Source: Podarcis melisellensis (lineage: Eukaryota). Taken from it: 64,000 nt of DNA. This document shows positions 1-64,000 of this stretch, piece after piece; the first letter of the stretch is position 1, and every line of letters starts with the position of its first letter. The notes beneath the pieces were generated by a model. That model saw only the letters and a list, made by a program, of their open reading frames with translations, searched no databases and was not told the DNA's origin. The stretch is taken from NCBI GenBank assembly GCA_964234715.1, contig OZ174285.1; one strand, given 5' to 3'. The translations under genes and the position numbers were made by a program.

Positions 1-1649
1 TGGATATCATTAGCGAGGGGAAGTCAGCTTGGCCCAGCCATTGTCCAAAGGACAAATAGGGACTGGGACCTTGATTATCCTCTGCAGCATTGGCCTCTAC
101 TCTTTGGTTGCAGGAGCAAAAGCAAACACAATAGTTAACAGCCACTAGCCAGATGAAAAATACATCTGGGGAAGGACTGGCCCTACCATTTGGCAGAGTG
201 AGGTAGCCAGTGAGGGAGTGGAAGCTAGGTGGGGGGAGTGGCAACAGCTTCCTGATCATTCCACCTCTGTTGGAGGGCAGAATTGTGTGTGTCGCGCACC
301 TGTGCCCCCTAAACTAACCTGCTACCCTCAGGTGTAGCAGATGTTCCCCACCAGTCATCAGTGTCGAAGTAACAAATACCCTCCAACATTCCAGTGATCA
401 AAACTGGGTTGCTCGTTTTTTGGTCCCAAGCTCTTGCGGGAGCTAGCATGAGGGTTGCATGAGAGCATAAAACGAAGAAATGAGTGTCTTTTGGTCTGGT
501 GCTTGGGATGAGCAAGCGGATGAGAAAACCACGGCTTTCCAGGATCCAATGAGAAGCTGGGATAGCTTCTGTGATTCCAGGATGCCCCACTCAAATTGGG
601 ACAATTGAGGGGTATGCAACTCTCATTCAATATGTGAAATGGGGATGCAGGCAGCTTCACTTCAGGCAGTGAGATATCTTGAGTCAGCCCTGTGGAAGAG
701 ATGGCACACCCTCCCAAAAAGAACACTGTGAATAGGAAAGTCCCAGTCTTTAGTTATTTTTTAATAACATGTAATATTGTAAAAAAATGTTGCATATTGC
801 TCAGAATTTCTGCCATGGAGCAGGATAGGAATGAAATGTAATACATAATAAGAGGTAGGAATATATTGAACCCACAGGGGTTGAAACAGGAATGGAGCAA
901 GGACCTAAATAAATGGCAGCGGAGATAAAGAATAAAAGGCTCCAACCCAGTAAAGACCATGCTTAATTAAAAGAGAGAGAGAGAAAACACCAACCGGGTG
1001 GCAACCTTATTTGTTCAGTAGAAATAGCTGCAGAGAAGCAATAAATGGCTTTACTTCCTTCCTTGTGGCAGAGTCAGAAATGGATTTCAAAGCTTGGGGT
1101 GGGGGAATGTCAAAGTGCAGGAAGTGACAGAAAGCAAGTTATAACAAGTTGCACACACCACAGTCTGGACTCTGGGTTCACTTTGGGCATTCCAAGCCTG
1201 ACTGGTGCTTCTCCAAAACTTACTTGAAGTAGCCAAACTTCCTGGATTTATAAAACTGGGCAGAATATTTTATGGGAGCAGGATTCCACATTACTCGCAT
1301 TTCCTTTCCTTATTAGCAGACGACCACAAGGCAATCCTGTCTTAGTTGCCGCCGCATCTGAGGCCTGGGCAGTGGAAAGGTATCATTAGTGCAGACACAG
1401 GTAGCACTTGAATCATTAAGGCTTCGATCCAAAGTACATTTGGGTTGGCAGCAAGAGCCACGAGAATCAATAGGAGACACTTCCAAGTCTGTATGTTTAT
1501 TGTGGAGTTCCATAGTTCCAATGGGACTATAATATCTCAATAAAGCTGGTAATATCTCCAGAACTATAGGACTAGCCGTCACGAAACATGGTAGGATGAT
1601 GGTTCATTTTTGTAAAGAGTTTAGGCTTACAACTCTCAAATATTACTCA

Positions 1650-1749
1650 TAGTTACAGGTAGGTAGCCGTTTTGGTCTGCCATAGTCAAAACAAAATAAA
1701 AAAATTCCTTCCAGTAGCACCCTAGAGTCTCTATGGTGCTATTGGAAAG
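1650..1749. mobile_element. Truncated Penelope-like fragment with inverted end
   Basis: Same sequence as 46761-46830; 19-bp foldback 1709-1727/1729-1747; direct repeat AAATATTACTCA at 1638-1649 and 1750-1761. Confidence 0.65.
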
Positions 1750-1833
1750 AAATATTACTCAGTTGGCTTAGTACATTAATATCCCACCTTTCTTCCATGG
1801 AATTCAAGATGGCACCCATCAGTTTTCCAGGTA

Positions 1834-2043
1834 CAGTGGTACCTCGGGTTACAGACTCCGCTAACCCAGAAATAGTGCTTCAGGTTAAGAACTTTGCTTC
1901 AGGATGAGAACAGAAATTGTGCTCTGACGGTGCGGCGGCAGCAGGAGGCCCCATTAGCTAAAGTGGTGCTTCAGGTTAAGAACAGTTTCAGGTTAAGAAC
2001 GGACCTCCTGAACGAATTAAGTAATTAACCCAAAGTACCACTG
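1834..2043. mobile_element. Tc1/mariner (Tigger-like) MITE
   Basis: TIR CAGTGGTAC...GTACCACTG, TA flanks; second copy at 9995-10236. Confidence 0.85.
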
Positions 2044-4318
2044 TATTTTCCCATAGTGAGGAGGCTTAGTCCTCTTTTGCTTTAACAAACCTATCAGAAA
2101 CTGAAAATGTGCCCTGATTACATTCTCTGGCCAGTGTACAGGAAGCTCTGATTGGCTGCTTTCCCCATAGCTACCATATGATTGATGGCCTTGTAATCAG
2201 ACCCTAAAATTAAAACATACCCATATAAGAGATAATGTGGACTACCAGCTGAACAAGCATGGCACTGAAGGAACATTTCATTTCATTTGGCAGGAAGCTC
2301 TTGTCTCCTGCATCCTTGTGCATCTTTTAATTAATAATGGAGATTTCAAGTTAGTGGCCTAAGACAGAATTAAGTATTAACTATTTTTAGTCTTGCTTGG
2401 ACAATCCATTTGGCAGCAAAGAACATCTTCAGATGAGTCACTGCCTTTGCTGCTATTCCCTTTAAATAAATTATTCAGTTTAAGATATTCATAAAGCCTA
2501 AGCCAACAATTATTCCTTAAAAGGGTATCCTCAAGTGACTTCCATGTGGGTTCAAAGCTATTTAGAGATAAGAGGAGAGAGAGAGACAGAAGCTCAGCCT
2601 GCATTCCAAGCCACTCTCCCCTGGTTTCAAAGGGCAATTTTTCTTTTTGAAGTGTAGGATATGCAGTTGGCTATCTATTCTTGTCAAGTTTCATATTAAA
2701 TGCTTTCTCTGCAGTGGGTGGATTGTCCAGGTTTGCCCTTTGGAAACGGCTTACATCAGCCTAATGTGTTTTTCATTGGTTTGTGTTACCAAGAAGCTGT
2801 TTCACATCACTACTGTTTAAAATTGCACTGGCATTTTCATTGCAGCCTCTTCTTCAGATCGCTGTCAACAAGACTAAAGGTGTTTCCCACTGTGCCGTGA
2901 AGCATCTATTAAACTTTGTTCCGAGAGAGAGATTCCAACAACACCAATCAGCTAAAGAATGGGTCTATCAGGGATGAATAGTGACATTTTTTCTCCTGTG
3001 GTTGCCGCCCATTACCACACGGGCTTCAAGGGAACATTGCAACATATGTTCCTAGAAGTGTACTCAAGAAAAGACTACTTCTCTCTCTCTTTAAAGTCTG
3101 CACAAAAAGAAAATTAACTAGGGGTGGCTCCAAGCTCAGATTAAATAGGAATACTGTCTCTGTCCTGAGATGACTCCCAAGAAGCCTGAAGAGGCTCTGG
3201 ATATCTCTACATAGTAAATGACCTTGGCTGGCATTCCATACTAAACTAGAAACTACCTCCTTCTTTATCTTCCAACAATAGTTGGAACCAGAGCAAATGG
3301 CCCACAAAACCATCTAATTCAAGTTTGTCCTCTAATTTAAGTTTGTCCCCATCCTCTTCCCCAATGAGTATTGCAAGGGCAACATTGAGACTAAGAAGGA
3401 ATATTATTATTTGCTGCTCACTAGATTAGCTGTAATAAGGCAGGCAGGCAGGTAGAAGCTGGTTGAAGCTTCTAGCAGCAGACACCATTGATCACATCTG
3501 TTTTCGCTTGCTAGCTAGGGCTAGCTGCAGGCAAACCAAATGTCAGAATGTTGAAAGTGGTAAGATAGAACCGTCATTTCTGTCTTTCGTATCTTTTATG
3601 ATGCTTCTGAACAAATGCATGCGAACAACACAGACAACCACTTTTAACCTGTGCTATTTTTCTATAAAACAGAGGTGCCAGAACACACCATGAACAGCTC
3701 CCTTGTTCTCTTGGAATGGCATTGGCACCCTCCTAAGAGGTGCTGGAACTGAGTTCTGGTGAGTTCCGGCCGAAAAAGCCCTACTTTTAACTCTCCTAAA
3801 AACTATTGTCTGTTTCCAACCAAGCAAGAAGGAAAATATTTGCTAAGTCTAATATCTGTGCAAGACGTGTCTGGGGCCTCCAAATTTGGATGCTTGGCAT
3901 TCCTTTCAAACTGTAAGAAACAATTAGGATTATTGGTATTTCAGGGCCCCACATTACTTTGTTGGGTATCCTGCTGGCTTTTTATAGAGGTGGAGAAAAT
4001 AAACATTTCCCCACTGTTTCCTCCATTCCCATACAACAAGCATCTCAAATCATTAACAAATGTGTGAGTCTCAAATCCTTTTCTAGGAATCACCTAGTTG
4101 CCAGTGACCCTCAGATACTATCAGTTTGGCAAGGAAGAATGATAATACAACAAATGGTGCTTTACAAATATGTCTGAAGATCTCTAAAGGAGTCTGCAAA
4201 GGTGTACGAGCTTTTATATCACACTTCAGACATTTGGCCAATTCAAATATCCATATTCAGCATTTTTCAGGGAAGCCTGCTTGGTTAATTCCCTTCTAAT
4301 GTTAAAAATGGTTGTCAG

Positions 4319-4321
<3 letters not shown>

Positions 4322-4353
<32 letters not shown>
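4322..4353. repeat. (AC)16 microsatellite
   Basis: Direct reading. Confidence 0.95.
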
Positions 4354-4355
<2 letters not shown>

Positions 4356-5457
4356 TTTTGGGCTTATTTGTTCCTCCTTTTTTAACAATGTGTATCCCAC
4401 CTCCTCATCATGCTGATTCGCAAAACAGCTTACAAATTTAAAATATCGAAACAACATACGACAGAGTAAAATGAATAGCAACTCATATTAAAAGCTGAGG
4501 GAAACAGCAGTGTTTTTGGCCTGTTCCTAAAGATCAACAGAAACGGAAGCTGTGTGCATATTATCATCTTAAAACACAGCTAGGTGGTTCATTTTCTCAA
4601 TTTGGACTATGAAGAAGCAAATCAAAACACAGTAATGTGTTCCGTAAGAAATGACAAGATAAAACAGGATAGATAAGGGTTGTGGCTAATGTCATGTGTA
4701 CACCGCTTTCTAAAACAGCAGTGGGAGTAAACTGGATGAAGAGTCAATGGGATTGTGTACACAGCCAGGGATTACTGCCATCCTGTTGTCAGCCACCTTC
4801 CTTCAGAACAGGAGCTCTGAGCAAGATCTGGAGGAGAACAGCCTTTTTTTTGCTCTTAGCTGCTGAGAGGGGAGGGAAAGGATGTCTCTCTGAGGAGAGT
4901 CTTGTGAAGTTTTTCTGAGGAGATTTGAGGACACTAAGGTGTCTGCCTGCTGTTCACCTAAGGGTTTACCTCAGTGGTACTGAAAACTACTCCAGAATGT
5001 GCTCTTAAGGTCACTTAACATGGAATAGTTATTATGCTTCAATAGCTGCTGTGCTGAATAATTAAAAGAGTTCATTCCCCCCCAGTATTTTCCAATCCTG
5101 TCAAGTGTAGCCTACTGCAAGATGCCTAGAGCACAGCTTTATTTTATTCCATATTTTATACTTTTAATTTCATATTTATATTTATATTGGCCCACCCATA
5201 ATGGGTGGAGGGATTTTGGTTTTTCTGAGGAAATTTAGGGGAGAATTGGTGAAGATATTGAGAGAAAAATCAACAGAGGAAAAGAGCCAGAGGAGATGAC
5301 AGGCAACTCATTTAGTCTGGTTTTTTGTGTAGGTGTATTCTGCAATACGATATTGGGCTAGGTTCCCTTCAGGTTCCCAACTCTACAATTCTATGATTCT
5401 ATTATTTTACTTCATTTAGATCCTTCCACATGGCCTTACAAAGGCCCTCGAGGCAGC

Positions 5458-6092
5458 TGATAAATTTACGCCAAGTAAATTAGCAAAAATGTATAAATCA
5501 GAGTCAAGTACTTGTTGAAAGTGTCAAGAAATGGAGGGTACTTTTTACCATATGAAGTGTACATGTAAAAATGTGAAGGAATTCTGGGAGATGATATATA
5601 ATTAACTTTTATAAAAAGATCAGAAAGCTTCTTATTAGGAAGTCCCTACAGACCAAAATAATGTATTTCTTTACGCAGTTACAGCAGCCCGAATAGTATA
5701 TGCTGAGAAATGGAAAGAGAGAATGATTCCAAGAAAGGAGGAGTGGCAGATATAATCAATTAAATATGTAGAATTGGCAAATTTAACTAATAGAATAAGA
5801 AATCAGGAAGATTTAGTTTTTTAAGGAAGAGTAAGAAATGTTTGCAGAATATATGAAGGATTATGTCAAGCAGGATAAAGTGTTAGCAGGATTAATTTAA
5901 ATTCAGCAGTTTAAATAATTAAAACTATAGAGGGAAGGGATTTTTAAAAAATAAAAGGAGGAATTAGAATATACAGTCTTAATGGATAAATAAATAGAAC
6001 CATGGAAGGGGGAAAGGGAAGTTAATTTTTGAGTTTGTGGTTATATTCAATGAAATGTGAATTATAAAGAAAATTTGGAAGAAAAAACACAC
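5458..6092 (+). mobile_element. 5'-truncated L1-clade LINE (degenerate ORF2 C-terminus + 3' UTR)
   Basis: C*KCQEMEGTFYHMKCTCKNVKEFWEMIY zinc-knuckle-like relic from 5513; 19-bp TSD with 1 mismatch at 5439-5457 and 6093-6111. Confidence 0.75.
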
Positions 6093-9000
6093 CAAAGGCC
6101 CTCAAGGCAGCCTCACATCTTACCATTTTATTGTACGTATGTATGCAGAACTGCACTTCATTTCACTCTTGCCTGGTTCCAAATATTATTTGGAGGTCTT
6201 CCCCTTTTGTTACGCTATTTACTGTACCTATTGTTTAATTGAGGTTAAAGCGATCTCCAACCTTGCATCCACAATAATCATAAATCTCCTCTTCTGTGTA
6301 CACTATCCAGAATGAATTGTTAGAGACCTCCCGAAAAGTCTGAGAACTCCAGCAGAACAGGAAATGTTTATTCAGATAAGATATAATGCAAGGAGGAGAC
6401 GACTAGTGCATGATTCATGTGGGATTTTAATCTTTCTGATAGCACATGGTCACCTCATTTCACATTTTGGCTTACTCCACAACAGAACATTTTTAACTTT
6501 GATAACATTGATATAGAGGGTTTCCCACCCTCCATCTTATCTACCTCACAAGCCTTGTGAGGTAGGATAGTCCGCAAGGTAATAACTGTCCTAAGGTTGG
6601 CTTGTGATCTTCAAAGTTGAATGGGATTTTAACATGCTAAATGCAACATGGGTTCTCACAGAACTAGGGCAATCTTGATTTTCTGCTGCAAAATCTAGCG
6701 GTATGTTTGTTTGTTGCATTTGTATCCCACCTTTTTCTCCCAGGAGCTCAAGGTGGCATACAGTGATGGACCTACTTTGGGGGGGCCCTGAAGCCTGAAC
6801 TGTTGTGAGGGCTCCTTCACAACCAGCAATGATGTCTACCAGGACAGACTTTGCTGGTGTGCTCAAGACATCGATTCCATAAAACATATTTTGTTGCACT
6901 GTGCAAAATATGAGCAAGCCAGGGCTGAACTGATATTACCCTTGCTGGTACCTTTCCCGGGAAAATCAGACGCTCCCTATTTCAGGTTCCTATTGGAAGA
7001 CCGGACAACCACTAGAACATTAGCAGTGGCAAAGTTTTTATTGGTGGTTGCAAGAACCAATGATCCCTATATTCTGAACAAAATGCTTGTTTAACCTGGA
7101 GGTAGGCTGTATGAATTGTGTATTGCTTTGTAACGATTTGTTGGGTCTCTGGACCGTAATAAAGGTTAATGATTGATGATGTCTGGGTTACCACTGTTAT
7201 CTTCTTCAGTGGCGTTGCTTACAACAACCTTTACAACATTTTTTTTAATTTTTTAAAATAATCAATTTTAGTTGTGCAACTCAAATTGGGTCTACTAGAC
7301 CCATTTTTTAAAAAAGCAAGGTTTGGCATAGAGGCAGTGACAGTCACCCAGTGAGCTTCATGGTCGAGTGGGGATAGTTCCAAGGATCTCATATTGCACC
7401 TTGTTTTTCTTTTTTTTATTTCTCAGCAAAATTCATTGTGAATATTTCAGATACACAGTTAAAAATCTTGTTGAAGAATTGTCTAGCATTGCTGGCCCAT
7501 GGGTTCTGACAGCAGGGGTAGCTGAAAATTTAAACGACTATCATCCTACCAAGCACTGTGACTGATATGAAGTCACAATTTCATTTACACACTATTTTAG
7601 AAGACCACCAGAGTTCATACAAGGAAGTTAAAACCAGTGCTCTATTTAATGATATCTGAGTTGAAGTCTGAGTTGCCAAATGGCAGTAGATGGGGGGGGG
7701 GAGTTTAGGAATTGCCTGACCTGCACCTCTGAGCCTTTAACAGAGGTTTGATATGCAGAAATCCAACAAGTGAAGATGTTCATTGCATGGAGCTATTAGT
7801 ACAGGAGAAATGTTTATTAAAGAGACAAACACAGAGGTCAGTTCAAAAGTGAAAAACCCCTGCTCAAGGAAAGCAAGCCTAAGAAAACATATTTCAAGAT
7901 TAGTATTATATGAATCAGGGCAAAAGCCCCCTGTGCTTGATTTCTGCAGTGAAATAGCCAGCTTGCAGAGTAGAGCTTCCAAGTTTTCAATTTAGACTCA
8001 GCAAGATTTCAGCAAAGCTGCAGTCAGACTTAAAAGGATTTGGAGCATATAAATATGTAGAGTCAGTAGCAGCTAGCAAATGCAGTCCAGAACATCCAAC
8101 TAGGGGACTATAAGTCTGGAAGTAAAGATCCACAGGAGGGGGAAAGTGTTTAAAGTGCAGGTGCTATATAGTGAGTGATTGGAGGGCGGGGGAGGCCTTA
8201 ACTCAGGCCACAGCTGCTTGAACGGATCACACTTCCTTGCACGTATGCCTGAAAATGGGAGAGTGTTTAACACAATTGATGATTTTTAAATTTGTCTCCA
8301 AGGGATTTTAACTCCCCTAATACCTCATGCAGCCAGCCCTACCAGAGTTAAATCTGTTTGCTTGGCTGTAATATTATGGTAGCCTAGATTAAACGGGTGA
8401 GTGTTGAATATTATATATGAAGTTCAGTACAGCAAACAGTGATTAGTTCATAGTATGTGTTCTATGTGTGAATGTAGCTCTTTATCCTACACAATTTAGA
8501 AGTTTCTGAGATCAGTGAGATTAACAGTGTTTGCATATGTCGTCAACTCAGGATGGATGAGAAATTAATTTCAGTGCACAATGCATGTTTAAAGCCAAAA
8601 ACTATCAAATTCACACTTTCAGAAACAATATGCTCATCAAAACATGGCTACACTCAAAATCCACTTACCTGACGTGAATTTTGTGGTGAAGTTCTCTAAA
8701 CAGTATTTACAGAAGTACACATATTAAGATACTAATGAAAATAGCATACAAAATTGGGGAAAGTTGCTTGCAAAAATTAGTCAAACTTGCATATAAAATG
8801 TGTTAATAAAATGTTGGTGCATTTTCATAAGGATTTTTTTTAAAAAATTGCCACAAAGTGCGGAGAAGTGAATTTAAGGCTGCAAAAATGAGAGACTGAG
8901 AGAACAGAAAGTGACATATCTTTCTCTCCCTATCGCCAAGAGTGTGAAAATTAAATCAGTACAACTGTATCATATGCAGTTGTAGGATGCATAGGAGGCT

Positions 9001-9994
9001 ACAGCTAAGCTGGGAAATTGTATCACTCCCAGCAGCATTATCTAGAGACCTTCTAAGAGTGTAGAATTCATATGAATTGCATTCACAGTTTTAGTGGCTA
9101 ACTGAAGATGTCCATTTTCAGCTTATTTGTTATGTTGAGGTTGACTTCTTCAGGTAGAGAAACAGTCCTAGGAGGAAGCTGTGATTCAGAGATGAAAAGC
9201 TGCCGAAAAGCTGCCCGGACGCCATTTTTGGATGCCAAACGCTGGCAATGTCTGGGATTTTCCAGACATATGGCAGCCCTAGCTTTCCGATTAGAGTGGC
9301 CAGGGCTCCTGTACCTTGAATGGTTGTGCAGAATAGGAGATTCCAGCAGATGTAGCTTGCAATCTACAACCTGCTGAAATTCCATTTTGTTCACAAGTAT
9401 TAAACCATGATTATGCATTTGTTCTTTAAGTTTTCTTGTGGTCTCTGGTCAGTCAAGTTTCTTAAACACTACAGAAACATGCACACCCTGCTTGACCAAG
9501 AGAATAATTGTGAGATAGGAGATGAATGTGGGTGCTCATTGGCAACCATAGCTTTCAGGTTGTTGTGTGAATGCAGCCTAAGAGACCTTCACACTTACTC
9601 AGCCTAATCTATGGCAACCTGCATCAACGTAGCCAATGCTACCGACATTTCAGCCTGAGGCTGTGAGATAGGGGAGTTTTTTCATGAAGGGCTCTCTCAG
9701 CAATTTATTCACCCTTGTGACCACAGGTGTTTCTGCTGATTTCCAGAGTGATGGAAAAGCAACATCTGAGCCAGCCCACCCATGTGACAGGGTGGAGCAG
9801 GTGCCTCAGGCAGCAGAAGCACAAGAGGCAGCACTGCCACTTGGAATGCCCCTCTCTCACTGAGTTCACTGAGAGGGAGGCATTCCAGCTGTGGTGGAAG
9901 TGGGATGGGCAGGATGCAACAGCCGGGCAGCCCATTCCTGTTTCGCCTCAGGTGGCGAAGCAGGCTGCCTTTAAGCAATGTGCTTGGAAACATA

Positions 9995-10236
9995 CAGTGG
10001 TACCTCGGGTTACAGACGCTTCAGGTTACAGATGCGTCAGGTTACAGGCTCCGCTAACCCAGAAATAGTACCTCGGGTTAAGAACTTTGCTTCAGGATGA
10101 GAACAGATATCGTGCTCTGGCAGCGCGGTGGCAGCGGGATGCCCCATTAGCTAAAGTGGTGCCTCAGGTTAAGAACAGTTTCAGGTTAAGAACAGACCTC
10201 CAGAACGACTTAAGTTCTCAACCCGTGGTACCCCTG
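9995..10236. mobile_element. Tc1/mariner MITE, same family as 1834-2043
   Basis: TIRs and TA TSD; internal repeated TCAGGTTA(A/C). Confidence 0.85.
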
Positions 10237-13129
10237 TATTCCCTTCTGCATGAACTGAAAATGATCTTGATCAGTATAGGCTGTTGATCCCCATCCCCTT
10301 TTCGTCTTCTCCAGGGTCTGGATTCTGGAACAATTTGACCTCATGTCACCATCTTTTTATTTTATTTTTTTATTTTACTGAGTACATATAAAAATGCCCC
10401 ACGTCTGACGTGTGAACCTAGCAAAGCAATGTTTTTGGCTTATGAGCCAAAGAAGATTTTATCCCCCAAATCCTGGTAGAGCATGCCTCCAACCTCTACC
10501 ACTAACACTCATCCCTCCCCCCCCCATCCCTGTAAATGAGTGTGTTCATTGGCATGCATGCCTGTTTATTTAGGTGCGTGACAGGCTTCCGTTGTTATTT
10601 GGACGAAAATGTCTCATTCTACCCATTCCAAGTGCTATTTGCATGCTGTTTTGTAGACATCTCCTAGACATCTCGGGCACCAGAGGGATTCATAACATTC
10701 ATCCAAATGTTTTCCCGGAGGTTGGTGTGTTAGAGAGAAGTATTTGTATTATGCAACTTGAGACAAAGATGAGTTGACGAGCTGAATTCAAAATGTGGAG
10801 GGAGTTAGTGTTCACTGCAAGTAAAAGGGGTAGCTACACTGTCCTGCAATATTTAAGATTCGTACAGTTCACCTTCTCCTCATCCCGTAAGAACCTCCAA
10901 CCTATTCCTCTTCCTGGAGGCAGGCTAGCTTTGGAAAGAATACAGTGCAGTGCAATTCAGGCACATGCTTCAGATCCTGAAAATCAGAAACACCCACAAC
11001 AACCGCTTGCATAGAATTAGTAACATTGGCCAGGAATTATTAAACTCAAATCTGTCCCCTTAAAGTTGAAGCTTTAATCCGTTTTACAGGCCATTGCTGA
11101 TACTTCAGTTGTGGAATGATCTCTGCAGGCGGACTGCCTGGCTTCATCCTCTTCTGCTTTCAGCCATATGGGAACAACGTGCTTCTTCTGAAAGGCTTCA
11201 ATACACTAATATCTGTAGACTCTGCTATCAGCCACTGAGAGGTCAAGGAGACTGAGAAGGGTAGCATCCCCCTGTCTCTTGCCTGATAAACCTACCATAA
11301 TTAACCAAGGGTCATTCCACTTCCAAACCTGGGAACGAAGCCAGATTAAAATAAATCTAGACAATTCTTTTTCTTCCAGGCACACCTGCAGTTAGACCAC
11401 CAGCACCCTCTTAAGCATCTTGCCCCAAAAGGAAATATTTGTGACTGGGGGGTAGTTATTTAACTCTTCTGGCTCCAGAGGGGTCCTCTTAAGAAGAGGG
11501 TGTACCACTGTCTTTTTAAGGGCCAAGACAAATAGGCATTAACCACTCCCTGGGCTGGCCAGTCAATCCCCCTTGGGTGGACGATGAGTGGAAAAACAGG
11601 TGGTTGCCCAAACTCCTGCAAGCAACTTCTCCACATCCTCAAACTGTAATAACTGAAACTGAACCAAAGCAACCAGACCAGACAGTGCTCTGGAGATATA
11701 TGTGGATTTAGTATAACTGTGATATCTAATTCTATGCAAGTCCAACCACTTTATCCTCAAAGTGCTTCATAAAAGCATCACAGCAGGCTTCTAATGACTC
11801 AAAGCTGCCCACTGGTCTGGTGCAATAAGCTTATTTGCAAGTTGGAACAGCTCTGCTGGATGGTTGCTTGAGGATGCAATGGCGTCAGAACCTGCCCTCT
11901 AGGTAGCTGAAAAGCACAAATTAAGAGAACAAGTCTTACCCAGGAAATAAGAATGTCACTGCTACTACCACCAAGATTCCCGAAAACTGACATTGCACCT
12001 GACTCATTTTTGAGTTATTAATGGCTGCCAAGAGCAGAACTCTGTTGTTGCTGCTGCTTCTACTGTAAAACCAAATTGAAGTTTACAAATAAAAACCAGA
12101 AGAAGCCACCACCGCTGCTAAAGCTAAGGGCCCCCAAAGTGCAGCATGTACCCCTTTTTTAAAAAGTGAACACACACCATTTGGAAGCCCTGAATTCTCT
12201 CCCCCAATGATCACTTGAACTTCAAGCTTTGGCAATCCTCACCCCAGGGCTAATATTACTGGATTAGGTTCAGCCTGTTTAGCTGAACATAGGTCATTTG
12301 AAATTGATGGGACATGTTAGTCATGACTTCACTTAATTTCGAAAGGGAACTACGTGCAACTCACTTAGTCTGGATGCTGCCGACTGAATCCAAACGCTGC
12401 AAACTGGCAGTGAAAACGGCTGGAACTCTGCAGTGGAGGAATGAAGCGTTCTGCCATGAAGTACTACTACTGAGAAATGTAGCAAAACACAGCCCTGCCA
12501 ACATCTACAAACCCAGAGAAGACGATTCCACAAGCAGACAGAATAATGGGCCAGAACAAGTGGATTTGGAACAGTTCACAGCAATCCTGTCTTTAGCTGT
12601 GCTTCAGCAATCGTCTCCCAGGTCGCATTGTCTGCAGTAGCCAGAATTTAGTTTTCCATCTGTTTGGCCCCTTTTTATCCTGTAGTAATAAACACGTTAC
12701 ATATCCTTGGCTCCCTGGCAAATCTGTTTTTGACAAAAGGCCACAAAAACCAAAACAACCAAGGAATTGGGGCCGACTTGTCCGGACGAGGGGTCAGGGG
12801 AAGAAGTCCACGGTACTAAAAACGTATAGTAATGGCATTTTTGGCAGAGTCTTTCCTTCTCTGTGAGCCACGTTCTGCTCAGATGCAGGCAGCCGGCATT
12901 GCTGTTCAGGGCTGAGCTGCACCTGGAGAATCCCCCAGGCGATTGCATCCCTGTTAGGGGACACTGGAAATCGCTCTGCACTTAGGAACAGCCACAACAA
13001 AGGGAAGGCTGCAGATGCAGGTGCAGAATGAGAGGCGACAAGGCAGTCTGCTGCAAACATATCACCCTGCAAAGAATGCCTGCTGGGAAGGCAGATGCCC
13101 CTTCCCCTTTATCTTTTTTCACTAAATGT

Positions 13130-13434
13130 TAGCTCCACATGGAAGACAGAGCAAGATTGTTTTCTCCTGTTCCAGAGGGTAGGACCCAAACCAATGGCTT
13201 CAAGCTACAAGGGACAAGATTCCATCTAAACATCAGGAAGAACTTTCTGACATTAAGAACTGTTTGACAGTGGAATGGAGTCCCTTGGGAGGTGGTGGAC
13301 TCTCCTTCCTTCGAGGTTTTTAAGCAGAGGTTGGATGGTCACCTGTCATAGATGCTTAAATTGAGATTCCTGCATTGCAGGGAGTTGAACAAGATGACCC
13401 TTGTGGTTACTTCCAATCTATGCTTCTATGATTC
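13130..13434 (+). mobile_element. CR1 LINE 3' fragment
   Basis: CR1 ORF2 end/3' UTR motifs (AACATCAGGAAGAACTT...GAGGTTGGATG...TTCTATGATTC tail). Confidence 0.8.
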
Positions 13435-14127
13435 CACCTTCCTAAGTCAACTTAAGTCTTAGAGGAGGCATTGCCCAGTAAGGAAGGAAAAATGAAGCAT
13501 CCTCCAATACATTGATTCAAGCAAAAATTAAAATGTTAAGAGGGACAGAAGGTCTGCAAACAAGTAACTTTGTCTATTTTCCTTTGTTTTGCAATCATTT
13601 TATCTGGCTTTTCAGGCAATGATTGCTTCCCAAAGTGAATCACACCAATGCAGCATGGCTTGCAAATTCAAAAGATGCAGAGCTGGGGAGGCAAAAGGCA
13701 GAAGATCTTTGAGGCCAAAATGAGGTTGTGTGCTGCAGCTGGGGCTATATATGCAACTGGAGCCAAGCTGCTCTTCTCAAGGTTAAAGTAACTTATTCCC
13801 CTCCCCCAACTACAGCTAAACAGCTTTCCTTTCAGCTGTTCCATCCAGAAACTATATCACTCTGAGGAAGTAACCCCTTGGCCTTTCCTCAGCCACTGAG
13901 GAGGAGGAGGAGGAGGGGTAACACAGAAACAGCTAGTAATCAGGGAGGAAGAAGAGGAGGAAGAGGAAGGGTGCCAGCCAGAAAAGTGGAATACCTCCAC
14001 CACAAAGAGGGTGCGAGCTACAGAGTCACTCCGCAATAGAGGCAATGTAATGCACCGGTCCTGCTAATGTGAACTTGAAATAAATCCCTTGTTTAAATAG
14101 CCATAGGTAGTTTGCCCCTCCCCACTC

Positions 14128-14639
14128 TGTCAGCAACTGGCTGGACATTGAGGAGGGGTGGCTGGATTCTGATGAGTGGGCACTGGAAGACTGGCTTAGA
14201 AAAAGGGATCAGTGAACTGGAGGAATCAGTAATAGCTGGGAGACAAGATTCAGAGGCAGGAGAAGCTGCAGGATTGGAAAGTGAAGAACAGGTGCAAGAG
14301 GAAGGAGAGATATGTCAGGCTGGGGTAGAGTCAAGGGCTTGCACACTTCCTCCTCCTGCCCCCACCTCTCCTGCTCCACAGTCTCCCAGGACCAGAAGAG
14401 GACTGAAGCGGGAGGAGCAGAAGCAGGTTCCACGCAGGCATAGTCTTCATCTGCTTGCATGCAGTTCAGGTGGGGAAAATACATAAGCCAAGGTTGGGGG
14501 TGAGGCCTCTGTTGCATGGAACTGTCTGATTGGGTGCATACCCAGGAGCAGGATTGATGGACATGCCTTTTCCTGTCTTGTAAGTGTACCTTTGGAAATA
14601 ACAAGTTAATTCCTCACTCTGGACATTCTTTTCCTGACA
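14128..14639 (+). mobile_element. Probable solo LTR
   Basis: TGTCAG...CTGACA termini, about 510 bp, purine-rich interior; no clean TSD. Confidence 0.5.
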
Positions 14640-17600
14640 GCGCCATGACACCCTGCTGGAGAACAACTCTCTTTCCCTGTGGGCTTTTCACACAAGGCCA
14701 CAGTGGGAAACAAGAGGCTGGATGCCAAAATGTAGGTGTTTGGGATTCAGCTGAAACAGGAAATGATTCAGGATTTCAAATTTTGAAAACACTATAAAGC
14801 AGGAATAGGGTACCTGTGGCAACCCAGACATTCTTAGGCTCCCATCAACCCCATTCAGCATGGTCAGTGATCAAGGATGAAGGGAATTAAATACAACAAA
14901 TATTATTTATTTGTTTAGCTGAAGCCGTTACAAAAGATAAAATATATAAAGCAGAATAAAATAGATTACACAGCTAAAATAATTCTTTAGAACCAGATAT
15001 TTTGTCAGACAAAATTTAACTTATCATCCCCACAGACTGTTCTCCTTAAAATTGTTGCTGTAAAGCTCACGTTTTCAGAGGTGAAGGGGGACCTGTCCCC
15101 TAATGGGAGTTGTAATCCAGCCCCATCTGGCAGGACCATGCACTCCCCACATCTGTACTCAAGTAAGATCTGCCTCCCCATCTTTCTTATCATCACCTTT
15201 TGCTTTGTTGATTCCCCCATTCAGCCCCCACATGCCTCTCCTTCAACACCCATTTGGCAGGTTAAAAAGATTTTGTGAGGGCAGCTTTCCCCCTCCCCTC
15301 TGTTCAGTCAGGAGATTTGTTCTGTATTCTGCCGGCTTATGGTCTTGTCTCTGCTGTCTCATTCTGAGTGGGAGACTCCAGATTTGAAGGCTAATCTTCA
15401 GATATCCCACTGTGAAAAGCATAAGTCAACATAGCCATTGGCACAGATGAAAACCCCCTTTGACCTTGGGTAAAAATAGGAACCAAGAGACAGGCAGACA
15501 GCGTCAACCAGGCGCGCAACTTGCCGAGATGCTCCAAAAGGTGCATGATTTACTGGATCACAAACAACACTGGGGTCTGCTGAGACTTCATAGTTAAGCC
15601 ATCCAAGTGAGAAATTCATTCACTAATGACACGAGAAACCTTTCACAAATGCTTTCCCAGCCCTCAGAAGACCCCAGGACCCAGTCAGGAATTCTTCGTG
15701 GAGATTATATATAATTACATGCTGATGCGATTGAGGAAACGAGTTCACATGATTCATGTTCCTGGGTCAAAAAGGAAAAAAAATCTGGCAGATAATCCTA
15801 CAGCCCAGATCCAATGCGGATTTTATCTGATTTTACTTAAACAATGCTCAGTAATTACAGTCATTTTCAAGGCATTCAGCATAGCACCTGCGGCTGCCAG
15901 AAGATGAACAAACAACGGTTTTGGCCACCAGAGCGAAAGCCTAAAAACAAAAAACCAATCCTTTGGAAGCAAAAAAAAAGTGGTGGCTGGAAAATAATCA
16001 AGTGACCGCGCTGGGGGGATTTCGTTTTCAAAATATCAAAATAGCCCCGTGTGCTGAGTTTGTGGATTATTTTGTTTTTAAACAGAATTCATGGTATTAA
16101 CAACAGGAGGTCGAGGGCTGGAAGGCTCACCCCTTGATGACAGAGAAAGCAGCTCAGATAGCATCAGCTTTCACAGTCTGGAAACCTTAAAATAAAAATA
16201 ATTACATTTCTCAACAGAGCAATCATTGCAGGGGCAACAAGCTCTTGCAATGGGATGTCAGCAGGGCTTGCTAGCAAAACAGCTGCTTGGGATTATTCCC
16301 CTCTATATGCAAGGAAAACATGTTTCAACATTTAGGATGTTAACATGCCTCAGGCCGTCCTTGGAAGCAATTCAGTTACATTCAGCACACACCATAGTAA
16401 ATTATCCAAACTTTGTGTTGGGGTACGTTATGGGGGATCATCAAAGCAGGGCCCATTGATCACTGGTTCTGCTCTGGTATCGCCATCTGAAAGGAAAACA
16501 AGCAGCAGGTGATGGCAAATATATTTTTCATACAGCAGTTTTGGATCCTCTCTTGTGCGTGAAAGACCTTTCTTTCCCTGAGACTCTGGGGAAGCTGCAA
16601 CCAGTCAGAGCAGAGAATACTGTGCTAACTGGATGGATGACTTGTCTGACATGGTATAAAATAGCCTCCTGTAAGACAACTATTTGGCCAAGAAGAATAG
16701 CCTATAGCACCCTTACTGCTGAAGAGGCTGTCGGATGCAACTCTGCATGATTTGCAATTCTGCCCTTGCCAACTTACACTCAGCACTTGCTGCTGGTAAG
16801 CTGTTGTTTCACAGCTTTGTGCTGGGTAAGAATCGATCACTCCATCTCACATCTGCAGTGCAGATGCTATGGAATTAACCACTGGCTGCATCTCTGAATA
16901 ATTCCCTGCTCTGGCCTCACCTCCTTCCAATCAACGCCCAGTCACTCCTGATGCAGGGACCCAGCAAGTTTGCCCACCGTTGCAGGAGGTTTTCCATTGC
17001 ATTTCTGCATGAGTAAGTGCTCTGAGCTTTTCTTTCCAACCAGGACGAATGCTTACTTTAGTGACTCATGCACAAACATGGGGACTGGGCTCCTCTGAGG
17101 GCGGGTAATTTTTATTCTTACACATTCTAGTTGTTGCGCATTCCAGATTTAATTCCCAAATAAGTGTAATCTAGCAAACGCTTGGGAAACACAAGGAGGG
17201 GGCTGAATGACACCCCACACACATATTGAAAGAATGTGTGGGTCACAATGCCTTCGATCGGGGCCCTTCCTCATCAGCAACTGCTCTATGTACATGCAAC
17301 AATGTGCCTCAACTGTTCAAAGATTCTGAACATCCACATTTGCTTTGCAGATTTAACATGCGTTGGTGGACAATGGGAATTCCAGCAGCAGCAATAACAA
17401 AGGTTGATTTTATTTGATTTTATCCATTGTATACTTTTTGAAATTCTTACATACACCACTTAGAAATTCCAATGATTAAGGGGTCTGCTAGAAATATTCA
17501 GCGGACTTTTTTGAGTTTGGTCCATTCTAGATTTACTGGCTCATGCTGTAACAAGGGACTCAGCTTTACAGCTGCAACATTTTAAACTGGTTGTAAAGTA

Positions 17601-17734
17601 CAATGTACAAATGTGACACTAGATGACGAAAGTGAGCTATGCAAAATTCAATGTATTTTTCAGAACTTTTTTTTTAAAAAGCATTTTCACCGCACTTTTT
17701 ATATGTGTGTAGATTACACCAAGATGTAGTGTTG

Positions 17735-17990
17735 ATGGCCAGCAACTGAAACAGCTTTAAAACATTTCATAGCAGATAAGGTTGCTGGTCACAATGGTTA
17801 TATGATGCCTCTGGGTTCAGAGGCAGCACGTGTCTCTCAATGTCAGCTGCTGGGAAACAACACCTAGGGAGGGTTTTGCTCCCATCTGCCCTGGCTTGTG
17901 GCCGAGACATTTGGTTGGCTGCTGTGAGAGGCAGGATGCTTAAATAGGTTTATGGTGTGTTGTAGCAGGATAGCTCGTCTTATGTTCCTG
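17735..17990 (+). mobile_element. CR1-family 3' fragment
   Basis: Similar to 30470-30680; ends TCTTATGTTC. Confidence 0.5.
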
Positions 17991-19662
17991 TATGCATTAA
18001 GGCTGGTGTGTTGATTTTAAGCAGAAGTTACAACTAATCAAGTTCAGGAAACAGGTCATTGGAAACTTTGACCCTGATAATATTCAGCCATATCCAAATC
18101 AAAGTGGGGGAACTTATTGTACTTTCCCATCACTAACAGTCTCAGTATTCTTACTCTGTGCCCTTCAGCAAAGCTATGCACTTTAATATTAGCACAATCC
18201 ATTCCATATGTTTAACCTTATGACCCTCTAATCTCCACCTAAGCTGCAAGGAAAGGAAAGAAAGCTTAATCATTATATATAATTTCAAAACATTCCTGAC
18301 TACACTCAGAACATTGCCTTAGGAACATAATTAAGGGAACAAGAATAATTCTCCATTGTAGAGGCTATGGTGGAGAGAGACAATCATTTCTGGCAGAATT
18401 GATTATTTTCAATAGAGGTGATGTAAATTCTGAGAACAGACATTGAGCAGTAGCCAACTTCCACCGGCACAAGGATTTGTGTTTGTGCAATGGAACTTCT
18501 TCTCTCGCTCCTTGCACAAACCCCCTGCACCCCCCCCAAAAAAAAATCTGCTCCTGAAGGTTGGGAAAAACCAAGAACATGTTTAGGGTGTGGGGAGGAG
18601 AAGTTCTGTTGTGCAGCCAAAAGTCCTTGCACACTGATGCATATTAATATTATTCTCATTTATTCCATTTATACTGAATAACATTTGGCATGTTGTTCAG
18701 GATCATCTCCAGATCACGTTTTACTAAGCACCTAAACTAGCAAAGCATCCAAACAATGCCATCATTCTCATTACACAATGAACTCAAGAGGCCAGGAGCC
18801 ATGTGAAAGGATTCTCTTTGTGTGCCCTGTCCCTTCCAGGAGGTAGAATGAGTATGTCATGCCCAAATCCTGGAGCCAGCATGGCTAACATAAAAAGATG
18901 ATGAGCCCAGATATATTTTCCTGCCCCCTTCCTCTCCAAGCATCATCATGTCTCCCACTAGACCAGAAATAGTGCCAAATTTTAGGTAATTCCCCTTACA
19001 AAACTGTGCTTCTGCATCACTACAAAGTTCTTTTAAAAAGGTGAGGGGACAAGGGCCAGGAAATTAAGGGCTTTCACTAAGGAACATGGAGCTTATTTGT
19101 GTTCCACAACTACTACTACATTAAGAAGAGCAAGTCTACCATCTAGTGGCCAGCCTGGTTATTTACACCCCTCTAAAGCCGCCTACCTCTTTTGAGAAGT
19201 GATGAACATAGGACAAGTAACCAAGAAACAACAAAAAAAAAACCCCACAGAAATGTCACACAGATAAGTCACCTGGAGTCCTCAGTTCAGAGATTATCCC
19301 AATGCTGCATGTGTCACTGTTGTCACTGTAGGGATATGATAGAAGCTGTACCCAACAAAACTTAATAAAGTTGCAAAAGGAATGCAGGGAAGCAGAGCTC
19401 CAGAACTTTTTTCAGAACAGGAGCAATGGCGCCATTAGCTTGGAGCGGCAGGGTCACAGATAGTCCCTATATGGCTGCTCTGGCAAGCAAATGGAGTAAT
19501 CATGAGGCTTTCAAGTTTCTTTGCCAGATTAGCAGTCACCAAATGAGGAAAATAATTAGGCTAAACATATATTTTCTTTTCTTATTCATTTCCAAAATGT
19601 CATGTCCCAGCCCACAGATCTATGAAATTTACCAATTTATAGAGCTAAAGTCCAGGTAGGAC

Positions 19663-19814
19663 CAGTGCTTTTTTCTAGACAAAGAGGTGCTGGTACTCAC
19701 CATGAGGTCGTTACAGTAAGTGCCACACTTTTTAAATACCAAAAAAAAGAAAAGAAAAAAAGAGAGAGGTGCCGGTATTGCGTACCCTTGACTACCCCCT
19801 GAAAAAAGGCCCTT
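19663..19814. mobile_element. hAT-type MITE, same family as 33938-34054
   Basis: TSD GGTAGGAC/GGTAAGAC; shared internal sequence. Confidence 0.75.
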
Positions 19815-20826
19815 GGTAAGACTATAAAGTCTGACAATTTCATAGATCTATGGGCCAAAGCGCTGCATTACGCTTAGATGTCTAGCTTAGCTCCTATTCA
19901 AAAGTGTCTGGGCCCTGAGTGGAGAGAAGTTAGTGGCAACGTTGCCACCACCAAAGCAGCAACAGAGAAAGCATGTGTTGGCAGCCACCAGCAGAGATAG
20001 GCACTGTCCTGGTTTTGGAGGAAAGGTTGGTGCATGATAAGCACCATGCTAAGGGTCCCCCAAAATCTGGCACCAGTTGTGCTCACTGTGGAAGCTGCCA
20101 TGATGAGCTCCAGCTGTTGGCATATATGAAACTGAAAATCAAAGTTCTGTATTGAAAATCTTAAACTTTATAAATTACACAAACAAAAGACATTCTCACA
20201 AGTGTCACACAATTGACAGCCCAACTCTGTGTGTAAAGGCTCGCAAGTGACCTGCACTGAATTTAATAAGATGTGTTTGGTGGCAATCATAGGACTGCTG
20301 CCTTAGTGCAGCCTCTGCTATGCATGTTGAAAGATAACGTGCTATATGCGGAATGAAATTTTGCCCATGAAACCTTGGATCAATTTTGTCAGTTTGGCCC
20401 GTTGTCACAGACTTCAGGAATTTCCCACTGTAATGCCTCCTTTCAAACCCTTAATAAATATAAACATTTAAATATGCACATAATGTGAGCTTTGTGACTG
20501 AGTGATGTGATAAAATTGCAGGGCTACCTCCCCCCTAAAAAAATGATGCCATCCAGTTGTGTTTGTGGAAAACCTTACCACTATTTTGTTCCCAAGTGTG
20601 GCACTTTATTCTCTCCTAAAGGAGTGAGATGAGCACTGCAGCTGGCCCTAATGGTCAGGGGTACCTTTACTTTTAAAGGAGCAATCTATTACAGAAAATG
20701 AATGCATTAAAAGAAAAAAGGTTGGCTATATTAGGATAGGTTAACTCTTTCTGTTGAACTCAGCTATTAAGATCCAAGCCTGCCCCTACTATAATAGGCA
20801 TATATTGTTTCTTGGTCACGCTAGAG

Positions 20827-20962
20827 CAGGCACCCCCAAACTAGGCCCTCCAGATATTTTGAGATTACAATTCCTATCATCCCTGACCACTGGTCCTGTT
20901 AGCTAGGGGTGATGGGAGTTGTAGTCCAAAAACATCTGGAGGGCAGTGTTTGGGGATGCCTG
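20827..20962. mobile_element. Foldback MITE
   Basis: Largely palindromic 136-nt element CAGGCA...TGCCTG; inverted paralog at 38187-38322. Confidence 0.75.
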
Positions 20963-21846
20963 CCCAAGGGCATGACAGAATGCCAGGAACTGTTCTTTCT
21001 GTATAGAACAGTATTCAGCTCATCAAGAGTTGGGAACCTATGGACTTAGGGAGTGTAGACACAGAACCAAAGAAACTGGCAGACCAAAGAGCAAAGCTTT
21101 GAAGGGTCCAAGTGAGGTTCAGTCATTGAATATGGACAGCAAGCAACCTTTTTGGCCGAAAGATTGCTACCTCACACTAATTCTGGGCACATTAGCAGTT
21201 GTATACCTGCTGTTTAAGATGTTTTTAAAAAAGAAATAAAATTGCTATAATCTACTTGCTATTCTTCTTTCAAGGCAATGGGGCAGAGAAACAGTGCATG
21301 AGCAACATGTGGTCAGTTTTCATGTTAGAAAGGAATGAAGGATCCTCTTCCTTTTCAGAGGACAAAAAGGCAGTTAAAGCATTAAGAGTCCTAATAACAC
21401 CAGCTACAGTGTTTGAAATTAGCCAGGCGCCAAGTGAAGATGTGCGGGTTCCAGGAGAGTGCCTGACATCTCCACTGTCTGGAGGTGCATGCCTGGGGAT
21501 CATTGCAACTTGACTGTTTCCACACACTAATACCATATCCTGTAGAATTCTATCGGCTATATTTTATCTGCACAATCAGAATGAATTTCAGGAACCAAAC
21601 TGCTTTTTTCTGGGCAGCCTGAGGAGAGGCAGTAAACAATGTTATAGTTAATGGTTGTAGCTTGTCTTTGCTTACCCAACTTGCCTTGCTCAGTTGTCTT
21701 ACATTATGAATGGTCTGTGTTGCCATTAAGAAACTGAATAGGCCAATATACCTGTGGACTACCCCTGGATAAAATGTCTTCTCTTTTTTAAGTTCTTAAA
21801 GCTCTTAACCTAGCTCATGAACTAGCCAGATGTTTAACTGATAATT

Positions 21847-22234
21847 AGGTAAAAGGGTAAGGGACCCCTGGACATTTTTTAAAGTGTCTTGTCAAAGATG
21901 ACCATGGGGTGCGCTGCTCATCTTGCTTCAGGCCAAGGGAGCTGGCGTTTGTCCACAGCCAGCTTTCCGGGTCATGTGGCCAGCATGACTAAACCGCTTC
22001 TGGTGCAACGGAAGACTGTGATGGAAACCAGAGCACACGGAAACGCCATTTACCTTCCGGCTGCAGCGGTACCTATTTATCTATTTGCACTGGTGTGTTT
22101 TTGAACTATTAGGTTGGCAGGAGCTGGGACAGAGCAATGGGAGCTCACTCCATCGTGAGGATTCGAACCACCAACCATCTGATCGGCAAGCCCAAGAGAC
22201 TTAGTGGTTTAGATCACAGTGCCACCCATGTCCC
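21847..22234 (-). mobile_element. Sauria-type SINE, near full length
   Basis: tRNA-like head (GGTTCGAATCC B box) on the minus strand, ACCTTT-type tail, TSD ACTGATAATT at 21837-21846 and 22236-22245. Confidence 0.85.
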
Positions 22235-22718
22235 TACTGATAATTGCCTGATTTTTTTTTTCAAATGATGGACTGACTGTGAATAAGACCTTTGGCCATC
22301 TGCTTAAACTAGTCCTTTCCACAGGGAGAGCATGGAAAAACAAACTTGCATTGCCTTATGTTATAATAAATACAAACTGACAATTTTACCATAGCCAAAA
22401 AAGATAGGGGACACCACTGTTACAGAGAAATTGAAGAACAAGTGTGAATAGCCAGACCACTGCAAAAGAAAACTGATTTGTGGAAAAATGGGCCGAATTT
22501 CTAAAGTACACTAGAAGTACAGGAATTGATTATATCTTCAAAGCAACACAGTAATTAAATTAACTGGGAAAGTAAACTTAAAAAAAAGTTTAAGCCTACA
22601 GTGGGTTACTTTTGTTTCTTGTTATTAAAGTAAACAAGGAATCTCCCTCATGTTAGAGTATTTCAATCAAGAAGGCCACCGACAACTGTAACTTACTCAG
22701 AGTATTAATTGAATGTGT

Positions 22719-22724
22719 TTTATT
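22719..22724 (-). terminator. SUB1: Probable SUB1 polyadenylation signal AATAAA
   Basis: AATAAA on the minus strand about 225 nt after the stop, followed by GU-rich sequence; ATTAAA variants lie just upstream. Confidence 0.55.
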
Positions 22725-22947
22725 TTACACCATGATGTGAGAACATAACACCTGTTTAATAAAAGTATACACATTTGTAACTTCACCCAGAATACACTTT
22801 TAATGCACATTAAAAAAGCGCTCATCTTACAAATTGTTTTGCAATCCAAATATACAATAGCTTGGAAAACAAATAGTTTAGAAAATGAATGCCAATGTAA
22901 AAAGACTACTTAAACCTATAACAGTAGAGTTTCTGCATGGCTCATCT

Positions 22948-23027
22948 TTACAGTTTTCTTACTGCTTCATCAATATCAGTAATCTGTTCCTTCAACTGGC
23001 TCCACTGTTCTGGATTTAGAGAGATAC
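22948..23027 (-). CDS. SUB1: SUB1/PC4 last coding exon ([26 protein letters not shown])
   Basis: Acceptor tttactttag|GT; translation matches the PC4 C-terminus; TAA at 22948-22950; phase matches the preceding exon. Confidence 0.97.
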
Positions 23028-24419
23028 CTAAAGTAAACCAAAACAAATCCTTGGAGGTTATTACAAATTCACACTTATGCTATAAACACACTTACACAAC
23101 TGCAGAATTCACAATGCTGTCCTGTTGAGGATGCTTCAAGAGAACCTCAACTTTTGTATTAAAAAATGCAGATTTGAGGACAAGAAACTTGAAAGGTAGG
23201 ATCTCAGAAGAGTTGGGGGGTCAAGGGCAATCAGCGCCTCTATGATCCAAGTCAAAATTTATGCAGTACAAAGTAGATAATCCCTCTTCAGGAATTCTAC
23301 CAAGCCAAGTATTTACGCAAGACCAGAGAAACAAGTTACCTGGAAGTCACTCTTGACATGGTTCACTTGTAACATTATACACAGCAGAGCTTGTTGTAGT
23401 TAAGACTTCAAACACTCATCAAAATGTTACTTGCAGTTTCTCAGCCCAGTTTAAAAGTGCCTAGATATTAACAGCCACAGAATATTAAAGGAGATACATA
23501 CCTAAGCCTCAAAGGCCTTAAAAGCTGGAGGGGTTGTGACATGCTGATTCAGCACACAAGTACTGTACCATCCAAACAACAGACTGAAAGATTAGTAGGA
23601 CCAGCACTGACAGCACAATCCAAACAAACAGCTAGTTATTCAAGGAACTTTGTCTCCTTTTGACCTACTTGTTTCCTGCTCTTTGAATGGAAACCACACA
23701 GAGTGCAAACAGTATGACCAGGAAGGGCATACAGGACAGATATGCAAGTCAGCCTGCCCATTTATTTGCATTCTATGATCAGAATTATTTATTTCTTTTT
23801 GTATTTCAGTAGGCATAGCTAGAGCACAGATCAGCTCAAAGTCTTGCACAGACATTTTAAGGATCTACAAGACTCCATAAAGTTCTTTCCTTTCTCACCT
23901 CCTCAGGCCTGGCATCACCTAGGATTTCTGTCAACAGGATCAAAACAAAACAAAACTGAACGCAGCTCAAAATTCACTTTCGAGAACTTTGAGTTATATG
24001 CAATACCAAAACATGAATGGGTGGGGATGGAAGGGAATGTGTGCAAAATGAGAGGTAGGTGGTGATCTTAAGTTAGATCCCTAAGCCAATAACCTAACAA
24101 ACCTGAATGGGCACCAGAACTGCTGGGGCCAGAGAAACAGGAACCTCCAAATAGGTCTATGTCCAACCTGTCTGTATCTACTTTGAGGGTAGGCAAACCA
24201 AGAGCAGGGAAACAAAGGAATGTTTGGTTGTGTTCAGATTGGCCACTTCACACAAACTAGTTAAATATAGTGTGACTGAATGTGAAAAAGGACACAATCT
24301 GTATGCCTTTAGTAGCTGTGTAGAACAGGGAATTTGGGTAGATGTGTCTTGCCATGTCGTGTCTGGTATATCTAAGTAGTAATGATGATGTGGAAGAATG
24401 GACTGTACTCACAACCCTT

Positions 24420-24488
24420 TATTATTCTGTTGGGAGCCGCCCAGAGTGGCTGAGGAAACCCAGCCAGATGGACATGGTATAAATAATA

Positions 24489-24534
<46 letters not shown>

Positions 24535-24560
24535 TACTACTACTACAACAACAACAACAC
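24420..24560 (+). repeat. LINE 3' tail with (TTA)n(CTA)n(CAA)n microsatellite
   Basis: Direct reading; shared with 57075-57160. Confidence 0.75.
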
Positions 24561-24678
24561 TTATTGCTACACCTAATTACCCTGACTTAGATGTTTAGGT
24601 ATGGGGCCCAAAAACCCATTATAGTGCATAATGTATTATCAAAAACTGTAGTCACCATGCAGACAACATAAGAATTAC

Positions 24679-24787
24679 CTTTTCTGCCAGGTTTCATTTC
24701 ACCTTCTTGATCCATCCAGTATTCTCTAATATCAATTAGGACTTTACCTTTAAAATCACGAACACTGACATATCTCATTTTACCAAT
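24679..24787 (-). CDS. SUB1: SUB1 coding exon 3 ([37 protein letters not shown]), ssDNA-binding domain
   Basis: PC4 domain signature; gacag| acceptor and AAG|gtaatt donor; 109 nt. Confidence 0.98.
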
Positions 24788-25284
24788 CTGTCAACAAATT
24801 AGAGAACTAAATCATTATTTCACCAAACACATGATACAGCTCTTCAAGCACTATTAAGGTCTTGTGTATGATACAAAGTAAAACTAGAGTTTATTTTCGA
24901 GATTATGGGATCAAGCGTTTCTTCTCAGTGAAATCTCTTACAACTAACAGGCAATGACAGCAAGAGACAGGAGAAGCCAAATCATTCTGCAGAAGTTATT
25001 GCTAAACCAAACTGATTTATTTCCTTTTTCTCAGAAGCGTGCTTTTTTATAGAAATATTGTCAAGGAATATAAAAAAACTCAATCACCTTCAGCCCTTTA
25101 ACTAATGAGGATGAAATCATCATCCTAGCCTTGGGCTTTCAGAAGTATGAATCCACATTCAAATTGAGAAATAGGGTAGATACAGTTCAGTAAATTTTGG
25201 TCTTCAAACTTATGCATATATGAGATTATGATTAGCATCTGGAAGTAACCTTAAGTGAAAGGCAACCAAGCTGATTTCCAAGTA

Positions 25285-25497
25285 CAGTCGTACCTCTTTT
25301 TGCGTCTGGGATCTGTTCCGGAGCCCTGGACACGATGAAAGGGTGCTCAACAATGTGCTGCTTTGTGCATAGTGCAATTTAGCACTTCTGCACGTGCGGC
25401 AAACTCGGAAGTAACCCGTTCTGTTACTTCTGGGTCTGCCACGGACGTTTGATGAAATGGACCCTAAACGGGGCGGACTCAAAATGAGGTACAGCTG
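25285..25497. mobile_element. Tc1/mariner MITE in a SUB1 intron
   Basis: TIR CAGTCGTACCTCTTTT / AAAATGAGGTACAGCTG with TA flanks. Confidence 0.75.
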
Positions 25498-27382
25498 TAC
25501 AGTGAAAATGTGCTAGGCTCCAACTAGAGGCCTATATTTAGCTTAGGGCACCAAACCCATACGCAAGCAGTTTCAAGATTAGTGTTCAGGTTGCACCATC
25601 AAGAGAAAAAAACATTCTGAAAGCATTAAAGCAGGAAACTGCAGCCTACAGAATGCTAGTTAGAAAAATTGATAGCAGCTGATATTCTCAGAAGCCTAGC
25701 TCAAAAAGTAGTGAACCATATTTTTAAAAAATAGGGTGGATAATGATGCAACAGTTTTGGTCAAGGATATTACACTAAGTGCACCGAGATGCAAAAGCAC
25801 CTTCCTATAATTCTAAAACTACTAAACTGTCTGAAGACCCCCAAAAATGCCACACATATTTGCTGGATTGAATAGCTTCTGTATCTGTTGTATTTCAAAG
25901 GATTACCAAAATCTCTACCACTGAAGATGTCAAGAACATCTTGGATGTGCCTTGGCTATCAAGAGTATAATCTTAATATATTTTGTAATGCGAGGAGTAA
26001 CATCTGAAATGTTTTTAAATGTTGACTCCTATGTGCTTAAGAGTTTCAACATACACAACTGTAAGTTCCACTAGCTCAGGCCTCCTCACTTGTTATAATC
26101 TTCCCTTTTCTGCATGCAGCAACACCCCAATCTCATGCAAATGGCCCATGACCACTGAACAGGACTTTGAAATACACAGTTCCTGCCCATAAGCAAATTT
26201 TCCTACACCTAGCCCACTACCTCCACGTCTCTAACCCCCCCCCCATCTCTGCTCCTTATTTGCCAACTTCACCAGCACCTCCGGACACTTCAATTACTTT
26301 CCACTCTCAGAGTAAACATGTAGAACCAATGGGGGGAAAACTCCATGCAAAATGTTATTATAACAGTAATTTGCTTAAGGTCACCCATCAAGTTCCTAGT
26401 TGTACTGTAATTTGAAGCAAATAGTTCCTAGCTCAACCAGAATACTGCTTACCAATTAGCTGTCCACAGTAGTACAAAAATGGATAATTATAAAATCAAG
26501 CTTTCTAAACTGCATACCTTTAATTAAGAACACTCTTCAACTTTTCATGCTTGCTGCATAAGCAACTATCGGATCACACTACAGATAGTAGTGTTAAACA
26601 TAACACAGACCATCTGGGATCCAGTAATCTTCATTTATTTGGCAACAGATCAGATGTACCATTCAAGTACAATTTTCAACATTTCGTTTCGGATTAAAGT
26701 TCAGTATAGTTTTTCTTTGTGTGAGCATCACACAGGCATGGACTAGTTCCTCAGTGAAGCAGAATTTAATGTGCTTTCTACTCATGTCATTCATAGACAA
26801 GCTAAGATGTTTTGACATATCTGTGCCAGTCAAATTAAAACTGCTCCCATCTTTCAGTCCAGCAGCCCCCAGCAAGCAAGGCCACCAAACCCCAGACAGG
26901 AAAATACTGTTGCTTGGGGAAGTTCAGCTTCCTTCCTGACCCTACCCACTACTGACTGATCCTAAACAAAATCAATTTTACTTCTCCAGCTCTCCTACTT
27001 CACGTCACTCCCTTTGTGTTACTGACACTGACTAGTAGTGGGAAAACTGTTTCTGCAAGAACATAAAGCTTCTGAGTCCATATAGCTGTTCTTTGGATGA
27101 AGGTCAGTATACAAATATAATTTAATAAATAAATAAATAGCAGTTTAGGAAAGCTACAACTATATCTGTCTGCTGGTGCTTGTGTACTAGAAGCTTGTAA
27201 ATGGGTTTAGCTCACAGTCGTCTTAAGGATTCCAATCTTGTAAAGTTATGAAAACAGAACACTGGCTTTATTTATTTTCCTGATGATGACGACAGGTCTT
27301 CCGCTTTGTAAAATTTAAGTACAACCCACAACACAAGAACTAGGTATCCCACCAACTACTCAAAATAAGAGCCACCAGTTAC

Positions 27383-27502
27383 CTGAAACATATTCTCATC
27401 TCTGTTGCTACTTTGCTTGGAGGAGGCGGCACCTTTGGAGCTTTCACCAGTCTTCTGTTTCTTCACAGGCTTTTCAGGCACTGCTTGTTTTTTCCTTTTC
27501 AC
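27383..27502 (-). CDS. SUB1: SUB1 coding exon 2 ([40 protein letters not shown]), lysine-rich region
   Basis: 120 nt, phase 0/0, caag| acceptor and CAG|gtaact donor; matches the PC4 K-rich segment. Confidence 0.96.
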
Positions 27503-29534
27503 CTTGACATTTAAAAATCAAAGTGAATTAAGAGCCTACTGGAGAAGTTGTAGTTTCAAGTTTACACCAATATGTCTCTCCTCCTTCCCCCACAACAGTG
27601 TTCAAATGTACTCAATATTTGATCAGAGAAAGCCCCAGAAAACCATTTAACAAAAAAGTACCCATGTTCACAGGGAAGACACAATACTTACATACAAAGA
27701 ACAATTTTACCAAGTAAAAGCTACATTTTTCTCATTGTGGGAAACTAAACCTTTTTCTATCAAGGTTCGATGCAGGCCTTAAAATGTAAAAGAAACCTTA
27801 TTAGCATCACTGCATACTTAAAATATAACCACATTCAGGTTGCATCTACAGAAGGCCAGATAAAATCAATGTGAAACTGCAGCAAACTCTCAGAACAGTC
27901 TTGAATGGGGTCAACTGGCTTTGCTTTGTATTGAGAAACTTCCTGAGTTTGTTTACTCCAGTATCTCACTCTAGATAACTTGGGCTTTCCATCTCCACCA
28001 GAGACTATGTAAATCCAGGAATTCCCTTAATGTTCGGCAAACTGTGTTGGTAAATAATAGGCACTTCCCTTCAATAGAAGTGTTGTTTGTACCAGCAGCT
28101 AGGATATCAACTTACAAATGAAAATGTAAACTCCCTTAAGATTAACTGGATCAAAGAGATGCAAAATAACATTGCAAAATAATGTATGCAACTTTCTACA
28201 ACGTAATGTATAAAAGACTGAGGGCTGGCAATACCAGACTTAACAGCACTTGAAACCACAGCTCAAAAATGTTGCCCTTTGTGTCCCATCTTCTGTGAGA
28301 AAGGCCAAACCAAGATCCCAATTCATTTGTGCTCAAAAGCTCCCCAAACTATTTTGACCCCGCCTTGATCTATGCTGGCAATCCTGAACACCTCAAGTCC
28401 ACAAAAAATGGGCCACTAACCAAAGAATATTAGTTACAGGTACATAGGGAATTGCTTAAAAAATATTTAGATGAAAAGCCAAATTCACCTAATTGCAAAA
28501 TTCTGCGGCCTGGGGCAGAATGAGGGGCTTTGAATGCATAGTCTGATGCACTTGCATTCTACTAGTTCAACAAAAACACCTTTGTGAAATTCTCCAAGTA
28601 CAGCCAAGTAGCTGAGAGAAGAATCAGGCCATGGGCGGGATGGAATCCTGCTCAGAGATGACATTTCAAGACCAAGCTAGATGTTGATCATTTAAACATT
28701 AAGGTTAACAGTTTGGTGTTCATAACATTTATCTGCAAGCTAGAGGGATCCATTCTTTCCAAGATTTAGTGGTATATACCAGTTATGCTTCTCCATTTCC
28801 CCTCATCGGCAAGTGGGTAAAGCACCACAAATTAGTAAATATGCGGAAGGTAAAGTTCCTTAAAATGTGAAGTAACTATACGTCAACATTTTGAGAAACT
28901 GCAACTGGACTAGTACTTACCCCTCAAGTACAAAAAAAATTCCCTGAGAGATTCATTCTTCCCCCACTTTACTGACTACGCTTGCTAAAAAAAGCATTCA
29001 GCTACAAGAGAGCTATGCAATCATCTACATGCCTAACTAGGTCCTAAATACCAGTATAAGCGGAACTTGAAAAAGAAATGTGCCCGGAATTGTGGGTATA
29101 CTTGAAATGAAAGGTCTTAAAGGGTCATTGCCTTAAAATAGGTTGATGTATTTAAAAAATACAAACAGAATAAAAAATAAAAAAGTTCTGATCAAGATAT
29201 CCATTTTGATCCAAATATTCCATAACTTTAAAATGAAATAAAAAATCATGAGTAGCACAAGTATGCCCTCAAAAGACTGACTCAATTAAAGAGAAGTGCA
29301 TTTTAATTATCTTTTTAAGAACAAGGAAAGTAGATTTGTAAAATCAGCTCCCCTGAGGATCTATTTATCTTATACCGTTATGGCTTTTTAAGGCATATAT
29401 TCAAGTCTTAGCCATTTATACACGTCTCTGTATAAGTAGAAAGCATAAACTCTAAAATTAGTTTCTGGGTGGCTTATGCCACTGTTTTATTCTTGCTCAA
29501 TATTTTGTGGAGGGAGAGAGAGAGAATAAATCAC

Positions 29535-29606
29535 CTTTTTGTCAACTTCACTGTCCGAATCACTGGCAGATGAGCTTGAAGACACAAGTTCTTTTGATTT
29601 CGGCAT
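29535..29606 (-). CDS. SUB1: SUB1 first coding exon (MPKSKELVSSSSSASDSDSEVDKK)
   Basis: ATG at 29606-29604, one base after the acceptor ttcctag|A; donor AAG|gtgatt; the four exons total 381 nt = 126 aa + stop. Confidence 0.97.
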
Positions 29607-30469
29607 TCTAGGAAGGAAAGAAATTTTGTTGTTTTTTAAAAAAGCTTCATACACTAAGTGATTGTTAGAATTTCACACCCCCTCCCATCAAGCAATCTCC
29701 TCCATCATTGTCATTTCACACACAACTGCTCTGAAGTTCCACTGAAATTAAATGGGCTTCAAAGTAATATTTAAGAATTGGGATACGAGCCATACAATGG
29801 CATTGGGCTTACCATTGGGGAAAAGTGGAGGGATACATAATAAATGACTATGGAGAGAAGCACAAAATGCTTGGTTGTTAGGTAGCTTTGATTTTAAATA
29901 GGGTTAACTGATGTCCTCTCTGCTTATGAGACAGTGAATGAGACCCATATAGGATGCTACTTTATCTTAAATCAATACTATTAACACATTGCAATCCTAT
30001 CCAACTGTTGTTTGAAGCACATATACTGTTATGGTCTGATAGAGCTGAACTTATTCTTCTGTTAGAGCAAAGGCAGAGAGATGGATAGGACTTGCATGGA
30101 GAAACAGTAGGGATCAGGTTACGTTAGACCTTCTGAAACAACGTAGCAAGTAAGAGGCACCAGTAGGTAAAAATGTATTTGTTTTAGAAGAGAGCAAACG
30201 CCTGTACTATACGTATTTTCAAGGATTGTGAGGAAGCTGATCCGCCTCACAGGTGGTAAGGTTTAATAGTAAATAATGCACTCAGGCAAAGCTGGGGTGT
30301 TATGTACAAATCCTAAGAAGATGTGGCAGAGTACAGAATATATCACACCTTTGAATAAATGCTTTTGCTTATGAGTGAAGCTAAAAAAATGTTCTACAAA
30401 ATCTAAGTGATAATTTGCAAGTGGCTTGACAGAACCGATGGATATGTTCTGTGAAATACCAATTTGTTA

Positions 30470-30680
30470 TTCCAGTTTCAGAATGAAACAAGATGGCTGT
30501 GTTCTAACTCTACTGCTGGAGGCAAGATGCCTCTGAATATAAACTGCAAGGAAATTCATCACAAGTGCATCAGGTGCTGCTTGCGGTTTTCCCACAGGCA
30601 TCTGGTTGTCCCCTGGGATAACAGGATACTGGGCAGGATGAGCCTTTGGTCTGATCCAGCAGACATCATCTTATGTTGCC
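30470..30680 (+). mobile_element. CR1-family 3' fragment in SUB1 intron 1
   Basis: GGTCTGATCCAGCAG...TCTTATGTT terminus. Confidence 0.5.
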
Positions 30681-32379
30681 CTACATATATCAGTTATCAG
30701 GAATTCTTCCCACTTAATCCTTTAAAGAACCTCTAGCTCTCTAGCGCTCTCTCTCTCTAGGCAAGGTGTGGCTTCCGATTCCAGCTCCAAAAGATAACAC
30801 ATGGGAGAAAAAACCACAACAGTTAAATATGCAGCTTCATCAGAGATCATACTGCTTTCCTCCAGGTAAGTATATTTGCTTGACCACACCACATCAATGA
30901 CATGTTTTAACTTCTCAGAAAAATTAAACAAGCAGGCTTCAGGTGTTTCACTAAGGCAATTAAGGGGAAAGGCATTTATTTATTTAATATGTTTATTATA
31001 TCCAACCTTTGTTCCATCACAAACTTATTGTGGTATAAATTTGAGTGAAATATAAGAAACATGGGAAATGGCAGATGGAAGTAATAATAATAATTTATTA
31101 TTACGGTCAGAGACCAGCTTGTAAGGAATAAAAAGTAGTAAATACCCAGAGCCCAGCCATTTTCAATGCAAATGGGAAAACCATATCAAGGCAATTAAAA
31201 TTGATTAAAAAATAGGAAGAGACAAACACTAGAAATACAGATATGGAGGGCAGTATAAAGAAGACAGGTAGGTCCCTGGATATTACAAGGGAGGAGTCCT
31301 GGGGGCGGGAAGATTAACAGGATAGGCATACTGAGAGAAGAGGGTCAAGACTGAAAAATGCAACTGGTATTCTTGGGAGGGGGAGATGCAGAGCATAGGG
31401 TTATGCTTAACAGACAGAAACCTACCCACCAATGTCTGGGATAGCACAGCCCTATCATTCATAAATACCTCTCATTTAGGAAGAAATCTGCCCACCTATG
31501 TTGCACCACTACAGGCTTTCACACTAAATAAAAATCCCTGTATTTGTTGGCCTCCTCAATTTATTTGCAGGAACATCTGAGACCCACCCACATGACGACA
31601 GAATGTCTGTAAGTAACACGCCTGTGTTACATCCCGTCTTTCTGGATTCAGAGGCATGTGCTACAGCCATACTGTATCTGAGTTTCTCTCACTGTGTGGA
31701 CTGTGAAGGTACAGTGAGAACTTTACGTGCTGTTACCACTTAATTCACCAAGATTTTCAAAAGAGCAAAAGGGAAGAGAATTTGGGAGGAGAGAGGTGAT
31801 GGCAAGATGAGCATACAGACCTGTGTGCATGTAAGTCTATAGACTAAAGAGGAGAGGGAGCTAACAGATGATGTAGTGCAGCTCCATGTGTAAATGTAGA
31901 AGGAAAATGAACTTGGAATAGGCTAAAATGTGACTAAGCCCATGGTTAAAGCAATACATTAATACTGTATGTAGTGTGCCATCCCACACCCTATGTTCTG
32001 GTACTGCTCCAAATCGGGGGCAACAGACCAGGGGGCAGGCTTGGCTCTGCCATTTACTTGCCGAGCTTCTTGCTGCCACCCAATGGTGCCTCAAGTCCTG
32101 TGACACATGGGGCACCCAAGGGATAAAATGGCCACACAAGAGGCGGAGGATTGAACAGGAAGGTGAGGCTACAACACAGGAAAAAGCAGGTGCGGGTCAC
32201 TTAAAATGCAGAGAGTGCGTCACTGTTGGGGCCAAGGTATCCTAGAAGGTGCCATGGTTTTGTTGGGGGGGGGGGAACCCTTCATTTGAGTAGAAGGAGA
32301 GAGAAAGTGCAGCCCAAGGCCCCAGTAACACCCATGGGGAGGAAATGCGGGAGGGGAGCAGGTTGCCAGAAAATCAGAA

Positions 32380-33300
32380 AACCGTTGGGTCGCAAGGGGC
32401 CCCGAGGGTCATCTAGTCCAACCCCCTACAATGCAGGAACCGTTTTGCCCAACGTGGCCGTATCGTGCTCTGCCGACCGAGGACCCGTAACCAGCCAAGA
32501 TGAAGATGGGGGGAGAGAGACCAGACCACAGTATGGAGGACCAGAGACGGCTCCTTTAAGACAGCCGTGTAGATGAAGCCGGGGGGGAGGGGAACCTGGG
32601 CCAAGGCGGTGAGGTGGGAATCCCCCCAGGCCAAGTAGAGCTGGGGGGCGGTTCCCAGCCGCCATTTTCTCCCTCCCTCGGATGCTTTCTCTGCCCCCTC
32701 CCTTCCCCAACATGGCAGCCTCTGGGCTGCTGCGCCGCCTCCGCCCTCAGGTTTCCTCCACCCCCTTTAGAATTAGGGAATGGGGAGTCCGAACACGACC
32801 CGCACCGATAGGGAGCAGTTATTTGTCCCATGGCTCCCTCGTTTCTCAGGGGCGAGCGTCGCCGCCGCCTCTCATTTCAGGGACTCGGGTCCCGAGGAGC
32901 CCAACATGGCGGCTCAAACCGCCGCGCCGCGCGCGCAGGCGACGAGGGCCGAGAGTTCCATTCGAACGTGACCCCCCGCCCCCCGCAGAAAGAGCCACGG
33001 GAAGAGGGATGGGGCGCGCGCGCGAGGAGTAACGGAAAAAGCGGCACTCACGTTCCACTCAGAGCCCGCTGCTCTCACTGCCTTCCTCTCGGCTTGCCTT
33101 TTTTATCCCCGCCCCACGCCGCTGCAAAAGCGGAAGTGACGTGAGCTCCGGCGGCCCGCCCACTCCACAAGACCGCGGGAGGGCGCACGCACACCGTGCG
33201 TGAAGTTAGCGCGCTGCGCGCGGCGAGGCGCTCGGAGAGCGGGGAGCGTTTTAAGCGTGTGGGGTGACTCGTGGGACGTAGAGATGCGTGCAGCAACAAC
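32380..33300 (-). promoter_or_regulatory. SUB1 CpG island promoter with ETS-CRE composite, GC boxes and YY1 motifs
   Basis: High CpG/GC density; GCGGAAGTGACGTGA 33130-33144; CCCCGCCCC 33107-33115; YY1-like sites 32658-32668, 32709-32719, 32903-32913. Confidence 0.85.
33052..33080 (-). other. SUB1: SUB1 non-coding exon 1 (5' end approximate)
   Basis: Consensus donor AAC|gtgagt at 33052/33051 within a CpG island; TATA-like GATAAAAA (33099-33107) about 27 nt upstream of an Inr-like CAGT near 33079. Confidence 0.7.
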
Positions 33301-33937
33301 CATCTTAAATAAAAAAAAAATAAAAATCGAAGATTTCATTTATCAAATTCATTTTTCAAACCCTCAAAAATAACACGATAAAACTGAGAAAAAATCACAG
33401 CACTGATTTACAACATACAACGGTTAAAACATTGAAACTGGTTTAGGTCGTCTCAACTTTATAAGCTTCTGGGTAGGCTTGTCTAAAATGTTTCCAGCAG
33501 GCGTGGAAAGGAGTATAGCGCCGCCTTGATTTTAATACAATAGACAGGGAATTCCAAAGTGCAAGTGCTGCCACATTGAAAGTTATTACAAATGTGGAGT
33601 GGGCACTTGTATGTTCAAAGCATGTGACTGTGGAAGTTTATCATCATACCATCATTCTATAATGTAAGAACAGCTAAAAACATGGGAATGCAACCATTAA
33701 AAAACTAATTACCAGGTAAACATTGTTATAATTAAAACTGTTATATTTTAACAATCTATTAATAGTTCCTACTATAAAAAGTTGTTCGTCTTTTGAGGTG
33801 CTGCAAGACTCCCTTGTTTTTGCTGCAATAGACAAGCAGAGCTGCCACTCTGGAATGGAATATGAATGCCCCTTCCCTGCTCCAGCCTCAGGTTGAGAGA
33901 ACATGAATAAATAGAGGAGCCTTCAGTCTGTATTAGT

Positions 33938-34054
33938 CAGTGCTTTATTTTCTTGAAAAATAGATGCCAGTATTCTGTAAGTGCCACATTTTTTAACAAC
34001 AAGAAAACGAGGTGCTGTACTGCATACCTTTGAGTACCCCCTGAAAAAGCCCTG
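33938..34054. mobile_element. hAT-type MITE
   Basis: Perfect TSD GTATTAGT; ends CAGTGCTTT...AAAGCCCTG; paralog at 19663-19814. Confidence 0.8.
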
Positions 34055-34297
34055 GTATTAGTGTTTCATTTTCTGCAACTTTTAAAATTAAGGTCTGTAG
34101 GAGTACCTGTGGAACAGCACACCTGAGGTGTTGACTCCTAGAGAATTGCAAAGCCAACAAAATACGGCTTGTAAAAATGTTCAGAAGTTGGGAAAGGAAT
34201 TTGGTCATTCATTGCCAGCAATGCCATAGAGAATATCCCCTAAGTGCCAGTATTGTCAGTTTCCACCCTTGATGTGTGCTTGGATTTCCCATCTTAG

Positions 34298-34465
34298 CAG
34301 TGGCGTAGCGTGGGTTGTCAGCACCCGGGGCAAGGCAAGTAATTTGCACCCCCTAACCTGTGGATTTGTGCCCCCTAACCCGTGGATTTGCGCCCCCTAA
34401 CCCTAACCCCCAGATGTTGCGCCCGGTGCGGCCGGCCCCCCCTGCACCCCCATGCTACGCCACTG
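34298..34465. mobile_element. hAT MITE with internal CCCTAA-containing 22-bp repeats
   Basis: TIR CAGTGGCGTAGC; perfect 8-bp TSD CATCTTAG. Confidence 0.9.
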
Positions 34466-36049
34466 CATCTTAGAAGCACAGCCAAAGAGCTGTCCAGCAG
34501 CATTTTGACAAGATGCAGTTGCTAGGAAATCATCTTCACAGAGTGACATGGAATTGAGTTAAATTAGGTGTTGCAATATTAAGTGCCAAATTGAGCAGTT
34601 TTATAGCTGTTTTTGCTGTTCCACCACCTGCTTCCTTTTATTGCACCCTATCCAGAGCACACACTACAGTAGTTTGTTCCCTTCTCTCGAGTAGGTTCAG
34701 GGTTGGAGGCTTTGTGATATCAGACATGCACAGATCATCCTGATCTAGACTTCTACTCTAAATCACCACTGTCTTTACACTGTGGGTTAAGTGTGGAATT
34801 TCTGGAGCTTATATGAACCAGTTAAAACATGGAACTGTCTGAATCTGTAGTCATACCATATTAAGCATCTTCCAGGGTGTAGTCTCAGGATATTTGGCAA
34901 GCTCCACTAACTCCCCTTGCTCCCTGTACTGGGCTTGGTAATAGGGTTCCCCTGCCCTACAGTTCTGGCTCCAGGGTGGTGCTGACTAGAAGATGGCAGA
35001 TTATTGTTGTACACCACAAATGACTCAGCAGTGGGGGCGTAAGTAGAAACCGCATTATGATTTGAAAGCTGGAAAAAGAACAGAACTGTTAGCTTTGAAG
35101 AAAGGTCCTTGAATCCCACACAGCAGCTTGGTAACAATGGCACAATTATTATCCCTGGAGAGGCTGCAAAGGAATACTGATGTGCAACTGAAGTGGGGAG
35201 TTGGATATTGCTTTGCAGTAACAGTGTAATAGCCATAATACTGTAATAAGAGATCTACCAATAACAATTAAATTTATCAATCATACGCAATGTATCTGAG
35301 AAAGACCATTTTAGTCCTACTGATCATATCTTTATTAAGAGTACTAAATTGCAAAAATGGGTCACAATTCAGCAGAAGTACGATATGCTTTCTTAACCCA
35401 CTGATATCAATGGCTTAAACAACGCTAATTCTGCACTGGATTGTGGGCTTCTCATCGTGAGCACTTTTGGGTCAAGTTTCTTTTGTGCAGAGGAGCCGCA
35501 AACAAGTCTGGAGTGTCTCCATGTGATTTTACTAACACAACACAGTGCACTTCGTAAAAGGCCGGGTAAGGAAAACGCACTGGAATGGAGAAGAAACCGC
35601 GCCCTGGCCAGAAAACTACGTTTCCCGGCAGCCTCCGCACGCCTCGTGCGCACGCGCCGAAAGTCTCCGCCCGCGTCCCGTTCCTGCCTCGCGGCGACCA
35701 AGAGGAACCCAAGAAGGACGGCGGGGGAGGGAGGAAGGAGAAGAACTACATTTCCCGCCGTCCCCTTTCCCTGTTTTACAACCTAGCAAGTGCCGCGCAT
35801 GCGCCACGGAGAGGCCTGGCTCCTCAGTTCGCCCGTTGAATCCTCGTAGGTCGGTCAGCGGGCGGCGTGTGGGAGGGGAGAGCCAGACGAGCCAGCGACC
35901 TGCGCGCCTGCCTGCCTGCCTGCGACGGTGGTGGCGTCGGAATCAGTGAACCCGGAGCAGCAGCAGTAGCGGCGTCGTCCTCGGAGCGGGGCGAGCGCCG
36001 GAGGTAGAGAGTGTGTTTCCACCGCCGCCATTTCTGTCAGCCCGGACTC

Positions 36050-36086
36050 ATGATTCCCATATGCCCGGTAGTCTCTTTCACCTATG
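36050..36086 (+). CDS. ZFR: ZFR exon 1 coding part (MIPICPVVSFTY-V)
   Basis: Matches the recognisable vertebrate ZFR N-terminus; donor G|gtgagt. Confidence 0.93.
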
Positions 36087-36175
36087 GTGAGTAACGGCCG
36101 CTTTGGCGAGCCGGTCGGAGGGCGGAAAGGAGGGGCGGCGAGGCGGCCTCTCGCCTCAGGTGTGCTGCTTTTTGA

Positions 36176-36313
<138 letters not shown>

Positions 36314-36684
36314 TAAAGGGGAGGCTGGCGGGCGGGCGGGGGAGGTGTTTCCCGGCCCCCCTTCTTCCCTGGCGCAGCTGAGACCTTGGAGAGGAGATGC
36401 GCGCAAACGCCGGCGCATGTGCATGCTCGTGCGGAGGTGTTGATGCGTGTTGTGTGCGGCGACGGGGGGCGGAGCCGGCGGCGTCAGGCCTGCTTCGGCT
36501 CGTGCATTGGAATAAGGGCTCCCCGTCCTGCCGTAGGGCTGGATCCGCCTCCTCCTCCTCCCCTCCAGCCTGGTGATTCTGCCGCCGCCTCTCCTCTCCG
36601 CCCTCCCAGCCCCGTCCTGCGCATGCTAATGAAGAAGACTGGTAGCGAGAGCTGTACGGCAATGGAACAGACTCTGCTGGAAGG

Positions 36685-36915
36685 ATTCATTCGCTTTCCT
36701 TGGAGGCTCTTAAGCAGAGGTTGGAGCATAGCTGTCAACCTTTTCCCTTTTCTTGCGAGGAATCCTATTCGGAATAAGGGAATTTCCCTTAAAGAAAGGG
36801 AAACGTTGGCAGCTATGGGTTGGAGGGCCATCTGTCGTGGATCATCTAATTGAGGTTCCTGCAGGGGGTCGGACTAGATGACCCTTGGTATCCCTTGCAG
36901 CTCTACAATTCTATA
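36685..36915 (+). mobile_element. CR1 3' fragment in ZFR intron 2
   Basis: AAGCAGAGGTTGG...GGACTAGATGACCC...CTCTACAATTCTAT. Confidence 0.6.
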
Positions 36916-38186
36916 TTTAGGTATCGCCAGATTGTTCAGGGAGACTTGCTTTCCAGCAAACAGGCACAGGGTTGCAGCTTTAAACACGTTCTATTTCTTT
37001 CGGTTCTGCATCCACACTCCTTCCCTTAGCCTCCCCAGCCAGGCCTTGGAAACCTGTATTTTCCAACTATATTTCTCCCACTACATACTGACTTTTGTGT
37101 TCTGTATGCATTCAGTATCCTCCCTTAAATGTTTGACTTCCAAAACCTATTGCAGAGTTCTGTGATATCTTAGACTATTTTTTAATATTCAGAATAAATA
37201 AGATAAAGTATAAAATACAGGCAGGCTGTAAGGACTGATGGCTTATAATCCAGGACTTTGGATCCTAAAATAAGTTAAGGAAGTTCATGGAAGAAGAGGT
37301 TCCTGTTCCCGCCTCTCCAAAGCCTCCAAAGGGTAGCTTCAAAAAAAACGAGGGCGTAGGAAACTTTCATTCCTGGAACTTCCTGAATGAATGTTAGAAT
37401 CCAACCCCAGCTGAATATTTGTGCCCTGCTGCAAAAAAAATGAACGTTTGTTATTATTTATTAAATTTCTATGCCACCCTCCATCCAAAGATCATAGGGT
37501 GGTTTATAATATAAGGTTTACAAAGACAAAGGCTATAGTCTGACCTACTCATTATTAAGAACTGACAGTGTTTCTTTTAGGCCCCCTCAGTGCAGACTTT
37601 GAGAATTCATGGCTTGTGTAATTCAGAGCAGCTTTCCCATAGTATATTATGTGCCTCATGTATTTTACATTTTTGTAAAATATGTATGTTGCTTTGTGAT
37701 GACTTGGCTCTAAAAACTATAAATACGTACACTATTTTGGGGAAACTCTTAAACTAAATGTTCAGTATGGTGTGGTTGTGCAATTTTTCATAATTTCGGG
37801 AACAGGTGTTACCAAATGAAACTTGAAATGGAATGATTTTGAAAGAGATGATAAATTTCATAACTTCTTAATTACATAACTTCAAAATAGCATGCACATA
37901 CAGTGCCTCACTTAGCTGAAATTATCCCCAGTGAAAGGAACGTTTATTGCATCTGAAAGACAGTCTGTCTCCTCTTTAAGAATTGGGCCATTTTGTTAAA
38001 TCGTTTTGTTTACTGTGGAAATACCTCCAGTTTGTCAGATTTTGGCATAGTGAAGTTAACTGTAATGACAGCACTACTTTATATATAAGTTTACTTCACC
38101 AACTTTGTGGTCTCTTGTATAATTAGTATGTCTTAGAGGTAAACCTTGAACTTGAAAACTTGTCAATTGATGGCAATTGTTTAATC

Positions 38187-38322
38187 CAGGCATCTCCAAC
38201 TTGCGGCCCTCCAGATGTTTTGGCCTACAGCTCCCATGATCCCAAGCTAACAGGACCAGTGGTCAGGGATGATGGGAATTGTAGTAGAAAACATCTGGAG
38301 GGTGAAAGGTTGGGGATGCCTG
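38187..38322. mobile_element. Foldback MITE in ZFR intron 2
   Basis: Palindromic; TSD GTTTAATC/GTCTAATC. Confidence 0.8.
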
Positions 38323-38901
38323 GTCTAATCATTCTCTTGCTTCAAATATCCACATAGAATGCTTTTATTGTTTCAGGCTTATTTACAGCTGCTAGGTCAT
38401 ATGTGAAATGAAATTGCTACACCTCTTAGGTTTTAACAATTGGAACAGTATTTTATTAACTTAAATCAGTTGCTTATTTCATGGTAAACACTTGCATATT
38501 TCTTGGCACTCCGTCTTAAAAGTTTATATTCCTGAAATAAGCAGAGGCTGAGATCCAAAGAACTGCATGTGCAAAGCTATTCAAATCTGGGGAGAGGGCT
38601 AAAGATGCTTCCTCCTTGTGAAGTGGTTTACTGAAATTAGAATGGCTTTTGGAAATGGGGAAATGTGCATCTGCATGTATTCTGCATGGTGCTTGAGATC
38701 TTGTCCATATTGTTGGAAATAACGTTTTTGAAAGGTATGTAGCCAACCTTCAGTTTATTTCTCTGGATTCGGAGTTTTGCATAGTACAGCAGAAAAATAC
38801 TTTACAGACTTCTCCATTATTTGGTCTTGAGTCTTAATAATAATGCATGGGTAGTCTGTTCCCTGTGTAAGATTTCTAACGTGATGGAGTTCTCTCTAGC
38901 C

Positions 38902-39233
38902 CAGGGGTCTGCAACCTTTAAGACAAAAAGAGCCACTTGGACCCGTTTCCGAAGAAGAAAGAAACTGGGAGCCGCAAAACCATTGCGACATTTAAAACAA
39001 ATATATCTCCGGAGCCGCGATCTGACAGCGGGCGGGAAGGTGACGTCGGGACGGTGCATGACTAACGCACACACTGCCCCCATGCGACGTCACAGCCAGT
39101 ATAGCGCCCGCCACAGTGGGGAGTGTCGGGGCGCACAATGCACCTCCTCCCCTCGCTAATATCCGCCCCGGAGCCGCGGCAAAGGTGTAAAAGAGCCACA
39201 TGCGGCTCCGGAGCCGCGGGTTGCAGACCCCTG
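38902..39233. mobile_element. hAT MITE, young
   Basis: Perfect 15-bp TIR CAGGGGTCTGCAACC and perfect 8-bp TSD CTCTAGCC; CpG-rich. Confidence 0.9.
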
Positions 39234-39426
39234 CTCTAGCCACAGCGTAACAGTTGTACTTGCAGACTTGACAAAACTTCCTTTCCAGTGGTCCATTTGA
39301 AGAAGTACAACTCTGAATTGTCGAAAGCCCAAATAGATTTTCCAGTTCTGTAATTACTGGAAATAATATTGTTGCCACTTCTCAGAAATTCCCTGCTCAT
39401 TTCTTGCATTCTGTTGACTCTATAGC

Positions 39427-39625
39427 AGGGGTCGGCAACCTAAGGCCCATGGGCCACAAGCGGCCCACGGGGGTCATTTAACCGGCCCCTGAGCTGAGCC
39501 GCCCACTTGGTGAGTCCCTGCGCGCTGCGCTAAACCATCACAGCACGGGGACTTGCTTCCGCGGTGCCAGAAATCGCATCTGCGCAGACGCCAGAAATCA
39601 CGTCAACGCAGATGCCCTATAGCCT
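39427..39625. mobile_element. hAT MITE fragment, related to 52746-53000
   Basis: Starts CAGGGGTCGGCAACCTAAGGCCCATGGGCC; internal homology to the 52746 copy. Confidence 0.65.
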
Positions 39626-39849
39626 ATGGATAAAAGTTAGTGCCTCATACAAAACTTATTTAGGTGGCATATATAACAAAAAGCCATCCTCACCTTTAAC
39701 AATAAAACAACAATATGGAATGTACTTTATATTTATTTATATATTGTCCACTCAAATAAAATAGCAAGTCAGTGTGCAATATACCAGTATACATGAATAC
39801 AATAAAACATAATATACTGTAAAAACAATACAAAATTATCTCAATAATG

Positions 39850-40210
39850 ATTAATACAAGAACCCTGAACCTGGCCCTATGGCATACAAGCAGCTGGTGT
39901 AGAACTTTATATAGCAAGGCTGTCGCATGCTGTTGGCTGTCCTCCTCCATCAGCATTCTTGCCATTCCATTCTGCTCCAGGTTAAGTTTCTGGACCATGG
40001 CCATGGGAAGCCCCATGTAGAGCATATTATAGTAATCCAGTCTCAAGGTTAGCAGGGCATGTACTACAGTGGCCAGGTTATCTTGACCCCAAGATGACTG
40101 TAATGGTATGCCAAATAAAACTGGTGAAAGGCATTCACAGCCTGATCAAGTTAGGAGACGTATTTCATTAGGGTATTGAGGTTCTGAGCTGTATAGGGCT
40201 TTGTAGATTA
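39850..40210 (-). mobile_element. L2/CR1-clade LINE ORF2 relic
   Basis: ORF 39696..40046 RLDYYNMLYMGLP...KLNLEQNGMAR...RARFRVLVL resembles the L2 motif RLDYCN..Y.GLP..KLQLVQNAAAR. Confidence 0.75.
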
Positions 40211-43200
40211 AAACTTCGAATGACTGATACATTTTAAAACAAATCCTATCTGTTGGGACTTTCTTTTTATTCATTGGCAAAATAAAAAATAAATCTGGGC
40301 TGTTATCTTTCTTATCCAGATTTTACTATATGGCCAACATACTCTGTATTTTATGTAAAGAACATTACTTTTTATTTGAAACTCTGAAGGAATATAAAAT
40401 TACTTATTTTTCTTATAAGAGATCTTCATCACAATTTATTGGAATACTTCTGTGGAAGAGCTTCAAATACAGCAAAGTTTTAGGTAGAAGATGGAATTAC
40501 TCCATATGCAGAAATAGTGATTAGAACAGAACAGCTGCCTCCATTCTGTCAAAACTTGCTTTAATACAGCTATAAAGAAGAGCATCAGAAATTATTTTAC
40601 AAACTATGAATTACCATGGTATAGTGATACAAAATGTTTCTATGACAGTGATAGCTTATTGCTAATAAAAATGACAGAACTACTGATTCTCATTTGTAAA
40701 GGGGGGGGGGACACACAACTTCCTAGGCATGATCACAGATGAAAAGAATCTCTAAAAATGTTGATTCAGTACTAAATTATGTATGTGTGGGGGGATTAGT
40801 AGAAGAATGGAGTCAACAAGGAACAGGCTATGCATACATCAGTTGTCATGAGAAATTATTCAGACCAAAGAGAAGGGAAGAATTGGCGGTTTGAGACACT
40901 ATTTTAAGTGTCTCCTTTTGCACACAGTTTCTGCTTAAAGGGGATTAGCCAAAGTTACTAGTTCTTGCCAATGTGCCTCAGAATACAAGGTTGAGGGAGG
41001 CTTCTCTACCCAGCAGGTAGGAGGTCAAATCCTACAATTTGTAAAATCTTGCAAACTCGATCACTGGCTCTGCGGGTTGTGGCAGACGCAAGGGGAACAG
41101 GTTTGCTAAAGTAAATGTGGTAACAGAACTAGACCAGCCTTAGAATGAATAATGTTAAGGCTGTTCATTCTGTGCCATAACAAAATACATTTTCTTCACA
41201 TGAAACATTTCAAATATTTCTAAATGGTATATATACTTTTGATTTGCTGCTTCATCATTATAATGAATGAAATTTCACTGCCTTCTCAAAATAATGAAAA
41301 CGTTGGCTTCACTTTCCTAACATCACTTTTTAAGCATTCTATGAGCCTACTTTTGTTTTGCATTATATTTAAACATTTTGTGGGGAGGCATAATTATGTT
41401 GCTACTTGAAGCATTTCTTCAAAGATGGCATTTTCAAAAGAACTTTCCTTTTGGGGTATTTTCTTGGACAATTCTTGCAAGATAGGAGTTGTCATTGAAG
41501 GTTGCTAGAATGATTGTTTCATGAAGGGTATGTTGCTTATTATTATTTTCTTACTTTCTCTGTAGATTCAGCTGAATCTTCCTTTCTTTCTAATTATACT
41601 ATCATATCATATATACACGTATACCAGTTTGTTTTTGAATGTTTGAGGTTATGTAGTCGCAATTGCTCCACACATGCATGAGGAAGGAGTAACCAAACAC
41701 ATGTCTCTGATTAACCCCAAAACTACAAAAAAGGACCCCTTCCCCCAAACAGCCTATTTAAATGTCATCAGAATAGAAGTAAGAGCTGCCTCTAGAAATC
41801 AGTGGAGAAAAACAGTTTTTTAATGTAGCTGGCTTTGACACTAGAGTGCTCACCCCATTCTGCCCCTCACCCCTGAACAGCCCAATTAAAATAAGATGTT
41901 CGGTGGACCCAGGATGCTGGATAATGGGATGGTCAGAAATGTGAGTGGGGAGGAATTGAACTGCACTCAACATTGCTATGCTTGTAATACAAAATAGTGC
42001 ATCTAAAATTACTAATTGCTATACAAGAATGAAAATGGTCCCTGCCTGCAAGTTGACAAGACACTGCCTTAATGTGGCCTGTTACGAAATTCCTAGCCTT
42101 CTATCCTGGGATTCAGCTCCTGCCACATGTTCTTTTCAGCCTGTCAAAGAGCTGTTTGTCAGGCTGCAGGGAACCCAGTTTACAAGGATAAGAAGATGCA
42201 CAGGGATGACTCCCAGTGGGTCTGTCTTCACTTGCGGTTGTTCTTCCCACAGCATGCTAAACAGCTGTTTGATGGGCTGGGGGTGGAGGAAGCATGATTT
42301 TCAGTGCCAGTCGGCTGGGGAGCATGAGAAACACATGACAGGATCTCTTTCCATCACGTATCATCCCTCCTCACCCTCTATTTGTGAGCGGGGGAGGGTT
42401 AATTTGTACATGGCCCTCAACCAAATGTGGCCCACACAGTTAACAAGGTTGCTTACCAGTGATCTAAATGTTTATAATCACATGAATATGGTGCTTACAT
42501 GACTTTTCTTTGTATGTGTTAGTGTGGGAGATGAAAACACCTTCCCATGCAGGAAATTAGCTGCAAATACATTTTCAGGTGTGCTTTTTTGAGGCTTTCC
42601 ATTTCCTGGGAGCATTCTAGGAATCTATATCTGACTCTGTTTCTTTGGTTCTATTGCACTGCAGAGTGTTTGGAAGCATTTACTCTACAGTAGTTGTTTT
42701 ATATGGAGATGTGAAATCGTACTTTTCTTAGATGTAGTATAGCTATAAAACCAATTACCTGACTCTGATCTATACATATTTTTAAAACAGGTGTGGGTAA
42801 GCATTTCTAGCCAGTATCTCCCTACCTGTCAAATCAACTGATGTCACATTGTCATTAGGTTGTACTGTTTTGAAGCCCTGGTTTTAGGACTTTAAAGCAC
42901 AGTGTGGGCAATTTGAAAGCCCTTTTGCAAACAGCCCTCTCTAAACTTTCAAACATCAGGGGTTCAGAGAGCACTGTAAGGTTGCTTGCAAAAGGATTTC
43001 AAACGTGTGGCTTGCCCAAAACTACATCGGGACCAAATGGGGAGCCCTGGTAGGGCAGGTTTGGCCTGTGGGTTGGAGGTTCTCCACTTCTGGTTTATGT
43101 AAGTTTATTTTACATCAAAAAATATCCTCTCAAAATTATATTTTGTTAAAAATGGTTCATTGGTTAAGGATGCAATCCTGTGCACTTTCCTGGCAATTAA

Positions 43201-43552
43201 CTCCCGGTGAGATTTACATCTGATGAGTATACATGCATAGGATTGTACTCTAAATTATTTTGCTTTTGAGTAGCATTAATGTTCAGTGCCGATTTCGCTA
43301 ACCTTGTGACGTTTGCCTCATGTTTGCGCAACTGAGCTTTTCCAAGACCGTAAAAGTGAAAGGCCCCATTGAAAGGTTTTGAGAAATGGGAATTCCATGA
43401 CTTATTTAAACTTCTGGTCACTGTGCTTGTGTTTCAGACTTAGTTTAGCCTTTTTAAGCTACCCTTAAATTTGGACAATTTAAGCAGCTTTGCTGTTAGG
43501 TATCTGACATTACAACATCATCATATTTCTTGTGTTTGTCTTTCTATTACAG

Positions 43553-43835
43553 CCAGCAGCCAGCTTCAGGTGTAGCCTATTCCCATCCAACTACAGTTGC
43601 AAGCTACACTGTCCATCAGGCTCCTGTAGCTGCACACACAGTTACTGCTGCCTATGCCCCAGCAGCAGCAACGGTTGCAGTTGCAAGGCCTGCTCCAGTG
43701 GCCGTTGCAGCTGCTGCAACAGCGGCAGCCTATGGAGGTTACCCAACGGCACATACAGCAACAGACTATGGTTATACACAGAGACAGCAAGAAGCTCCCC
43801 CGCCGCCACCTCCAGTCACTACACAAAATTACCAG
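43553..43835 (+). CDS. ZFR: ZFR exon 3 ([14 protein letters not shown]...[13 protein letters not shown])
   Basis: ORF 43530..43850; canonical splice sites; 283 nt, phase 2 to 0. Confidence 0.97.
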
Positions 43836-45079
43836 GTACTTAATGGATAGACCATAATACTTGTGAAATTGAGTCTTTTACCTTTTAAAACATGATGGGC
43901 AATAGAATATGTTAAATATAGAGTAAGAATGTGCATGTATAACTCTTATGTAGTTTAGGCCAGTAATTCACAGAACAGACCCTGACTGAGTAGCGGTGAA
44001 ATGTAATAGGGTAGCCGATCCACCGTCACATCTTCAGCCCTGTCACTCATGCTGGCAGAGGGCATGGGGACAGGCAAATCGCTGTGCCAGCCTGAAGTTG
44101 GTGTACTGATCAAGCACAAATCAAGTCCAGTGACAACAGTGGGACTGGGTTAAGATCCAGCACATCCTGGACTGGCTCAGCTCCATCTGCCCATGGAATG
44201 GCCTCTTGGGGGACTTCCTGTGCTACTGCTGTTGTAGATGCCTTCAGTGGTACTTCCATGCACCCATATGTTTGGTAAGACAGTACAAGAATCTTTTTTT
44301 CCCCTTTAGCTTGATCATCGCATAGTCAAATATATTTTTAAAAACCTGAGGATAGCACTACAACACCTAGGGGAAGAAATATGTAAAACATTACTTAATG
44401 TGGAAAGTAACAATAATTTAAGTAATTATTAGCCACTGAACATTCCTAGCAAATTATTAACTGTAGCATAACCACCTCATCAGCATGTTGCAGAACTTTT
44501 AATTATTTAGCACTGTACATGCCTGCAGGCTACAACATATGTGAGATATTAGTAGATTATTATACACAACCTGAGATAAAAGGCAGTTGTATCCCAAAGA
44601 GAGCTCAGTTTCACAACAGTCTGTCAGCATCTCTACCTGCTCCATACTTGATGTCACATATGGCATCTGGTATGGGAAAGGTGGATGCAGTCTGGGGAAA
44701 ACTTTTTATGAGATAAATTTGGCCTCCAACACTGGAGGTTCTCCAACCTAATGGAGAGGTTTGTGCTTGGTGTCTTGTGGGTAAAGTGATGGTGATATAG
44801 CATTTTTTAAAAATGTAGGGGGAAAGGCTGCTTAACAGGACATTGGCATTTGTTTCTTTAATGCAAGTTGTCCAGTACTAGCTTCATTTAATCTAGCAAT
44901 CTTAGGCAAAAAATACATAGTTTGATCCTCAAAAATGTAACTTATCAATTCTGTTGAATGTTTCTACTATTTTAAAGTCTGATTAATTAGAATAATCAAA
45001 ATAATTCAGTAATAGTCCATATATTTAATGGAAAAACTAATGTCCATATGTTTTCTCCCCCACTCCCATGTTTCTTAAG

Positions 45080-45224
45080 GACACCTATTCATATGTTAGA
45101 TCTACTGCCCCAGCTGTAGCTTATGACAGCAAGCAATACTATCAACAACCCACAGCCACTGCAGCTGCAGTGGCAGCTGCTGCCCAGCCACAGCCTTCTG
45201 TGGCTGAATCGTATTACCAAACAG
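45080..45224 (+). CDS. ZFR: ZFR exon 4 ([21 protein letters not shown]...YYQT)
   Basis: 145 nt; taag| acceptor and G|gtgagt donor. Confidence 0.97.
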
Positions 45225-45272
45225 GTGAGTTGCAAGCTTTAAAGAGAACTTCAGCTTTTTTGTTGTGATATA

Positions 45273-45981
45273 CCGTATTTTTCGCTCTATAACACGCACC
45301 AGACCATAACACGCACATAGTTTTTAGAGGAGGAAAACAAGAAAAAAAAAATTCTAAAGTGGATGTATGATTTTGTGGTTCATGCTGTGGCCACAGACAT
45401 ATGATCTGACAGTGAGTTTGGAGTAGCCCAATGCAAAAATCCTGAGGATCCATGTGGATCCATGCTTTGTAACCACGTTTTTGCACCACTGAGACCCCAG
45501 GCAACAGTGGGTGCGTGATTTTTTGGGTGCAAGATGTAGCCATGGACATGCTATGTGATCTGATGGTGAATTTGGGGTGACCCAGTGCAAAAATCCTGAG
45601 GATCCATGTGGATCCGTGCTTTGTAACCACGTTTTAAGTGGGGAGGGAAGGAAAAGCACTCAAGGGACAAGGAGCACGCATGGAGTGTGTGGAGAAGGAT
45701 GCTGCTAATAATGCTATTTAGCAAGCTGAGTGGGAAGGAGAGAGGGACAGAGAGCCTGCTTGCTTTAAAGGAGCCAACCGGACATTAGCCGCTTACACCC
45801 GCTTTGCTGTTTGAAAGCGAGCCACGGAGGAGGGAAGGAAGGGGAACCATGGATCCTCTGCTCACAACTGCAGCAGATCCACCCCCCCGCCACCCGTAGG
45901 CATTCTCTCCATAACACGCACAGACATTTCCCCTTACTTTCTCGGAGGAAAAAAGTGAGTGTTATGGTGCAAAAAATACGA
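45273..45981. mobile_element. Non-autonomous Tc1/mariner (pogo-type) element with internal tandem duplication
   Basis: TIR CCGTATTTTTCGCTCTATAACACGCAC vs GTGAGTGTTATGGTGCAAAAAATACG, TA flanks; duplicated block about 45400-45480 / 45555-45635. Confidence 0.8.
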
Positions 45982-46760
45982 TAGTTCACAAATGTGTTAC
46001 CATCTGCAGATGCTCAGAATCTAGTAAGTAAAATAGTTTGTTAGTAGCTTGGTTTTCAATGGTTAACTGTTTGGTGGTTAACTTAGCAGTTAGGGCTCAA
46101 ATATGCAAATCTTAACAATCCTCTAGCTTCTAAAAGCTCATTTAATTGCTTTATTCAAAGAAGAATTCTAACACGACTGCATCACAGAGTGCATGCCATG
46201 TTTTATCTTCTTAGGACTTGGAGGGTCTGCTTGCTAGGTAAAACATTTGGCCATTCTGAACTTGTAAGTCATTGGAGAAAAACCTTTTTTGTGACTGCCA
46301 CAAATAAAGTTTAAAGCTTTTGAGAGTGTCACTCTAATGTATGCTGCTGTGCTTATTTAGCCCCATGTGGCTTGGCGCTGTTTTACAACTAGTCTACTCA
46401 GATGGGGAGCAAACAGCTATGTGTGAAGGAAATAGGAAAGGAGCAGAGTCAGATGCTTTAAATTGTTGCAGAGTAATGGGGGCAGGAAGGTAACTGCTTT
46501 TAACGAGAGAGTTTTTTGGTATAACTCAAATTAGTTTATTTTCTTGACATATCTGTATGGTGCGTTTTATATTGGAGCCCCATCCTAACTGGGAGCTAAT
46601 CACCTCTTTTCATTAAACCAGATGTTGGTGGGATTTTTTTCTTCATATAAATCGGTGGATAAAATATTAGATAGGAATGTGGAATAAGCATACATTGCAA
46701 TTAGTTTTTTTTATCATTGTCTTCGGTTTGGCCACTATTATGTGTGTTCAAAGAATGTGG

Positions 46761-46891
46761 AGTTACAGATAGGTAGCCGTGTTGGTCTGCCATAGTCAAA
46801 ACAAAAAAAATTCCTTCCAGTAGCACCTTAAAGACCAACTAAGTTGGTTCTTGGTATGAGCTTTCGTGTGCATGCACACTTCTTCAGATAC
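46761..46891. mobile_element. Penelope-like element fragment flanked by a 17-bp direct repeat
   Basis: CAAAGAATGTGGAGTTA at 46749-46765 and 46891-46907; homologous to 1650-1727; carries the hammerhead motif typical of PLEs. Confidence 0.7.
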
Positions 46892-46897
46892 AAAGAA
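46848..46897 (-). ncRNA. Minimal type I hammerhead ribozyme motif (Penelope-associated)
   Basis: Minus strand reads UUCUUUGUAU-CUGAAGA-A-GUGUGCAUGCACAC-GAAA-GC-UC/AUACCAAGAA: both core boxes, palindromic stem II, palindromic AGCU stem III, stem I 9/10 bp. Confidence 0.75.
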
Positions 46898-46957
46898 TGT
46901 GGAGTTAAACATGTTAGTTTAAGCGTTGTTGCACTGAAAGTAAAAGCACAAGCTTTA

Positions 46958-47404
46958 ACCTGGGAGAAGAGACGGTAGAAGAAGATTGGAAGAAATTTAA
47001 GATTTATCTACAGAAATATTGTAAACTGTATGAATGTTAAGAAGGATGCTAGAGTATAAACGACTTGGCACCATTAAGCTAGAGGAAGTGAATTATGAAG
47101 ATAAGCTAAATTTTAAGAAAAGATAAATATTTGGAAGTTTCAGGTTATATTCAAGGTTTTAAGATCTGAATAAAAGACATTTAAAATTAGAGATATAACA
47201 TTGGAAAATTAGATAATAAGAATAGAAACAAGGGGATAAATTTGCTGGACAAAACTTTATAGACAGGAACGCAGGAGCGGGAGATGTGAGGGAGTCCAAA
47301 GAAGTTAAGAAAATTAAGTCAAGAGATGTGTTATATTGTATTGTTTATTGGTATTGTAATCAAAATAAAACTGTTAATAAATATTTTATTTTATTTTTTA
47401 AAAA
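46958..47404 (+). mobile_element. Probable L1-like LINE 3' fragment
   Basis: Purine/AT-rich, ends in AATAAA plus A-tail; short AAGCTTTA flanking repeat. Confidence 0.5.
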
Positions 47405-47623
47405 AAGCTTTACGGTGCCGATCCCATTATAGTGATAGTAGTATTTTTATAATAGAAGTTCCAAGTGCAGAGCTTAAAGTGTAGGGTGAGATTTATTCCC
47501 ATATTGTCTGCCTTATTCAATAATAAGATAAAGTGAAAAATTAAATGAAATTGATTTTTAAATTATAATTGTTTACATGATTATTGAAATATTCATGTAA
47601 TTATGCTCTTTTGTCTTAATTAG

Positions 47624-47842
47624 CTCCAAAAGCCGGCTATAGCCAAGGAGCAACTCAGTATACTCAAGCCCAGCAAACTCGTCAAGTGACAGCCATAAAA
47701 CCAGCCACTCCAAGCCCAGCTACTACTACTTTCTCCATATATCCTGTATCTTCCACTGTGCAACCAGTTGCAGCAGCAGCTACCGTTGTTCCCTCGTATA
47801 CCCAAAGTGCTACATACAGTACAACAGCAGTTACCTATTCTG
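47624..47842 (+). CDS. ZFR: ZFR exon 5 ([13 protein letters not shown]...TTAVTYS)
   Basis: 219 nt, phase 1/1, canonical sites. Confidence 0.97.
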
Positions 47843-48476
47843 GTGAGTATTGCTTGAAGAAAGGATATTAGAAATGACTGTTTAGATGCCTTTGTAAGAT
47901 CAAAGGTACAAATGCTGTGCTGAACATGTCTAGATTTTTCAAAGACAGGTTCTGTACTCAAATTACTTCTTGGGAACTTTTGCTTTGTCAAATGTGCTGA
48001 TTGTGTGCAGGTTTACTCAGAAGTAAGTCAACTATGGCCAGTTGGACTTACTCTAAGGTAATGGTATGATTACAAATTCAGACTCTTTAGAACAGGTGAA
48101 AAAGAGTCTTGATGGCAGACTGTTGGTGTAGAGCAGGTGTCATCAACCTTTTCAGGCACGAGGTGATGCCTTACAGATCTATGTTGGACTGATTGTACAG
48201 GTTTGCTGTATGTCTGTGGATGTTGGCATTGCTCCACTAGAAAAAAATTGCTTTTTAAACTTGTAATAAACTCCTCTTTTCTGGCTGTGTAGCATTGCTT
48301 GGATATACAGATTGCAAATATTGGTTTTACTTTTAAGTACAAGTTTTGTGCATCTATGTTAATGCTGAAATTCTCCTTAATTAAGAGATACTCTGGTGTA
48401 CACTATGCATTTATTACCTTTAGATTTTCAAACTTTAATGTGCTTACAATGTACAACTTTTTTTGATCATTTAAAG

Positions 48477-48724
48477 GTACATCGTATTCTGGCTATGAGG
48501 CTGCAGTATATTCAGCTGCATCATCTTACTATCAACAGCAGCAGCAGCAACAGAAACAGGCGGCGGCGGCAGCTGCTGCTGCTGCTGCAACAGCCGCCTG
48601 GACAGGGACCACCTTCACGAAAAAGGCACCATTCCAAAATAAACAGTTGAAACCAAAACAGCCTCCCAAACCACCCCAGATCCACTATTGTGATGTTTGT
48701 AAGATCAGCTGTGCTGGACCACAG
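48477..48724 (+). CDS. ZFR: ZFR exon 6 (polyQ/polyA tract, start of zinc finger 1 [14 protein letters not shown])
   Basis: 248 nt; C-x2-C of a matrin/U1C-like finger. Confidence 0.97.
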
Positions 48725-48799
48725 GTATTGCTGCTTTCTGATTATGAACTTAATTGCTTCGTAAAATGAAACAATTACTATATGCCAAATATTAAGGGT

Positions 48800-48924
48800 C
48801 AAAAAGTTTTTCGCTTCAGGGTTATTTCAGTTTAAAATATTCCAATTGCACTTTGGTTTTCAAATGTTTTGGAAGTCGAACGGACATCCGGAACGTATTC
48901 CATTCGACTTCCAAGATACGACTG
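48800..48924. mobile_element. Mariner MITE one-end fragment
   Basis: Ends in TTCGACTTCCAAGATACGACTG-TA, like the other mariner MITE termini. Confidence 0.5.
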
Positions 48925-49065
48925 TATAATTATGTGGAGGAAAGTATTTTCAGGATACTTTTCAGCAGCAAATCAACTTCATGTTGCTTATCTCTTGCAC
49001 TTTGCTTTTTGATGAACAGAATAATATGATAAATGAACTAATGTGTCTTTTTATTCATGTGGTGA

Positions 49066-49338
<273 letters not shown>

Positions 49339-49634
49339 TGAATGGTCTGACAGGCAGGCAAAATTCATCACATTTGATAGGAGGCTGGGACTGCCCACCT
49401 TTCAGTTACCTGACACAGTATGCCTTTAGGTAATTCAGCCTCAAATGAATGAATTGTGCTCTCAATTTGTTCTTTATAGCTATGACTGTAATTCAAGCAA
49501 GGGCTTCACTAAGCAGTAAACGTGAGCCCCACCTTAGGCAGGGATTGGTTGCACTTGGAGCTCCTGAATTGAGCCTATCAGAATAAGGCTTGCATTTGGA
49601 GCGAGGGAGAGAGAATGATAAGTCGCTCTGATCT

Positions 49635-49769
49635 GAATCACGGAGTTGGAAGGGACCTTGAGGATCAACTAGTCGAACCTCCTGCAATGCAGGAATATAC
49701 AGTTGTCCCTTACAGGGATCAAAACCTGCAACCTTAGCATTATCAGCACCACTCTAACCAACTGAGCTA
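49635..49769 (-). mobile_element. tRNA(Ile)-derived SINE with CR1-like tail (Squam3-like)
   Basis: Minus strand TAGCTCAGTTGGTTAGAG...GGTTTTGATCCC followed by the CR1 3' motif CCTGCATTGCAGG...CCTTCCAACTC. Confidence 0.75.
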
Positions 49770-50178
49770 CAACACATTAAAGAATCTGCAAACACACATC
49801 TCTACATAGTGTCCCATGTACTAGCTACCAACATGAACACAATCAGATCTTTATGCACTAGAACCTCTTTTGGTGTCTCCGAAGGTGACAACAGAGGCAG
49901 TGTCAGAATGGTGCCAAATGTAAAAGGCACTGAATGTTAGTACCTCTTGCAGATGAACAGTTGGGTGTACATCAGTTGTGTGACTGGGGTGCAGTTTCAT
50001 GCAGTATTTCATGTGTGTATTAGACTCCATTAAGTTTTCCCTCATGAATTCTGCAAATTCTTTTGAAGGTTCCTTGAAACTTATACTTTCATGCTCTTAG
50101 AAGTACAGACAGGATTCTAAATAGACGTTGAACAATTTTGTAGATTCTGCTATTAACTTTCTTCATTGGTGGTTCTAG

Positions 50179-50461
50179 GTGGTTAAGCTTCATACTAAAC
50201 TTGGCAAACCCATTCCTTCAACCGAACCAAACGTCGTGACCCAGGCTACATCTGCAACATCTGCTTCCAAACCAACTGCTGTCTCTTCAAACATTGCAAC
50301 TAACAGCAGCACTGTGAATTCTTCCGTTTCATCTTTGGCAGTGAAAATTCTTACTCCTTCCGCCAATGTGCTACTTAGCACAACTTCCAACAACAAAGCA
50401 ACAATAGTTCCAGCTAATGTTGCTGTAAAGAAAATATCCACACCCAAAATTAACTTCGTTG
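50179..50461 (+). CDS. ZFR: ZFR exon 8 ([17 protein letters not shown]...TPKINFV)
   Basis: 283 nt; G|gtaagt donor. Confidence 0.96.
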
Positions 50462-51156
50462 GTAAGTACTGAAGTATTTTAGTGAGAAGTTCAGCAAGAT
50501 ACACTAAATAAACTTATGCAAGAACAGGTTTAAAATGAGTGTCTGCTATGATTTTAACAACCACTGGAAATTCTAATTTTCTCTCTGCTTGGCTGCATGA
50601 AGCCCATCAGACCAAGCATCTGTTTGCAGTTCTAAGCACTGGCTCTCTCATGGCAATGTTTGTCTCATGCACACAAATTGCTACTCAAATGGTTTTGGAA
50701 AGTATTATATCAACACTTCTCTTCTCCAACACGCCTTTTATTAGAGATTACAATACTGAACATGGGGCTACCTTGGAACACAACTCCTAATGTTGTATGA
50801 ACAATGCATTTTTAATAGCTGTCATAGAGTTTTGTTTGGTCAAGGCTCAGCATGTTCATGTCTTGCACCCAATTATCCTGTCCTCTTGAACGCCCCAGGC
50901 CATGCTGTCATTATTAAAACAAACCGTATAGTTTATTTGAACTTGTATTTTATTTATTTTAACTGTTTATGTTACCTGTTTTTTGAGGAAAATACTACAG
51001 TATTGTGCTATGGTTTGCTTGCTTGCTTGCTTGTTTATTACTGACAGAATATCCAGGTTTTTAAGCAGTAGGCCAGCCTCCCCTTGGTTGTGGCAAGAAA
51101 TGTGACTCGAAAATGTAATGAAAATTAATATTCACTTGTGAAATGTTTCATATTAG

Positions 51157-51353
51157 GTGGTAACAAGCTACAGACAACAGGAAGCAAAGTGGATGAATTA
51201 AAAGCAGTAGAAAATATCAAAACTACTCCTTCTATTGCTGCAGTGCAAACACAGGAAATTAAGCCAGATATGTCTGCTGAATCAGTAACATCTACAGCTC
51301 TTGCTGCTTTGCAAAGTGAGGTCCAACCAGTGGGTCATGACTATGTCGAAGAG
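51157..51353 (+). CDS. ZFR: ZFR exon 9 (GGNKLQTTG...[11 protein letters not shown])
   Basis: 197 nt, phase 1 to 0. Confidence 0.96.
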
Positions 51354-51553
51354 GTATTCTTTCAAAAACTATGTTCATTAAATGCAATTATACAAAACTG
51401 CTGAATTAATGTGTTAGATTACTTTATATGGCTCAGAAGTGTGAAATCACGCTGATAATTAAATTAGCTTCATGTCTCTGTGTGAGGTAACTACTTGGCT
51501 ATTTTGTCTATAAAAGAATTTGCAGTGGAGTACTAATAGCATTGTCCATCATT

Positions 51554-52082
51554 CCCTGAGCCTCAGATATTCTGAGGAAGGTCACTTGTGAGTGTCTCTG
51601 CCATTTAATGTCAGTAGCTATTAAATTAAAAGCCTTTGTCTTCAGGTAAACTAGAGTGTGAATACTGACACTGTCTTAACACTTCTGATCATTGAGGACG
51701 TGGAGTGTCCTTCAAAACTGACCATTCAGAGGAAGAGGTAGTGGGATATATAGCAAGATGGCAATCATTGGGACATGTAGTAAGATGGCTGTGTCTTGTA
51801 AAACAGGAAAGTGATATGGCATATTACAGGCATGTCCAAAGTCCATTTTGGAGGCCTAATCTGTTCGATTTAATCCGGCCCCTGTGGCAGTATATGTCCT
51901 GGGGTAAAATCCTAAAAAAAGCTCATCAGGAAAGCCATCAGGAAAGAAAAGGAGTTAAATGCCTCCGCTGGGAGCTTTACAGATGGGGCAACATTTGAGA
52001 ACACTGTAAATTTAATAGCTACTGACCTTAAATGGCAGAGACACTCACAAGTGACCTTCCTCAGAACATCTGAGGCTCAGGG
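51554..52082. repeat. 74-bp inverted repeat (51554-51627 / 52009-52082), 381-nt spacer
   Basis: 72/74 complementary by manual alignment. Confidence 0.92.
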
Positions 52083-52745
52083 CAGGATAGATGGACATTC
52101 TTTCAGGAATCCAGGTTGAGGGGGGGTGTGTCTCATAGGTCTGGCACAGGTTCTGATTAGGCCTTTGAAACTCTTTTCCCCAGACCATGGCCAGCTGCCA
52201 CATGGGTTACATATGCGACAGCAGATGAGAGGCAGGTAAGGACATGACTCCAAAGGAACAATCAGGAGCTTAAAGTAAGGGGTAAATCCACACCATAAAT
52301 TCAAAGCATCAAATGCATATTTAAAGTACATGACTTTCCCCAATAAATCCTGGAAACTGGTTTGTTATGGGTACTGGGAATGCTGTCTCTGTAGAGGGGA
52401 AGTACAGTTCTCAGGATTCTTTGGGAGAAGTCAGGTAGCTTAAGTGTGCATTGTATTTGCTTTAAAAGTACAGTGTTTATTTGCCTTGAGTTCCCGATTG
52501 TTCCTTTGCAAGCAGGGCTTGCTGACAGCGAGTTCCACTAGGAAGTTTCCCATCCGGGATCTAGTTCTCCAACCTCGGTATAGGGTTTTCAAGGCCATAA
52601 TCAGCATTTTGAAGTGAGCCTAGAAATGCATAGATAACCCCTGTATATCTTCGAGGACAAGCGTTATGTGCAAGGTGTAGATCTTTCAGGATCAATATTC
52701 TGCACAGTTTGCTCAGTTCAAAATTCTAGTCACTATGCTCTGGAC

Positions 52746-53000
52746 CAGGGGGTCAGCAACCTAAGGCCCATAGGCCGGAAGCGGCCCGTGGAGATCGTTT
52801 GACCGGGCAATGAGCCGTCCCCAAACTGAGCTGCTTGCGCGCTGCGCTAAAGCGGTGCGGGGAGTTGCTTCCGCAGCGTCAGAAACCACGTCTGCGCAAA
52901 CGCAGATTCCGAAAATTGCGGGCATGTGCGCAATCCAGCCTATGAAGGGATCTCCACGGGGCTGATCCAACTCAGGCAAGATAAACCTTGCCGAACCTTG
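52746..53000. mobile_element. hAT MITE
   Basis: CAGGGGGTCAGCAACC start; TSD CTCTGGAC/ATCTGGAC (7/8). Confidence 0.75.
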
Positions 53001-53442
53001 ATCTGGACTGTAGCTTTCAAACTGCCTTCAAAGGCAGCCCGATTCAAAACACATTAGTAGTTACTGTACTTGTTCTGGTGTTTAGAAAAGATTTTAACAG
53101 TGAAAGGACATCTACAGAACGGTGTTTTGGAGTAATAGAGTGTTCTTCAGCGATTGAGAATAGTGCCTCAACATAATGTTCCAAAGTAGAACTATTGCAG
53201 AACTTGCTCCAGAAAATTCCAAGGGGGGTTGGAGAGGCAAGTTACCGCTATATGAAATAGTTCAGGGGCGCAGAATAGATCTAGATTCTGAAAGAGTGCT
53301 CATATGGGTAGAAGTGCTCTGTTGGCTATGAGAAACAAAAAGCTTTGCACTTGATCTGGAACACAATAATTAACTTGGGAAATGGGTAATTCAACTTTGA
53401 TATCAGACAGTAGCAAAGGTAAGAATAGATATTTGGGTCAAA

Positions 53443-53483
53443 GGTTTGTTTGTTTGTTTGTTTGTTTGTTTGTTTGTTTGTTT
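53443..53483. repeat. (GTTT)10 microsatellite
   Basis: Direct reading. Confidence 0.9.
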
Positions 53484-53627
53484 AACCTAATTGAAGTCTG
53501 CTATGGCTGGTTAGTACAGGTTCTCTGTTGCCACTATTGCATAGATCTTATGCCAGAACATGTCTTTGTGTGAAAATTTTACAAAAATCAGTTCAGTTTC
53601 TTTATGAAACCAAATTGTGTTAAATGA

Positions 53628-53789
<162 letters not shown>

Positions 53790-54171
53790 TAGCAGCATAA
53801 ATGGTCTAGTTCTGACCGTCTTTCAGTAAATTTGATGGTGATTGAGTTTTACTTGGTCTCTTCTAGGATGAAACCTAAGCAGGTAGTACATCTATTTTGG
53901 GCACTAACTGTTCCCTCCCCCAGCTGAACTATGGTAGCCATATAGTGTTTGCTCCACATATTAAGCTACTTATATGTATTGCAAGTGAAAGTATTGTATG
54001 AGGAGGGATGATATTGTAGCTTACTGTTTGCTCCTCATAATGTTTTTTAATATGAAGGATTGTGTCTCTGCATGGCAGTTTTTGCTTTGTCTTAGTGAAA
54101 ATAATTGGATCTGACCACATAGAATAAATCTTACAAGAAAATAAAATGAAAATCTTCCTTCTCTACAACAG

Positions 54172-54317
54172 AAAAAAGTAAACCCAGACTTGCAAGTAGA
54201 AGTGAAGCCGAGCATCCGGGCAAGGAAGATCCAGGAAGAAAAGATGAGGAAGCAGATGCAGAAAGAAGAATATTGGAGAAGACGTGAAGAGGAGGAACGG
54301 TGGAGAATGGAAATGAG
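54172..54317 (+). CDS. ZFR: ZFR exon 11 ([19 protein letters not shown]...WRMEM-R)
   Basis: 146 nt, phase 0 to 2. Confidence 0.96.
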
Positions 54318-54689
54318 GTAACATGTAGACTTTAATAGCGACCAGTGTACATTTTGTAAACCTGAATCAGTTTCCATTCTATGTAACTATATTCCTATGA
54401 ATGCTTGCCTTGGAAAGCCTGGATTAATTTTACCTTTAAATAAATAATTGACAGCAGGCATAGGAAATATTTATAAAGAGTAAGAATGGCTTTTTATGGG
54501 TGTAATCCAGATCCTGCTATGAATTCTGTAGCGAATACAGAATTATTGAACCTGCAGCATCCAATATCTTTTTTAACATTTGAAGTTCCAAAAATTAATT
54601 TTGGTGGGACCTGAATTATTGAACATATCGTCAATAAAAGGTATTTCTGCATCAACTGAAAGCATATGTGATTTAATTCATATACTTAG

Positions 54690-54852
54690 ACGCTATGAGG
54701 AAGACATGTACTGGAGGAGGATGGAAGAAGAGCAGCATCATTGGGATGACCGCCACAGAATACCTGATGGAGGATATCCTCATGGACCTCCAGGACCTCT
54801 TGGACTACTTGGTGTTAGACCAGGAATGCCACCACAGCCCCAGGGACCAGCT
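54690..54852 (+). CDS. ZFR: ZFR exon 12 ([10 protein letters not shown]...PQPQGPA)
   Basis: 163 nt; GCT|gtgagt donor. Confidence 0.96.
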
Positions 54853-55642
54853 GTGAGTAATGTTCACATTGTCTCTGTCCTCCTGGTGTATTTGGGGGAA
54901 TGGGGGGAACCTAGTAATTCAATCAGGTCTGCAAATTATGCCTAGACTTAGTAGCTAAGCATTGGCCTCTGCTACCCAGCTGTGAAATCTAGAGCCATCA
55001 TGATGGCACCATCATATTACATGTGTTATCAGGACACTTATTCTGCCAACAACTTATTCTGAGTCCCATCACATAAAGGAAGGGATAACATATGTGACTG
55101 CAGTCTTTTGTTTCCATTTCCATTTCTTTATTTAAGGTATTTGGTCTCTTGCAGTTCAGGACCATAGCTTACAGTGCCAAAAAGTGCCCCCCCCCTTAGT
55201 GATTACAAGGAGTTTCAGACCTAAAAAGAGAATCAAATTCTTGCCTTTATTTGCCCCATCTTAGTTTTTAAACTCAGACAAGATAACTGAATAAGGATTC
55301 TCTTACAGTGTGACCAGTTGAGATTCAGATTCCTGTATCTTTACATATCTTTTGAATTTGATGTAATCTGTAACAAATAATAGTAAAACTTGAAAGCCTT
55401 CCTAAGTCTTGGTCTGTATCACCCCATTTATTTTCCAGAGCAGGGAGAGCCTTTAGCCCTGGTGGGTGGTTTTGATGCCAACCAATTCTTCATTTACAGT
55501 TTTTAAAGATCTCATTGTCTTTATGTGAGCTCTTAATGCACTTTGAGGCAGAAAACTTGATAATTTTAATAAAATAGCAAAGAACAAAAAGCAGGAAAAC
55601 AAAAAATGTATCTGATTTTTAAAATCCACTTTCTGCATTCAG

Positions 55643-55848
55643 CCTCTTCGCCGACCAGATTCTTCAGATGACCGCTACGTAATGACCAAACATGCTGCTA
55701 TCTATCCAACTGAAGAGGAACTCCAGGCAGTACAGAAAATAGTTTCTATCACTGAGCGTGCACTGAAACTTGTATCTGATAACATGACTGACAATGAAAA
55801 AAACAAGAGCAAGGAAGGAGATGATAAAAAAGAGGGCGGCAAAGACAG
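55643..55848 (+). CDS. ZFR: ZFR exon 13 ([17 protein letters not shown]...GGKD-R), start of DZF domain
   Basis: 206 nt; DZF N-terminal motif shared with ILF3/STRBP. Confidence 0.97.
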
Positions 55849-56384
55849 GTATGTTTTATTGCCATTGTTGCTTGCAATCATTGTGCTTGGAGAGGGACTA
55901 AGACAAAATGGAGCATTTGCCCTACTTCATGCCAACTTCTTAAACTTCTGCTCCCAGAAATATTGAATTCTGTTATCAGAATAATGGATCCCTAATTTTT
56001 GCCAATGAAAGTTGTTTGCTTAGCTGGCATTCTCCAGAAGCAACTAGGAACTGCATTTCTTCAACAGCAACTGCACTTTGTTCATATGAAAAAGTCCTTC
56101 AGCTGTGCAATAGATTTTTAGCAGCACTTTAGACTACTTTTCCTTGGCTGAGGCTTTATCCTCTTGCTGACTGTAGAGAAGGACTAGCCAGTGTGAGAAA
56201 TGCCAAACTTTTCATTGCACATCTTTGCTGTCTGGATCTATTTTCCAAAACTTCGTGCTTTCCGCATAAAAATGTACACTATGATATATGTAGAGAATGA
56301 CAGAATGCACACTGTCCTCAGGGGGGTCTAGGGTAGTGTGTTGCACGTGAAGGGCTCTCCCTGCATTAGGCTTGTTTTCTTTGA

Positions 56385-56678
<294 letters not shown>

Positions 56679-57074
56679 TGAAGTAGGTGGACTGGCAATG
56701 AGCTATTTTCTAAATAGCTCATCCGGCAATGCATAGCTGCACTGCCATCCTGTAATAGGAGTGCTTCTACCCTCTTCACGGCTGTAGGAAGGCTGGAATA
56801 AGAGCCTTGTAGTACTCCTTGAGGGTGCGGAAGACGGAAAGAAAAGAACACCTCCCTTCCCAGTCTCCTTAAAACTCCACATTGTGTTATATAGTGCTAA
56901 TTAACTGTGGTAGGAGGTTGGCTGCCAACCCCAAACATGAGCATTTTATTGTATAGCAGGTGCAGGGACCTCAGGCCTGGGGGCTGAAGGAAGCCCTCCA
57001 GGCCTCTCTGGCTCTGAGCACTCTCCCCTGGGCCACATGCCTCACTAGCCCTACTTCTCATACCCCTTGAGGGT

Positions 57075-57290
57075 AATAACAATAAAAATTTATTATTTAT
57101 ACCCTGTCCATCTGGCTGGGTTTTCCCAGCCACTCTGGACGGCTCCCAACAGAATATTAAAAACAAGATGAAACATCAAACATCAAAAACTTCCCTAAAC
57201 AGGGCTGCCTTCAGATGTCTTCTAAAAGCCAGATAGTTGTTTATTTCCTAGACATCTGATGGGAGGGCGTTCCACAGGGCGGGCGCCAAT
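57075..57290 (-). mobile_element. LINE (L2-like) 3' end
   Basis: Reverse complement of 24420-24490 plus further upstream sequence; AT-rich tail. Confidence 0.65.
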
Positions 57291-57861
57291 GTAGGTCTTT
57301 CAGGACCAATCTAGCTGCTGCATTCTATTAGTTGGAATGTGCCTTTGAACTCGGCTAGTGCTTCTTGCTTGCCTGGAAGGAGGATGGAGAGTGGTCTGAA
57401 AGTGCATCTAGAAACTAGCCTTATAATTTGGTAAAAAATGCACCCGTTACTCGACCCATTTTTCTCTCTGGGTCCTCTCACAACTGGAATGGACACCCCC
57501 CCCCCCGGATTCCCAGAAAGGAATGTTAGCCCACTTTTGCTATATTCATTCAGGGAGCAGGGTGGATTCTGCACAGTGGGGAAGCAGAAATTTATTTTTT
57601 CTTTCTCCTCCATCCTAAAACCTTCCAATATACAGTGGGAGGGCCTTAACCTCATAATGGCCACCTGCTCCTTCCCTCCAGGATACTGTAAATTTGTTAC
57701 AGACTCAAGGAAGCCAGTTCTCTCTCACCTTACTTTCCTTTAATGTATGAATTCATGATTTAGTCAAGGTACGGTACAAGCAACTTGTGATGAACCTCCG
57801 GGTATTTCGGACTAGTCCCTTTTTGTGTGAAAACATTTAGCTTCTTATTTGCATTCTTTAG

Positions 57862-58003
57862 GTAATAAGTCCTGAGAAATATGAAATAAAGTGTGCAGGA
57901 CAAGAAGCATCCATCATTTTGAATTCCTGTGTGGAACCTAAAATGCAAGTGACCATCACGTTGACATCACCAGTGATTCGGGAAGAGAACATGAGGGATG
58001 GAG
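57862..58003 (+). CDS. ZFR: ZFR exon 15 ([11 protein letters not shown]...IREENMRDG), DZF
   Basis: 142 nt; donor G|gttcgg is non-consensus but required by protein homology. Confidence 0.92.
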
Positions 58004-61000
58004 GTTCGGAATCTGTTAAAAAATGCTCTATTTTAATTGGCTTAATCATTCTGTCATAAACGGCATTAAATCCTGGAAGGCAACATGCTGGCATGTGATA
58101 CACATTTAATGGCAATTCATAAATCAAGCAGTCTTGTGTGTTTTTCCAAAACCTATTTTAGACTTATTCACTGCAACCAACAACCTCAGATTTCTGGAAA
58201 ATGTAGGTGTTTTTTTAAAATGTGCAAACCTGTCTTTCTTTGGAAAAAGTAAATGTTTATGACTCAAATACCTGCAAGTTGATAATCAAGAAGGCTTCCT
58301 CCCTAAGGGAGAAACTACACCAGGAAATTATATTGTATGTTTGAAACTGGATCAGTCTTAGCCTTCATTTATATGGCACTTAGTTAATTTTTAAGTTCAA
58401 AGTGATTCTGGCTTTGCTTGGAGCAAGATGTGTATTTTTTTCCAGTTTTTTGAGGTTGGTTTCTGGACTGGAGTATAAGACAAAGAGCTCCTAATATTGA
58501 GGTTGGAGTGTCTTAATTAAGCAGTACATATGCAGTGTGTTTATAGTAAAGAGTGATAGCTGAGTTCAGTTAAGTAGACCTTGGAACTTTAAAACTCCAT
58601 ATGTATTTATGACCTGTGCGATCCTACTGGTGCCAGCAGTGTTGCTTTAGGGTCTCTTCTATAATTCTTTGAAAGCTACAAATGTTTTTAAGCCAGCAAG
58701 CATGATAATTTAATGTCTGCAATATGTTGGCTCTATTTAGAGGTCAGATAAAATGAACTTTGTTTTCTTTTGTCTTGTGTTGGTCAAAATAAACTTTTTG
58801 CAGGCACAGTGGTATTGCTGGCTAAGAATATATAAGCATAGGAAGTAAGGCTCTGTTTAAGTTCTTGTTAGCATAGAGTGAGTGTGCTTGTGTACATACA
58901 GCTGTGGAATGAACTCTTAGCATTATGCTTTCAATATTTGAACAATTGCTTATGTTATTTTTTTAAAGTATAACTATTCTAGAAGCAAGCTTTCTCAAAA
59001 AGCTTTTTTTTAAAAAACAAAGCTTGACTATTAATGTACATAGGATTTTTCTTCCTGGTTTTTAAAACACTACTTAAATTTACACAATACCATTGGCTTT
59101 TAAATTCTGAAATAATCACAGATAACTTTGCTTGATTGCCCTGAGTTCAGTTTATTTATTCATCTTTACCAAACAACAGAAAGAACGTCAGACATCACAA
59201 TTGGTTATATGCAACCTGTAAAGATTTGGCAAAAAAAGGAAAACGTGGATAGAAAATTGCACAACTATTTTGAACACGATCTTGATGCCATTTCACTGTG
59301 CCGATTAATTTCATGATCTGACTTCAAAAGAAAATAAAGCTCCAATTTTTTGTCTGACCCAAACATTAATTAGAGTTGCCATTCTAAGTTTGATAATACT
59401 AAGTTTGATAATATTAATAGAGGAAAGCAAAGCTTTTAAAATTTTTGAATCATTTCTTCAAGACACTGAGCAGCTTAAAATGAATATGTGAAAAAGTTTA
59501 CCTCTGAAATATGTGGTTTAACTGCAAATTGTAGTAAACAAGACTTTTATAAAGATCATTGTTTATGTGCTGCAAAAAAAGGTATACTCTTAACTGCAGC
59601 TCTTAATGCTCGGTGTCTTAACTTGGTTGATGGAATCTAGCTGGCTTTTGGGAGTTGAATTCAGGTGGCAAGGAAGGCTTTGCTGGAAGAACCCAATTTT
59701 AAGTAGATGTATTTCATTTGCTGGTTGAATAACATCTTATGTAATCCTATTCAGTTGCAAACTGAAGGGGAAGGAGAAGGTAAACACAAAACTGTTAACC
59801 ATGTAGGATTTTGTTTCTTTACAGTTTTGTGCACTTAACAGTTAAATTTACAGAATTTACTCCGGATATAAAGATTCTGTAACCCATGCTGCGGAATGTG
59901 TTTCTTCAGCAAAGTGTATATGTTTATGTTTTTTATCCTTAGCTTATTAGCCCCGGTCCAAAGCCTTCTAGCAGAGACAATTGAATCCTGTCAGGGATTG
60001 CTGCCAAGACATCGGAAGGATTTTTGACCAAGGTTTTCTAAAGCTCAATGTCACACCTGCCATATTTTTGAGGGGGTTTGGTTGCATAGTCCTAGCATTT
60101 ACTGTTACTTTTGTGTTTTGTCTTTTTTTTCCTTCTTGTCTTTGTCTCTCTCTTCTCTAGAATTAAGCAGTGTTCACACTAGCTTTGAAACAGTTGACTG
60201 GGTAATACTTAATTCACACCTGGAATTGAAAGCGCATGTCATACCTGTTAACTTTTTAATAACGAAATAGTGTGGACACAGCATGTCTTATTGAAGATTA
60301 ACCCCTTATTTTTAGAATACAAGAAAATTAATCTGCACTTTAAAAACAAAGCTATGGTTGAAGCTAAGAGGGCACACTTGAATTCTGATTCATTTAATTT
60401 TAGGACCAGTTTTTAAGGGGTTAATCCACTTGGAGTCTTTATGCAAAAATCCACATATAGGAAAGTCTTTTAAATGGATATCCAGCCCAGATAAGCTCTC
60501 AATTTCTATAGCTGCTTCAGCATCTTCTGATGGCTTCAAGGTTGATTCGCAATGGGTACACTCTATCTCCCACTGAGGTCAATGACAAATCTCAAGCTTA
60601 ATAGAGCTGGATCACCCATAATCTTGCTTGTCAATTGTATATGGGTCTCTGGATCATTGCATCATTATTTTTTTTAAAAAGTAGTGCTTCGAAATACAAG
60701 TGTTTTAATACCATTATTTAAATAATAATAATCCAGGACTTCAGTGATAATTAAACTAAGTCATTAACGCTATTTTCTTGTAAGTATTTTTTAGGAGAGT
60801 ATAAATAGTTTTTATGAAACAAAGCTTGCTCCCACAAGCTATATAAAGTAGAATAAACTCTCCCTATTTTGTCAGAGCTATGAACTGAACTTTAAATGTG
60901 TCAATTATCAAATCGTACTGCTGACTTTGGCCTCAGTTGACTCTTTTCCCTTAAATTTTCTCTCCTTTCACTTGATACATCTATAATCCTAATGTCTTCT

Positions 61001-62460
61001 TTCATTTGCTTTGAAATCTCTCACTAACTAATGTGACTCATTTTTCACTTCACTGTATCTGTATAGCCCATAAAATTCACCATGTTAAAATGGCATAAAT
61101 CCCATTGCTAAAATGTTTAAGACTTGTATATCCCACTGGTAAAATATTAATATAAGCATAAACAAATGAATTTCGTATGAGAGGTGTACAATTCAGGCAT
61201 AGCATACTAAATGAAATTGAAATAATTCTGTGCACAGCGGAAGTGTCATTTATATAAATTCTGGCTTGCATTCTTTGACCTGTTTCTCTTCATTGATGGC
61301 TGACCTTCAAGCCAAATCTGTTAATATCTTGGTTTACGTTCTTTTCCTAGTTCGTGTGTTCCATGAGTCTTTGATTTGCTGTTATGAGTATGTTTGCTTA
61401 AATTAGACTACATTTTAATGTCCCATCTGCTGAATAATCCAGGCAAAGTCTGGTCGCATTCAACATTTATTTTAACAGCAATTTTGTATTGGCAGAAAAT
61501 TTAAAAATATCTAGAAATACTCTTGGCTGCTCAGCAGGCAGTTACAACATATTTAGGAACAGTAGTTATAATTGACACAAAATCCTTGTTTGGAAAATAA
61601 GAATTTACCAGATGCAGTGTTGTTCTTTCTATCACACTGCTGTTGCTTCTGCTTTTCCTGGTTTTGATTTTTCCTCTACTTCCTTCTCTTAAGACCCCTC
61701 TTTCTTATTTTCTTCTGGTATACCCCTGGATGAAATTGGGATGGATATACACAGCATGCACCTTGGTGCAATAGGAGCCTAGAGGGTTTAAGAAATACAA
61801 ACATGTACAGGTGCTCTTGACTTGAATTTTACAAAGTATTTCACATCCCTTCAGACTCCATAAAACCAAAAAATCTGGATTGTTTCTATAAGTATAGTTT
61901 TACCTTACCTTAATGGGAGGTATCCTAGTACATCATGGGTCTTGACTGCTCAGGAAGAATTTTGACCCATTAACTAGGACTAAGTCTGAGGTAGCATGCG
62001 GCCATTTTAAGTTGTCCCAACAAACACAGGGCACAATCCACTGGGAAGTTGTTCTGCACAAGCACCATTAAAATGGATGGGAACTTAACAGAAATGCCCA
62101 TTCAGTTCAGTGGGGCCCACACAGAAGAACTTCACAATAGATTTTGCTCACAGTTTGTTGTAACTTTTGCTTCATTCAAGTGGATTTTTGTGTTCCTTCT
62201 GTCTTGTGTTTCCTGTGCTGGTGCACTGTGTCCAACCATTCTTCCTTCAACATTTTAATTTTAGGGGAAATTTATTTTTCCAGAGGATTTTTTTTCACAA
62301 ATAGATGGACATAAAAAAAATAAGATTGAGAGCTAACCTTGTATTATGCTCTTGATTACCTTTTGTATTGGGCTCAATGACCACATACAGATTAAGGGAT
62401 TACTACTGCTGAATACAAATACATTGGAGATAGGGATTGCAATATAAATGGCACGTGTGA

Positions 62461-62672
62461 NNNNNNNNNNNNNNNNNNNNNNNNNNNNNNNNNNNNNNNN
62501 NNNNNNNNNNNNNNNNNNNNNNNNNNNNNNNNNNNNNNNNNNNNNNNNNNNNNNNNNNNNNNNNNNNNNNNNNNNNNNNNNNNNNNNNNNNNNNNNNNNN
62601 NNNNNNNNNNNNNNNNNNNNNNNNNNNNNNNNNNNNNNNNNNNNNNNNNNNNNNNNNNNNNNNNNNNNNNNN
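62461..62672. other. Assembly gap (212 N), probably hiding ZFR exon 16
   Basis: The [33 protein letters not shown]-type exon is not visible between exons 15 and 17, and their phases (1 vs 0) require an intervening exon. Confidence 0.8.
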
Positions 62673-63454
62673 TAGCCTTATGAGAGAGAGTAGTTCAGTT
62701 GTTCGGTTGGATGTTAAACTATGCGGAAAAACTAAATGTTGCCCATAGTAAATATGTGTATATATATCTATTATGTGTACTCATATATAAAATTAAATGA
62801 CATGGGAGAAATTAATTCATCTTGGAAGATCTGTATAGAAGAACCGCTTTATGCCGTTCTTGCCAATTTGACGTCAACTTGTTTTTCTGGCCACTGAGAT
62901 AGCGAAGTTGAAAGCTTGACTCGCTTGGGGAAATCGTATGTTTTGTATTGGTAATGTGTTCCATAAGGCTGCAGAGTAACTTTGCTTTAAATAACAGAAT
63001 GTGTGTTTAAAGCTTTGTGTGTTAGATGTAAGACTTTTACCCTTTTTTTCTTGAAGCTTATTAAGTGTAGGGAATGAAAGGTGAGAAACTATTTGGTTTG
63101 GTGACTTTGCACTCCAGCAAAGGTACGACAGAGAAACCAAACAGATTCCCATAGCCTTTCAGTCTCTCTACTTGTTAGCTCTTTACTCCTGTATTTCTAT
63201 TATAGGAAGATAATTGTATTTTCTGTATAAATGAACCAAAGTGTGCAGGAATTCAAGGGATATTAGTCTTGTATAACCTGTGCACCTTGACTTCTCAATT
63301 ACTAACCTTGGCATAAAATGCTTCTGTAAATGGCAGCTCCTGGAATGTTTCATGTGGCTTGTTTCTTTTCTGTGTCTGAGCTTCCATTGAACAGTGGTGT
63401 TTTAGCTTCTCTAAGAGGCCTATATTCTATTGGTGCTGGGATTGATTAACTTGA

Positions 63455-63667
<213 letters not shown>

Positions 63668-64000
63668 TGATTTACAAGAAATAGTAAAGTATCAATAAAA
63701 ATGATTAAAAAACCAATTAAACATTTAATTGCCGATTCTCTGTGTTCTCAGAATTACGCATGAAATTCTTTTGAATATCCTTGCAACTTTGGAATTTTAT
63801 ACTTCACTGCATTTATTTGCTGGCCGTTGTGATGCCTCATAGCTTCAATCCAAAGAGCTCCTTGTACTTATACAAGACACACATGTTGATTACATAAATC
63901 TGTAATTTCCAGTAATTTTGATTTTGTCTTTTTAAGGCATTTGGGCTAAAGAAGTATATTTCCCTTTTTATATGCAGAGATCCCACTGACACAAAATATT

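Follow-up and report, generated by a model that had tools for sequence, protein, structure and literature searches.

The intron between exons 15 and 16 of ZFR in the lizard Podarcis melisellensis holds a conserved element. Positions 59929-60454 on balance probably form a structure-gated cryptic cassette that acts as a decoy or as a poison exon and tunes unproductive ZFR splicing around exon 16. In this cassette, splice sites and complementarity are conserved, and inclusion would bring an early stop. The window is the whole analysed stretch of 64,000 nucleotides. For its positions 59740-60430, the first-pass annotation had proposed a structured poison-exon module with three exon-like units between four hairpins; the conserved element is real, but narrower than and displaced from that description.

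ZFR is encoded on the plus strand, and exon 15 shares 96% identity with squamate ZFR proteins. The gene and the intron had been named correctly; the intron number 15 follows from a backward count of exons that starts at the last one, exon 20. The phase 1 end of exon 15 was also borne out, and the junction of exons 14 and 15 (56588>57862) is covered by 51 RNA reads. Exon 16 is missing from the readable lizard sequence; the bird-like orthologue puts it at a stretch of N. Exons 18-20 are located past the end of the window. The stretch with the candidate module is the single match in its own 1.57-Gb genome, within the repeat caveat of the search method.

57862..58003, plus strand: ZFR exon 15, ending in phase 1, with a weak donor.
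62461..62672, plus strand: N stretch; the aligned exon 16 of the bird locus would fall here.
63473..63568, plus strand: ZFR exon 17; joined directly to exon 15, it gives one glycine codon and then a stop.

A total of 319 ZFR proteins was examined, and the end of exon 15 is visible in 283. The weak exon 15 donor lies at 58004-58012; 18 of the 283 database proteins, several from Logan contigs, read through into intron 15. Exon 18 (L002 2062-2070) appears to have a GC donor, that is, a GC-AG intron. Intron 15 also contains a tandem duplication at 59384-59417 (15-nt unit, 2.3 copies).

The comparison locus is an 8-kb sequence (L005) from a motif scan of metagenome contigs and runs from ZFR exon 14 to 17. 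It was treated as bird-like because its exon-15 read-through resembles bird database proteins, and is called bird below. Block 59929-60314 aligns to it with 83% identity over 399 nt (E 3e-112). Bins within 59900-60199 reach 86-94% identity, in comparison to 41-65% per 100 nt in the background intron (60500-62099) and 56% for shuffled sequence. The first-pass annotation had named missing conservation, together with missing junction reads, as grounds for refutation; judged from this alignment, conservation is present. It is unevenly distributed: units 2 and 3 and part of the structure are strongly kept in both species, but only the lizard has unit 1 and hairpins 1 and 3. The spacer between units 2 and 3 is identical at 111 of 128 positions.

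Further conserved sequences surround the cassette. Block 58627-58769 (81%) takes part in a shared 12-bp helix, 58742-53/59348-59. Intron 16 (62833-63472) has about 80% bird identity over most of its length and contains partner arms for intron-15 and exon-15 sequences. Its hairpin 63233-63293 resembles Rfam mir-1898 (34.9 bits, E 0.0012, under the gathering score of 78) and is kept in the bird-like locus, with a fold z of -8.0 there and -2.6 in lizard; a conserved structural element is more likely than a chance match. Just upstream of exon 16, the bird-like locus has in-frame acceptors 21-22 codons ahead, which are used by Diceros and Phrynosoma gene models. The intronic peptide preceding exon 16 is nearly identical in rhinoceros, lizard and bird.

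The three exon-like units are present with AG and GT ends where they had been placed, and a fourth lies upstream of them. Splice sites were scored with splice-site frequency tables and ranked among the 252 AG and 237 GT of the readable intron 15.

59600..59664, plus strand: fourth exon-like unit; the bird retains its AG and GT, and each species has an early stop.
59755..59779, plus strand: unit 1 and hairpin 59750-59766; confined to lizard and probably without function.
59943..60032, plus strand: unit 2, conserved cryptic exon with a fair acceptor (rank 7 of 252) and a weak donor (96 of 237).
60161..60201, plus strand: unit 3, conserved cryptic exon of 41 nt with the strongest acceptor of the intron (1 of 252) and a middling donor (36 of 237).

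Each unit was said to disrupt the frame after exon 15. Units 1 and 3 do so, but unit 2 keeps the frame because it is 90 nt long, and has an early stop, at the third codon after lizard exon 15. The bird unit 2 is 89 nt long and therefore has its stop at a different codon. Unit 3 is open and shifts the frame, with a stop 6 nt into exon 16 in the bird sequence. Stops caused by inclusion of unit 2 or 3 are located well upstream of later junctions, since exons 17-20 follow. Lizard and bird share 82 of 90 nucleotides in unit 2 and 38 of 41 in unit 3, and both units keep acceptor and donor. Unit 1 (25 nt) stops at the fourth codon after exon 15; its acceptor ranks 33 of 252 and its donor 2 of 237. 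Only 12 of its 25 nucleotides are identical in bird, where the acceptor AG is lost and the aligned donor scores -4.5. Unit 1 and hairpins 1 and 3 were rejected as functional parts because they are not conserved in bird. A reading as terminal exon was also considered: hexamer lists, compared by eye, gave no obvious poly(A) signal conserved between the species.

Database gene models use some of these sites. A partial Merops model joins exon 15 to the unit 2 acceptor, with 25 matching residues out of 30 as judged by eye. Both ends of unit 3 serve as splice sites in a Phrynosoma model, which is hypothetical. A narwhal model joins exon 15 to the acceptor at 59600; with 6 of 10 residues matching, this is the best among the 252 acceptors and the only sign of mammalian conservation here. 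A profile of the unit-3 frame matched 3 Logan clusters, and only P0010 matched in a targeted protein search for unit 3. The search for full-length proteins with the unit-2 peptide, a weak one, gave 3 candidates, none of which scored.

RNA evidence came from four raw-read runs of a related species, aligned over 56300-59980 only, with a junction listing threshold of 3 reads. The exon 14-15 junction was covered by 5, 6, 15 and 25 reads per run. Within this range and at this low depth, none of the four runs listed a joint of exon 15 to unit 1 or 2 or had a depth peak there; the deepest run excludes just an inclusion of unit 1 or 2 above about 23%. In two runs with few reads, intron 15 reached a sense depth equal to 5.6% and 7.0% of that of exon 14; repeat-free bins of intron 14 had 2.1% and 0.5% in the same two runs, again from few reads. 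The intron-15 depth gives a faint hint of slow intron removal. In intron 14, a high-copy, SINE-like repeat (57040-57310) attracts most aligned reads on both strands.

Units 2 and 3 could be plain poison exons, included in some tissue or on NMD block, with ZFR promoting their inclusion to limit its own level. AG, GT and stops are conserved, the Merops and Phrynosoma models hit the unit-2 acceptor and both unit-3 ends exactly, and conserved poison exons of the cryptic kind occur frequently and are often missing from annotations (PMC11632617). However, both models are predictions, one partial and one hypothetical, the donors are weak or paired, and the reads covering 56300-59980 gave no junction for units 1 and 2. 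The full-text literature contained no report of ZFR autoregulation or of an intron-15 exon, and supplementary tables may contain one; units 2 and 3 were likewise not found in print, and the supplements of PMC11632617 and of the DZF paper (bioRxiv 10.1101/2022.06.15.495552) or file 13 of PMC11188260 could list them. Plain poison exons are an unlikely account of the element.

Local structure differs from what had been drawn. The four hairpins listed in the first-pass annotation (59750-59766, 59785-59831, 59848-59882 and 60296-60426) all fold as drawn when excised from lizard sequence, with z of -2.2 to -3.0 in windows that were hand-picked and cut to size. Hairpins 1 and 3, however, are absent in bird, where their equivalents have z of 0.0 and +0.5 and do not form. 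Hairpin 2 as drawn is weak in bird (z -1.4).

59790..59843, plus strand: shared 9-bp stem 59790-98/59835-43, a shifted form of hairpin 2.
60166..60283, plus strand: predicted unit-3 hairpin, enclosing unit 3 and its donor.
60296..60426, plus strand: 13-bp closing stem of hairpin 4; arms 26/26 identical in bird, loop 64/105.

The shifted stem of hairpin 2 has two pair-keeping changes between lizard and bird. The strongest shared local fold in the predictions is the unit-3 hairpin, which is absent from the original list. Unit 3 and its donor are predicted to pair with 60242-60279 at -34 and -37 kcal in the two species, in the stems 60170-81/60268-79, 60192-98/60247-53 and 60200-04/60242-46. The arms of the 12-bp helix are identical in bird and have a pair probability of 1.0 in both species; the loop is identical at 16 of 34 positions. 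Its z values in the two species are -3.5/-3.9 when the window is fitted to it and -2.6/-6.3 when windows are scanned blindly. All three substitutions of unit 3 are located in an internal loop, where the peptides of other species vary as well; these are invariant at the helices. The pyrimidine tract of unit 3 is predicted to pair with unit 2 in each species, in different registers. A switch of the unit-3 hairpin to 62226-62234 is not favoured, with a probability of 0 for pairing 60273-81/62226-34 against the hairpin.

Stability in the wider region is less specific. Only 3 of the 173 windows of the blind scan had z <= -2 in both species, all within the module, and about 1.5 of these 3 are expected by chance. 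Other windows of the lizard intron fold equally well or better, with z down to -4.9, and the whole 691 nt of the module have a fold z of -2.25. The stem count of the whole module, 6 versus a shuffle mean of 2.0, is not clearly above shuffles, 2 of 40 of which reach 6; for 59740-59900 alone, it is above them (4 versus a mean of 0.5). No known RNA family was detected within the module, all Rfam matches being weak and outside, and no long perfect inverted repeats were found.

The block may be conserved for another reason, as a DNA enhancer, a protein-binding platform or an editing duplex, with an incidental look of splice sites. Intron 16 and several other blocks are likewise 80-89% conserved, the main stems lack covariation, and ZFR is an ultraconserved-element gene (bioRxiv 10.1101/2022.06.15.495552). 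Yet identity is high at acceptors, donors and both stem arms and falls in the loops, and the best of 252 acceptors is located exactly at unit 3. Such an origin is improbable, marginally more so than plain poison exons.

The predicted pairing extends across exon 16, in long-range helices that had been missed like the unit-3 hairpin.

57997..58006, plus strand: helix arm at the exon-15 donor, predicted to pair with 63379-63388 in intron 16; shared with bird.
58073..58081, plus strand: conserved arm, complementary to unit 2 (59963-59971).
60088..60099, plus strand: 5' arm of a predicted 12-bp helix with 63432-63443, which would loop out unit 3 and exon 16.
60441..60454, plus strand: 5' arm of a predicted 14-bp helix with 62180-62193, spanning 1.7 kb toward exon 16.
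62175..62283, plus strand: conserved block (89%) upstream of exon 16, carrying the 3' arm 62180-62193.

Between exons 15 and 17, 10 helices of at least 9 bp and <= -12 kcal are paired in both species, versus a mean of 2.7 and a maximum of 8 in 100 block shuffles. At <= -14 kcal, 7 are shared, versus a mean of 0.8 and a maximum of 3. In reversed-run nulls, the counts were 4 and 3 for <= -12 and 4 and 0 for <= -14, so a third to a half of the shared long-range helices may be due to chance. The pairing at the exon-15 donor (-11.4 kcal) is inside the chance range. Arms 58073-81 and 59672-81 are predicted to compete for the start of unit 2. In bird, helix 60088-99/63432-43 has two changes from G.U to Watson-Crick pairs. 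Most helix arms do not differ between lizard and bird, and covariation is almost absent; the main helices, being invariant, therefore give no proof of pairing by compensatory changes. Complementary regions are conserved at and around the exon-like units, as seen in two species with little covariation. Block 62175-62283 also has a pyrimidine tract and an AG near 62263, a possible additional acceptor upstream of exon 16.

The unproductive event known from this region skips exon 16 and includes none of the units. The skip of the 98-nt human exon is annotated as ES_NMD and is the sole ZFR row in the supplement of Lim et al. (2020, PMC7347940). In GTEx, its median is 17.7%; it is classed as an 'essential exon', is the sole ZFR event and is tied to lower ZFR expression (z -23; Mironov et al. 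2023, PMC10123112). ZFR proteins agree with this event: 17 of 283, from frog, anole, birds, marsupials and placentals including primates, end with one extra glycine. The direct join of exons 15 and 17 in lizard yields the same ending, and these proteins probably derive from the exon-16 skip. An inclusion event in intron 15 was absent from the human and mouse tables searched, of which both human ones (PMC7347940, PMC10123112) rest on annotated events. The mouse neuron cycloheximide table contains two other Zfr events and no row for intron 15 (supplement of PMC11188260). In Upf2-knockout liver, Zfr is among the genes with a raised PTC junction, the junction not being specified in the available part of the source. 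ZFR had no row among those listed of the ZFR-knockdown MISO table and was absent from the supplement of Pervouchine (2019). ZFR is also regulated via an alternative start site (PMC5861047).

Alternatively, unit 3 and exon 16 might be mutually exclusive. Use of unit 3 would then keep the reading frame and put 14 residues in place of 33 in the DZF domain of ZFR. The two lengths, 41 and 98 nt, each leave a remainder of 2 on division by 3, unit 3 continues into exon 17 without a stop in either species, and ZFR governs mutually exclusive splicing (bioRxiv 10.1101/2022.06.15.495552). The rough chance of a phase match with an open frame is, however, 1 in 7, and two of the three lizard-bird changes in unit 3 are non-synonymous. 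Such a protein was found in 0 of the 283 examined and not at the top of the targeted search, and the competing pairing with 62226-34 has no probability against the hairpin. An exclusive pair is very improbable.

For the favoured structure-gated cassette, the following mechanism is proposed. The acceptor of unit 3, the strongest of the intron, would compete with the weak acceptor of exon 16 (bird score -3.3). We infer that the stems pair in cells; with its body and donor folded away, unit 3 would therefore seldom be defined as an exon and act mostly as a decoy, which would slow the removal of intron 15. Helix 60441/62193 would bring the cassette beside exon 16, and helix 60088/63443 would loop unit 3 and exon 16 out toward exon 17. 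In this way, the long-range helices may shift the share of the exon-16-skipped NMD isoform. If the hairpin were opened, unit 3, or else unit 2, would be available for inclusion as a poison exon.

The reader of these structures is likely a dsRNA-binding protein, and less probably than not ZFR-ILF2 itself. Conserved complementary regions are enriched in the sequences that flank target exons of ZFR, which binds dsRNA (bioRxiv 10.1101/2022.06.15.495552). Autoregulation would fit this preference for dsRNA-rich introns. In the same study, loss of ZFR raises NMD isoforms of other splicing factors. This is the opposite sign to a simple negative loop and counts against the cassette reading. The full proposal, in which ZFR-ILF2 binds the unit-3 hairpin and the long-range helices and sets the choice between exon 16, skip and unit 3, is doubtful. 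If true, unit 3 would be a poison exon with exon 16 and in-frame without it. The element would then be a feedback switch that senses dsRNA independently of sequence and dates back at least to the lizard-bird split, and the exon-16 NMD event, seen from frog to human, would gain its missing cis-element. ZFR steers the splicing of many ultraconserved NMD exons and of mutually exclusive exons, as well as the interferon response. At this site, about a fifth (median) of the human ZFR message lacks exon 16, a share for which the literature gave no controlling element. The cassette supplies exact stems and splice sites to mutate or to block with antisense oligonucleotides. Setting of its own level by a dsRNA-binding protein without sequence preference becomes directly testable.

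Related arrangements are known. The human exon-16 skip (PMC7347940, PMC10123112) concerns the same gene and intron pair, and the helices predicted here flank exon 16. In contrast to the units, it needs no added exon, and its listed table rows name no cis-element or regulator. Introns bound by ZFR have an exon amid several conserved duplex-forming regions, as in ZFR introns 15 and 16; the available text describes no action of ZFR on its own pre-mRNA, and 'autoregulat' and 'poison' have 0 occurrences in it (bioRxiv 10.1101/2022.06.15.495552). Decoys in SF3B1 intron 4, also in OGT and ARGLU1, are several short, highly conserved cryptic cassettes (PMC6097662, whose main text, as available, does not name ZFR). 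SF3B1-type decoys and ZFR share a splicing regulator and an intron of more than 1 kb, and in normal cells the decoys are seldom included. For SF3B1, intron retention and binding of U2AF have been demonstrated, whereas ZFR has a faint hint of intron-15 signal and a decoy predicted to be locked in structure. BRD2 exon 3b and the cryptic exon 5b of BRD3 are likewise conserved cryptic exons with an early stop and pairing predicted to suppress them (PMC10789245). In BRD2 and BRD3, the looped-out exon lies between arms in the flanking introns, and both its inclusion and the rescue have been measured. In ZFR, in contrast, the exon body and donor form one arm, two units are involved and no inclusion was seen. 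By analogy, the ZFR cassette is proposed to work like BRD3 exon 5b or the SF3B1 decoys.
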